64,000 nucleotides of DNA, taken from assembly GCA_017499595.2 (NCBI GenBank), contig CM038998.1:186001-250000 (forward strand), written 5' to 3'. Both the position numbers and the translations under genes were made by a program. Below, one piece after another: positions 1-64,000 of this stretch. Position 1 is the stretch's first letter. The number at the start of each line of letters is the position of its first letter. Origin of the DNA: Psilocybe cubensis (taxonomy: Eukaryota). Below the pieces are notes generated by a model. The model saw nothing but the letters and a program-made list of their open reading frames with translations. It did no database searches and had not been told where the DNA came from.

Positions 1-721
1 GGTGCAGTTTCAATGTGTTTTTTTACACCCATCGTAGAAATCAATTACGCCTGAACAACAAATTGCAAACCACCTCAATTAAAAGGAGTTAGCCGTAGTG
101 ATAAGGAGTGTGATTGAATCTGAGGACATTTGACAGAATGGAAGGAGTGCAAACGACTGTCGCGATCAGGATACAGACACGCGTTCACGGTTTTGGGGTG
201 CAACGGAGTTCATTAAACTACGACTACTGTCTCGGCAGCCCTGTTGTGTTCTCTACACATGGCGTTTCAAATGTCCCATATTCCCCTGGTCCTGGTCATG
301 GATCGCTACCGCTATAGGAGGAGAGCTTCAGAAAAGCTTAACAACAAATGCCTCTCGGAGCTCATGCCTCAAAAGGTGGAACCAAAGAAAACTGGATGTC
401 GAAAAAGTTGTTTATATCAGATTGATCATGACCATATGCTGATTGCGACAACGGCCTTCATAAAAGCTTCGTCACACATCATTTACCAAGGCACTCATTC
501 AATCGGACTTTTTATCAAATGGTAGTGGAAAGAGTGTAGAAGATCTTCGAAGACGCACCTTGAATACTACATACCCCGTTCGGGTAACAGTGAGAGTTTT
601 GCCACGACCACCGTTAGTTGTTGAATTATAATGGACCAGATGCGAAAGGCGGCGATGTCTGCTATTTGACCCATCCACCGTCAAAATCGCCACTCTCGAA
701 AAACTACCATCACCACCTCCA

Positions 722-1752
722 ATGGCCCCAAACAAGATATCCGACCCTCTGAAGATAATGATTCCGTAAGTCTTGGACAGTATTTTTATGTTCCTGGGAT
801 CAATACAAAATATTAAAACAGCATCATGGGAGCAACAGGCGCAGGCAAAAGTAGTGTACGTATCTGTAAAACATGTCATAGTCCTAAACGCCGTCTCACA
901 ACATCAGTTCATCAACATGGCTATAGGAACGGAGAGCAGAAAGGTCGGGCACAACATCCAGTCTTGCACTTTCGAGGTTGCCGCTGTTGAGGTCCCTCCG
1001 TCGAAGCTCCAAGACATCCCATTGATATCAAATAGAAAGGTTTACCTCGTCGATACGCCCGGTTTCGATAACACCTACCACCACGACGTCGAAATCTTGG
1101 ATAAAATTGCAACATGGCTAAAAGAGTCGTAAGATAGTTTATTTATGTTCGAAGCGCACAAAGTGCTTACCACAGGCTCCAAAGATACAAAGAATTCACA
1201 ATATGTGGCGTAATATACCTTCACGACATCTCTGCGGATCGCTATACCGGGACAGCAAAGCGTAACTTGCAGATTTTCAGTAAACTCTGCGGGGACTCTG
1301 ATGGCGTTCTTGATCACGTCATCATTGGATTGACCAAAGGCAGCCGCATCCCATCAGATGAGGCCTTGAGGCGAGAAGAAGGATTGAAGGAGCGTCAATG
1401 GGGACATATGCTCTCCAAAGGCGTGGAGGTTTATCGCGTTTCGGAAGACGGCACGGAGATCCATCCAATAGACCTTCTTCGTAAGATATTCCAAAAGCAT
1501 CAGGAGCACCTAACTCTCAGGATTCAAGAGGAGATGACCATACAGAGAAAAATCGTTCCGCAGACGGATGCAGGCTTGGAAGTACGCCTGACCCTGGAAC
1601 AGATACTGACACTTTATAAAAAGCAATCAGAATATGCAGAAACCTCTGCAGATCGTAAGGCGATCGAAAAGAAAATCGAAATTTTGTCAAACCAGATCAA
1701 TACCTTGGAAATCCCTCTTTCGCGTCGACTGCGAATGCTCCTCGGAATCTAG
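722..1752 (+). CDS. P-loop GTPase (MMR_HSR1/AIG1-like fungal family), multi-exon
   Basis: Spliced reading gives IMGATGAGKSS (G1), FINMA...SCT, VYLVDTPGFDNT (G3), GVIYLHDIS, then LCG...IIGLTK; GT-AG introns at about 766-821, 856-907 and 1129-1175. Start codon uncertain. Confidence 0.85.
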
Positions 1753-4700
1753 AGTGCGAAGTACGAGGATTTGGGAATTAGAGAGATAAGGGAGGTTGCC
1801 GATACGGTGGAAGGGGTTTGAGATGAGTGAACAGAGGCATTTGACGCCCTTGATTGCCATTCCCTACAGAAAAGGTACCCTTGTACGGACAAGATTAGAT
1901 TAGATTATCTATCCACTGTCAATCTCTTCAAACCCAAATTGATTGACAACAGGATGATCCAAAGAACAAAGAGTTGGGTGTAGGCAAGAGAGAATAGGGA
2001 ATTAATAGACCAGGCGATAGCGGCACAATTTTGGACGAAATGACGTCGCAGAGGATCGTAGTTAGAGGCGTCACAGACCAAACAAGACAGTGAGTAACTC
2101 TGTAATCTCTCAGGAAGAATACGGTAGCGCGTAGCGGTAATCCAGGGAGGAGTCAGCAGCGGATGGATGCTGTAGTTCACGTCATCCATGTAAATCGGGA
2201 CTCCTTAGGCTTAGATCTTTGGGATAAAGATAGGAGGCGAAGATTGGTAGTCCAACACAATCAGTTGTCGTCTGCTGGTCCTGTAGTAATCTTGAAACAA
2301 CATATTCCTGCAGATAAATTTGGCCAAACGAAGGGGTAAGAATACACACCTCAACCTGCCCCATTTATATCAACCATCTTTCCTCTCCTTGAACTCGTGT
2401 AGCCTGGTAACCGCGATATATGTTCCACTTTTGAATTCTCGTATCTTGCTTTTGGGATGCAGTAGGTAACGTAGAAGGGCTAAGCTATATCGGAATTGGA
2501 AGAACCTCTTCAAGATGATGACAGAATGAACTTTAAGCTGACAGAAACAGAACGAAAGATGGGTGACGATTGCGCCCCGTGAATCTTTAATCTCCGTCCG
2601 AATTATGCATTGTGCCTCCGACTGATCCGAGATGTCCCGGGGGTGCTTATCAATCACAACGTGGAAAGATAAGATAGTGTTCAACATCCATAGCCAGAGA
2701 AATGAAATCCCAATTAATTGTCCTGTACAAGCTGTCTGGTTCCAATACCCACCACTCTTACTCCGTTCCTTATAATAACCATGACCGGTAGTCACAAACA
2801 CTTGGGTATTGCAGGTCTAATGGGGCTGAAAAGGTAGAAGTTAGGTGGAAGAACACACCGGTGTCACCCCAAAAAATTACCCGCCATTCATTCTCGCGCT
2901 GTCAAATTAAACTGTGTACCGATGCACTGCCTGCCCGATTCGGCCCCCACCTGTCAACTTTAAAGTCTCTTAATTTTCAGTAATCTTTGAGAAATGTCCT
3001 GTGAAGTATCCTTCCCCACATCGCACTAAATACGCGACGTTGCTTGGCAGGATTTACGAGATACATTTTCATGGAATATGCAACCCCACATACTACATCA
3101 ACTGTTATTTTGAATGGAACCTTGGTCTTGTTTATAGTATAATTTTATCTGCCGGCTCCTGTTCGTCGCACTTTCGAATACCCTATTTGTACCAGTCCAT
3201 CTCTGATTTCTATCTTATTTTCTCTGACTCTCCGAGTGCCCTATAACTGAATTGCACCGATGATAACGATCTGTACTATACGCCTACATGTGTCTTTAAA
3301 TCACAAAATCCGCAAATAGAGGTCGATATTCATTTATCAATTCGACTATGAATCTCAGAAATATTCGAGAAAGTGGAACTAAAATCGAATGCATTGAAAT
3401 TCTGGATTGACGGGAAGATGTCAAACGTATGTTGTGGGCAGTATGCTCATCTCGGTTATTTTACCCGATATACCATAGAAAAATGGTTAGGAAAAAGTGG
3501 ATTTTCCTTCTATGAAGGTTCCTATTTACATAAAAAAGCCTACTGGCGGCTGAGAATTTATTACCTAAGGCATTATTAGCCTCGTGAATGCGCCCAAGTG
3601 CAGTCGTCTTTTTCAAGTCCCTTCACTGGCACCCTAACTAGTTGAATGTCCATCATTCTACTCGCAATTTTCCGAAATGTCTTGTTGGTCTATACTTGAG
3701 ATTAACCCGTTCACTCCGCATCATAACTCCGTTTTACGCCAGATATTTCTTCTGGATAGCGCTCGCTCGTAAAGGTAAGAAATATGAACTCGTATGAACT
3801 TTCTGACGTCGTCACGACGGCAGACTTTGGCTGTGTCCATTCCGCCGAAACACCAACACCACTTGTAGCGCACTGAAAAAGCAGACTTTGATCTGCTCTC
3901 ACCACTATGTAACTGTGCCTGCCACAGATTTATTTTAGGATGTAGTCAATCATGAAACCGACGTGACGCACACACACCGTTCAAGACCGTCCGCCAATCC
4001 AATTGCACATCCCAAACCTGCTTGCCCGTCAATGGCCGGACACCCAGCCATTTGAAGCGTCGTTATAATTGTCCCTACTCATTGCGCAAGCTATACTTGC
4101 AACTTGTACGTTATCCGTCAACGCACTGCATGTCTGTTCCTGACGCCGTTTCCCATTTTCAGTATGCATTCCTCTGCTTTGATGGTCAGCTGGGTCTAGA
4201 TATCGGAGGGTGTAGCGACTATGTGACTGGAGAAGCCCCCATGGGGACCATAGGTGTTCGCTCTTTTCTTCTCAAGCGCCAATCACGGCGGACAAATTCT
4301 CGATTCGTTAGGTTTCTACAAGTACGTCAACCCCCACACCCCTGCGACATCTGAGACAGACAGGCACCATGTTGACCAAACCTTTAGCCATCCACCATAG
4401 GACACTAACCCTCCCTTCAATCCAAAAACCACTCGACCGTACCCTAACTAGTATCTGCTTTCTTCAGGTGATCATGAGCCCGGCAGCTTTCCCTCTCCCA
4501 AAGGCAAAGCGCCAACTCATCCGCCTGGAGTCTGAGCGACGCCCGCCACAATCCAGGGTTGCTCGTATCCGTACTGCCCACCGCATCACTCCGTCACACA
4601 TTTACGTCTTTGTCTACACCGGATTTCCAAACGGCGAAAGCTATGTGCTCAGCTGTCACGACCGACCCAGCCATTTATAAACCGTTCCACTTCTCTCGGA

Positions 4701-4877
4701 GCTCGAAGGGAGCTTGACCTTGTTGGTCGCCTAAAATATCGAATATAACGGGGGCTTAATTGACTTCACCGTGCTTCCCTTGATCCCTCCTGGGCCGTAA
4801 CAATCACTATCATTGGTGCCATCGGGGTCAAGCAGCACTCAGCCGCTACACCACAGCAAAGAGAAGCACTAACAAGA

Positions 4878-6966
4878 ATGGTCGACATCGGGCGTACTTT
4901 TGGAGCACTCATGATCGGTGGGATCATTGCTGCCGTGTAGGTCGAGTCCGGTTACTCTTTGCACAATTTGCAGCTCAATGCTTCTTTTTCTCCCTCCATT
5001 CAAAATCGGCTGTCATGTTGTGCTGTAATACTGACACGATATCTCTTATGAACATAGCTTCTCGGGTATGGTTACATCTCAAGCATTTTCCTACTTCAAA
5101 TACTACACCAATGATCCACGTGCCCTTAGAGGACTTGTTGCTCTCGTCTGGTATGTATCGGCTTTTCTAGTCCAGACCACTGCAAAATGAGATTAACCAT
5201 GACTTGTACATGTCTTTGAACAGGTTCCTCGACTTCTGTCACACAATATTCATCACTACGGCGTTATGGGACCACCTCATTGCTCACTTCGGGGATGCAG
5301 CGAGGATAGATTTTATTCCCTGGTATTTAGAGACTTCTACTACAAATGATGACATTGCTCATTACTTTCTCTGAACCCTTAGGTCGCTAGCGGTGCGCTC
5401 TTCGCATGCTCAGTACTACGCCTGATATCACTAAACATGTATTTCATTATAGATCACCATTGCCTTCACGGTATGCTTAACTGTATACCACTGACCACCC
5501 CTACTCGGGCTAACGTTACTTTTACAGGCTGTATTGACATTCCTTGTCCACCTGTAAGTGTCTCTTTGCCCATTCCGCATTTTGGATATATGAATATCAA
5601 GTATTGTTCAGCTTCTTCGTCTACCGGATTTTCAAATGTATATCAAAGTCGGCTTTTTGGCGTTCATTTCTCATTATTTCTCGTATCTAGTAAGCAAGAA
5701 CAACTACATCGTGGCTGTGCCTCTGGTATGTTCCGCTTCTATGTCTGCCTCTTAATTCAGCGCTAACTGACTTGCAGGCTATTTTGGCTTGTGCGCGTCT
5801 TGGTGAGTTTCCTATTGCACAATATGCAATATAACATGTGAAACTTACAATGATTCCAAAGGCTTTGCCTGTTGTAAGTGGAGATGCCTGAATATCTCTC
5901 GTAGCTATTACTTATGCTGCCTCGCCTATCAGTGACCACAGCTAAAATGTCTGTCTACACCACAATCTCTCATGTACGGTCGGCTGACTGATTCTCGCGT
6001 CTTATAGGATCCGACTGAAAAGCCTGAAGACCTTTGTAAAGTTATATACGGTACTAGAATTTTGTCTTCTCAGACCTCATAATGCTTACATTGCTCTATT
6101 TAAAGTGGTCATTCTCACTGGGGCTTGCTATATCTTCACTTTTGGACGTCTTGATTACAATCTCTCTGTGTTATCTTCTCCAAAAGAAGCACAAAAAGAA
6201 TTCAAGGTAATCTGCTTGGTAATATGATCACGACTTTCACTAAGAACAATTTACGCCTGATTATCAGTCTAAACCACATACTGGACTCGTTGATGCTATA
6301 CACATTCGAAACTGGGTCGATAACTTGGTACGTGTGTACCGAATATCGTTACTCGGCCCTGTTGAATGACTAATCTGTCGTCAGCGCTGCAACTGTAACA
6401 TCGCTGATTTGTGTGAGTCGACGTATGGACGTCTCATTATCAAAGACACAACTCACTCATCCTGTAGTGGCTTACCATGCATACCAATCTCATCTTCATG
6501 GGCATCCATTTTGTGATTAGTAAATGTATGATTACATCCTTCCTTCCGATACTATCATGTTCTGATGAAGATTATTAGTCTATGCCAACTCGCTCCTTGC
6601 GACGTAAGCTATTGATGTACCCCTGATTCATACTACCACTCATTCGTTTATTCCAGTCTAAATGCTCGGAAGACTTTGCACCCCACAAGCCACCGTGCTC
6701 AAGGCTCATACGACCGCAATATGCCAATCATGTTCCCAAACAACTCTTTCGGTCTCTCGAGCAATAACACGCCTTCTGTAAGTCCTCTTCGTACAGAATC
6801 AGGAGGAACGTGAAAACGGTACTCACGGCACCTGAAGTTGAAAATTAAAATCGACGAAACGAAAATGTCCAGGTCTGATGGAACCTCTTCAGGCTCTGGA
6901 AGCCGAAATCCCTCAACTGTCGAGGACCATGATGTTAAATCCAGAGGAGAAATGGATGTTTGTTGA
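4878..6966 (+). CDS. DUF6534-family multi-pass membrane protein, copy 1 (many micro-exons)
   Basis: MVDIGRTFGALMIGGIIAA..QAFSYFKYYTND..VWFLDFCHT..WDHLIAHFGD..LDVLITISLCYLL..YTFETG..KLYANSLLATLNARK, assembled from about 20 short exons; stop TGA at 6964-6966. Confidence 0.85.
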
Positions 6967-9368
6967 AGGGTCTTATCCTTTTCACTGTTGTTCTGTTCTT
7001 TGGCTTCTTAATCCAAATATGTACTAATCGGTATATTATCCTATGTGCTGGCTATTTTTCATGCATCGTTAATAGCCTTTAGATGCCCAAATGTTAAATA
7101 TGTACCTCTGAGATGCTTTTAATTCAAAATAGCTTTGTCTACGAGGGCGAAATATCAGGATATGGATTGGTGATGTAGTCATTTGAATTTGACCTCGGAC
7201 TTTACCTTCCGGAGAGGGGTTCGGAAGCAGGGCCGGAGGCTGCGTTATTCGAGCGGAGATGGAAGCACGGCAAAGGCCGCTGTTCGCACTCGCGTAATCA
7301 AAAGAGTCCAGAACCTGGACAGGCCGCCCGCGCCAACTCTCTTCTGTGCTAATCTTCTGATGCAGTGTGCACTCGCTTAATACAGCTATACTTCATCTGT
7401 CCTACCCATCCATTCCGGAAAGGTCGCCAACTGAACATGACGAACTTCAAAATTAAGCGTATGCGCCGCTACATGCCCAGCAAATCTGTTACCTATGAGT
7501 GTGCAGAAACGAGCTATCATACTTTTATCGTCGCGCACTTCTGATCTACTTATACCAAACTACTGCTAATAACATTAATTCATTGTGAATACATAAATCA
7601 CACGCGATAAGAACGCAAGTCGCTGGAAACAATACCATATTCTTTCCACCTACAATGAAACTATATTAATTACCACGCTAGATTGAATTCATCTTATTAG
7701 ACTCTTAAAGTCCTGTTTTTCCCAGTGCTACCACTGGCAGATAATGTATACTGCTCTGTATTAACAGATTCGCAAATTTCAATGACTTTTCATCTCCGAT
7801 TGTGGGGCAACTCTACGTTATTTTTATCGATCAGGAATCAAGTGCCACATTTGTTGTTCGCGCTCTCCGGCTTTTTGAGGTGCCTAGCTTAACTCACCGA
7901 TACTAAATTCAGGCGCTCGACGTAGGGATTGAACCAGAGCTGCAAATTTTGGCCAAAAAATCTGAAGCATGCACTCGTACGGTAGCGCCGGCGAGGTATG
8001 AAAGCTTTAGAAGCCTCGGAGTTTCAGTTGCCGAGATTCCGGCGGCGTTTTTCATCTTGTCCATGCCATGTTTGTGTTGAGTCTAATTACGACAAACGGG
8101 GAAAGTGCTTGATTTGCGGTCCAAGTCGCTCAGATGGTAACATCTCCACCTATTAAACTGTCGAGAAATAGTGAATGCATGGCAAATTGATGAGAACCTC
8201 ACTGGAGAAATTTTAATTGTAACAGGACGAAAACTTCTACATATCCACACAAAGCTCCAACGTCTTCCTACGACTGTCCATAAAATTTTGTGAAGTCGAA
8301 GACATCATAAGTCTTAGCATAGTCTCAGCGCATTTCATATTCATATTCCGCACGCCATTTACGTATCATTAAACTTGTCTTTGCCCACCCCCCCAGACAG
8401 CCTTCCAGAACCTGTCCTCGACGCCTGCTTAGTCCTTCTTCGATTTCAGCAGTACCCTATGGACACAAGCTTGGAACACTGTACTATCCTTCAAGCGTGT
8501 TGATTTTGGAACTTTAAAATTTTATGATGTGTACTCGTCAGTGGGTATTTCACCGACATCTTTATACAGTATAACCGGAGAAGTACTTTTAGTGCGCCTC
8601 GTGTGAAGACCAGGTACGTCCCTAGCCTCCTTTTAAATTGCACCTACTGGGCGTTGACCATTCTCGTCATGAGCAACTTGGAGGCAACTTGATCTGAACG
8701 CCCCAGCAATCTTTTCTATGTCAGCTATATATCGTTCGCAGATTGACATGTAAGTGAGCTGCTTATCACTGAGATGGCATCATTAATAGGAATAGCTTCA
8801 TACCGTCTGCTGGCAGCCAAAATTGCGACATACGCCTAAATTCAACGCATGTACGTGACCTCATCTATAATTATAATCACCGATCAGACGTACGTTACCT
8901 CAACTTGTACGATACCCCATTCAGTGGGTCTTGCACAATTGGGGAGGAAGAATTTGAAATATACATCGTAATGCGATCACTACCACAAAGCCATGCCAGA
9001 GAAAGCGCCTCTAGATTTTGAGTGTACATCCACAGTGCACACTTACATGGATAAATTCATCCCACTGATACTTCCAAATGTGAGGTATTCAACTATCCAG
9101 ATTTGTCCTGGAGTCAAAAGAAGATGACATGGCGTGGAAGCAGACACACAGTCATGACCGACTGCTGGAGTACGTGAATGTGTGCTTCTTCTGGCACCTA
9201 AAAATGTCATATGTTGGTATCGTCCTCATCGGACCTCTCGGACCCTTCCTAACGAAACGGACGGAGGCAATCTCCTTTGTGGCGGTAATCCACTTCATAA
9301 ATACCCCTGCCAAATCCGTGGGGCATGTTTCGCCTTCGTCGCTCCCTCGCTCATTCAACCAGCTCATC

Positions 9369-11192
9369 ATGGTCGTCGACGTCGAACGCACATTTGGCGC
9401 GCTCTTAATAGGGGGTATTGTAGCCTTCAAGTGAGTAACAAATCATTCGTCAAACATCGCTATCTGATACGTTCACCATGAAGCTTATCTGGCTTAGTGA
9501 CCGCCCAGGCCGTCGCGTACTTCAAGCGCTATCCTAAGGATTTCAGATTCCTGAAGCTGATGGTACGATGGAAATTGGTTGTAATACCTTGTTCAGTTGT
9601 GTTTACGTGTCGCTCCATAGATCGTCGGTGTTTGGTAAGAAACTCATTTCCATAAGCATGCTCTGTATCTGATAGAGTCTGAATAGGTTCCTTGACTTCC
9701 TGCATACAATCTTTGTCTCCATCGCTCTCTGGGATCATTTAATCGTTCATTTTGGTGATGTTTCTCGCATCGACTTTATTCCATGGTCACTGGGGGTATG
9801 TGTTTGTATATTATGCGTTCACAAACCTGCTAACTTTCTTTGTATAGGCAACGGTAGCATTAACGGTAAGCTTCAGCATATCATCACCGACTTGCAACCA
9901 AGAATTTATGAACATCTTATCTCAAGGGGATATTGACAATCTTTGTGCACATGTAAGGTTTTATAATTTACGCAAGTTATCGTCCATTAACCCTTGCCTT
10001 TAGATTCTTTGTTCACCGTATCTATCTATGTAAGCAAACTCGATTTGATGTTCGCATTTACTGAGTTCTATATAGTGAGTCACGGCAACTTCTTCGTCGT
10101 CATACCCATGGCCATGCTATCCGCCCTTCGCCTCTGTAAGTGGAGGATATACATCTCATTTTCACATGTCTCATGTCCTTTATAGCTCTCGCCTTCCGTA
10201 CGTAATATAATGCTCTGAAAACAGCATGAAATGAAAGACTTATTATGTTTACTAATACTACAGTAACCACGATCAAAATGTAAGTCAGATTTTTTTCGTT
10301 TTATTTCCCTAATTAATCCTGCGCTTCAGGATTCAAATCCAGAGCCTTTCAAGGTTCACCCACCTATGGAAAGTATGTATCCGTGTTTCTTTTCGTGACC
10401 CCTGAATTAACGTCGATGTAGTGGTCATTCACTTTCGGTCTTTCCCTGTGTTCAATACTCGACATGCTGTTTGCCGGTTTACTCTGCTTCTTCCTACGGC
10501 AAAACCAGAAGAAGAACTCCAGGTGTGAACAATTCTTCACTATGAGTAAGAGTAGGTTGATGACCGTTTAACTTTAGCATGAACAATATTATTAACAGCC
10601 TCATGCTGTACACATTCGAGACCGGCATGGTTAACTGGTATGAGTTCACGTTTTTTTTGTGTGGTAATTGGCTGATTCATCCTTTTAAAGTGCCGCCTCC
10701 ATTGCAACTCTCATATGCGTAAGCAGAGTATCCATCCTTCGCTTTCTCATTTGACGTGCTATTTGGTGGTAGTGGGTGACTATGAAAGACAACCTGATCT
10801 TCCTCGGAATTCACTTCGCCATCGGCAAATGTTTGTCAATATTTCTCTTCTGTGCGAACTTCAACTGATGTTTCTGGTTCAGTGTATGCCAACTCAGTCA
10901 TGGCAACGTAAGTGTGTGCGCGGTTTCAGTAAACTGATTAGCTTACACAGTATTATAATACCCCAGTTTGAATGCACGAAAGGATCTACGCCAAACCGGC
11001 GGTCGCCCCTCTCAATTTTCTGGCTCTGGGACAAACCCACAAGCCATAATGTATCCCGATAGCTTTACTGTATCCAAAGGTTCGACGGTAAGATGTTGTG
11101 TAAGTGCGAATGGTTCTTTCACTGACTAGTAAAACCTGTGGTTGTAGGTTAAAATCATGGTCGACCAAACAAAGGTTTCGACGTTTGAATGA
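9369..11192 (+). CDS. DUF6534-family multi-pass membrane protein, copy 2 (tandem paralog)
   Basis: MVVDVERTFGALLIGGIVAF..QAVAYFKRYPKD..FLDFLHT..YTFETG..YANSVMATLNARK; exon layout closely parallels copy 1. Confidence 0.85.
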
Positions 11193-11875
11193 AGTAGTCA
11201 TCGTAAGGACATCAAGCTATCGGACATGAAAGTTGTGTACCGCACACTTTCACCCACAGTATGAACCGCCAGAATGCGCCAAACACTCTTTTGTTCCATA
11301 CCTCTCATACCTAGCCATAATAAACGGGTAAATTCTAAATGTGTGTACACTGAGTTGTCAGTGACTCAACTGTCCACTCCTTTGTATTTCGTTATCTGCA
11401 TAAGTAGACGCTGAACTATTCACTTACGTTCACTATTCCTAATTTATTTTATCGAATCGCTTTTAAGTTTTACACGCTCCGACAGAGAGAATAAACCTGC
11501 TTGCCCAATTGAATTTCTTGATTTTGAAGGTTGTCAACTGAAGACCTTTGCGGTACTAGCTTCTGGTTTGAGGATGGACTGTGACCGGAATACATTGGTG
11601 TCATCTTTCCACTGTTTAAGCATCCCATGTCCAGTGCCAACATTGAACTGACTAACAAATATCGATGACAGTAACGACTTTGTCCGTCTGCTTCTTCCGA
11701 TTATGACTGTACTATATGGCATGACTCAGTTTGACTATCTGCGGCGCCCACCTGATTTTACTTTTCATGCTCCTCAGGTGCCAACGACAGCGTATCCCAC
11801 GTAATTTGCTGTTCAGCATCGATTAAGTAGGCATTCTTTCCGTTGTGAGTCGAAAGGATAATCGCAACTACAACA

Positions 11876-12940
11876 CTATGGCAGGATATAAGCGTATTCA
11901 CCCCCTTTTTCGAGGGCCTAGCAGGTACGCGATGAAACGTCATCAGTAAAGTATTTAGACATCTGGAATAAAATGAACTCACCCTTTTATACGCAGGCCT
12001 ACTCACTTACAGGTCATTATGGTCCTCTAAGGTTACACTGTAATGGCAAAACACACCTTGCCTGCATCCGGCGAACGTATTCAATAGTCTTGGGGCCAGC
12101 AACCTCCGGAGCACGATTTACGAGTATCTCAAGGGTAAATCCCATCATGTAATCCGAAGCAGTTGGATTGTCGCCACCAGCAAACCACACTTTATTCTTC
12201 TCTAGGTGTTTCTCAATCTATGCATTTCATGCCGTCAGATCCATACAGGGCGAAATTTAAAGCATACATACCAGATCTCCATGCTTTCTAAGGTCTGGAC
12301 CATTCATCAAACTGTCGGCTTTGGTAAGTACGTTTTTGACAATAGGCCGAATGAGCGCTGGAACACGCTGGGGAAGCAGCCTAAACACTAGTCGGCGGAC
12401 AAGCAGAGGTTGCACAGATCCCTCGGAATAGTGGGTAACTAAACAAAAATAATAGAAATAAGTTATCAGAAAACGGCCAAAAAAAGACGGAGATTACGCA
12501 CAATACAGGTCGTCTATCCACCCCGATTCGCTCACGTCTACCTTTCCAGCCCCATATTTCTTGATGAGATATTCTGTAAAACACAAAGAATAAAAGCTAA
12601 TTCACGAGCAAGCGAAACAAACCCTGACCTACGATAGCACCGCTCTCTGCCAGTGTCACTGCACCATCGGTAATGACGGGAGACTTTCCAAGGGGGTGCA
12701 CATCAAGAAGTTCCTTGGGGGCGAGCCTCTGAGGCGTCCTTTTATACTTCTTTACCTCATATGGTACATTCAACTCTTCCTGAAAACTCCCCTAAGGTTA
12801 GAAATTTCTTATCAGGATGAACAGAAGCTCCTCACTAATAGCCATAATACTCGTTGAGACCGAGAGTCTTCCAAGTGGTGCACAACCACAGTAGGTGTCG
12901 AAGCTGCCACAACGGCGTCGGACGGCGTTGGTGCATCCAT
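11876..12940 (-). CDS. Glutathione S-transferase (Gtt1-like)
   Basis: Spliced minus-strand reading: VVHHLEDSRSQRVLWLL-EELNVPYEVKKY..HPLGKSPVITDG..LAESGAIV-EYLIKKYG..WFAGGDNPTASDYMM..RPAYKRALEKGGEY. Missed by the ORF track because exons are short. Confidence 0.92.
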
Positions 12941-13321
12941 CGGTCAGGTTACTGTCTAGCAGCAGGATTCATATATATTCTCCAAATTGAGACGAATCTG
13001 TGACGTACAGATTGAAGCAAAAAAGATACACGGATGCGGCCACTGAGTCGATGGTGGTAGTTGGGAATCAAGAATGTTAATATTTTTTAGGTCACGCAAT
13101 GATTGCAGAGTCGAGACTGTTATTTCCGGTGTGACTCATTTTCTGCCTTCGGTATGTATAGCTTATTCAATCATTGATGATAAATTGCCTTAAATTGCCC
13201 TTCAGTAAAAGGAAACAAATGTATAAATATGTAGGCTAGGAGGACTGGAATATGGATAGACACAACTTCTAATTGACAAGAAAATGGCAGCCGGGGGATG
13301 TTAGGGCCTTCAAAAGGCAAT

Positions 13322-14830
13322 CTACTCTGGATGATAAAACAGGCGTGGATTGTGTGAAGTGATATGCACTTCAATAGTCTCCGAGCTGATCCCCTGATAT
13401 GCACGAAGGGAATGATGAACATATGCCAATACCTGTTCATCTTCCTCAACTGATAAATTAAGTCGAGATATCCTGCGGATCGGAGTTGAGGCCTCTGTTG
13501 ATGAATGCCTTCCACTCGCACCCATCGCGGATGTTTCCCCGAGAACTGGGGAACACAATAGGGTGTTTTCTACAAGATAGTTTCTTCTGTGTATCATCTC
13601 CACGATGTGCTCTCCATGAAGCGAACCAAGCTCCAAGGTCTCGAGCAGTGGTATATAGCACCCACGTGCTAACTCTTCGACAACAAAGGCATTGATGTTG
13701 ATTGCGAGTGGGAGGCGTAGGCATACTACACTTGGTATAGCCTTCAAAAATCTTGTCATCTCTCTGTCTGGAACTGCTCTGTGTTTTAAACCATGACGTG
13801 GTGGAGCACCAATGAGAGGAATTCGGCTGCGATAAGTGGAAAGCGTTAAAAATTGCAAAAGAGGAGCCTGTCGAAGGATGGGTAGATATATGTCCAGTTT
13901 CCACCCTTGCTTAAAATCCTCATTCTCCAATCGCAGGCCCTCAAGATTGGGAAGCTTGATGCGTTTAAACATCTCTGGCTGGCTGGCTGGATCGGTGCAA
14001 AGGAGGTTAAGAACTCGTAGCTTTACTTGAGTTATACTTTTAGGCATTTTGGGACGAGCGTTGGTTTGAGTGATCCGTGAAGAGCACTTTACAAGAAAGC
14101 AAGCCTCTACCAGGGATATTGAGCTGCTGAGTATGTACCGAAAGACGTCGGGCGGTATGGCTCTTGTGCCGAGGTCCAGAACCGTGAGTTGTGTCCACGG
14201 AATTTGGAGGCAAAGCGGATGAATACCATTCAGTAGATGGATGATCAAAATGCGCAAACTGCTCAAATTTCGAAAGACGGTGAATGTCGCCAATTCGTCA
14301 GCGGTAAATCCAGAAATCCACTCTGTGTATTGATTAACCAATAGGACGTCCATATGCTCTAGGACCGGCAAGCTTCCAGAGGGGATGCAAAAAAATGCCC
14401 GAATGGTGTCGTTGGTGGCTACCGTACATGTGAGAGAGGTGATTCGATGAGCGCAGGGCATGACTATTCGTTGTATGAAGCAGAAGTTTCCGGAGCCGTA
14501 CATCAACTGTCTTGTTTCGGTGGGAGACGATCCCTGGTTGGCGGATTGATAGTCGCTATCAAATTTGACTGACACAAGCGATCCTTCCGTCCGTTGGATC
14601 CATTGCTGGGCATTATTCAATAACTGGATGTGATGTACTGAGGAGTCGGGAAGGAAGCAAACGCTCCTCCAAAGTACTGCAGATTCCTTTATAACCCGTT
14701 TCCACCGCTGACATACAGCCATTAAATTTTGCCTTGGGCTGATTGTGTCGCTGGGTTTTGGTATGAGAACCGGAAGGTCTATGGATAGAAGTATGATATG
14801 TTCCAAAATGCTGTCGGTTAATCGGTTCAT
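13322..14830 (-). CDS. F-box-like/RNI-like repeat protein, single exon, 502 aa
   Basis: N-terminal LTDSILEHI...LMAVCQRWKRVI...LWR F-box-like pattern followed by LxxLxL repeats (LPVLEHMDV, IPWTQLTVLDL, LPNLEGLRL). Confidence 0.75.
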   Translation of the reverse strand: MNRLTDSILEHIILLSIDLPVLIPKPSDTISPRQNLMAVCQRWKRVIKESAVLWRSVCFLPDSSVHHIQLLNNAQQWIQRTEGSLVSVKFDSDYQSANQGSSPTETRQLMYGSGNFCFIQRIVMPCAHRITSLTCTVATNDTIRAFFCIPSGSLPVLEHMDVLLVNQYTEWISGFTADELATFTVFRNLSSLRILIIHLLNGIHPLCLQIPWTQLTVLDLGTRAIPPDVFRYILSSSISLVEACFLVKCSSRITQTNARPKMPKSITQVKLRVLNLLCTDPASQPEMFKRIKLPNLEGLRLENEDFKQGWKLDIYLPILRQAPLLQFLTLSTYRSRIPLIGAPPRHGLKHRAVPDREMTRFLKAIPSVVCLRLPLAININAFVVEELARGCYIPLLETLELGSLHGEHIVEMIHRRNYLVENTLLCSPVLGETSAMGASGRHSSTEASTPIRRISRLNLSVEEDEQVLAYVHHSLRAYQGISSETIEVHITSHNPRLFYHPE

Positions 14831-16405
14831 TGGCGCTGCGGACTACCTAGTCAGCAACAGTCAACACTGTAGAGGATGGAGGAATTTCCTCCAATAATTT
14901 AATGCACCTTATTTGTTACAATTTCTGATGTGTAAGCCGTATCTTGAAAGGGAATTGTAGAGGCCTTGATGAGGTGAATTTCTGAAGATGAGTACAGTAT
15001 AATAGAGGTTGGATTGTAGGGTTTGCTAACCAGTGTCACTGGTACAGTTCCTGTATATTTTCACTCCTTGAAGGCAATGAATTGAAGTTTTGAATGCCGA
15101 ACACGTTGATATTCTCTCACGAATGAAAATTTAATAGCTCCGAAGTACCTCTGGAAAATTGCAATAGCACCAAGGGTTCAATAAAATCTCGTGCTTTTCT
15201 CGTAGAGACCCGACTCTTCTGGTGGTACCCTGAATGACATTGCGAGTCCTTACTCCCTTCATTTAATGTCATATCTGCGTTGCAAAGCATGCCTAGAATA
15301 TTCGTGAAAACGTGTCGATTAGCATTGGATCCTCTAGTCTCCGCTGAAATGCGGGCAAAGATTTATCCTAAAGAAGACGACGTGAGCTTTACCAACCGTT
15401 GGCCTCGATGTAAAAATTAAAAATTAGAACCCTATTTTTGCGCGGTCAACCGCGTTTATCGGTTCTAAACAAAAAAGGGAAAACATCCCGAGGCTATACC
15501 GCTCACGAAACATCTCCACTGAATACAAAGGAATCGATGCTGCACTTCCTTTTACACTCCCCGGCACACGCCGTCATAGTAACCTCCTGTTCGCATTTCG
15601 TTCTGTCTCCTTTTTTTCTCTATTCTTTCTTCCCTCCCCTAGTTCTTTTTCTCCATTTGTTCTTAATTTCATTCTCCCCACCTTTTGCATACATTGGGCA
15701 ACTCAACCATGGCATCAGATGAATAAACTTAATCTTACAAAGCGATCCCCAAATGGATTCAGAAATGCGGTTTCTATTGGACTGTTCTCCCGATGCATCC
15801 AACCACTTATGCCTCAAGTCCTTGATCCAGGTAAAGTTTGAGGCTCAAACTGGCAAAAGTCTCACCGCTCTTGGACTCTTGGATCACCGGAGGCATGCAG
15901 CACAGTTGTAAGTTCAATTCAAGTACCTCACGGCTAAACCCGCCGGCATCAAGACCCGTAAAATTTCCTTGCTGTTACCTACATCTCACCCACAGAATGC
16001 CTTCAGAAACAGCAGGCCTGAAGCTTGAAGCTCAAGCTCCATCCATCCCAATCCTCCCCTCGACTAGGACGATCGTTGTGTCGAATGACCAATCCCATTC
16101 ATCCCCGGTCGATAATCGGCGACTCAGAGGATCATTTTCGCGCTTGCTGATTTCTTCAGTCAATACCATGCCCTTGGGAGACACGACACGTTTGTTCCGT
16201 ACTGGATTTTGTTTGACAGATACCATTCAGTGAATGGTGTGTACATTCCATGAACCACGCGTGCGTCAATATCTTTTTTCTCGTCAAGTATTGACCGGTG
16301 TATCACAGGGTATCTGGATGACAAACAAATCAAGGCGCTCCTGCAGCTGTATAAGTGCTGCGTGGAATAGCCTCTCTTCTCAGAAATACTGGGAAGCTAT
16401 CTACC

Positions 16406-17910
16406 ATGTTTTTGAGAGCCATGAACTACACTGGTCGTCTAGCCGTGTTGATTTTGCTTGCAATCCCGCTGTCCGTATTGGGACAGTCCAATCTATATGG
16501 CCAGTGTGCGTTTCCATTTTCCGACTCTTTACACTTGCAAAATACTAAAATGAGGTACATTAGGCGGAGGTATTACATGGCCAGGACCGACTACCTGTGT
16601 TCCAAAGCACGTACTAGTTTTTGAATAAAATCCCACACATCAAGTCTAAAGCTCTACCTCTAGCGCAGTTTGTGTATACCAGAATCCATGTATGCTGTTC
16701 ATTCCCTTTCCAACTGGCTTTAAAGTATAACATATGTTCAATAACAGGGTTTAGCCAGTGCCTCTCCGGTACACCTCCACCAGCAGGCCCACCCAACATT
16801 TGGTTCAACTTGTCCGTCCAACCCTCTCCAATCCCTCTTACAAGCTTACGAAAACCCCATATAGCGGAGACTCACTCTCAACCACCGGGTTCAACATCAC
16901 AGGTCCTCTTCCCAACACACTTAACCCGCTAGGAAACCCACCATTTCCAGGAGTCACAGAGGTCGGTGGGGAGAACTGGGTCGGCTTCGCAACAGCTTCA
17001 TTCAACAACACCGTGGTGTTGACGTACAACTTCGCCAACAGCAATGCGACAATCGCCCGTGCAACTCTCACTCCCACTTCCAGTTCTGCCCAACCCTATG
17101 TCACCAGTTTAGTGGACCAAGTCGACCTATTTCTCAGCTCTGTGGGTAATGCATCGGAGAGTGCACCATGGACAAGTGCAAACGCGTTGTTTTCCATTTG
17201 GATGGGAAGCCAGGATATCAGTCTCGGGTTTAACACTCAACAGGATCAGTCCAGGTTAGTATTACTCGTATTTCCATCAGAGCAATGACTGATTCTAGCA
17301 TCAGCTCCTCAGATACATTGATTGCCACATACTGTACCCAAGTAGAACGACTCGTGAGTCCACAGATTTTATTGCATTCGATGCATGCCATGAATGACAT
17401 CTCATTCAATTACAATGTCCTATTCATCCATCACAGTACAACTCCGGTGCCCGCAACTTCCTTTTCGCCAACATACCACCCCTCGACCGGTCTCCAGCGG
17501 TTCTTTCTTTCACTAAAAAACACAGCAATAACCAACTAATTATTCAATATTTTGTTGTAGATGCTCAACCAATCATCCACCACCCAGTCCCTATTCAAAT
17601 CATCCATTGACACCTTCAACCTCAACCTCCAAGCCCGACTGGCCTCATTCCAATCTGCCCACAACGATGTACGTGTCTCTCACATCTCGCAACATTGCAC
17701 TGCTATGCTCGGCACGGCACCAATGTCATCATGCCCAGATACAAACATTTCTCTGGGACACCAATGCTCAAATCGCCAATATCCTCGACAACCCACTATA
17801 CTTTGAAATCCAAGACATAACATCGTACGGACCAGGCGACTACACATTCTGGGCGTACGTCAAACCCCTCTTTCTCCAGCTCATAAAAATCATGCATTGC
17901 AAAACACTTA

Positions 17911-17943
<33 letters not shown>

Positions 17944-18090
17944 TTCTAGTACTGAGGATCTTCCAGGAGGCAAGTACATCCAACCAATCAACCACGCTCA
18001 CTGCAAACCCATAGTGTCCTCACAGTGTCTGCGCATAAACTCCTCGGGCGGTACGTAGGGCTGACAGTTCTCAATGGTACCATTTGGTGA
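16406..18090 (+). CDS. Secreted CBM1 + SGNH/GDSL (CE16-like) esterase
   Basis: Signal peptide, CBM1 (YGQC-GGITWPGPTTC..VCVYQNP-WFSQCL), GDSLSTTGFNITGPLP..NPLGNPPFPG, GGENWVG, GARNFLF..PPLDRSP; stop TGA at 18088-18090. Confidence 0.85.
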
Positions 18091-18496
18091 ATGAACTCCA
18101 ACTCCAAACAACCCTTCACGAGGAACAATCAATAAATGAAGCATAACGGAAATTGGGAAGAGATATGATAGTTTGGGTGTGCAGATGAAGTCCAAGGGGC
18201 GATAGTAAAGTCACAAGTCAAATTTGCACAAGGCTCATTTAATTGGTTTCTAGGATAAGAGGGTGGTGGGTTATACTTGGTAGTAACACAACCAAATGCA
18301 ATATTCGAAAATAAAATAAAATAAAACACATTCCATTCGAAAGAAACCTAAACAAATATCATACATCCAAAGGAAAGGGAAAGGGACAGAAAGCACACTG
18401 TAATCAACCAAAACACCAATTATACCACCAAAAAAAAAAAAAAAGGAAATGGAACACATCAACACTAGCCCTAGCGCTCAATGTTCAAGCTCAACG

Positions 18497-20440
18497 CTAG
18501 CGCTCATATGCAGGCGGAGGAACATCATCTCCATCTCCATCTCCATCTCCATCGCGATCAGCAACATCTGAAGACACTACGTCCGCCCGAGCACGCTGAG
18601 CATGATCATCCAGCATCAAATTATTCCCCCCTGATCCCGCACCCGCACCCGCACCCGCACCCACTCCTGTTCCTGTTCCCAATGCAGACACTGATCCCTC
18701 ACCAACCCCCCGTCCCCGCCCCGCCCCAGCCCCAGCCCCAGCGCCGGAGTTAGCAAACGCCTCTCTCTCCTTCTCCAAATACGACGCCGACGGGGTCGGG
18801 GTGTTGTGCATCATCGACAACGACTGTGCTTCAGTTTCGCTTCGACTTCGATTTCGATTTTGACTTTGGGTGGGCGGAGGACTGAGGTGGATTAAATGAG
18901 GGGCCGTATGGCTATAGCTATGGGTGTGGATATGGCTATAGTCCGCACGAGCAGATCCTCCCGAGACAATCGATCCCGTATTCATCGACGGAGTCGAGGT
19001 CGACGTTGACAGATGGGAGAGCATTGCACTCTGTACATCCGACCCCACCCCCGACCCCGACCCGACGTGGTGCTGCGCTAATGCTAACCCAGCCCCAGCA
19101 TATGGATCATATACGCTAGCGTTGGCGTGCGTACCACTTACGCTGGGTGTAGCGGCCGGGACAGGGACGGGGAGAGGGACGGGGACGGGGACGGGCATAT
19201 ACATCGATGCATTCGACGACGACAGTGGAAGTAGAGCGGATGACTCTGCATGTGAAGGTGTCCTTAACAACGAGCTATAATGTCCCCCTTGTCCATACCC
19301 CTGCCCTTGCCCGAAACTCGATAACGGCGGCGGCGAATGCGAATGGTACCCAGAAACACCGGTAGCCTCGTCGTCGAGCAATACAGGCTTTGATATTTTC
19401 TCCTTCCTCGTCTTCTCTCCGCGCAGCACTGCACCCTCTCGTCTACTGTAACCCCCCGACCTCGACTTCCCGCGCGCCCAGATCCATATGAGAAATAAGA
19501 CGAACAGGCCCAGCGCGGATCCTGCTACACCTGCATACCCCGAGTTCAATGTATTTCAATTTATTTCAAGTGATTTTATTTTATTCAATGTTAATTGCGT
19601 TTCATCAGCGCAGTGCATTGGATTTGGAACGCACATAACTTATAAAACTTACCTGCGATAATTCCAATTGGCGGTCCGCTCTTTCGGCGCTGGGGGACTC
19701 CGCTGGTGGGCGGCGAGTCACCGTTTCCTGTGTTTGCATTCGAGTTGGTTCCGGCATTGCCATTGCCTCCTGTCCCTGTCGTCGAGGTAGCTGTAACATT
19801 AACACTACAACCACATTCCTCTCATAAGTTATCCAGCACAACATCATCTAAAAGCAAAGAAAAAGAAAAAAGAAAGCCAGACTAACACGAATCGGTCGAC
19901 CTCACACACATTCGGATACGCCGGGTCCACAACGCGCACCTGCAGCTCGTGCATGCCAAGCGTGAGATTGCTCTTCGCAAAGAGCATAATCGGGTACCCG
20001 TCCGCTGGTGCATGCGAGTTGATGGTGGTCATTTCCTGCCCGTCGACGCTGATGATACATGGTCCGTGGTACGGTCCTTGGTTGCCCCAGTACTCTACTG
20101 CGTCCTGGATAGGTAAAGTAGTGTTAGTTTAGACATCGACATCGATATAACATTGAGGGTGATGTGAGGTCGCAATAATTACGCACCCCGTAGAACTTGA
20201 GAGTAGCTGTTGCGTTCTGGATATCGGAGAAGGTGTCCGTGTTATTCCATAGATGATATATCGACTCGACATTAACTTGAGAAACACGAGAGAAGTCAAT
20301 GATAATTGCTATAAGACGTCGAGTCTCGACGCAGGAAAGAGAACAAGCGCACCGTGGACTGTCCACCTGTCCGGAACATACGTCACGTTCGCATGGCGGT
20401 CGTCAACTGAGATGGAGCTCAAAGTCACGGGCGCCGACAT
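18497..20440 (-). CDS. Single-pass membrane protein with N-terminal beta-rich domain and disordered C-terminal tail
   Basis: MSAPVTLSSISVDDRHANVTY.. exons, YWGNQGPYHGPCIISVDG, S/T-rich linker, TM segment GVAGSALGLFVLFLIWIW, terminal PPPAY motif. Confidence 0.7.
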
Positions 20441-20793
20441 CGTGAACCTTCAAATTCTGAAAGGAAGGAACGGGTGAAGGTCGCAGAAGAAAAGCAGGTG
20501 GGAGGAAGGAGGGCAAGTACACCATCGAGTCAAAGTCTGGACCACGCACGTCGTCCCTGCCCTGAACTCTGCACTGGTTTCCGACGCCCTGAACGCGTAA
20601 CGCCCTACCCGCTGTCGTTCATTTCAATCGCATACTTATGTGACTGGGTTGCGTTGAATTGACAAAGGTACGTTAACCTCCAGCGCCAAGAGATGAAAAT
20701 GTCATCACACAGCGCCGGCCGGATGAATTGACAGGGATTTTTCCACGATCACGAGGTAGGAGGGAAAACGTGATTTTAACGCGACATTGACGC

Positions 20794-20802
20794 GAAGTGA
20801 GG
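20794..20802 (+). repeat. Left target-site duplication GAAGTGAGG
   Basis: Identical 9-mer immediately flanks both element ends. Confidence 0.9.
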
Positions 20803-20928
20803 TAGGCTCGTACACCAGTCGTTTCTGACTCAGCATATTTCGAGCTCCGCTCGGTTTCGTCAGAAACGGCTGGGCCAAACGGTTCGGTTTTGGCAGAGTC
20901 ACGCTTTGTCACGTCGGACTTAGTGAAA
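20803..20928 (+). repeat. Left terminal inverted repeat with internal hairpin
   Basis: TAGGCTCGTACACCAG-[stem-loop]-CTGGGCCAAACGGTTCGG...TCGGACTTAGTGAAA matches the reverse complement of the right end. Confidence 0.85.
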
Positions 20929-20978
20929 TTCGAACAACTACGTTACCAACTACCCCGCGTCGTACTCGATTGCGACCA

Positions 20979-23900
20979 CTACCCGTCCCCTTCCCCCTCG
21001 AATTCTGAATCCTCTGAATCCTCAATAACATCGTACTCCTCCTCTATTTCCTCAAGATCCATGTCAAGGTCCACATCCCTTTCTGTGGCACGAGGTAAGG
21101 TTTCTTCCACTTCTTCACTGTTGTCCGCCTCCTCAGCTGACTCTTCTACTTCCATGTCATCTCCAAAACCCTGCATGCTAGACTCGCCCATACTGTCTGA
21201 AGCTGAAGCATGATTTGAATATACAGAGGATGTAGAGACTGCATTTGGGACAATCTGGATATCCAGAGGTTCACTTTTGATGGAGGTGGGATGTGCAGGT
21301 ATGTCCCTTTCATTGTCTGTTTCATCTGCAGAGACTGGGTTCATTTTTCGTCGTTTTTGAAGCTTTTTAAAGGAGTTGTTGTAGTCGGAAAGGGGGTTCT
21401 TGCTGCCTGTAGTAAGATTTTGCAATCCCACTGAAATGACATCCTTTACCATCTCATCGTCGTTGAGTGATCTTCCTTTTTTGATAGTGTACACCTCGTG
21501 GTCAGAAAGACTTTCCATTAAACTGCGAATGTCGTTGGTTAGGTCGGGCGGTGCATGTTTGGTACCTTGGTCTGATCCGAGTGTGTCGTTTAACATCTTC
21601 TGTAGGTCGGATAGTGCAACAACGCATGGTGATATAATTTCAAGCCATTCCCATGAAGCATTTGATCCCTTGGCTTTATAAAGAACCTAGAATATGAAGT
21701 GAGTCGCCTGTTTCTTTTTGTGAGAACAAGAGCTTACCTTTATCCGAAAATTGAGGTGTTCTTGAACGAGATCCATCTCGACAAATCGATTAGGCTCTCC
21801 CGAAGGATTGAGTACCCAATTCTTCAATACAATATCGCTGACAAACACTCTTTATGAATATAGTATTTGTACCACACTAAAAGCTCACGTACCGAATTGC
21901 TTTTGGCCAAACGTGAGTTAGATTATGAATAAGGTGAAGCATTTCATGTGCATATTTTGTTCTGCCGCTTCCTCGGAAACTAAGTGCCCAGGTTTTTAGA
22001 ACCAAGATAATTCTTCCCGAGTCTCCAGATTTAATCGCGTCATTAAACTCGCGAGTAATCAAGGCATCACGTAGAAACAGTGATGCGTTTTCAAACACCA
22101 TATCACCTTGGGTAGGTTTTTTGTTTTCCTCGTCCGACATATCCATCTCTTCATTTCGCTGATCGCGTAATTCTTCAACTATTAGAGAGTTGGCGTACTT
22201 CTCGAGTATCATTTCAGCGTGATGATAAAGAGCTTGCCAAGTTGTGACATTGGCACAATACTTGTCTAGTGACGAATAATTTGAGACTAGAAGTAAGCAA
22301 TGCAGCACGCGAGAGTAAAGTGATACAAATACTAAGTCACGGCATGTTCGAAAGGTTGGCAAGCTTGTTAGGGTTATAGGAAGCCTATCAAGGCAAGTGT
22401 TGTGAAACCATAAGGAGCCAGGATTTTGTGCTCCAGTATCCGGGCGTCCAAAGTGGTTTAATAGCATGCCGTGTGAGTCTGCAATTTTCGCGTGAAAGAG
22501 ACCTGGTATCCAAACGCCCCAGAAATAGCCCTCCAAGCCACTTTCTTGACCAGCGCGGATGTATTCTAATGCTCGGAGGCGTGCAAGAGATAGCTGGTCA
22601 CCGCCTAAAAAGCGAACCTGGTTTGAAGCATCAGGATTTTTGGGTTTTCCCTGGCTGTCAACTAAATCTAGCTCTTGCATAATGGCTGTGACAACATCTG
22701 CATTTCCGGTGATGGTTGATTCATCAATGGGCCATGTAGGAAGAGGATGAAGATTGGTTTTATGCAGTGGAATAATGTCAGGTGTCTGCGGTTGAGATTT
22801 TGCTAGCTCTTTTGTAAACCGTTGAAATCCCGGACCACCATGATTAATGATAATACGCAAGATGGTGTGAACCAGATTAGCTTTTAAGGATTTTTGCTCG
22901 TCACTGTTGAGTAGAATTTCTTGAATCTGAAGGATTGGTGCTTCCAAAAATGATAACTGGAACTTCTGAAGATTAAGATCTTCTATCTTGGCATCAAAGA
23001 GTGGTATTAACGTGGCACATGTTCCATTTTCTTGTGAATCTACGTGTGTGGATTAAGCGCCCAAAAGATGACTGGAAATACATTTACTTACCGTGTCGAC
23101 CAATTATTTGTTCCGTATTATGCATTCGCATATTCACATTATCATAGTCGGTGGAAAATAGACCAGTTGCAGCAATTTTACGAGCCAATAAGCGTGCACT
23201 TTCAGAAAGCTGATAAAGAGTTCCAGTTCGCTTTTTGACAACTACAACCTTGTTGGATGTGTCAGGGTCCAGAAACGGATTGCTATCAGTCCGTGATGAT
23301 AATTTGGGCTTTCTCATTCGGACCAGATTTTTTGTCGTCAGATTTGTGTAACTTTCCGATAGTCCTAGTGATGAGAGTACACTGATACATTGCCTTTGAG
23401 CCCCAGAAGAATACAGATATAGCCCCAGCATCCGTTTTGGAAGATTGTTGGAGTGACTATACTCCCCTAGACAAGTAAGCGCCGTAGATGTAATGATCTA
23501 GTTAGAGAAGGATTAGTAATTTGCACTAGCATGAAGAGTATTGGTTGCCTTTTTGGTGCGCTCTTTTCTTGCAATAGTATGGGTGTTGGCACGATGGGAT
23601 GTTGAAAATGCTTCCAACATTTGCATGGCAACTGGAGCGAGTTCTGTGCAAAAAACATTGTAGAGTTGGTTATAGCTAAATTGATTTGCGAGATTGGGAT
23701 CAATGGTTTTGTTCATCGTCAACAGAATTCTTGATCGAGTAATGACCAAGGCTTCTCGAGCTATTTTCCGGGCACAATAGGTTGTAATCCATTCGTCAAT
23801 CTTCTTTTTGGCAATTTTAGACTGGTTATCGGGTGATAGCCACCAGTCAAGAAGCATGATGGGATTTTCAGGCTTGGAAAAGAAGTGTTGATATCGGATA

Positions 23901-24265
23901 ACACCTTTTTTGTGTATAGGATTAAACACATATTCCATGAGATCCCATACACGCAAGTTGGCATTTTCTAGGGCAGACAGAATACCGTCCAAATGTTTAG
24001 ATTTGCTCACTATATCTTTCCACTGCTTTGCTACTTCTCTAGACCTTAAAGCAGCTGCGCGTTTCTTGTGTCCCTTTCTACGTCGCTTTTGCTTTTTGGT
24101 TTCAGGTGATCCTGTAATGTTGCTACTTGGAGTTGCAAGCGAGACACGGCTAATACTTGATGGGGGTAGACTTGACCGCACTTTAGCGCGAGGTGTACTA
24201 AATGGATCACCGTCTGATTCTGATTCTTCATCAGTAGTTGTCCATAATTCATCGTTGTCGGACAT
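20979..24265 (-). CDS. Academ-type transposase (DUF6589-like), 5 exons
   Basis: Motifs DYDNVN, ESTITGN, GGDQLSLARL, PGLFHAK, IKSGDSGR, YAHEML, DLVQEHLNFRIK (candidate D-D-E); exons join in frame; acidic C-terminal tail. Confidence 0.85.
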
Positions 24266-25733
24266 TGCAATAGAATACAGTAGACTGCAGTGACAATGAA
24301 AGGTAAAACATGGTTGAACAGATATTAGACAATGATTGGTCCCCCATCAGCAAAAGTGACCAGACCCCCAAATGCCTTGGGAGCCTTATAAGGCATGCCA
24401 ATGTTTTACGTGACACAGTAATGTCACGCAAAACATTTGGGCAACATTTGGGAACACTCAAATCATTTGGTGGTCATTTGGAGGCCCCACCAACATTTTT
24501 GAAGCACAAAACAAGCACCAAATAATTTCTAGTAACTACAATTTACAAAAAAAAATTTGTACACTGTGCAACCTTGAAGGAATCATTTAACAAAATTAAA
24601 AGAGGTCACAAAACATTTGGTTTTACACTTCGGTTATGAGAAATGTTTACAGGACTTTCAAATGCTGATGAAATAATTCATCCACACCAAAATTTACTGG
24701 CTATACAGCCACATTAGTTCTAATTAGAATTCTGTACAGTTGGTCACCCGGTCTGTACAATTTCTCGACTGTCAACGAAGTCACAATGCGATCAGCGTGA
24801 ATCGGAGTGAATCGGAGATCAAATATTTGTTTGTTTGTGCATAATAATCTCTTTCAACCCCCGTTTCTTTCTTTCCACATACTCTCATGTTCACTACTCC
24901 GGCGACGCTTGGTGGGACTTGGGCTTGGACTTTTCAACTCTAAGTCTTCGTATATCATAGCTGAATCTAACTCACAGGTAATTCTGCCACTTCCTTTCTG
25001 ATTAGATCATCCTCAACTGACCATGTATCTGCCTTTCCGTAGACCGTTCTCCTTCTGCCTTAGATCTACTGGATATCCGGCTTGGTATATAATCATTCAC
25101 TAGTTCCCAAACTTTTAGGTGAGTATATGCGCACTTCTGCACACACACCTTGCTTACATCATGCAACCAAAGTAGCTCCTATAATTCATGGGTACCATCT
25201 ATTGATGACATTGTCTCAGCATCATTTTGTTATTTAACCACTTTCTCGCTTCTCTGTACCTTTTGGAGTCATGTTGTAGTATAAGTTTTCTTAATGCAAC
25301 AAGTTCTTTTTACTTGCTATGATAATCTGAGGGATCCACTAAATAATGAACCATGTGAACTGTGTAAAACATTTAAACACTGGCAAATGTTTGCCAAATG
25401 TTTTTGGGACTCCCAAATGTTGCCTAAATGTTACGGACACTCTCAAATTTTAACCAAATGATTTGGCTATATTTAGTACTACCTAAATCATTTGCTTGGA
25501 ATAAATAATTCGAAGCCTTTCAGTCTTCGGAGTCTCTCGTTACGAACCGCACAATGCCTTTCGGGCATTGGGGCCTTTGGACGCCTCCAAATGCCTTGTC
25601 AAGGCATTTGGGGATCCGAGCACTTTTGCTGATGCCCTATTCCCAATTAGGCTTCAAGTCGATCAAATTGACAAAGCTCGAGAGTCGAATAATTTTTCAA
25701 GCCTTCAATTTCGATTTCTCACCACATTTTATC

Positions 25734-28244
25734 ATGCTGCATCCTCGTATCATTAAGCAAAAAAAGAAGGCACCAAAGTCTACACGTTCCTTTGCAACAC
25801 AACGCTCACAACGCCTAAAAGCATTCACAGCAGAAGATCTCAATGGTCTTGCAGACAAGATTAAAAAATACTTTAAATGGAGCCATACGCCGCGCGACTT
25901 CCAACTTGAAGCAATCAAAGCACAACTGCAGAATCGTGATGTACTTATTCATGCTGGGACGGGCAGTGGAAAAACCTTTATTGCCGCAGGCCCACATGCT
26001 TATGAAAAAACAGAGGGAATGGTAACAATAATGGTGTCTCCATTAATTGCTCTTCAAGACGAGCAGGTAAGTATATATGTGTATGTGCGCCAACGGCGAT
26101 AAGTAATTTACAGATACTTACAAACAGCTATAGGCAGAAAATTTCACAAAGGAATACGGACTCTCTGCAATCGCAATCAATAGCGCTCATGGAGGGTGCA
26201 CAGTGGAAGTTATGAAGGCATGCCACTCATTTTATTTTGGCTTGAAGTTTTATTAATCAATAAGAAGAATATATGCGCAGGAAAATGGCGGATTATAGTA
26301 ATCTCACCTGAGATGATACTTTCAAAACGCTTTATCAACAATGTTTTACGAAAGCCTGAAATGCGAAACCGTCTTCTATCAGTGGTGGTTGATGAGGCCC
26401 ATGTTGTGTCGCATTGGGGTTCTGGCTTTCGAAAAAAATACGGAACATTGGGAATTCTCCGCGCTCTACTGCCAAAAGACATTCCAATGGTTGCTATGTC
26501 AGCTACCCTTCCTGCGCGAGTTCGTCACGACGTCCTAAACAAGCTGCAATTTGACCATAACAACTACCTCTACCTTAACATTGGCAACGATCGACTGAAT
26601 GTCTCTCTTGTTGTTCGTGCTATACAGAATCCAATCAACTCTTACAGTGATCTCAACTTTGTGGTACCTGCCGATGTTAAAGAGCCAGATGACATCAAAA
26701 AAACATTCATTTACGCCGACAATATCACTACTGGAATTGAAATAATGGAATACCTCTACGAGTCATCAGGTGCTCCGGATTCATTTCGACAGGCTGGAAT
26801 TATACGTACATATAGTGCAGCATTTTCATCGGACTATCGTCGAACAGTCATGGAACTTTTCCGAAAGGGTGAAATCCGTATTCTTATTTGTACGGATGCG
26901 GCGGGAATGGTATGTTCTCTATAGCTCAATGTACAGTTAAAAATTCACATGCAGAATTAAACAGGGATGTAACATACTAGACATCGACATGGTTGTGCAA
27001 TGGAAGCTTCCATCCACAGTCTCATCATTTGTCCAGCGCGCAGGAAGAGCAGCACGAGGCCTTGGAAGAGTTGGTTTGGCCGTTCTTCTAGTTGAAAAAT
27101 CAGCATACGAGTGCGACTTGACAAAGATAGGATCATCAGTCACATCAACTGTTAAAGCCAAAAAAACAAAGAACATACGTGAGGCTACAACATATCCCAA
27201 AGCAACCGACAAAGACTATGCAATAAACCATGGATCTCGCCGTGGAGCGCATGGTGCACACAATACTACCCTTGACTCTAATTGCGATGTTCCTGTGGAC
27301 TTGCATGCCATTGACGAAGGTCTGTACAGTTTGGTACAGACAACAGTATGTCGACGGAAGGTTTTGAGGATAATATATGGAAATGTTCAATCAGGTACGT
27401 GCCAGTTTGTTTCTTAAACAAATAGAAACTCACTTATATCAAAGAGCCAACTGTTCCGTGCTGTGATCTATGCACTCCTTCTCTTCTCGATCTAACCCGC
27501 CCTGCACCGGCTGCCCCAAAAACACAAAAAAAAACGTCTACAGAAGGTGCAGTAGACCCAGAACTGCGAAAAGTTATTCTGGAATGGCGCAAATCTTTGT
27601 GGCATCGTGATTTTGGAGATTCAATGTTTGGACCATCTGGTATACTGTCAAATAATGCTGTCAATAAGCTGGCTTCGTATGGTGCAATTTTGCGACTAAC
27701 CGAGCTCGATGAAATACTAGGAGGAAATTGGCCCTGGTTTGGTAAGTATGGTGATGAACTTCTAGCACTGTTCAGAACAACAGTAATCGCACCTGCTAAA
27801 CCCAAGCCCTCGAGGGCTCGAACGACCGCTAAACGAACATTGGATGGAATCATGGGGGAAAGTGAGGGTGAGAACGGTGAGGAAAGAAAGCGACCGCGTC
27901 TCACTTCAACAGACATGCCATCGACGGCTACCAGTGCCGTGGCTTCTAATTCCCGCGCCACTCTGCCACCTGCAACTCCTGCGAGATTTGTGCCACCAAT
28001 TCAATATCCGTATTATTATCCAACCATCTCTCCACATACTCCGCAGAACACGAGGCATGTTATGCAGGGAAACCCTTATGCTGGCTATCTGCAAACACCA
28101 GCATCTTCAGCTGGAAGCTATATTCCTTCTAGTCCTATTCTTTTTAATTCCCCACATTACTATCCTTACTTCGGTCCTGCTGTCCAAATGTCGAACCGCC
28201 CGGACCTGCCATCTAATCTTAGAAGCAGTTCACCTGCGCCATAA
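25734..28244 (+). CDS. RecQ-like SF2 (DEAH) helicase of the transposon
   Basis: FQ..AI, AGTGSGKT, SPLIAL, VVDEAH..HWG..FR, MSAT, CTDAAGMGCN, QRAGRAAR, CRR..CCDLC Zn site, HRDC-like segment. An upstream in-frame ATG at 25554 is an alternative start. Confidence 0.9.
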
Positions 28245-28409
28245 TATATGATTTTTCGGCTCAAATTACAAGTCATTTTTTTCTCAAAAATTTTTTTTTT
28301 CGTGACCTTGTAAAAATGAATTTTATTATAAAAGAAACCTATCTAAATGATTCTGTAGACAACTTTTTTTTAAGTTGTGGAAGGTTGTTGTTGAGGCAAA
28401 TCGCGTTTT

Positions 28410-28612
28410 TTTCACTAAGTCCGAGTCACAAAACGAGGATTCCCTCAAATCCGAACCGTTTGTCCCAGGCCTTCTGTGAATCTCTCTCTTTTCGCACTCC
28501 GATCAATGTTTGACGACATAAACAAAGACAACATTTGTACAAACATATCACTCGGTACCTGCCTTATCTAGAAAAGAGACGAGATTCACAGAAGGCCTGG
28601 CTCGCGAGGCTA
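28410..28612 (-). repeat. Right terminal inverted repeat with internal hairpin
   Basis: Reverse complement reads TAGCCTCGCGAGCCAG-[stem-loop]-CTGGGACAAACGGTTCGG...TCGGACTTAGTGAAA. Confidence 0.85.
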
Positions 28613-28621
28613 GAAGTGAGG
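28613..28621 (+). repeat. Right target-site duplication GAAGTGAGG
   Basis: Identical to 20794-20802. Confidence 0.9.
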
Positions 28622-29158
28622 TTGCAGTTTTTGTTTCTCGATCGTGACATCTGACATCCCACAATGTAAGTAAGATGGGTACATTGACCGCTAGCGAAAA
28701 GTAAGGATTTTAAGAGTAAATGACACTACCCTGCAGCAGAGCATGTGGGAGAGGCCAACGGAATGGGAGTATACAGTTGATAGGGGGTGGCAGTCGCGAC
28801 AGATCTGATAAAATTGTTGAGCTAACATTCCAAAATCGAGACTAGAACAATAGATGGTCAGTCGATTTTCTGCACCGCTGTCTGCGTCGCCGATGATGAT
28901 CGATGAAATTGCAGTTACTGAATGACATTGAGTTTTCATCCGACTGTAGCCGAGTCCATCTCTGAGCTTATGCAAGTACATACGCTACTTTGCCTCCTCC
29001 AAGTCGTATCTGGCAGTTCAAGTCTAACTGACCATCTCCGTCCGTGCGTCTTGGCTTTGTTTCGCTCCTCCCTTTACGGCCTACTCGGTGCATCGCTAAA
29101 TGTATATAATGCAGCCCCGACCCCATCCCATCCTATCCACCAGTAAAATTTTTCAATC

Positions 29159-32545
<3,387 letters not shown>

Positions 32546-34090
32546 TTGTAGTTTTCGACGTAGTTGTCAGGATTTGCTTGAGGGATGGAGGGAGAGGGGG
32601 AGTCGGTTGGTGTATCATGATATGTTATGCTATAATATCATTCACCTGTACTTCCCTCAATCTCAATCTCAAACCTTGGCCACCTATCCACTTCTCCGTC
32701 ATCCCGCGCGCAATGTGCGTGTGTATCGCCTATTTGTTAAATCCTTTATCTTTATATTTAGCTTTATCTTTGTTTTTATTTTTCCAGTCAAGTGAAAGCG
32801 ACACGTCACTAGACTTGCACTACGCCCATTGCACTGTCTACTTAAATGCCAATCAGGATTCAAATGGATAGCGCGGGAATGGGACCGAGAAACATCGTGC
32901 TCAGGGGAACGAAATATATAAAGAATGAGTAATGAGTAATGTACTGTCAACTGCTCTTTTGTGTTATATTATGTTGTGTTATATTATATTATCTTGTCTT
33001 GTCTTGTTCCGCGTGGACGTGATGTTCCGACGTCTAACGTCCAATGTCCAATGTTGAGTGTTTGACAGAAAACCCAAATTCCGAAATGAAACGACTTGAC
33101 TTCCGGAGCTTCATAAGATGCACGATGGGAAGTTATTTATTGGCTATGTGCTATGAATTTTGTGGCTTTATTGTATTGTTTGTCTATTATCTATTATGTT
33201 CGGTGTCGACTGTGTCGATGCACCGGGTATGGGTATGGGTATGATGGGCATTGGCATGGTGCTTTTCGCACTCACTCTTCAACTCGTCATCGAAAATGAA
33301 GCACAACACCTTCTTAAACGCCCAGTTCAAGCAAGGGATGCAGACAAGACAAACGTCTTGTCTCGTCTCCTCTCCGTGCTCCTGTACAGTATACCCCTTT
33401 CCATCCTCTCGTATATGTGCTCCGGAGTTGTTCTCCTTGTATCCTTGTGTCCTTGTTGCCTTTATCTTTGTTCGTGTCCGTGTCTGTGTCTGTGTCTGTG
33501 CAGATGCTTAGCTGCTCATAACTGATTAACTGATTAACTGATTGTACCTCTCTCGTTCGCCTACTGTGCTCTTCCCGCCTACGCCTAGATCCTGAGGTCC
33601 GAGTCCTGGATCATCGGACACTTCCCATGTCATACAACATGCTCACCAATTCAAGTCGATTCTCTCAATGCACAAATCCACCTCGTTCAGCTCTCCTACC
33701 CTGAACAAGATCTCTTCATAGTCTTTGTCATACTCTTGCATGGCATCGGGCTATATGAATTCTACCCGCAATCAACTTATGCGCGCTTTCTTTTCTTAAA
33801 GTTTACGACTCTATTTATATGCTAAGATTCACTGTTAATTATAGTCGACAGGCAAATGCACGCGTACTTCTAGACACGACATAGACATCGACAACGACAC
33901 CGACTCAAATGCATCCCATAAATGATACCCCGAGGCGGTTATTTCTGTATTCTATCACACGATGAACGCCAAAAGCGGTTTTCACTTTGTTAGAAAGTAT
34001 AAAGAGTGCGGTTGTGTTCGGTGAATGGACGGCGTACATAGTTAATTTTCACTTGCTCTGTACTTTCTCTAGATCGTTACGGTATACGGT

Positions 34091-36575
34091 ATGGATCGCT
34101 TGAAGCATTTGAAGCAGCTGATTGTCCTCTCAGCGATTATTGTACGTTACAAAATATACTTTCATCATCAAATATTCACTCTAACACCATTGATTTCTCG
34201 ATTTCTTACAGGTCTCTACGACCGCATCGCCATCTGGGGTGCATGAAGCCAGGCAAGCCACATCCAGCCTTCCAAGCGGATGGTCCGCCATAGGATGCTT
34301 CAGGTATGCCTACTCATCACACTCATCTCCAATCCCACTGCTGTATCACTTCTGAATAACAACAATCCCGAAAAACTAGTGACTCCACCGATGCACGCAC
34401 GCTGCGCACCGCTGCGTTCACAGATGTAACTGGTATGACCATTGAGTCGTGTCTTGCATTTTGCGTACCGGCTGGGTACAAGTACGCCGGTGTCGAGTTC
34501 TCCAGGGTGAGATTTCATTTATTCCCTGGCTGCCGACGCGACGAAGATGATCGAATTTGCGTTTCAATCAGGAATGCTGTAAGCTTATCCCTAGCCACCG
34601 TTTAGTTAATAATAACGGTAATTTATAATCTATGGGTTGACTAGACTGCGACAACAACATCGAATCTCCCGGTGCGCCAATCGACGCCTCGGCATGCTCC
34701 ATGCCGTGTACAGGCAACTCTGGCGAAATATGCGGAGGCTCCAACGCAATAAACATTTTCCAAAGGTGTGTGTTTACAGCCATTTCTCCAACCAACACAA
34801 TACACATCCTAACATGCCAATTTCTTCAGCACACCGGCGCCACCGCTTCCGTCTGGATGGGAGGCCGTGGGCTGTTTCAGGTATATATCTCCTGCACTGT
34901 TTGTATACTTGCGAGAGCGGAATGTGCTGACACAAAAGCTAGTGATTCCACGGACTCGAGGACTTTACGTGTAGCCTCGTTCACGGATGTAACTGGTATG
35001 ACCATCGAATCGTGCCTTGAATTTTGCACCCCAGCCGGATACAAATACGCCGGGCTCGAGTTTGCTAGGGTACGTCCAAGTGCGCCGATTCCCCAGAGCT
35101 ACAAACATTCTGATTATCTGTGAAATGTATATAGGAGTGCTGTGAGTGTCCATTGTTTACAAAGACGCAGAGTCAGCGTTGAGTATGTATGTTTCTGTGT
35201 TAATGCTTCTCATAGACTGCGATAACGTTATCGAGTCCCCCGGAGCGCCAATTGCCGCATCATCCTGCTCGACACTTTGTACAGGTAGCGGTGTCGAGAT
35301 ATGCGGTGGATCCAATGCACTAAGTGTATTCCAGACGTATGTGATCGAAAATCCAACATCTATCAGACGACTGCACTTTGCTAACATCATCAAATCAGTA
35401 CCGAGGTTACCCCTCCTCCGCCTCCCCCAGCAAGCATCAAGCAAACAGCTGGAACCTTCAACTATGTTGGCTGCTTCACGTGCGTTAACCCCTCACTCTG
35501 CGTTGAAGAGTTGAAGATATTTAATTTTATCTGAAGTGATGCTGTTAATGGAGTGCCACGGTCTCTGGCTACAAAGGTCATGGGTGGAGACGCAACCGCT
35601 GAGACATGCACCGCGGCGTGCAAAACTGCCGGATTCGCACTCGCCGGATTGGAATTCGGTGGAGAATGCTGTATGTTTTCTACACTATACATTTCTATCT
35701 CATTGTCCTATTCTGACGAGTCGCGGCTTCATTGTTGTTGGCTAGGGTGCGACCACTACATGGCAAGGGCAAACCACGTTCCAGACTCTGACTGTAACTC
35801 TGTATGCGATGCCGACCACACCGAGCTCTGCGGTGCTGGAAACCGCCTCGCGGTATACCAAGACACGACAGCTACACAACTCAGCTTCCAAAATTGCATC
35901 CCAAGCTCGTTGATTACCCCCAACAGTCAAACGCCCTACGATTTCACGTTTATCATGAGCCCCGGTCCAGCAGGAGGTAGCCCAGTACCGTTGGCCCTCA
36001 TTCCCAACGGCGATCCATTCCCCATCCACGCAGGTGCGACTACGGAGCAGTTCTGGCAGCTCAGTGTAAGATTATCCCCTTACTCAACTGTGTAATATAA
36101 CCGAAACTCATTGTGTTTAATCTAGGGAAGGACGTTTGTACCTACCACACTTACACCGAAGCAGCCCGTAGAGTTTGCCCTCAACGGAGGCTTCATTGAC
36201 CCAGATCAAGTTACTCAACAGTTCAACCAGCCCATTCAGCCCGAACCCGGTAGCCCCATGCAATTTGAAGCAACGGGAATAGCTGTGGACGATTTCTCCG
36301 GCTACTGTGCTATGGTACGACCCATCATAAACACACTCTCCTTCCTAACCGCTAAGGCTGCCATTTTTTTTTGCTAGCCAAACCCGTCGATCACATTTGG
36401 GTCGCTATTTGGACCACCAGTTCTCGGTGTCACAGCGGACGGAGGGATTACAGGACAATCTAACATCTGGTCATCGTGCCAAAGTTCCCCGGGACCTTTG
36501 GACCCCATCTTCCAAGCTTCTGCACCGAGGAATGTTAACTGCACCAGCGTATTTTTAGAGATGCCTCCCATTTAG
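34091..36575 (+). CDS. Secreted WSC-domain protein (3 WSC) with a C-terminal domain of unknown type
   Basis: Signal peptide; three repeats of GCF.D..RTL..MTIESC..FC..GYKYAG.EF..EC.CD...C...C.G...EICGG.N...VF. Confidence 0.85.
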
Positions 36576-37702
36576 ATTGAAAAGAGGTGTTTATTTCGAA
36601 TTTTGCATTCCCATTTATCTATATTTCACATTGTGGAACGTTGAAAATGGTGCAAAGAGCAAATATATTTTGTAAATTATGGATCTGTTGAACGAAAATT
36701 TGTGGTCAAATAACCTTAGAAACTCAGAACTTCGACCCTGTGCGCAGCAGGTGCCGTATCTGTGCGTGTGAATACCTGTAAATTGCGGGCCACAAGGAAA
36801 GAAAGTAATTAATAGACAGCGCCCAACTTAAGTAAGAAGGGACCACTGACTCTCATTCTTTCAAATGACGTTTTAGACGGATGATCTTCTTCTCGATGGA
36901 CAATCCGTTATTCGGATTATTTTTATAGAATTCTAAAAGAATACTCTCCGAAAATCGTGCTCACTCCTCATCAGGTCAACGAGATAAACTTTATGCCATT
37001 CAATGCATGTTAAAATAGAAAACCTAGTTAATCCCGTCTCTGTCAAGTATCTGTCATGAGAATTATTTAGACGCCCGGCGCTCATGTTATGAGAACGAGG
37101 CAAGGCTTGCAAAAATCTATAAAAAAGATTAGATGTTTCCGTTATCACCATTTCTTAGATCCAAACATCATTCCATATCATTCAATGTCGTCCATATTCA
37201 AGATATGGAAGGATTACTGTGACTCGACGAAATTATCTTAAACTAGGTCCTGAAGAAGACTATCATGTCTCCCTCACATCGTTACAAGTCAGAGAGATGT
37301 ATGCCAAGACAATTCTCAACGTCATTCAAGGACATGTTAACCAACTCGATGTTCCGCTGATAACGTCCTGAATACATCCCTGCTTCTGATTAGATAAAGT
37401 TCGAATTCCGTAGATAATCGATGACGTATTACGTGTAACAGCGTCTATTCATCACATTCCGTGTGGTATGCTTTCTCATGAAAAATTCTCATTCCCAGTA
37501 TCCCCAGTGCTAGACTTTTCTAAGTTTATACATAGAAAGATATTCATTCGTAATTCTTTCAGCTTTTTGATTGGCCACTTTGATGTCTATGGCGATCCGG
37601 GAAATAAATGGGAGTTCAGCAAGATTTGATAGGTGCTATAAAAATAAAAGGAAAGACTCACTCAGGATATACACTTCTCTGAAAGCCTCAAACTACACGA
37701 CA

Positions 37703-38808
37703 ATGTACGACGACACTCTCCCTGTTGTCTCGGAGGACATGCGGAGGGATAGGTTCCTAACAAACCCTGCTATCGTCATTATCAACAAATTGAAACTGTT
37801 TTGCAAAGACTGTAGTCATTTCATTGTGCTTGAAACACCGTACAGCATCGAAGGATATACCAGACATGTACAGAAATGCAACCAGCTTGCTGCACAGGCG
37901 AGTTTCTACATTCGTGTATCCCTTATAATCTATCTCACCACATATCGGACGAGAACAGCTTCATACAGGTGCCAAGGCAGACCCAAGGAGTCGTCGGGAC
38001 CTGAGTCGAAGAGGTCGCGGAGGGGGAGTGTCAGCTAATATATCAGGTACGTTGGAAAGCTTCCGTAGGGGATACAAATAGCTTACATGGCTCATACAGC
38101 AGCGTCAATCCAAGACTCAGCACTCCATTGGCATAGTTCAACATTCACCTATCCGAATACTCTGTCACGTCATCCAGACCCTTTGCATCCTCGTTCAGAA
38201 TATCCACATTCACATCCAAATAACTCGTCACTTGGACATCATTATAACATTGTGAATCAGCCGAATTATAGTCAAATTGGTTGCCCGTATCTCAATGAGA
38301 CTTATTGCCCTACCGATGGACTACAAGGAACTTTCATGCCCCAATTTTTTGGGTTTGTTCCACTAAGGCCCCCCCAAGGTTTCTCCAATACCTATCCATT
38401 GTCGACCAACTGACATCTTACACTGTCTAGCGCCTCCATACGCACCCACTAATGGAACATCAAGCTTATCTGCAACAGCACCAGGTACATCCACATTGCA
38501 TCAGGTCCAAATATTATGCCAAATAACAGTGCTTAGATTACGACGGTACAATTCAGACTGCTGCTGCAGTAAAGGCTTTGACGACGCCCGTCGCAACTTC
38601 ATGTGCAGCACCACCAAAACAACCAACCCCAGTGGCTTTACCTCCGCAAACGGAAAAAGTCATACTACCTTCAATCAACTCATGGTTTCCTTCACGCATC
38701 GATTCTGGCCGCACTACGTCTTCCACTTGCATTACAGACCCTTCAACTGTATGCAAATCCCATCTACCTGCATGTCTATCGAAACACTCTCTCGATAGCG
38801 CTAATTAA
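37703..38808 (+). CDS. Hypothetical protein with N-terminal CxxC..H..C zinc-binding motif and P/S/T-rich tail
   Basis: RRDRFLTNP..LFCKDCSHFIVL..Y..HVQKC; TATAAA at about 37637; downstream exons approximate. Confidence 0.5.
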
Positions 38809-39149
38809 AGTGATTCAAGTAACCTAGCTTTGTATTTTGGTAAATGATGTTCAGAATTATCAAATGATCTTCTTTGGACCTTGAAGCAAAGCGCGCCTAA
38901 TGAGTATTAAACCGTTACACTCCGTGCTGCCAGAATTTAATTTATAGGTCACGGTGAAAGTCAGTGATTGTTCAATGTGGCTTTAATTATCCCATGGCTA
39001 TGGAGAGGACGGACAAAAATTAAACGACAGTGTCTATCAGCGCATTCTAAAGTAGGCCCGTTAGATCGTAGATTGTCAAGCAAAAAGGGTTTACGTCGCG
39101 CTGCAGAAATTAGAACCTGAAGATCGAAAGGCTTGGAACAAATAAAATG

Positions 39150-39223
39150 TGATTCGACCCAGGCTCGAACTGAGGACCTTCTGTGTGTTAGACAGATGCG
39201 ATAACCAACTACGCCATCGAACC
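39150..39223 (-). tRNA. tRNA-Val (anticodon AAC), intronless
   Basis: GGTTCGATGGCGTAGTTGGTTATCGCATCTGTCTAACACACAGAAGGTCCTCAGTTCGAGCCTGGGTCGAATCA folds as a cloverleaf; anticodon loop CTAACAC; T-rich run downstream. Confidence 0.95.
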
Positions 39224-39532
39224 TCTGCTGAGGCTCATCCGTCAAGCACTCCGTCCTTTATGACTACGGTTGATGAGAGGAGTTGAACCGCTGCGTATGT
39301 TCTGATAAATCTCACCGAAAAGTTCTGGATTCATGAATTCGTGATGGCACATATCCCTCCAAAACTAAAAGACATGGAGCAAGGTAGTTCTAGTAAATGA
39401 CAATGAAATAACATTTCCGTTTGTTATATAAAATATAGTTTCGACGATATATACTGTCCTGAAAATAATTCATATATGTAAGGAGGCCGGGAGATGTAAT
39501 AGGATGTTATTTCTGAATCGGAATCGATCTTA

Positions 39533-40135
39533 TCAGGTTGGAACCCAAAGGACACTGCGACCATTTTCATCTTGGGAAACTATGCAGGTTTTAACTCCAT
39601 CAGAGCGTCCATCAGAGTCGTTCGCGCGCTTAGGGAGACGGTCCCTGTGGTGTTTACGCCGGTGAGCAGAAGTAGATGTCCCTGGAGCATCACGCGACTC
39701 TGTACGCAGGCCCGGGGTCCTCCTTGTTCGATCCGGCGACACAACTGCAGTAGTCGTAGTGTACCTACCCCTCTTCACCACCGTGCGGGTGAACTCACCA
39801 CCGAAAATAGTAACGTTCTTCGCGCCCACGAAAAAAGATGGTGCACCCTCCGTGTCGGAATCGGCGAAAGGGGCCGAATCGGAGCTTGATTGTGAACTTT
39901 GTTCAACGTCTATCCCAGGAGTGGCCCGAACAGACTGAGGAGCTTCCGAGGTACTATTGATTACTACATCCCCCGATGTCTCGATGAAGGTGCAGTTTCG
40001 TAAATCGACAGTCGCACCCCCAAAAAACGAAGCAAGATGGTTCTTTATCTTATCAGTTCTCAAAGGAGGTGTATCGCCTTCTGGCCTTGCCCTTGTGGAC
40101 GCGACATCGGGGAGATTGTCGAAATTGCGGGGCAT
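39533..40135 (-). CDS. Intronless hypothetical protein (~200 aa) with two F-x-GG-x-F-like motifs
   Basis: Open ORF; TATAAA about 60 bp upstream of ATG 40135; motifs FFGGATVDLRNCTFIETSGDV and SFFVGAKNVTIFGGEFT. Confidence 0.6.
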   Translation of the reverse strand: MPRNFDNLPDVASTRARPEGDTPPLRTDKIKNHLASFFGGATVDLRNCTFIETSGDVVINSTSEAPQSVRATPGIDVEQSSQSSSDSAPFADSDTEGAPSFFVGAKNVTIFGGEFTRTVVKRGRYTTTTAVVSPDRTRRTPGLRTESRDAPGTSTSAHRRKHHRDRLPKRANDSDGRSDGVKTCIVSQDENGRSVLWVPT

Positions 40136-41236
40136 TCTCTTCGGGTGGGTACAGGTTGTGTTACAGAGAAATAACCGAAAATCAGGTGTATTTATATTCT
40201 TCATACGGTGCCACTGGTCCCATATTCATTTTTGTTTCTTAATGGCCGTGGGCCACCAAGGCTGTAACCCCTTTCAGTGTCCATGTCCATTGTTTGTCGG
40301 GCCTTCAGATACTTTTTTTTTGAAAATTACCCCAGTCGTTTCATTCAGGCGTTTCATTCAGGCATTCACTCCGTTTCTTGTGAGAATCGAGAGCATCATA
40401 CGTACTCGACTCCCATCACGGAGTGGCGTATTCACGGATTTTAGATCGATTACGCTCTTACCCTTGCACATCGATTTAATACACGCAAATGGATCAGATC
40501 CACCGCACTCGTAGGTATAAATAGACCCACATCGCTCAGCGCTTGGGCAGTGTTTGCCTTTAATACTTAGGGTGTGGATCGGTGTGAATGTTTGTCATTG
40601 TTCTATTTAACTTATTCCTTCTGAGATCACTGTCATATCTGATGGAATGCACTATACTCGATGAACCCTGCGAAAGGTTTGTATGGAGCAGTTAAGCAAC
40701 TTGAAGCCATAAGAGTTCGGATAATTTGAGCCGAGAAACGACGGCAATGATGGTTTTGAAGGAGAGTAAGAGACACTGAAGATCGTTCTCACCGTGATTG
40801 TTATCTTTTGTAGACATAGTCGTGGGAAATAAGTGGCGATGATTGCGGATGTTGTTGGTCCGTGCACTTTCCTAGTCTTCGTTGTACTCGACCAGCATAA
40901 CCACTACCTGCTCAAACATCTCCGGATCGATTAATCACATTGACTTAATCTTGTTTTCAGGTTCTCAATGATGTAGTATACAAAAAGTATACTAATACGG
41001 TTGACCTGGCAGTCCTTGCAGAAACTGTACACGCTAATACTTATTTTATTGAGAAATTCTTTCAACAGATTTTGATCATATTCACAGTGGCACTTGCATT
41101 CGGTGAGCTACAATTTGTACGGATTCCCTCTGCTACAGTTCGTCTACTATGTTCCCTGAGCATCTGCTCCGAACACGCATAAAGTTCAGCAAATATCCAT
41201 GGATCCAATCTACGTAAACCCGTATCTCACAACACT

Positions 41237-42055
41237 TTATCTCTTATAAAAGGTAATGTTGTCCATGTTCATGACGGGTCCGCGAATGACCTTCTCAACA
41301 CTCCCACTAGGACCATAACGAATGGTGTTTCCAGCAACGTATGAGAAATCGCCCGAAAGCGACACGTTGCTCAGGTTCCTTCCGATGTGGACACCGTCCT
41401 CATCGAATTCGACCTTGATGTCTTGATCCATTCCACTTGTTCCGGCAGATTGACTAGAAGATGGGTAACCACCGAATGTCGTCTGGGCTGCGTCCGCCCC
41501 TTGCTGAGGAACGCGCTCGAAAGCCTGTATAGGTGACTCGTAGTCATCCTCGGCAGCTTGTCTAAGTCTGTGCCTACGAGGGGCACGCCTTAGATTACGC
41601 GAGGAACCGGAGGTTTGTCGAATTTCATTTCCACCGCCTCTGTATTCCATTCTGTCCATGACGGCACTGTTTGCGAGGGGACGAATCTCATCAACTTGAG
41701 TGTTCAAATCGCGAGGAGCGGCAGCGGGATGGGGAACTGGTTGAGCGATGTTTCGGGATTCTCTGGTCACATCGACTCCCATAACCACTGGTTGTGTGTT
41801 TGGGTCAAAGGGCCCTTGAATCGCGATAAGCCTTATTTCAGACCCCTCTTCGCTTTCATCCTTCAATTTATACAAAGACTGCGATTCACGGGACTGGTAC
41901 CCCGTCAGCTTTCCAAAATAACGTTTCTGGCTTTCTGGGTGATTGATGATTTCCCTCCCGGCCAGTTCAATGAAGGCAGTCGGAATCCAGTCTGGAACTA
42001 CATCTCCTTCCTCGTAGCTAGTGCTCAAGTCAAATTGTCTCCAGATGGTGCTCAT
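41237..42055 (-). CDS. Intronless hypothetical protein (~272 aa) with a C-terminal beta-motif
   Basis: Open ORF; TATATAAA about 55 bp upstream; C-terminal GRNLSNVSLSGDFSYVAGNT. Confidence 0.6.
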   Translation of the reverse strand: MSTIWRQFDLSTSYEEGDVVPDWIPTAFIELAGREIINHPESQKRYFGKLTGYQSRESQSLYKLKDESEEGSEIRLIAIQGPFDPNTQPVVMGVDVTRESRNIAQPVPHPAAAPRDLNTQVDEIRPLANSAVMDRMEYRGGGNEIRQTSGSSRNLRRAPRRHRLRQAAEDDYESPIQAFERVPQQGADAAQTTFGGYPSSSQSAGTSGMDQDIKVEFDEDGVHIGRNLSNVSLSGDFSYVAGNTIRYGPSGSVEKVIRGPVMNMDNITFYKR

Positions 42056-42528
42056 GATGATGGTATGGGGTTGAAAGAAGGTACACAGTCTGCGCATCGT
42101 CTTGAATGTTTATATACACTCCAAGGGCCCCGTGCCACTCAAACGAACACACGCTGAAGATGGTGGCCCATGGGCTGTACCTTACGCGGGTTTCCATGAT
42201 GATGGGCCGTATACTTTTGTAGGGAACCTAGCCTCTCGGAGAACAATGCTATTTTGAGTTTATGGAATGGTCCGTCGACTTACATACCCCACATTAGAGC
42301 AAATAATTTTCTACTTCCAAGAAATCGTTTTCATAGATGAAGCTACGAACCGTAGCTAATTCTGATTTGTGCCTCCTGAGCCACTGCACAAGCGCTGGTC
42401 AATGTGACAATCAGGTCACAACTGTATAGCACTTCCACGCCACTCGTTGTCACAACATCAGCATCGGTCACACAAATTCGGCCAAGCCGTCGCGGTAACC
42501 ACCAACTCCTCCTCCAAAAAAGATAAGC

Positions 42529-43490
42529 ATGAGGTACGTCTCGACGCTATACGTCCCATCGAGCACCCAGAATACTGATAAATGTACACAGTTCCAGCAA
42601 ACTCTCAGTGTCCAGCGTGCGGGGCTCCATCAAGGAACTCCTGGCCGATGCCAATGGCGAGAAGAAGAGGAACTTCGTCGAGACCATTGAGCTCCAAATC
42701 GGCTTGAAAAACTACGATCCCCAGAGAGATAAACGTTTCTCTGGAACTGTCAAGTGCGTATTCGATGTGTCATTCAAATGAAGCAGCCGTTCTAAACCTC
42801 ATTATTTACCGGCCTTTAGGCTCCCCCATGTCCCCCGTCCCCGCATGTCCATCTGCATTCTCGCTGATGCTGCCGACATCGATCGTGCTAAGCAGATTGA
42901 GCTCGAATACATGTCCGTTGATGACTTGAAGAAGTGAGTACCGAAAGTGATTGTAGGGCAAACTAGCCATATTGACTGATTGCATTTTTTGAAAGGCTGA
43001 ACAAGAACAAGAAGCTCGTTAAGAAGCTCGCCAAGAAGTACGATGCTTTCCTTGCTTCCGAAGCCCTCATCAAGCAGATCCCCCGTCTCCTTGGTCCCGG
43101 TCTCTCCAAGGGTCAGTCTCGCTCCAATCTGTTCATACGTCCACAGTTGCTGACATATCCATTAAAGCTGGAAAGTTCCCCACCCCTGTCTCCCACGCTG
43201 AGGATCTTACCAACAAGCTCACTGAGGTTCGCTCCACCATCAAGTTCCAGCTCAAGAAGGTTCTTTGCTTGGGTGTTGCTGTTGGCCACGTCCAGATGAA
43301 CGACGACCAGGTCCTCGGAAACGTCATGCTCAGTGAGTCACCCTGTACTTTTTCAATCGAAATTATTTTAATCGTCCTTCTTTCTACCTAAGGCATCAAC
43401 TTCCTCGTTTCGCTGCTCAAGAAGAACTGGCAGAACGTCAAGTCCCTTCACATCAAGACCACCATGGGCAAGCCCGTCCGCCTCTACTAA
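42529..43490 (+). CDS. RPL1: 60S ribosomal protein uL1 (L10a)
   Basis: [110 protein letters not shown]. Confidence 0.98.
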
Positions 43491-44447
43491 GCATATCACT
43501 TCGTCATCATTTTTCCGACAACATGCGTCGGCGATGTAGGCGTGATATAGGGAGTAGCATCGTTGAGTGTTGAAGAATGGCGTGCCGGATGGTAGAGGGA
43601 AAGGAGGAGGGATGAATATGACGGATCTTCGATGACGATGATAGCACCACGTTGAATGGGGGACAAGAAGCGATCAAGGAGGAGGAGCAGGAGAGAGGGG
43701 GGTTGCAATGCACAACACGAAGCCCCGCACGCTTGTACCAACGGTTTCATGAGGAGGGAGCCGATTGGGAGCTGATGTTGCCCCTCTCTTTTCTTATCCA
43801 TTTCCTCTCTTTATTTCCTGTTCGCTTGTATCGTCTTTTCTGTCTCTCATGTGGTTGTTTGAGTCACTTGGAGTTTCTGAGTATTTCATTTATATTTGTT
43901 ATCCCTTTGTATCTTTCGGTGTTGTCACTATTCAATTGCTTTGCGTTGCTCCATCGTCTCTTGAGTGCTGCATTCCTTATAGTGAAATACAATAATTCTT
44001 GTACGTGTACGTCCATTGTGCTCGTAAGGTGGTAATATCTCATAGATTTGTTCACACAGCGAAGGACAATTTAAATGAAGAGGATTCAGATGAAGACGTA
44101 ATTTACACCTATTGCTTGGTCCGATGTAATTCAGAAAGAATTCCTAGCCTTCTGACCACGGGTCTTCAGTGCTATTGACAGAGGGCAGACTTTCTGGGGG
44201 TTTCTGGGGGATATGGAATCCCCCTGTTGGTGTGTGTACGAAGTTATGGTTATTTCAGTTTTAAGATCTTACGAACAACACTGCTGCCTCATTTATTCAG
44301 ATTTAATAATCCTCTCTAAGGTAGCTGATTCATGAACGAAATACGAACAGATTAAACTTGCAAGACTGTTGAACGATATATATGTGAAAGGTCTCAGATC
44401 AAAGATAATTATTTTCTTGGTCAAATATAAAATATCAAGCTCTTAGT

Positions 44448-45758
44448 CTACGGGAGTTTGGGGACAATGGAGGAGATAGGGATGGGGCTTGAGAGAATGG
44501 AGGTGATAGGGATAACGACTGTCGAGGCAGTGGCAGTAACAGTCGTACCGGTCTTCACGCTGGTGCTGGTCGGAGCGGCCGAGATCGAGGAGATGGCGAC
44601 TGTAGACGCGGACACCGTGGGCGCGACGCTCGTCGACGAGCTACTGTGTGGGACAGCGGCGGAGGAGCTGCTGACGACGGGGGGCACGGTGTACACGGAC
44701 AGTCTGTTAGCGGCACCGCAGAGCTCTGTGTGGTCCGCCTCGCAGGCGCGCGAGCAGTCGGTCAGGGCGGCGGTGACGTTCCCGGCAAGTGGGTTGAATT
44801 GGTTGCCACACCCTATAAACCGATTAAAGAAACATTCGTCAGTATATACATTTGTATCTGAGGCCGAAGACAAAATGCGCACAGCACTCTTGGCCAAACT
44901 CTAAGCCGGCCATGGTAAACCCAGAGGCTCCGCAAGCGGTTGTGCAGCGCTCGATAGTAACTCCTGGGATGGGGATAGACTGAATCAGCGTGCGCTGGCT
45001 GGTTCCGACGACATCCCTATCAAATCCAACCAAAATCATCAGCTACTCTACTCTGGGGTAACAACACAATCTCATCACGTACTTGAAGCAGCCGCTGAAC
45101 ACAAAGTTTCCGACCTTGGCCTTGTTGGTCGGGATAGGCCCAACGCCGGTGTTGCTGTTCTGGTACACGCTGATCAACGACGCGCCTCCACAGTCGATGG
45201 TGCTGTCTCCTCCACAAGGGAAGTTGCACTGCGTGTCGTTAACCTTGACTGCGGTACCTTGGATGTTAAAGTCGCAGTCTACACCAATGCCGCGCGTCAA
45301 TGGTCTATCACCAGCGATGTAAGAAGCGAGACGTACAGCACTCGTCCGTGAACTCGGTTCCTGCAAAGTTGAGGGGTGTGGAGAAGTTGCCGCAGAATTC
45401 AGTGCAGAGGGCAGGGGTCATGCCCGGATTGACGATGTTGTGCTCCTGGAGAGTGCGTTGCTGAGGGACAGCATCCCTGTCATCAAAGAAAGAAGAATCA
45501 GTGATCCTCATAAGCATGCCATTGACGCTGAGTCTTGCGAAGGCTTGTCTACTTACGTGAAGCAGCCAACAAAGGTCCATCCTGGAAGAGGCGCGTTCGG
45601 ATTTGGCGCTGCCGCGGTTTGCCTGCTGTTGAGATCGGAGGGCAGAGCAAATGAGGACTGCAAAGAATCGGTAAGCTCCAAAAATCGTTGAACATATGTA
45701 CAAGAGATTAACGCACAGACAGGACGGTCGCGAGGAAGACGAAGCTGGACAGAGACAT
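44448..45758 (-). CDS. Secreted two-WSC-domain protein with S/T-rich tail
   Basis: Signal peptide, GWTFVGCF-D..RTLQ..MTPALC..FAGTEF..EC-CD..CGG; second WSC ends CEADHTELCGAANRLSVY. Confidence 0.88.
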
Positions 45759-48352
45759 TTCAACCAAAAGTAATCTGCAGTGAGGATGTCGATCCCTCTT
45801 TTCAACGACGAGATTTTATACCTGCTGGGTCGGTCAGGGGAGGCTGCTCTCAAGAACATCAAGATTCTCGATTCCATTGGATGCATACCGAAACTGCATT
45901 GCACTCGTCCAAAATGGACGAGCCGCACCAATTGGCACTCGATCAGAGGTTCCACCAGACCATCCGCGTCCATTAGCGAAGGTGACCTGCGTAGGTACAT
46001 CCGTCTGCACAGACGGAATGATGCGCACAGTCAGATATAAGGCCCAGGGACCATAATCCCGCCCTCGGCTGGCATACATTTCTCCCTATAACATGCTTTC
46101 TTCCCTCCTCTGTCCTTCACCCGTCAAACAATATAACATCGAAGCACAGGGGCCAATTGACTCAGGAGAATACAAGCAGACTGAGCGGAACCAGAGCTGT
46201 TGATTTATGATGACCTAGTATAGCTTGTTCCTGTGCAGAGTTCGGCATCGTGTTAATTTTTCGTTCGAACTTCGGAGGACAAGGACGTGGGTGTGAAGTC
46301 GGAACCGGTGTCAGTCGTCTAAAAATAACCGTCGACGTGAAATGGGCCCGTGGGGCGCCCAGGGGTTTAGGAGGCGGGGCTTTTTTTAGACTAGAGGTCG
46401 ACGTTGTCGACAAAATGCATTGCTGTGCTTATACCGCATTGGCTATGGCCAATAATGGTTGAGTGGTACTACCCTGCTATTTCTGGGTTCATTTCTGTTT
46501 CCACAATAATGATCCAATGGACAGTGTGTCCAAGTAAAACAGCGACAAGAAAAGCTTTGCAGTTTAGACGGTGGGGATCCTAGCTTACAGCAAGGCAATT
46601 AAAAACTAATCGCATCAGAACATATTGAAGCCACTTCATATATCAACCTCGTAAGATTAAGTAACATAAGCTTGAGAAGGACATCATACAATGAACGGTT
46701 AAATCTTTGAAGGCAAAGGTTTGGAGCATACCTTCCGTTCTTTTCCTTTAGAGGCAAATGTGTGGATTGCAGACGGAATTTTTGACTCCTCCATTTTCTC
46801 TGTGAAGCTTTTAAAAATCTGACAGACTGCATTTCTAGCAGACTGCATGGTGTATTTAATATTGCTATTGTCATCCCTTCCGATATCAATGACTTCCTAT
46901 GAGACTTCGTTATCTTTTTGAAAAGCTTTTCTGCTAGTTCCTGTGAAATTCTCCCGGTCTTTGTAGCCCCAAGCACAGTAACATCAAAGAGTTTTCGTCT
47001 GCCACTATATCCAAAGAGATCCAAATGTTTCGCGTCATCCTCTGTATATTGCGTAAAGATAGATTTACTCCTCTAAGGACGTAGCCGCTGCAGCTACGGC
47101 CAAAATGGGTTTGCCAGTTGATAATTGGATAGTAGATAAGACTGACGTGGAGTTTATCCAATCACAAATAGTAGTAAGGATCCGGATAGCGTCCTTGAGA
47201 TACTCGTTCCCAATGCCTGGAGTGCCAACCAAAAATACGAGCAGGCCGCCCTAGACTTCCTGCTGTGCCCTTCACCAGATCAAAAGGATATTTTTCATGC
47301 CAACTTAGTCCAAATAAATAGAAATAGGGAATCCACACTTGTATGCTTCAATCTTGCGTTCATTATACTTTCTGACACAAATTAGTCAGTGTTCACTGTT
47401 GACGCGTTGACGCCCCGTAGGGCAGAAAAACTTCCATATTTGGAAGTACCCCTGAAAAGGTTTTTCCAGTTTAGCGGATTCGAGGGCGAAAATCAGCAAA
47501 AATGCGGACAAACCCCAGAAGAGCCTCCAGGGCCATGATTGAGCATAACTGATAGAACCTCTTGTGTATTCCTAGCAGACGCCGTGTTTTATTATTACCC
47601 ATGTGAAATATTAGGAATTCCTCTCATGTTGGCTTACAGTAAACTTAATGACTTCCCATCATTTCAAGCCTTTTTATTGTTCCGTCGATCTGTGGGGATA
47701 CGGTGTTACTATTTCGTTCAGTCCCATGCTCTGTCAACCTTACTTCCAAATTATCATTTCAAAAACATTATCCACCACGCGATGACATTCCGGGCATCCT
47801 CGCATCATAATGGATTCCGCATGTTCCGGTGAACTAACATTCAAGATTCAAACATTGGAAGCTTCGGCATTGTTTGGCAGCGGGAAGCGTACCCGTGATA
47901 CCGAATTGCGGCGGACAAGAGTACTGAGCCTGTGAGTCGATTTTGCAAGTGGTGTACCTGGTATATATCAGTCTGTGGTGAATACGAGTCGATTGAGCCA
48001 GCTTACTGCCCGTCAGCAAAGGCTCATACCCGCTTATTTGTATTAAAAGGAGATTCTCTCCACCATTCAAATATTCGAATGAAGTATACAAGATCAGTCC
48101 AGCACACATGTGTAATGTGCCCGAAACACCGAGTGTGATAATTGATAACAAGGGATAAAATTGTTCAAACCAATTAAGCTTCATAACTATTGCATATCTT
48201 CAATCACACGTAATAAACACGAAATTGCTAAGAAAATTGATGTATTAAATATCTAGCATTCTCCACGATGCCCGTAGGAACAATTTTACATAAAAAATAA
48301 TATGGGGCAACAGATCAGCTCTCAAAGGCCGGTAACGGTGGAACCAGAAAGC

Positions 48353-49597
48353 TTAAGCTGCCTTGGTGGTGGTGGTTGGTGGGGCAGAAGTTGCAGTGGT
48401 CTTGGCCGTAGTCGATGTTGTGGGTGGTGGAGCAGTTGTTGTGGGTGGTTTCGAGGTGGTGCTGGTGGTAGGAGGGACAGCAGTAGTACTCGGCTTCGCA
48501 GTTGTGCTGGTAGTAGGAGGGGGAGCACTCGTGGTTGGTGGGGCGGAGCTGCTAACGACGGGGGGTGGGATGGAGTATACGGACAACCTGTTTGCAGCCC
48601 CGCAAAGCTCTGTGGGGTTTGCTTCACAAGCTCTGGAGCAATCTCCGAGGGGGGCGGTGATATTGGCTAGAGGAAGGTTGAATCCGTTGCCACACCCTAT
48701 AGAATATCACCGTTGGTATCAGACTTCATCGTGGTAAGACGGCAAGACGTACAGCATTCTTCGCCGAATTCCAAACCAGCGAATGTGAATCCGTTCGCGA
48801 GGCAGGTCCCAGTGCAACCCTCAATAGTCACTCCACCCTGAACGGTGAAGGATTCAAGCAAGGTTCGTGTATCTGTACCATCGACATCCCTGTAGAATAA
48901 TGGATGAATCAGTAAAGGTCCGTTAGCAAGCAAGATTTGCACTCACTTGAAGCATCCATCAAAGGTAAAGTTTCCGACCTTAGCTTTGTTAGTCGGAAGT
49001 GGGCCAACGCCAGTGTTGTTATTTTGGAATATGCTGATCAACGAAGCTCCTCCACAGGTGAGAGTGCTATCACCCCCACATGGGAAATTGCACAACGTGT
49101 CGTTGACCTTGACAGCCGTTCCTTGAATGTTGAAGTCACAGACTAAAAAGGCACAAACCGTCAACAACTTCCCTGAGTTGATTCTGGGGTATTTATATAC
49201 GTACAACACTCATCGGTGAACTCTGTTCCAGCGAAGTTGAGCGGTGTGGTGAAGTTACCACAGAACTCGGTGCACAACAGGGGAGTCATGCCTGGGTTGG
49301 TGATGGTGTGTTCCTGGAGAGTACGGGTTGCAGGAGCAGCATCGCTAGTCGTCACTGTCAGCGATTGTAAATGGCCAGGAGTACAAGAACTCACGTGAAG
49401 CAACCAACAAAAGTCCACCCAGGAAGTGCCGCGTTAGGATTTGTCGCGGCAGCTTGCCTCTGGCTCAGCTCGGATGGAAGTGCAAGGGACCCCTGTTTAC
49501 GCATATCAGCGTTTCATGAATTGAAGCAAACGTGATTGTATGAAAGCGAAATTACCGAAAGGAATGAAGCGAAAAGAGCTAGGCGTGCAAAAGACAT
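48353..49597 (-). CDS. Secreted two-WSC-domain protein with P/T-rich tail (paralog of 44448-45758)
   Basis: Near-identical exons to the neighbour (CDFNIQGTAVKVND.CNFPCGGDST..CGGASLIS..TNKAKVGNF.F.GCF). Confidence 0.88.
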
Positions 49598-52300
49598 TGG
49601 CAAGGCTATCTGGATTTTAGAGCTTTGTGTGGGGGATGATGTCCTAACTGAAGAGGATGCGCATCTCAGTTTTTTGGCTCTACTTTTATACTCGAGGTAG
49701 CCGATAACCTTTGCTATCAAATGAAAATTTCCTTCCCACAACTCAGTAAAAATGAAGGAGAAGACACCACATGAAAATTGCAGACCTCCAGGTCTATGGA
49801 TCAATCAGCTAATAGAATGCATGCCGTGCTGTTTTCCCTTCGTTCTCCTGTCGCTTCTGTTTCTCCGATCCGAAAGAATTCGAAAATCGAAGGTGTCCAA
49901 CAGACAGCGAAGCTATCAGTCAAACAGAGAGGCAGTATATCCTTGGACAGCGGGCGAATCGAAGTTGATGTTGATGTTGAAACTACTGGGTGCGTTCCTG
50001 TGCAAGACCTCGGCATGGAAGTATAAGGAACAAAAAGGCGGTGGGACAATCAACCGTTACAGAAATAGGTCTGAACGTGGGTATCCAGTACTATGATCAG
50101 CGCATGAGTGTAATGATAGAATGTCAACGTATCAAGACTGGGGGAACCTTAATGAGCGACCTTGACTGAAAGAAAATTCTTCATCAGGTAAATTTGGCTC
50201 GAATTGCTATTACACTCACTTACATCGCCAAATTGAACCCCATATTCACTCCAATCATGGCTTGAATACGTCCAAATAAGAATATTTGAGGCTACATCGG
50301 CTGTAACAACATTTCCGCCAATCAAATTGATATTGAAAACGAAAATCGAGAGGCTCATTCATCCCCAAAAACGCGGGTGAAATGTATGAGGCTTTGATAT
50401 GTAACTTACGTTCGAGGGAAACTAGCGGACGTACTAGGTCAAAGTACGCCGGGTCGGGATCATGTCACTTCAGGTCATGCCACGTCAAAATGCACGGATT
50501 GTTGGGGTCAAGGGTGGAACAACGAGCCGTCTAAGTGCTACAATGGAACAGTGGCCTAGCAATGGCACGATATAGAGGGCTGGAGCCAATGGTATCTTTC
50601 AAGAGATATCTTGAGGTGTTGACTGAAAAAATGATAGATGTGAGAATGAGAAGGCTAAGAATAAGGTTGTATAGCAGTCCTCACGTCGGTCTGGAAGCCA
50701 ACACCGAAATCTAGCCATCCTTTGAGACATGTCGGTGATGGATAACAAAGAAAATACTGTTGATACAAGACAGAATGTGGGTAAAACCATTCATAAACGA
50801 CCCCTTTTGAGGATATATAGGTATGTTCACGCATACCTAATCATTCATTGGAATGCTAAAGGCTCACAGTTGTTTCTAATCGGGAAATCCATGTGAGTCA
50901 ACCATGCCGTCGAAGTGAGGTAGGTGCTAAGTAGTGCCAACGCATCAGAGCGTCCGCGAGTCTGACAAAAACATCAAGGTACCCATGCGCTAGTGAGAAA
51001 GAGTATTTCTTGTAGAACAGTATGAGTCCCAATTGATGGAAATGGGAGTATATAGGTGGAAGGGGTTTTGAAAACTAAGACTGAGTGTGATCGAGCTACT
51101 GTAGTGTGCCCCGCCGGTAAAGAACGCGATGCTGCTCCGACTCAAAAATAGAGGTGAATGAAGACAGCGGTGATTGCAAGGTGCACAATGCCTGACTTGA
51201 CAGCTCAGAGGGCATTGTCCATATGGTGCGGAGGTGGCCGAATCCGATATCTATCTGCCTGGGTGAGAGAAACACGGCAGTGTTTGGCATGCGCATCAAC
51301 GGAAGATCACATCCATGAGAGCATGTTCAATATTGGAGCATTACGTCCGATTGGCCTGTATAAATAGCTAACAATATCTCACCATTACTTTGAAACATAA
51401 GCTCAGAGAGAAAATGTGACATACAAGATTGTAGAACCCGTGAAATGAACAAAAACTTGTACGTTGCTCCGTTTGAAACCATCTGATTAACTCCTATACA
51501 GTTAAAACGAGTGTGTATGAGTAGAGATAAACGTAGTATTGATGTAATAGCTTAGTGGGGTCCAGGAGAGTTTCATGCAGGTTACATGCTCGATTCGCTT
51601 GAGTTGGTTGAAAGGCAAGTTGCGATTACGCGTCACCCAGTGTTCCATCACTCACGTGAGTCTTCAAGCGGAGTTATATCGGAGATTGAACAATTTGGAA
51701 CAAATTTAAGAGTTCTGAGTACGAGTTTTTGTGTAATATAAGAAAGATCATTAGAAAGTTGTTTTATGAACCTCAATAATGCAGTTTGAACTTGGCGGCT
51801 TCAATTAAAGGGCATTTGAGGAATACAATTGTTCCAAATTTGTTATTGCGTAGATAATACGCTTTACGCAGGTGCACTGAATCGAGACACCTATAGTAAC
51901 CTACACACGTTGTAATGAATGACTGGGGATTAAGAAACAAGCGCAATCGTTCAGCTTTTATGAAGAATGCGGATGTTTCCGTCAGTATCCCATGAGTATC
52001 GGTTTAAACCAACAAGGATAAATAGTGGGTCCATAACTTTTATCATCCTAAATGGGAATAAAAGACTGGCCCGGCTTACTTAGCACACACTTCCGCAGTG
52101 GCATGGTCATCCCTTCATTCTTTGCGGAGGGTAGAGAGGTATTGAATAACAATGCGTTGTGCCTCGCGTCTGGGCCACATATCATTATTTCTTTGTAGCA
52201 TATATAAGAACAATAGCAGTAGCAGCATCCGCCATTTCATTCCCTTCAATCAGTTCTCAGGATCGACGCCTAATAATTTTCAACCAGTTCACAGTTCAAA

Positions 52301-53301
52301 ATGCGACATATAACTTCCCAAATCTCCAGAAAAACCGAACAAAAAAATGAACCCGATGTCATGAAATTGGAGGTAGAACACAGAGGGCCAAAACATATCA
52401 TACTCACGGAGGTTAAAAATTTACCAAACGACGAGCAACGTCGCATAGACGTTAGCATTCAACACTTCAATCTAAAGCACTATTTTATCATCTTCTCTGA
52501 GTCAACGGTTGGAAGCTCCAGAGCAGGGGTGGTTATTGCTGAAGTCAAATGGGATCTCGAAGTTGCCCCAATCACCAATACGTACCTCGCGCAGCTCCCC
52601 CCTCACAGTCGTCTCATCTATAAAAATGGGAAGCTGAGATTTGAGCAAGAAATGATATGTGGCAGTCTTAGTTCCTTCATTCAAAAGTGTGTGTTTTTTC
52701 TGAACGTGAATGACATGCTGATGGTTAGTGCTACAGGGATCCAGTAATCAGGGACAGAGAACGGTGAGCAAGTTTATAGTCCCCTCCAGCCTCACGATAA
52801 ATCCAACAGAGCTAATTCACCGTGTAATATTCCAGTATTTCTGCTACCACAGGTGTTCGCGAGAGGTTCACTAGACGGCTCTCCGCACAACGCGGGGCAC
52901 AAAGCCATCCACGCCCAATCTTTTGCGAGTTTCATTCGACATGCCTACGGAAACTTCCCAAGAAGGAACTGAACTCGTATACAGGGCATGGGTAACTGTT
53001 GTTTTCTAATTCTCTTGATCAAACTAAAATTGATCAATTACTCTTTATCACGCTATTCATCCTACAGGGATACCATGACTCTGAGCTGAAGGACGGCTTC
53101 CAGATAATCATGACACTACGGAGGTGCAACATATCCTCGACTAGCCCAACGACTCATAAAGGACTGCTTTCTTTAGAAAATCTATCTCCTCAAGGATCCG
53201 GAAGGGCATATAGAAACGCAGAGAACTTCTACAGATTACTTGTTCCGTTCCTGCTGATTAGCCATGGATCGGCCGACGCTGAATTTAGAAATTATGATTA
53301 A
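52301..53301 (+). CDS. Hypothetical protein, possibly degenerate
   Basis: 148-aa and 100-aa ORFs with intron-like gaps; structure unresolved. Confidence 0.3.
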
Positions 53302-53793
53302 ACACCACCAGTCGTCTTGTGTATCCTTGCTGCAGCTGTATAATTTCAAGACTAAACGAGGTGCAAGTGTAATAATTAGGTATAATATGGGAAGCGCTGT
53401 CAGGAAGTTATACGGAAATTAGATATTTGTAGTCAACATAAATTCAAGAAGCATAATCAGCCTGTCGACAAATGTCGACAAAAGATGAATAATTCCATGT
53501 AAGTATCTGTACGGTAAGATTTTTCATTGACTTACAGCAGTAATCAGCAACATAATCTTAATCTTCAATGTCACTGAGACGGTGAACATGACATGGGTAT
53601 TCGTGCAGTTCGGCGGAAGTTCTAACGAGCATATCAAAGATCATCAAAGTACATATATTTTTTATTGTTACAAGAACGTGTGTTTTGTACGGTGATAGCA
53701 AAGCCAGAAAATGAACATCACAAGGTTTTTTTAAATGTTAATTTGCAGAGAAAACATCTTAGAATTGTAGATGGACCATGGATAGAAGTTCAA

Positions 53794-54400
53794 CTAATCA
53801 TGAAACCAAGTCTCTGAACCCACTACATGGACCACCTTTGGTATAACTGGCAGCTTCTCCCCTTTACCGGGCCAGGGGTTGATACCAATATCTTTGAAGC
53901 GATGGCCAAGATATCCAATATGAGTCTTACTGCCATCTGCTTTGTTTTCAAGTCCTGGGTGATGTATACCAACGCTGAAAGGCCAATTGTATGCCTCTTC
54001 AGGAAGGGTTTTAGTGGCCATGTTTGGATTTACGGGTACTCTAGAAAAGTCGTGTAAGTCGCTTGGATATTCAACAAAATCCAGCTTACACTGTGTCTGG
54101 GACGATGACGAGATCGACACCAAGGATCATGTTATTTGGAGTATCCTTGCCCTCGGAGAACCATTGTAAAACAACCTGGAATTTTGTACCACTGAAAGGA
54201 ATTCCACTAAAGCCACATCCTTTAATCTAGAAAATTAATAATACACTCAGTTATTCAATAGGAGGAATATATTTAAAAGAATACTGACACTGTGGGCCTT
54301 GGCCTATATAGTCATCCACGGAAACTTCGATTATTTGGCGAATAAATTTAATATATCTTCGAAGTTTGAGTCTCGATTACATGAATGTGTATATTTCAAA
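53794..54400 (-). CDS. Hypothetical protein (multi-exon, 5' boundary approximate)
   Basis: Coding-like 109-aa ORF plus upstream exon candidates bounded by GT-AG. Confidence 0.3.
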
Positions 54401-54753
54401 GATCATCTTCTGTTTCAAACACTACCTTAACCACCGATTCCACTTGAAAGAGAGTCCGGGAATGAAAGACCGCTTATATTTTAAATGTCGTCCAGACCAA
54501 ATGTAGGATTATCAGTCACATTGCCCTCTGCTATGTTATAATTATGTGTTTCATGCTAAACACCAATCTCATCGGCGCTCGAAGTGCGAATCTCATTGTG
54601 ACGTAGCCGAGAGCCGGCAAGTGGTTAATATAAGCCCTCGATGTCCCCTCGATGTCCCAGTGCTGAAACGTAGCTTCCCATCTGAATAATACCTCCTTTT
54701 CAATATGGGACTTAATGTGTACGATTCTACGGCACTAGTAATCTATTGCAACT

Positions 54754-55460
54754 TCAAACGGAGAAAATTGACTGTGTAGCGAAAGTGATTTGTGACTGGC
54801 ATTCAACTCCTGCTGCTCGCGCCTCTAAAAACGTGCGTATATATCTAGATCGAAATTCAGTACCAAATTACACACCAAATGCAAGACAGTAGCATTTACT
54901 TACACCCCTATAGCCTTTTGTGTAAAAATCCGGCCTATTGGACGGGAAAGAACTCGAGTTCGGCGACCAAGGGAAAATACAACAAGCTCCCCATACCAGG
55001 GTGCGTGTGAAAACACTTCATTCAGATTCAGGTTCTGAGGGAGTAGAGGGTCATAGTAGCCCAGAATTAAGAAGCGGTTACGGTCAACCGTAACGACTGT
55101 GGATGTTGTTGGAACATTGTTGGGGTTTGAGAGCTTGCCCGACAAGTCAAATACAGGAAGGTCGTTGGGTCGGCCTGCATCAATGATCGGAGTACAATGC
55201 AGAAGCACAGGGTTTCCAGTGGTCAATGGATAGTGTAGGCCCTTGCGTACGACGGCCTTGCAATTCTTTTAGCGTGAAATTCTCAAATGTAAGTGACAAC
55301 TTACGATGTCCCTTAATCGTCGAGACCTGATCACTGCTTGGCCTCTATTAAGGTTGGTAAACTCGGCAACCAGTTCGGTCTCGTGGCGCGTCAGCTGCGA
55401 CAAGCAAAAATTCTCGTAAGATTCACGATGTAGACCAATGGAAGTCAAGACGCTCACCAT
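54754..55460 (-). CDS. Hypothetical protein, 3 exons
   Basis: MVSVLTSIG..RSRRLRD / ..FLILGYYDPLLPQNLNL..WYGELVVFSLG / YIRTFLE..SV*; GT-AG joins, last junction checked in frame. Confidence 0.55.
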
Positions 55461-55943
55461 TATTGTTGAGTACAAGCAACTGGGTAGTTCAAATGGCGAT
55501 TGATGCGTATTCGGTTCTCATAGCACTTTTATTCCTTCATATGTGACCGTTTTAATCGAAAGTCGTGTTGACATCGTGTTTTTCCTGGATCTTTTTCACT
55601 CAAGGCGGAGATTTTTCAAAAGTTATCCAGTGAAAATTGATCAATGAAACTGCATTGAAATCGACGATTCCAACAGATTACCTTTGAAAATGATTGTCGA
55701 TCGGTTAGGTGATAACTTGAACAGCTTCTGAAGTAATCCGTCGCCGAAATAGTGCCAAGCCATCCTGGTAAATTGTCACAATGTCCGTGTGCTGTTTATA
55801 GACCAGGTGGATGCGAATCATGCGGTCAGTTAACAAGTTGGTAGATTCTCCTCATAATATAATTGACAATCACTGGCACTCTATATAACTTCAGAGAGCA
55901 TATCCAGGGAGACAACCATTGAGTGTACCCGTCTTTCAACACC

Positions 55944-57752
55944 ATGAGCTCTTTGCGCATATTCTACGGAAGCTCCCACGTACAGCTGAATGGTATCGTC
56001 ACCACGCATGGATCGAACCCTGCCTATTCTCTCAAGCTGTCACCGGACGGCCGGTTTTTGGCGATAGGAAACGATGTCGGCTTACTCGAAGTATGTGACT
56101 TTGTGGCCGTACTTTTGTCTGGTATCACTGATGCCGTCTAATAGATTTACGCTCACCGAACTGAATCATCTTGGGGCCGGATTTGCATGTATGAGAGCGG
56201 AGCACCAATACGTGCTCTTGTATGGCATCCTGTACAACCAGCCACAATCTTCTGTGGATCAGCAAACGGGTGCTTGCATAGAATCACTATCATACCAAAC
56301 GGTGTAAGATTTTTTCATTTGTTGAGGTTTTTTCACTGATTTGATGCTGTGGTACAGATCAACAATGTAGACACGGCAGAGATCTCGGGATATATACACC
56401 TTCTGCAGTTCAGCCCAGATGGTGGAAGTCTTGCTATTGGCCATGGACAGTCGCTTTCCATTGTTAAGGACCCTTTTATGTGTAAGATACCTTTATTTTT
56501 GTTCAATGACGCCACTCAAATATCTTAATAGTCTCAGACGATCTCGGGACATTGGAAAAATTAAATCTGCCATTGCAGAGCGATATTCAAAACTTCACCG
56601 AATATCAGCTTGCGCGTGGTGTGTTTTTTGCTTCCAAACGAATAGTTATTGTCACATTTTTAGGACGAAAGGGGATCATGTATGTTTTCCTAATATTTCT
56701 ACGAGTGATCGAAGTTGAATATGTTAAACAGGGCATTCAGCCTGAGGGACTTCAACCCGAAGTGGTCCATACAATTGAGGGACAATACTTTGTGGGTGCT
56801 GTTTATCTCATTGGTTGACGGTGTGTACTAACGCTACTTAATACTATTAGCTTGGGCTCAGCTGCAATCTCTCCCTCTGGAGAGCGCTTGGCTGTCATGA
56901 ATCTTACCGATGGAATTGACTTTTATTCCACTACCCATCGGCGTCTACTCAGTACAACACGCTATGGCCTCTCGACGAGAAACCCTCCGCGAAATCTGAT
57001 TGTTGATATTATTTTTATTGACGAGGATACAGTTGCCTTTGGCCATTCTGATGGGTACGTAGCATTTGCGACATTCGGAATTGGGGAGATATCCAGAACC
57101 TTTAGCATTGACGGGCATCGTTTCAGAGGTTAGTACAATTGTGTTGAAAGTTTGGATACCTACACATGCTGATTGTGTCTACAGCCCCAATTCAAACAAT
57201 AACATTTGGCTTTGTGGAACGCCGACCATTTGTCTTTGCTATTGTTCACCCCTTCGATCCGTGGATTCCTTCGCGCGACCCTCGTGCTATTAATATCCAT
57301 ATCGGGCTCATAGATAACGAGGGAGAATCGGGCATTGGGTCAGATGTACTAGTAAGTGCATTGGTATCCCTTGACGCAGCCCGGTCCATTACTGACTCAC
57401 TGTTTTACTAGCCTATGAGCCCGCAGTTCATCCAGTGGATTCGACGTCCAGTGCCAATATCCTTCACTTGACACCTACTCAAGCAATCATCCTAATTCTT
57501 GTTACAATTGGAACAACAATTTACGGCCAAGCCCAGCTTGAGTGGCAAACATCGACTTCCAGCTCAGTAGCGATGATTTCAACAGTCTTGGATCCTACCG
57601 AAACAACCCAGATTACTTCATCCTCTACCGCCCTTATGGGATCGCCGCCAACTTCTCCCGGTCATTCTTTGTACGCGTTCACACTATCCGGTATAGTCAC
57701 AGGTTCTGGAGCCCTCGCGCTACCTGCTACTAGAACCGATGGTGTACAGTAA
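55944..57752 (+). CDS. WD40-repeat-like protein with a hydrophobic segment near the C-terminus
   Basis: SLKLSPDGRFLAIGNDVG, IRALVWHP, LQFSPDGGSLAIG, AAISPSGERLAV, VAFGHSDGYV; AIILILVTIGTTIY. Confidence 0.7.
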
Positions 57753-57902
57753 TATCTAGATTGATGTAGAACCTCTTCCTTTGTCAATTATATTTTTCCC
57801 TTCAATGTCCACACTGTTTGTTGTCATACTGCTCTTGGTCAGCGGTTTCTGGCAGTATATAAAGGGCAGTGAATAACGATTGCTTTATTAATACGTGTTA
57901 TC

Positions 57903-59843
57903 ATGGCTACCTTTCCCGAACTCGTCGACGATTTCTTAATCTCCCTCGCAGAACTCCCTCTAGATGCCAGTCGGGAGGATGTAAATGTCGCACTTTTCGA
58001 TTGCTTTCGATCTGAGCAACAGCTGCGCCATTGGTTTGCGCAGTTCCGGCAGCACCCAAAGCTCACTGCAGACCCTTATTTAGGTCTGATTGATATTTTT
58101 GAGCTCCACGACAATGTCCTTCGATCCCGCCCACGCTCAGAGACGGAAGCTGTCTATGTTTGGTCATTTTCCGACGGGAGTACTGAGGAATTTCCGACCC
58201 GCCATCTTCTGCCACTGGGTCCCGACATGCTGAGGCCCCGTGGTAGCCGTGCTATTGTTCCAACACTCGAAATGTTTCAAAGAAACTTTGAAGTCTTTAC
58301 TCATGGCGCCTTATCAAGATTACCTAACTGGGACAATATGGCTGTAGCTGGGGGTTCGGTTTTGGGCTGTTTATCACCTCCTCTGAGCTCTTCTACCACC
58401 AATTTTGAATTAAATGAGCTATATCAGTCATCCGCTTACCAAGGCTCCGACATTGACCTGTTCCTGTACGGGATCACTCACAGCGAGGTTTGTCTACATC
58501 GTTTGCCTTGAAACACATAATTTGATTTGTTATCTATTCTTGGTGTCAGGCTCTTCAAAAAATGGAGGAGATATACAATTCCATCCGACGCACCCTTCCT
58601 TTTCACATGACTTGCGTTCGGCGAGCAAATACTATAACCATCTACAGTACGTTTTTCGCCCATTTGTCTTTGAATGGGTTTATTAACACCTTCCAAGCTA
58701 CATGGCCAATACGTCCTATACAAATCATAATGCGGCTTTATGTTTCCCCCTCCGAAATCCTAGCAGGTTTTGATGTGGATAGCTCATGTTGCTTATACAA
58801 CGGTAACTCCAAAACTCATTATGACAAATACCACAACAATCTGATATAAAGAATCGTAGGTCAAAAGGTCTATGTCAATCCACGGGCGCTTGTAGCAATT
58901 GTGTGCCAATCTAATACAATAAACATGACCCGACGGTCACCTTCGTATGAAATCCGATTGTTGAAGTACAATCTCCGTGGGTTTGAGGTTTACTGGCCAA
59001 GACTACGTCGCGAGATAGTTGATTGGGATACAGTGATTATTTACTTATATTCTCATAATAATGCGTTTACCCAATTCTTCACCCAGATCTATGATCCAGA
59101 CCTTCCCAGCTATCCGCAGGGCCTCTCACTTCTCTTAGTTGGTGAGCTAGAGATTAAAAGGCCTGCACACTACGTCAATCTTCATCAGAAGGCTCCCAGA
59201 GTTCCAAGGTCAAGACGTCTACCTGGGCCTGTTACTATACAGACGGCGGATTTGAAGGAGCTACTTTATTCTAATAATTATGAATATTTCCGGGTGCCAT
59301 ACTTTGAAGGAATTAACGCTCTCAAAATTCACCAGATGGTTCAAAGTTTTGTAAGTTTTATGACCGTGTATCGCTCGTTTGTTTGTGTCTCACTATCTGC
59401 TATACAGGACAAAAAAGCGAATTCGAAATACAACAAGGCCAACGAACATCGAAATTTACACAGACATGCCGTGTTCAGCAGAAATATGATGGAATGCTTG
59501 GGCGATTTCTGTGTGGTACATCCCATTCTCTAATCAAAAATATTGAGTCTGATTTCAATGTCAACAGAACTGTCCTAGTCCTCAAAATGCCGACGAAGAG
59601 AGGATGATACAGAACGAAGTGATGTATATCCGCGGACCAGCACGGTAACAATTTAATTGGTCAGATTGTGATTTACCCAAGTAACATTTACTCTTCAGGT
59701 TCATTGAGTCCGACCCAGGACGACAGATGATAGGAAGCTTTAATCCAATCACTATCGACGACTGGACGGAGGGGGCGTACAGGGTTGCACACGAGTTGTC
59801 CCAGGCTAGCGAGGAAGATGTTCCAATGGAGGAGTCTAACTAA
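57903..59843 (+). CDS. Pol-beta-superfamily nucleotidyltransferase-like protein (domain usually found in fungal ankyrin-repeat proteins)
   Basis: NMAVAGGSVL..SDIDLFLYG, QIIMRLY.SPSEILAGFDVD, RRSPSYEIRLLKY..RGFEV, C-terminal FIESDPGRQMIGSFNPITIDDWTEGAY. Confidence 0.75.
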
Positions 59844-60658
59844 CTAAAAACAGTCCAGAAGATAAGATTTAATAACATGAATTTTTGTTGTGAACGCGCT
59901 GCCTATTATGGACGAGCCCAGCGTGATTTTTACATGCACAACGGAGTTCTGGGATGGTACTAAATTAACTGTGTATCACTAAGCAAGCCAAGCGACTTTG
60001 AAATTCCCAAGTGCATGTCGGAAACTCCCCAGGTGCATGATCAGGCCGATAATGCCGTTGATGCTAAATTTGTATGATAATGCCTGATCAGAATTGTAGT
60101 CGCATGATCATTAAGCACCAACGTGATCAGGTAGGCCATGATCAGGCAACAAACACCTGATAAGATGCATTAGACAAGATTAGGCGACCCGTAAAATGAG
60201 AAGAGTCAAACATGATCAAAAGAAGATAGGAGCATTGTTTGCCTTTATCGCGTACCTTTAAACCAGATTTGTAATTGGAGAGTGTTAATTAGGAGGATGC
60301 ACTTACCGGGATTCGAACGCATTACCTTGAAAGTCGTTGTATACACACTGCTTACCTTTATAACCACTGAGCCATTTCGCTGGACAGTAAACTGTTAAGA
60401 AAGGTTAACTCGTACCTTCGTCAACATTTGACTCTTGAAGGTGTCACTCTTTGCCTCGCAAGTCGGATGCGCCTTGCAAATCGGATACACCTCACAAATC
60501 AAATATGCCTCACATATCGGATTAGATCAACTTTTGCTTTTACAGTAACCACAATTTTCAAGGGACTAATAGCAGTCAGATAATGACAGTAAGTTCAATT
60601 TAAAATTCACACTGGATGTCATTACTAATATTATCAACGGGACATCGACAGTAATAAG

Positions 60659-62978
60659 TTATTTCCGTCCTCTTTTTCCAGAACCCCGGGACCGTGTTGA
60701 AGACTTTCCACCTCGTTGTGTGCCTGGGTCATGATTGGTGGGAGAGGAATTATTGGCATTGTCATCGGAATGATGGGAGGTATGGATTGTGTGAAAAGAA
60801 TTCTGGGCTGGAAATCTTTCTTCCACGGCTAGACGAGATGCTATAGCTCTAGATTCGGTGCGTGTTAACCGTTTTGTCAATGTTGCAACGGGTTCTGATG
60901 GATTGGCTTGAGAAGGCAGGGATTCTGTCAAGGGGTCGTCGGCAAGTGTCAATGGACTGTTCTGCATAGCATTGATAATCGTCGGGTTGACATTGATATC
61001 AGAATCTAATAAAGTTAGATTGTTGCAAGGCTGTTCATCAATGAGTGGATGTGCATCGTCGTGATGTGTTTCTTCCTCAAAGTTATCGAAGTACTCTGCT
61101 TCTGTAGTCCTATGGATAGGAACAAGTACTATAAGCCGGATAAATTAGTGCAGTATTAACAAACATAATCACAAAAAATAATGATAGAACCCCAGTTAAA
61201 TTTATGACTTACACGCGCGTGTATTTTGACCTTCAATGTCGTTGTTTGCATCCTCCGTTTCATCAAAATCCTCTCCATCAAATGTGTCAGAATGTGAAGA
61301 CACAGCAAATTCAGATTCTGCTTCAAGACGCAGACGCTCCATGTCTCGCTCAATTTCGGCAGCTTGATCTAACTCAATAACCTCTCCATCCCCGTCCTGT
61401 CCGGATTGTCCATGTGCCGAAATATTGACAGCAAATACTTCACTGTCCCACTCTTTGAGAAGTCGAACAACATACGCTGTAGTTGCCGGATTTGCATGAA
61501 GTTGGGTGAGGTACATTTTGTAATAATTGATTTCGGCATTGTAGTCAATTTTTGTATCGGGTCCAATTCCTGATCCGCCAAAGGATTTGTCGCTAGATAA
61601 AATATATCTGCACTGATAATAGATGAACGTATATAACAAATAAGGTAGATGGTCTAACAACTTACAAATCCGCAAATATTTGCAATTAAACCAAATGTTG
61701 TCTTTGCAGGCTTGTCCGACCCTAGATAAAAGCTTGAGGCCCGAGAAACAGCATTGTCCTTGTCCATAGCGGATGTCTTTCCAAAAAGCGTAGCACGAGC
61801 AGTCTACAACGTGCCCCCATAGTTAGTGTGAGCCTGGTAATTAAAAAGCATAAGTAAATAAGTGTTCATACCATATATAAAGACTCGTTTCGAAATCTAT
61901 GGTCAACACGCGAAGTATCACCATTTTTACACAAAATAGGTGGAAAGCGAGCATAAGCCTTTTCGGGTGAGGCCTTTCCTGCTTCCGAGTTAGCAAATGC
62001 GACATCAAATCCCAAAAGCTTCTGAATTTCCGGCATCTTGATTCGTTGGGATGTAAATTTGGGATCAAAGTAATGTGTCGGAAGGCCAAAAATACTGGCT
62101 GCACAAGACATTCGAAGCATCGATAATGAAGTGGACCGACCAGCACTGAGTCCTTCCCTGAACTGTCAATGTAATTTGCAACCATTCAACAAAATATTAG
62201 CATTCTATTGACAGCTTGTTTAATTTAAAATATCAATGACTTACCAATCGGAGAAATGTTTTACCCTTTGAGCTAGACGCCAACCGCATAATTGGATGAT
62301 ACTTGGAGGGAATGTGCTCGTAAAGCTCTAGAGTTGCTCCAATAGCCTCATTAGCTGGCGATTTGTAACGCTCAATGCTGTCCAAGGCAAATGATGCAGT
62401 AGGTAATGTTGGAGAAAACATGGCAGGTGTAACAAAGAGATTGTAAAAAAGTCCAAAATACCGCCCCCATTTTTTAACGTCCAGTGCCATATCTGTAACA
62501 GCAGGGTCTACTTCGGATGAAATTGGGTCTACAACAGTGCCTGGAATACTTGCATTTTTAGCATTCTGCACACGCTTTGGTTGACGTGTGAGCTGGAGCT
62601 TTAGATCTGCAACCTCCGCTTTAAGCTGTGAGTTTGCAGTCTGTAGAGACGAGTAGTCCTTTTGCAGTGTACAGTAGGCCTAGAATATGTCAAAATAATT
62701 CATTTTCTGTTATAACATACAGAAATGCGAATGAACCACACCTTATAGAGCTGTGTCATGTCTAGAAATTGGGGAACAGCAAAAGATTCTGAAGGATTAT
62801 TTGGTGGCAAGGAAGCGCTGGAAGAAGAGGTATCTAGTGAGAATAATGTTCCTGGATCTGCAGCAAGTCCTGGCATTGAATCCACAATAAGAGGAGGAGT
62901 GCTAGTGCGTGATAGCATTGGGTTACTGCCAGATATACTTCTAGCAGAGCTTGGACCTTGGATACGACGACGGGCCAT
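60659..62978 (-). CDS. Hypothetical protein, DUF6698-like, multi-exon
   Basis: Coiled-coil exon, WGRYFGLFYNLFV, FPPILC..FRNESL, RYILSSDKSF..GIGPDTKIDY..YYKMYL..LLKEWDSEVF, acidic tail. Family assignment is from memory. Confidence 0.55.
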
Positions 62979-63696
62979 TGCTTTAATGTAGGTAGATTAT
63001 GTCTACATAGACCTTTGGCTTGTTTTTTTATAAGAATCTCCCTTCTGCCTGCTTCCAAATTAACTAATAAACAATGTCTTCTATCTACTGATAACAAGGT
63101 AGATGTGAAAGTATTGTATTTTAGGCATCATTTTTCTTATAATTCATTGACATAGAATAGTCTGAGACTCATGCTGCTTGGAAGCGCATGCAATATGATT
63201 AGCAGATAAGCCTGTTGTAGCCACATGCCACTTTGATCAATGCACCCGGTTGATGGTAAAGGGATTCTCAATTTATTAATTCATCGCTAATGCACATGAA
63301 ATTACACTGATACCACATGAGCAACTATCTATTGAGACCTCCACCTGATATGTGAGTGCATTCTAACATGATGGAGTGCTATTCTATACTACAAATTAAT
63401 TGTATCTATGTTTAAGTCGTTGAATTTAGCCATGCCGCTCTCCAAACGCCTGTTACCATGTGCGATTGATTTGTTCTAAGTCAACTTTCTCACGGCTGTG
63501 AACTTTCTCACGATGTCGCATTCTTCTTTACTTGCATTTTAGGATGTGCCGATGTGTTACCGTTGGGCCGAAATTAAGTCTTTTAGTTTGATATGCCTAA
63601 GTATATATGAAAGCGCAGCAGTTCTTAAGAAAATACCTTTATTTTGGGTGACTGAGTACAAAGACAAGTACAATTAATAGCAAGGCTAACAGTATA

Positions 63697-63972
63697 TTAC
63701 ACATTTGCATGATTAATCAATTCTACATGACCTAAATCTGGATTTAAGCGCTCCCACATATCCTGATCAATGAGATCATTGACCAAAAATTCTAATCCAG
63801 TGACATCTGTGCTGTGATTTTTGGATAAAAGTGCACCCCAAATGATTGTATCAGCATGTATAAAAACAGCTGATGATCTTGGCCGAGACCGAACCCTGAT
63901 TAATCCCAAGTCTATGTCGCGTCGGCGAGCCAATAAGGATCGGGGAACGTCCATAGGCAAGGCTAGTGCCAT
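63697..63972 (-). CDS. Hypothetical protein exon, probably continuing beyond the window
   Basis: Coding-like 91-aa ORF at the window edge. Confidence 0.3.
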   Translation of the reverse strand: MALALPMDVPRSLLARRRDIDLGLIRVRSRPRSSAVFIHADTIIWGALLSKNHSTDVTGLEFLVNDLIDQDMWERLNPDLGHVELINHANV

Positions 63973-64000
63973 ATAATATGTTTGATTATGTAGCTCAATA

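Follow-up and report, generated by a model that had tools for sequence, protein, structure and literature searches.

Hairpins inside the split terminal inverted repeats of fungal AcademH transposons, their two-ended remnants and a possible staggered excision

AcademH is a lineage within the Academ group of DNA transposons, reportedly described by Kojima in 2020. We take DUF6589 to be the Academ transposase. According to passages of PMC10045372, AcademH elements encode a helicase and are flanked by 9-10-bp duplications. Academ entries in the PMC8290104 supplement, as far as it was covered, start with TAG and have a 9-bp duplication. No description of hairpin ends or remnants was found in the covered literature on Academ and AcademH ends, which did not include the original AcademH description, and the word "hairpin" is absent from the searched portions of the main text of Academ-citing papers (PMC10799480, PMC5751038, PMC8290104, PMC10045372, PMC12210899). 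The portions of this literature that were covered hold no characterised mechanism for Academ transposons.

IS200/IS605 elements and Helitrons carry subterminal hairpins, i.e. a structured single-stranded end near the cut site. In hAT (Hermes) and RAG systems, a hairpin is made on the flank during cleavage. In the P element, according to passages of PMC7776569, cleavage of the transferred strand is at the end, whereas its partner is cut 17 nt further in; looping out and re-pairing of the transferred strand are also described. The same passages state that the internal binding site is spaced differently at the two ends and that BLM helicase is among the donor-repair factors.

We analysed a stretch of 64,000 nucleotides from Psilocybe cubensis (contig CM038998.1, positions 186,001 to 250,000), called the window here. 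It contains a transposon at 20803-28612, bounded by an exact 9-bp duplication (Table 1). Reads from other isolates join 20793 directly to 28613 (28 and 21 reads in two runs), as expected of the empty site. Duplication and empty-site reads together confirm the termini. Loose read ends are found at both termini in hundreds of reads. The element encodes a helicase beside a DDE transposase and has a 9-bp duplication and TAG termini with inverted repeats, features that it shares with AcademH and that fit this lineage of Academ DNA transposons. Two of its features, a hairpin inside a split terminal inverted repeat (TIR) and two-ended remnants, are not mentioned in the examined passages and tables on AcademH. 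The part of the TIR common to both ends begins exactly at the CTGG of each hairpin, and a conserved GACTTAG motif lies 43 nt past the CTGG of the left hairpin, inside the left inner TIR. Four further families of this genome (B, C, D and H) likewise have an exact 9-mer duplication; family G is an exception to the TAG start, with TAA at one end. The nearest protein relatives of the element's genes are from mushrooms, and no relatives of the element were found in viral contigs.

Table 1. Coordinates of the AcademH element and its parts in the window
Feature	Position	Strand	Basis
Left target site duplication, 9 bp	20794..20802	+	same 9-mer at 28613-28621; empty-site reads
Left outer terminal segment, 12 nt, TAG-N-CTCG-N4	20803..20814	+	loose read ends at 20803
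Left terminal hairpin of 59 nt, with basal stem of 15 bp, CCAG/CTGG closure and small inner stem	20815..20873	.	pairing; DNA folding
Stop zone of most left-end remnants, terminus positions 47-61	20849..20863	+	truncated ends; read joints at 20851-20863
Left inner TIR	20870..20928	+	starts at hairpin CTGG; 82% to reverse complement of 28410-28468
Transposase gene with introns, DUF6589, RNase H DDE fold	20979..24265	-	Pfam E 9e-107; tblastn; D, D, E present; fold
Nested 1290-bp TIR element, another family, between the two genes	24345..25634	.	17 near-identical copies
RecQ-type SF2 helicase gene with introns	25734..28244	+	DEAD and Helicase_C domains
Right inner TIR	28410..28468	-	82% match to left inner TIR
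Right terminal hairpin, 136 nt, closed by CCAG/CTGG	28465..28600	.	perfect over 20 bp, or over 29 bp with one bulge
Right outer terminal segment, 12 nt	28601..28612	-	family copies; reads
Right target site duplication, 9 bp	28613..28621	+	exact 9-mer; empty-site reads

Three acidic residues of the transposase (D373, D531 and E794) are invariant across 62 relatives, and all three are present in the window copy. The structural model of a relative's transposase matches P-element transposase (Z 8.3) and Hermes (Z 7.9) about equally and at a middling level; the match to RAG1 has Z 5.0. Foldseek with the transposase model ranked Hermes first, with nothing at E 0.001 or better. The helicase model of a relative matches BLM, RecQ and WRN with Z of 25-27, and weak RecQ zinc-binding hits occur in 18 of 63 relatives.

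The window element resembles several known systems in part. With the P element it shares unequal spacing to an inner site at the two ends and perhaps a related transposase fold, for which Hermes scores about as well. In contrast, the P element has a 17-nt stagger, a 31-bp perfect TIR, an 8-bp duplication and a THAP domain, with no encoded helicase or terminal hairpin in the passages of PMC7776569, whereas the window element has a 9-bp duplication, a split TIR of 82% identity and an inferred stagger of 50-140 nt; its duplication and TIR are not those of the P superfamily. The RNase H fold with a helical insertion and the unequal left and right ends are reminiscent of hAT (Hermes) and RAG; these, however, encode no fold-back spacer, and RAG spacers are fixed in length. 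Helitrons are similar in that they, too, encode a helicase. Both Helitrons and IS200/IS605 elements differ by their HUH chemistry and lack of target duplication, while the DDE fold, 9-bp duplication and TIRs place the window element outside the HUH group.

A second long copy of the window element's family (family A) is spread over approximately 85 kb (C5:3249731-3339257; L002, L003, L004, L020), with one half inverted. It has the same 9-mer at its two termini and a stop in the transposase, and it lacks the nested element. The latter is also missing from some reads and is not part of the end system. It sits 79 nt upstream of the transposase start and has CAG...CTG ends, an apparently 2-bp duplication, many relatives of 71-80% identity and four short stems of its own. 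Family-A ends are tangled at locus L034:129-1966, where a right terminus duplicated over 47 nt is found together with a short copy and with a right end that is cut at position 139-144; the flank of this locus resembles a tRNA gene by eye.

An earlier note, made from the letters of the window, had described a 15-bp stem with a 29-nt loop in the left end. The stem is present as described: 20815-20829 pairs with 20859-20873, with one T-G mismatch and a 29-nt spacer, 12 nt inside 20803. The loop has the length proposed, but it is not unstructured, as it contains a second stem of 5 bp. Folded as DNA, the left hairpin reaches -15.8 kcal/mol (z -5.7; not equalled by any of 200 shuffles). The 64-kb window has six stems that are 13 bp or longer, contain no more than one mismatch and enclose a loop of 3-60 nt; four of the other five lie within the nested element. 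The right hairpin is found at the same depth as the left, with z of -9.6 and -10.9 in DNA folding. The claim that the stems of the two ends differ while occupying the same position is thus correct as to position and only partly so as to difference, with 7 of 15 pairs common and 7 changed on both sides. Left arms are unchanged in 14 of the 15 full-length left ends listed for family A; the fifteenth is a decayed copy. A nested MITE was considered as origin of the hairpin and rejected, since there is no flanking duplication and the hairpin is present at both ends of unrelated families.

Relatives of the element were located via the transposase and not via the hairpin, which yielded the four more families in this genome and 25 metagenome loci. 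Families without genes (F, G and G2) were found by terminal-motif search. The 32 ends analysed come from eight families of this genome and 12 metagenome elements. All of them carry the hairpin, and each end consists of TAG-N8/9, hairpin and inner TIR. Among coding elements with both ends and duplication visible (A, B, C, D, H, L045, L046, L054 and L058), it is present in 18 of 18 ends, one of these hairpins being interrupted by a later insertion. The left end is visible in 13 of the 25 metagenome loci and has the hairpin in every case (two are the same element, and L065 is without the outer segment). No end was found at the other 12 loci, where the contig stops early in at least 10. Outside the 32 ends, the right end of metagenome locus L053 shows neither an outer arm nor a terminus, although its inner arm and inner TIR are present. 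The short amplified families A, C, F and G retain both hairpins.

The basal stem consists of 11-37 Watson-Crick pairs (median 18) in the 32 ends. When the closing 4 bp are set aside, the two arms of an end pair with each other at 252 of 320 positions, compared with 4162 of 9920 (42%) when arms are swapped between ends and 71-96 of 320 when they are slid. Folding gave z of -3.4 or lower in 28 of 32 ends, for spans that had been chosen to end in CTGG. By the anchored-stem score, motif hits unrelated to elements reach 0-7, complete ends 8.5-26.5. In six aligned left ends, 7 of 13 pairs are changed on both sides, which none of 500 shuffles equalled, relatedness being uncontrolled in this comparison. 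Because MAFFT misaligned divergent ends, two of eight left ends were left out of this pair count; the other counts were anchored by script. In two homologous right ends, 7 of 20 pairs are compensated and none is broken. There is hardly room for doubt that the pairing is real and selected. The suggestion of the earlier note that structure rather than sequence is conserved is supported by hairpins in all 32 ends and by compensatory changes in left and right ends; homologues without hairpins or compensatory changes, the finding it had named as contrary, were sought, and this attempt at refutation failed.

The closure by CCAG/CTGG, which had also been proposed, is only half invariant. The inner CTGG is found in all ends, while the outer arm starts with CCAG in 23, CCAT in 6, CCAC in 2 and GCAG in 1 of the 32. 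An invariant CCAG was an artefact of the search pattern and fell once ends were located from the transposase side. At the fourth closing pair, a pyrimidine-pyrimidine mismatch is frequent when the outer strand is read (CCAT or CCAC facing CTGG), which corresponds to purine-purine on the transferred strand; such left ends are L042, L047, L054, L056, L059, L060, L064 and family G. A mismatch bias towards the transferred strand, which looked significant with 15 against 3 in 24 ends, shrank to 17 against 9 (p 0.17) in 32 ends without the shared column 4, and this bias was not used as support for the excision model given below.

Several hairpins are rearranged. The short element L025:1097-1919 is a chimera with an exact duplication, in which the outer segment and outer arm of family F are joined to the inner arm, inner TIR and right end of family A. 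Tandem duplications of 58 and 12 nt are found inside hairpins of families D and H (L067:7812-7929, L069:3439-3490). The loop of a family-C right hairpin holds a 3.1-kb foreign insertion (L084:79-3187), with a 5-nt overlap that suggests the insertion's own duplication.

Distances around the hairpin are nearly fixed. In the analysed ends, the outer segment measures 11 or 12 nt. Hairpin length varies from 45 to 146 nt (left ends 45-97, right ends 78-146). The inner motif lies 43-45 nt past the hairpin base in seven ends and 55-56 nt in three, the hairpins there being 46-146 nt long. Fixed distances on either side of a spacer of free length would be in keeping with a spacer that is removed from between them by folding.

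Many genome pieces of 110-310 bp consist of an outer part of the left end joined to an outer part of the right end. Exact duplications flank four of these remnants (L037, L038, L126 and L147), and older pieces have lost theirs. In other isolates, two of the remnants are seen again as joints within reads. No case of one remnant at two unrelated sites was found; in four pairs, both members have the same flanks. Against the literature covered, these two-ended, single-site remnants are the new part of the finding. As a comparison, the nested TIR family gave one truncated near-identical end and no two-ended mini-element (40 of 46 and 40 of 48 candidates scored).

To locate the breaks, 26 junctions, including four long deletions, were entered by hand, giving 52 breakpoints. 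One-sided remnants were left out, as were three two-sided remnants whose breaks are unclear (L158/L180, L189, L195) and the deletion that founded the short C family, the breaks of which lie far inside at 481 and 442 nt. Positions were taken from BLAST ends, with an uncertainty of a few nucleotides in old copies; remnants shorter than approximately 20 nt per side are invisible to this approach. Inside hairpins lie 43 of the 52 breakpoints, and nine are further in. The zone 9-30 nt before the hairpin base contains 30 breakpoints, compared with 11.4 expected on shuffling among ends (p 5e-5). The zone from -8 to +29 of the base contains none, with 6.1 expected on the same shuffling (p 5e-4). Break position follows the end of the hairpin, with a Spearman coefficient of 0.83 for the 32 breaks of the first set that lie inside. 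Four different ends, whose inner arms measure about 15-29 nt, have an upper limit of -9 to -10 in common. Seven of eight distinct truncated left ends of family A stop at 47-56. Since breaks follow the inner arm and not a fixed distance from the terminus, the hairpin appears to act at the DNA level in vivo. DNA folding is in this way supported independently of covariation, and we consider it very probable that the hairpin folds as DNA in vivo. At the clean junctions, the parts are joined bluntly, over 1 bp or through a short filler, and those inspected show no fold-back extension. No circle or strand-change joints were found among the 15 of 46 read joints listed.

The earlier note regarded the hairpin as a putative substrate of the transposase or the RecQ helicase. 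Hairpin and remnants would both be explained by P-element-like staggered excision, that is, helicase-assisted cut-and-paste with a selected DNA fold-back. This is the reading we prefer, with confidence and doubt in balance. The transposase would bind at the inner TIR and nick the transferred strand at the terminus. The second strand would be cut deep inside, approximately 9-10 nt short of the hairpin base, at a depth of about 60 nt in the left end and 140 nt in the right. A duplex of this length between the two nicks would not separate unaided, and the RecQ helicase is proposed to unwind it. The long 3' tail could then fold into the hairpin, which would bring the terminal CTA-3' back beside the inner TIR whatever the spacer length. 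The flanks would keep 3' overhangs of element sequence. Trimming and end-joining of these overhangs would give rise to remnants; alternatively, they might prime repair from another copy, restoring the element. The preference rests mainly on the sharp inner limit common to ends with different arm lengths. Nine of the 52 breaks lying beyond the hairpins and the L053 right end without an outer arm speak against staggered excision. Remnants could also arise at the target, by loss of the inner part during insertion.

The strongest competitor, which we consider possible though rather doubtful, shares the helicase and the fold but not the deep cut. The helicase would extrude a cruciform or bubble, the transposase would see a contiguous TIR and cleavage would occur near the terminus, as in hAT and RAG; remnants would result from gap repair aborted when the new strand folds back in the inner arm, followed by joining of the ends. 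Several observations suit it at the expense of staggered excision. Both strands fold about equally well (one better in 16, the other in 14 of 32 ends), although staggered excision predicts folding of the transferred strand only. Of the inside breaks, 37 of 43 lie past the hairpin apex, which is also predicted by fold-back of a newly made repair strand and fits equally well. The distance from terminus to base shows helical phasing, implying a duplex constraint that staggered excision does not need; this phasing is weak (R 0.38, p 0.009 for 32 ends) and was seen after the fact. The first 24 ends gave p 0.0035 and those of this genome by themselves 0.23, and the eight ends added later were shifted. 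The tie of Hermes with the P element in the fold search is a further point in its favour. On the other hand, the break-free zone around the hairpin base and the limit common to four ends are contrary to it, and so is the lack of fold-back extension at the clean junctions inspected. Moreover, cruciform extrusion is costly with loops of about 100 nt, a size that the loops here approach.

It is improbable that the palindromes are a functionless by-product, with arms kept complementary by template switching in end repair. Such switching alters both arms together and so mimics compensatory change, and multi-copy ends do tolerate mismatches, the fourth closing pair included. Yet the hairpin is present in all 32 ends, starts at a fixed point 11-12 nt inside and ends at the inner TIR, the distance from motif to base is fixed, and the amplified short families keep the hairpin at both ends.

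Slightly less probable still is a role at the RNA level, in which the hairpins would terminate the two outward-facing genes at their 3' ends or trigger small RNAs there. The hairpins do lie 105 nt (left, transposase) and 220 nt past the two stop codons. However, G-T pairs account for only 5 of the 48 mismatches on one strand and 9 on the other, and RNA energies favour one strand in 9 of 24 cases with a mean difference of -0.07, i.e. without strand preference. A search of Rfam over 20600-21200 gave one match, outside the hairpin (E 0.41, 15 bits against a cut-off of 86). Equal folding of the strands, scarcity of G-T pairs and lack of an Rfam match favour DNA over RNA; in addition, gene-less families keep their hairpins and DNA breakpoints track them. 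Least probable of all is that the arms are two inverted protein-binding sites in duplex DNA that never fold, since, despite the sequence conservation of the closing 4-6 bp and the weak helical phasing, complementarity extends far beyond the closing pairs to the whole basal stem, its letters differ between the two ends of one element, and a left arm pairs with the arm of the right end at only 95 of 220 positions.

If staggered excision is correct, DDE integration chemistry would be joined with structured single-stranded ends so far associated with HUH elements. We tentatively extend it, with doubt slightly prevailing, to fungal AcademH as a whole: DDE transposons with largely single-stranded donor ends, a stagger of 50-140 nt (several times that of the P element), opened by RecQ and enabled by the fold-back, whose overhangs would steer repair to recopying and hence self-amplification. 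Largely single-stranded ends and recopying would explain, if true, why the lineage carries a helicase. End anatomy and remnants yield predictions of the cut site in each strand and of the stretch to be unwound by the helicase. Staggered excision is directly testable with the material at hand, namely a recent copy with catalytic residues in place, short non-autonomous elements and a mapped empty site. The end pattern can also be used to annotate AcademH elements and remnants in mushroom genomes.

Insertion sites of the elements show a pattern of their own. Of 31 duplication-flanked AcademH insertions, five have gone into the outermost 160 nt of another AcademH end, and all five are flanked by a 9-bp duplication of their own (L070:4329-5174, L070:6270-7116, L104:989-1835, L126:130-241, L135:1501-2346). 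The probability of this by chance is 3e-11, or 6e-5 with a 20-fold hot zone, for a sampling partly led by end motifs. Two further AcademH insertions lie 21 and 39 bp from a terminus. The family-G copies L137:1501-2337 and L138:1501-2365 come from different contigs, yet both are inserted into a repeated sequence at an identical 9-bp site, with opposite orientations. This site is situated between inverted repeat arms and represents a target hotspot.

Elsewhere in the window, an aldehyde dehydrogenase gene with a low-complexity insert is found at 29199-31300, along with long simple repeats at 31400-32100. Diverged tandem duplications, 72-83% identical, are present at 34371-35343 (spacing of about 565 bp) and 44658-49453 (spacing of 3.86 kb).
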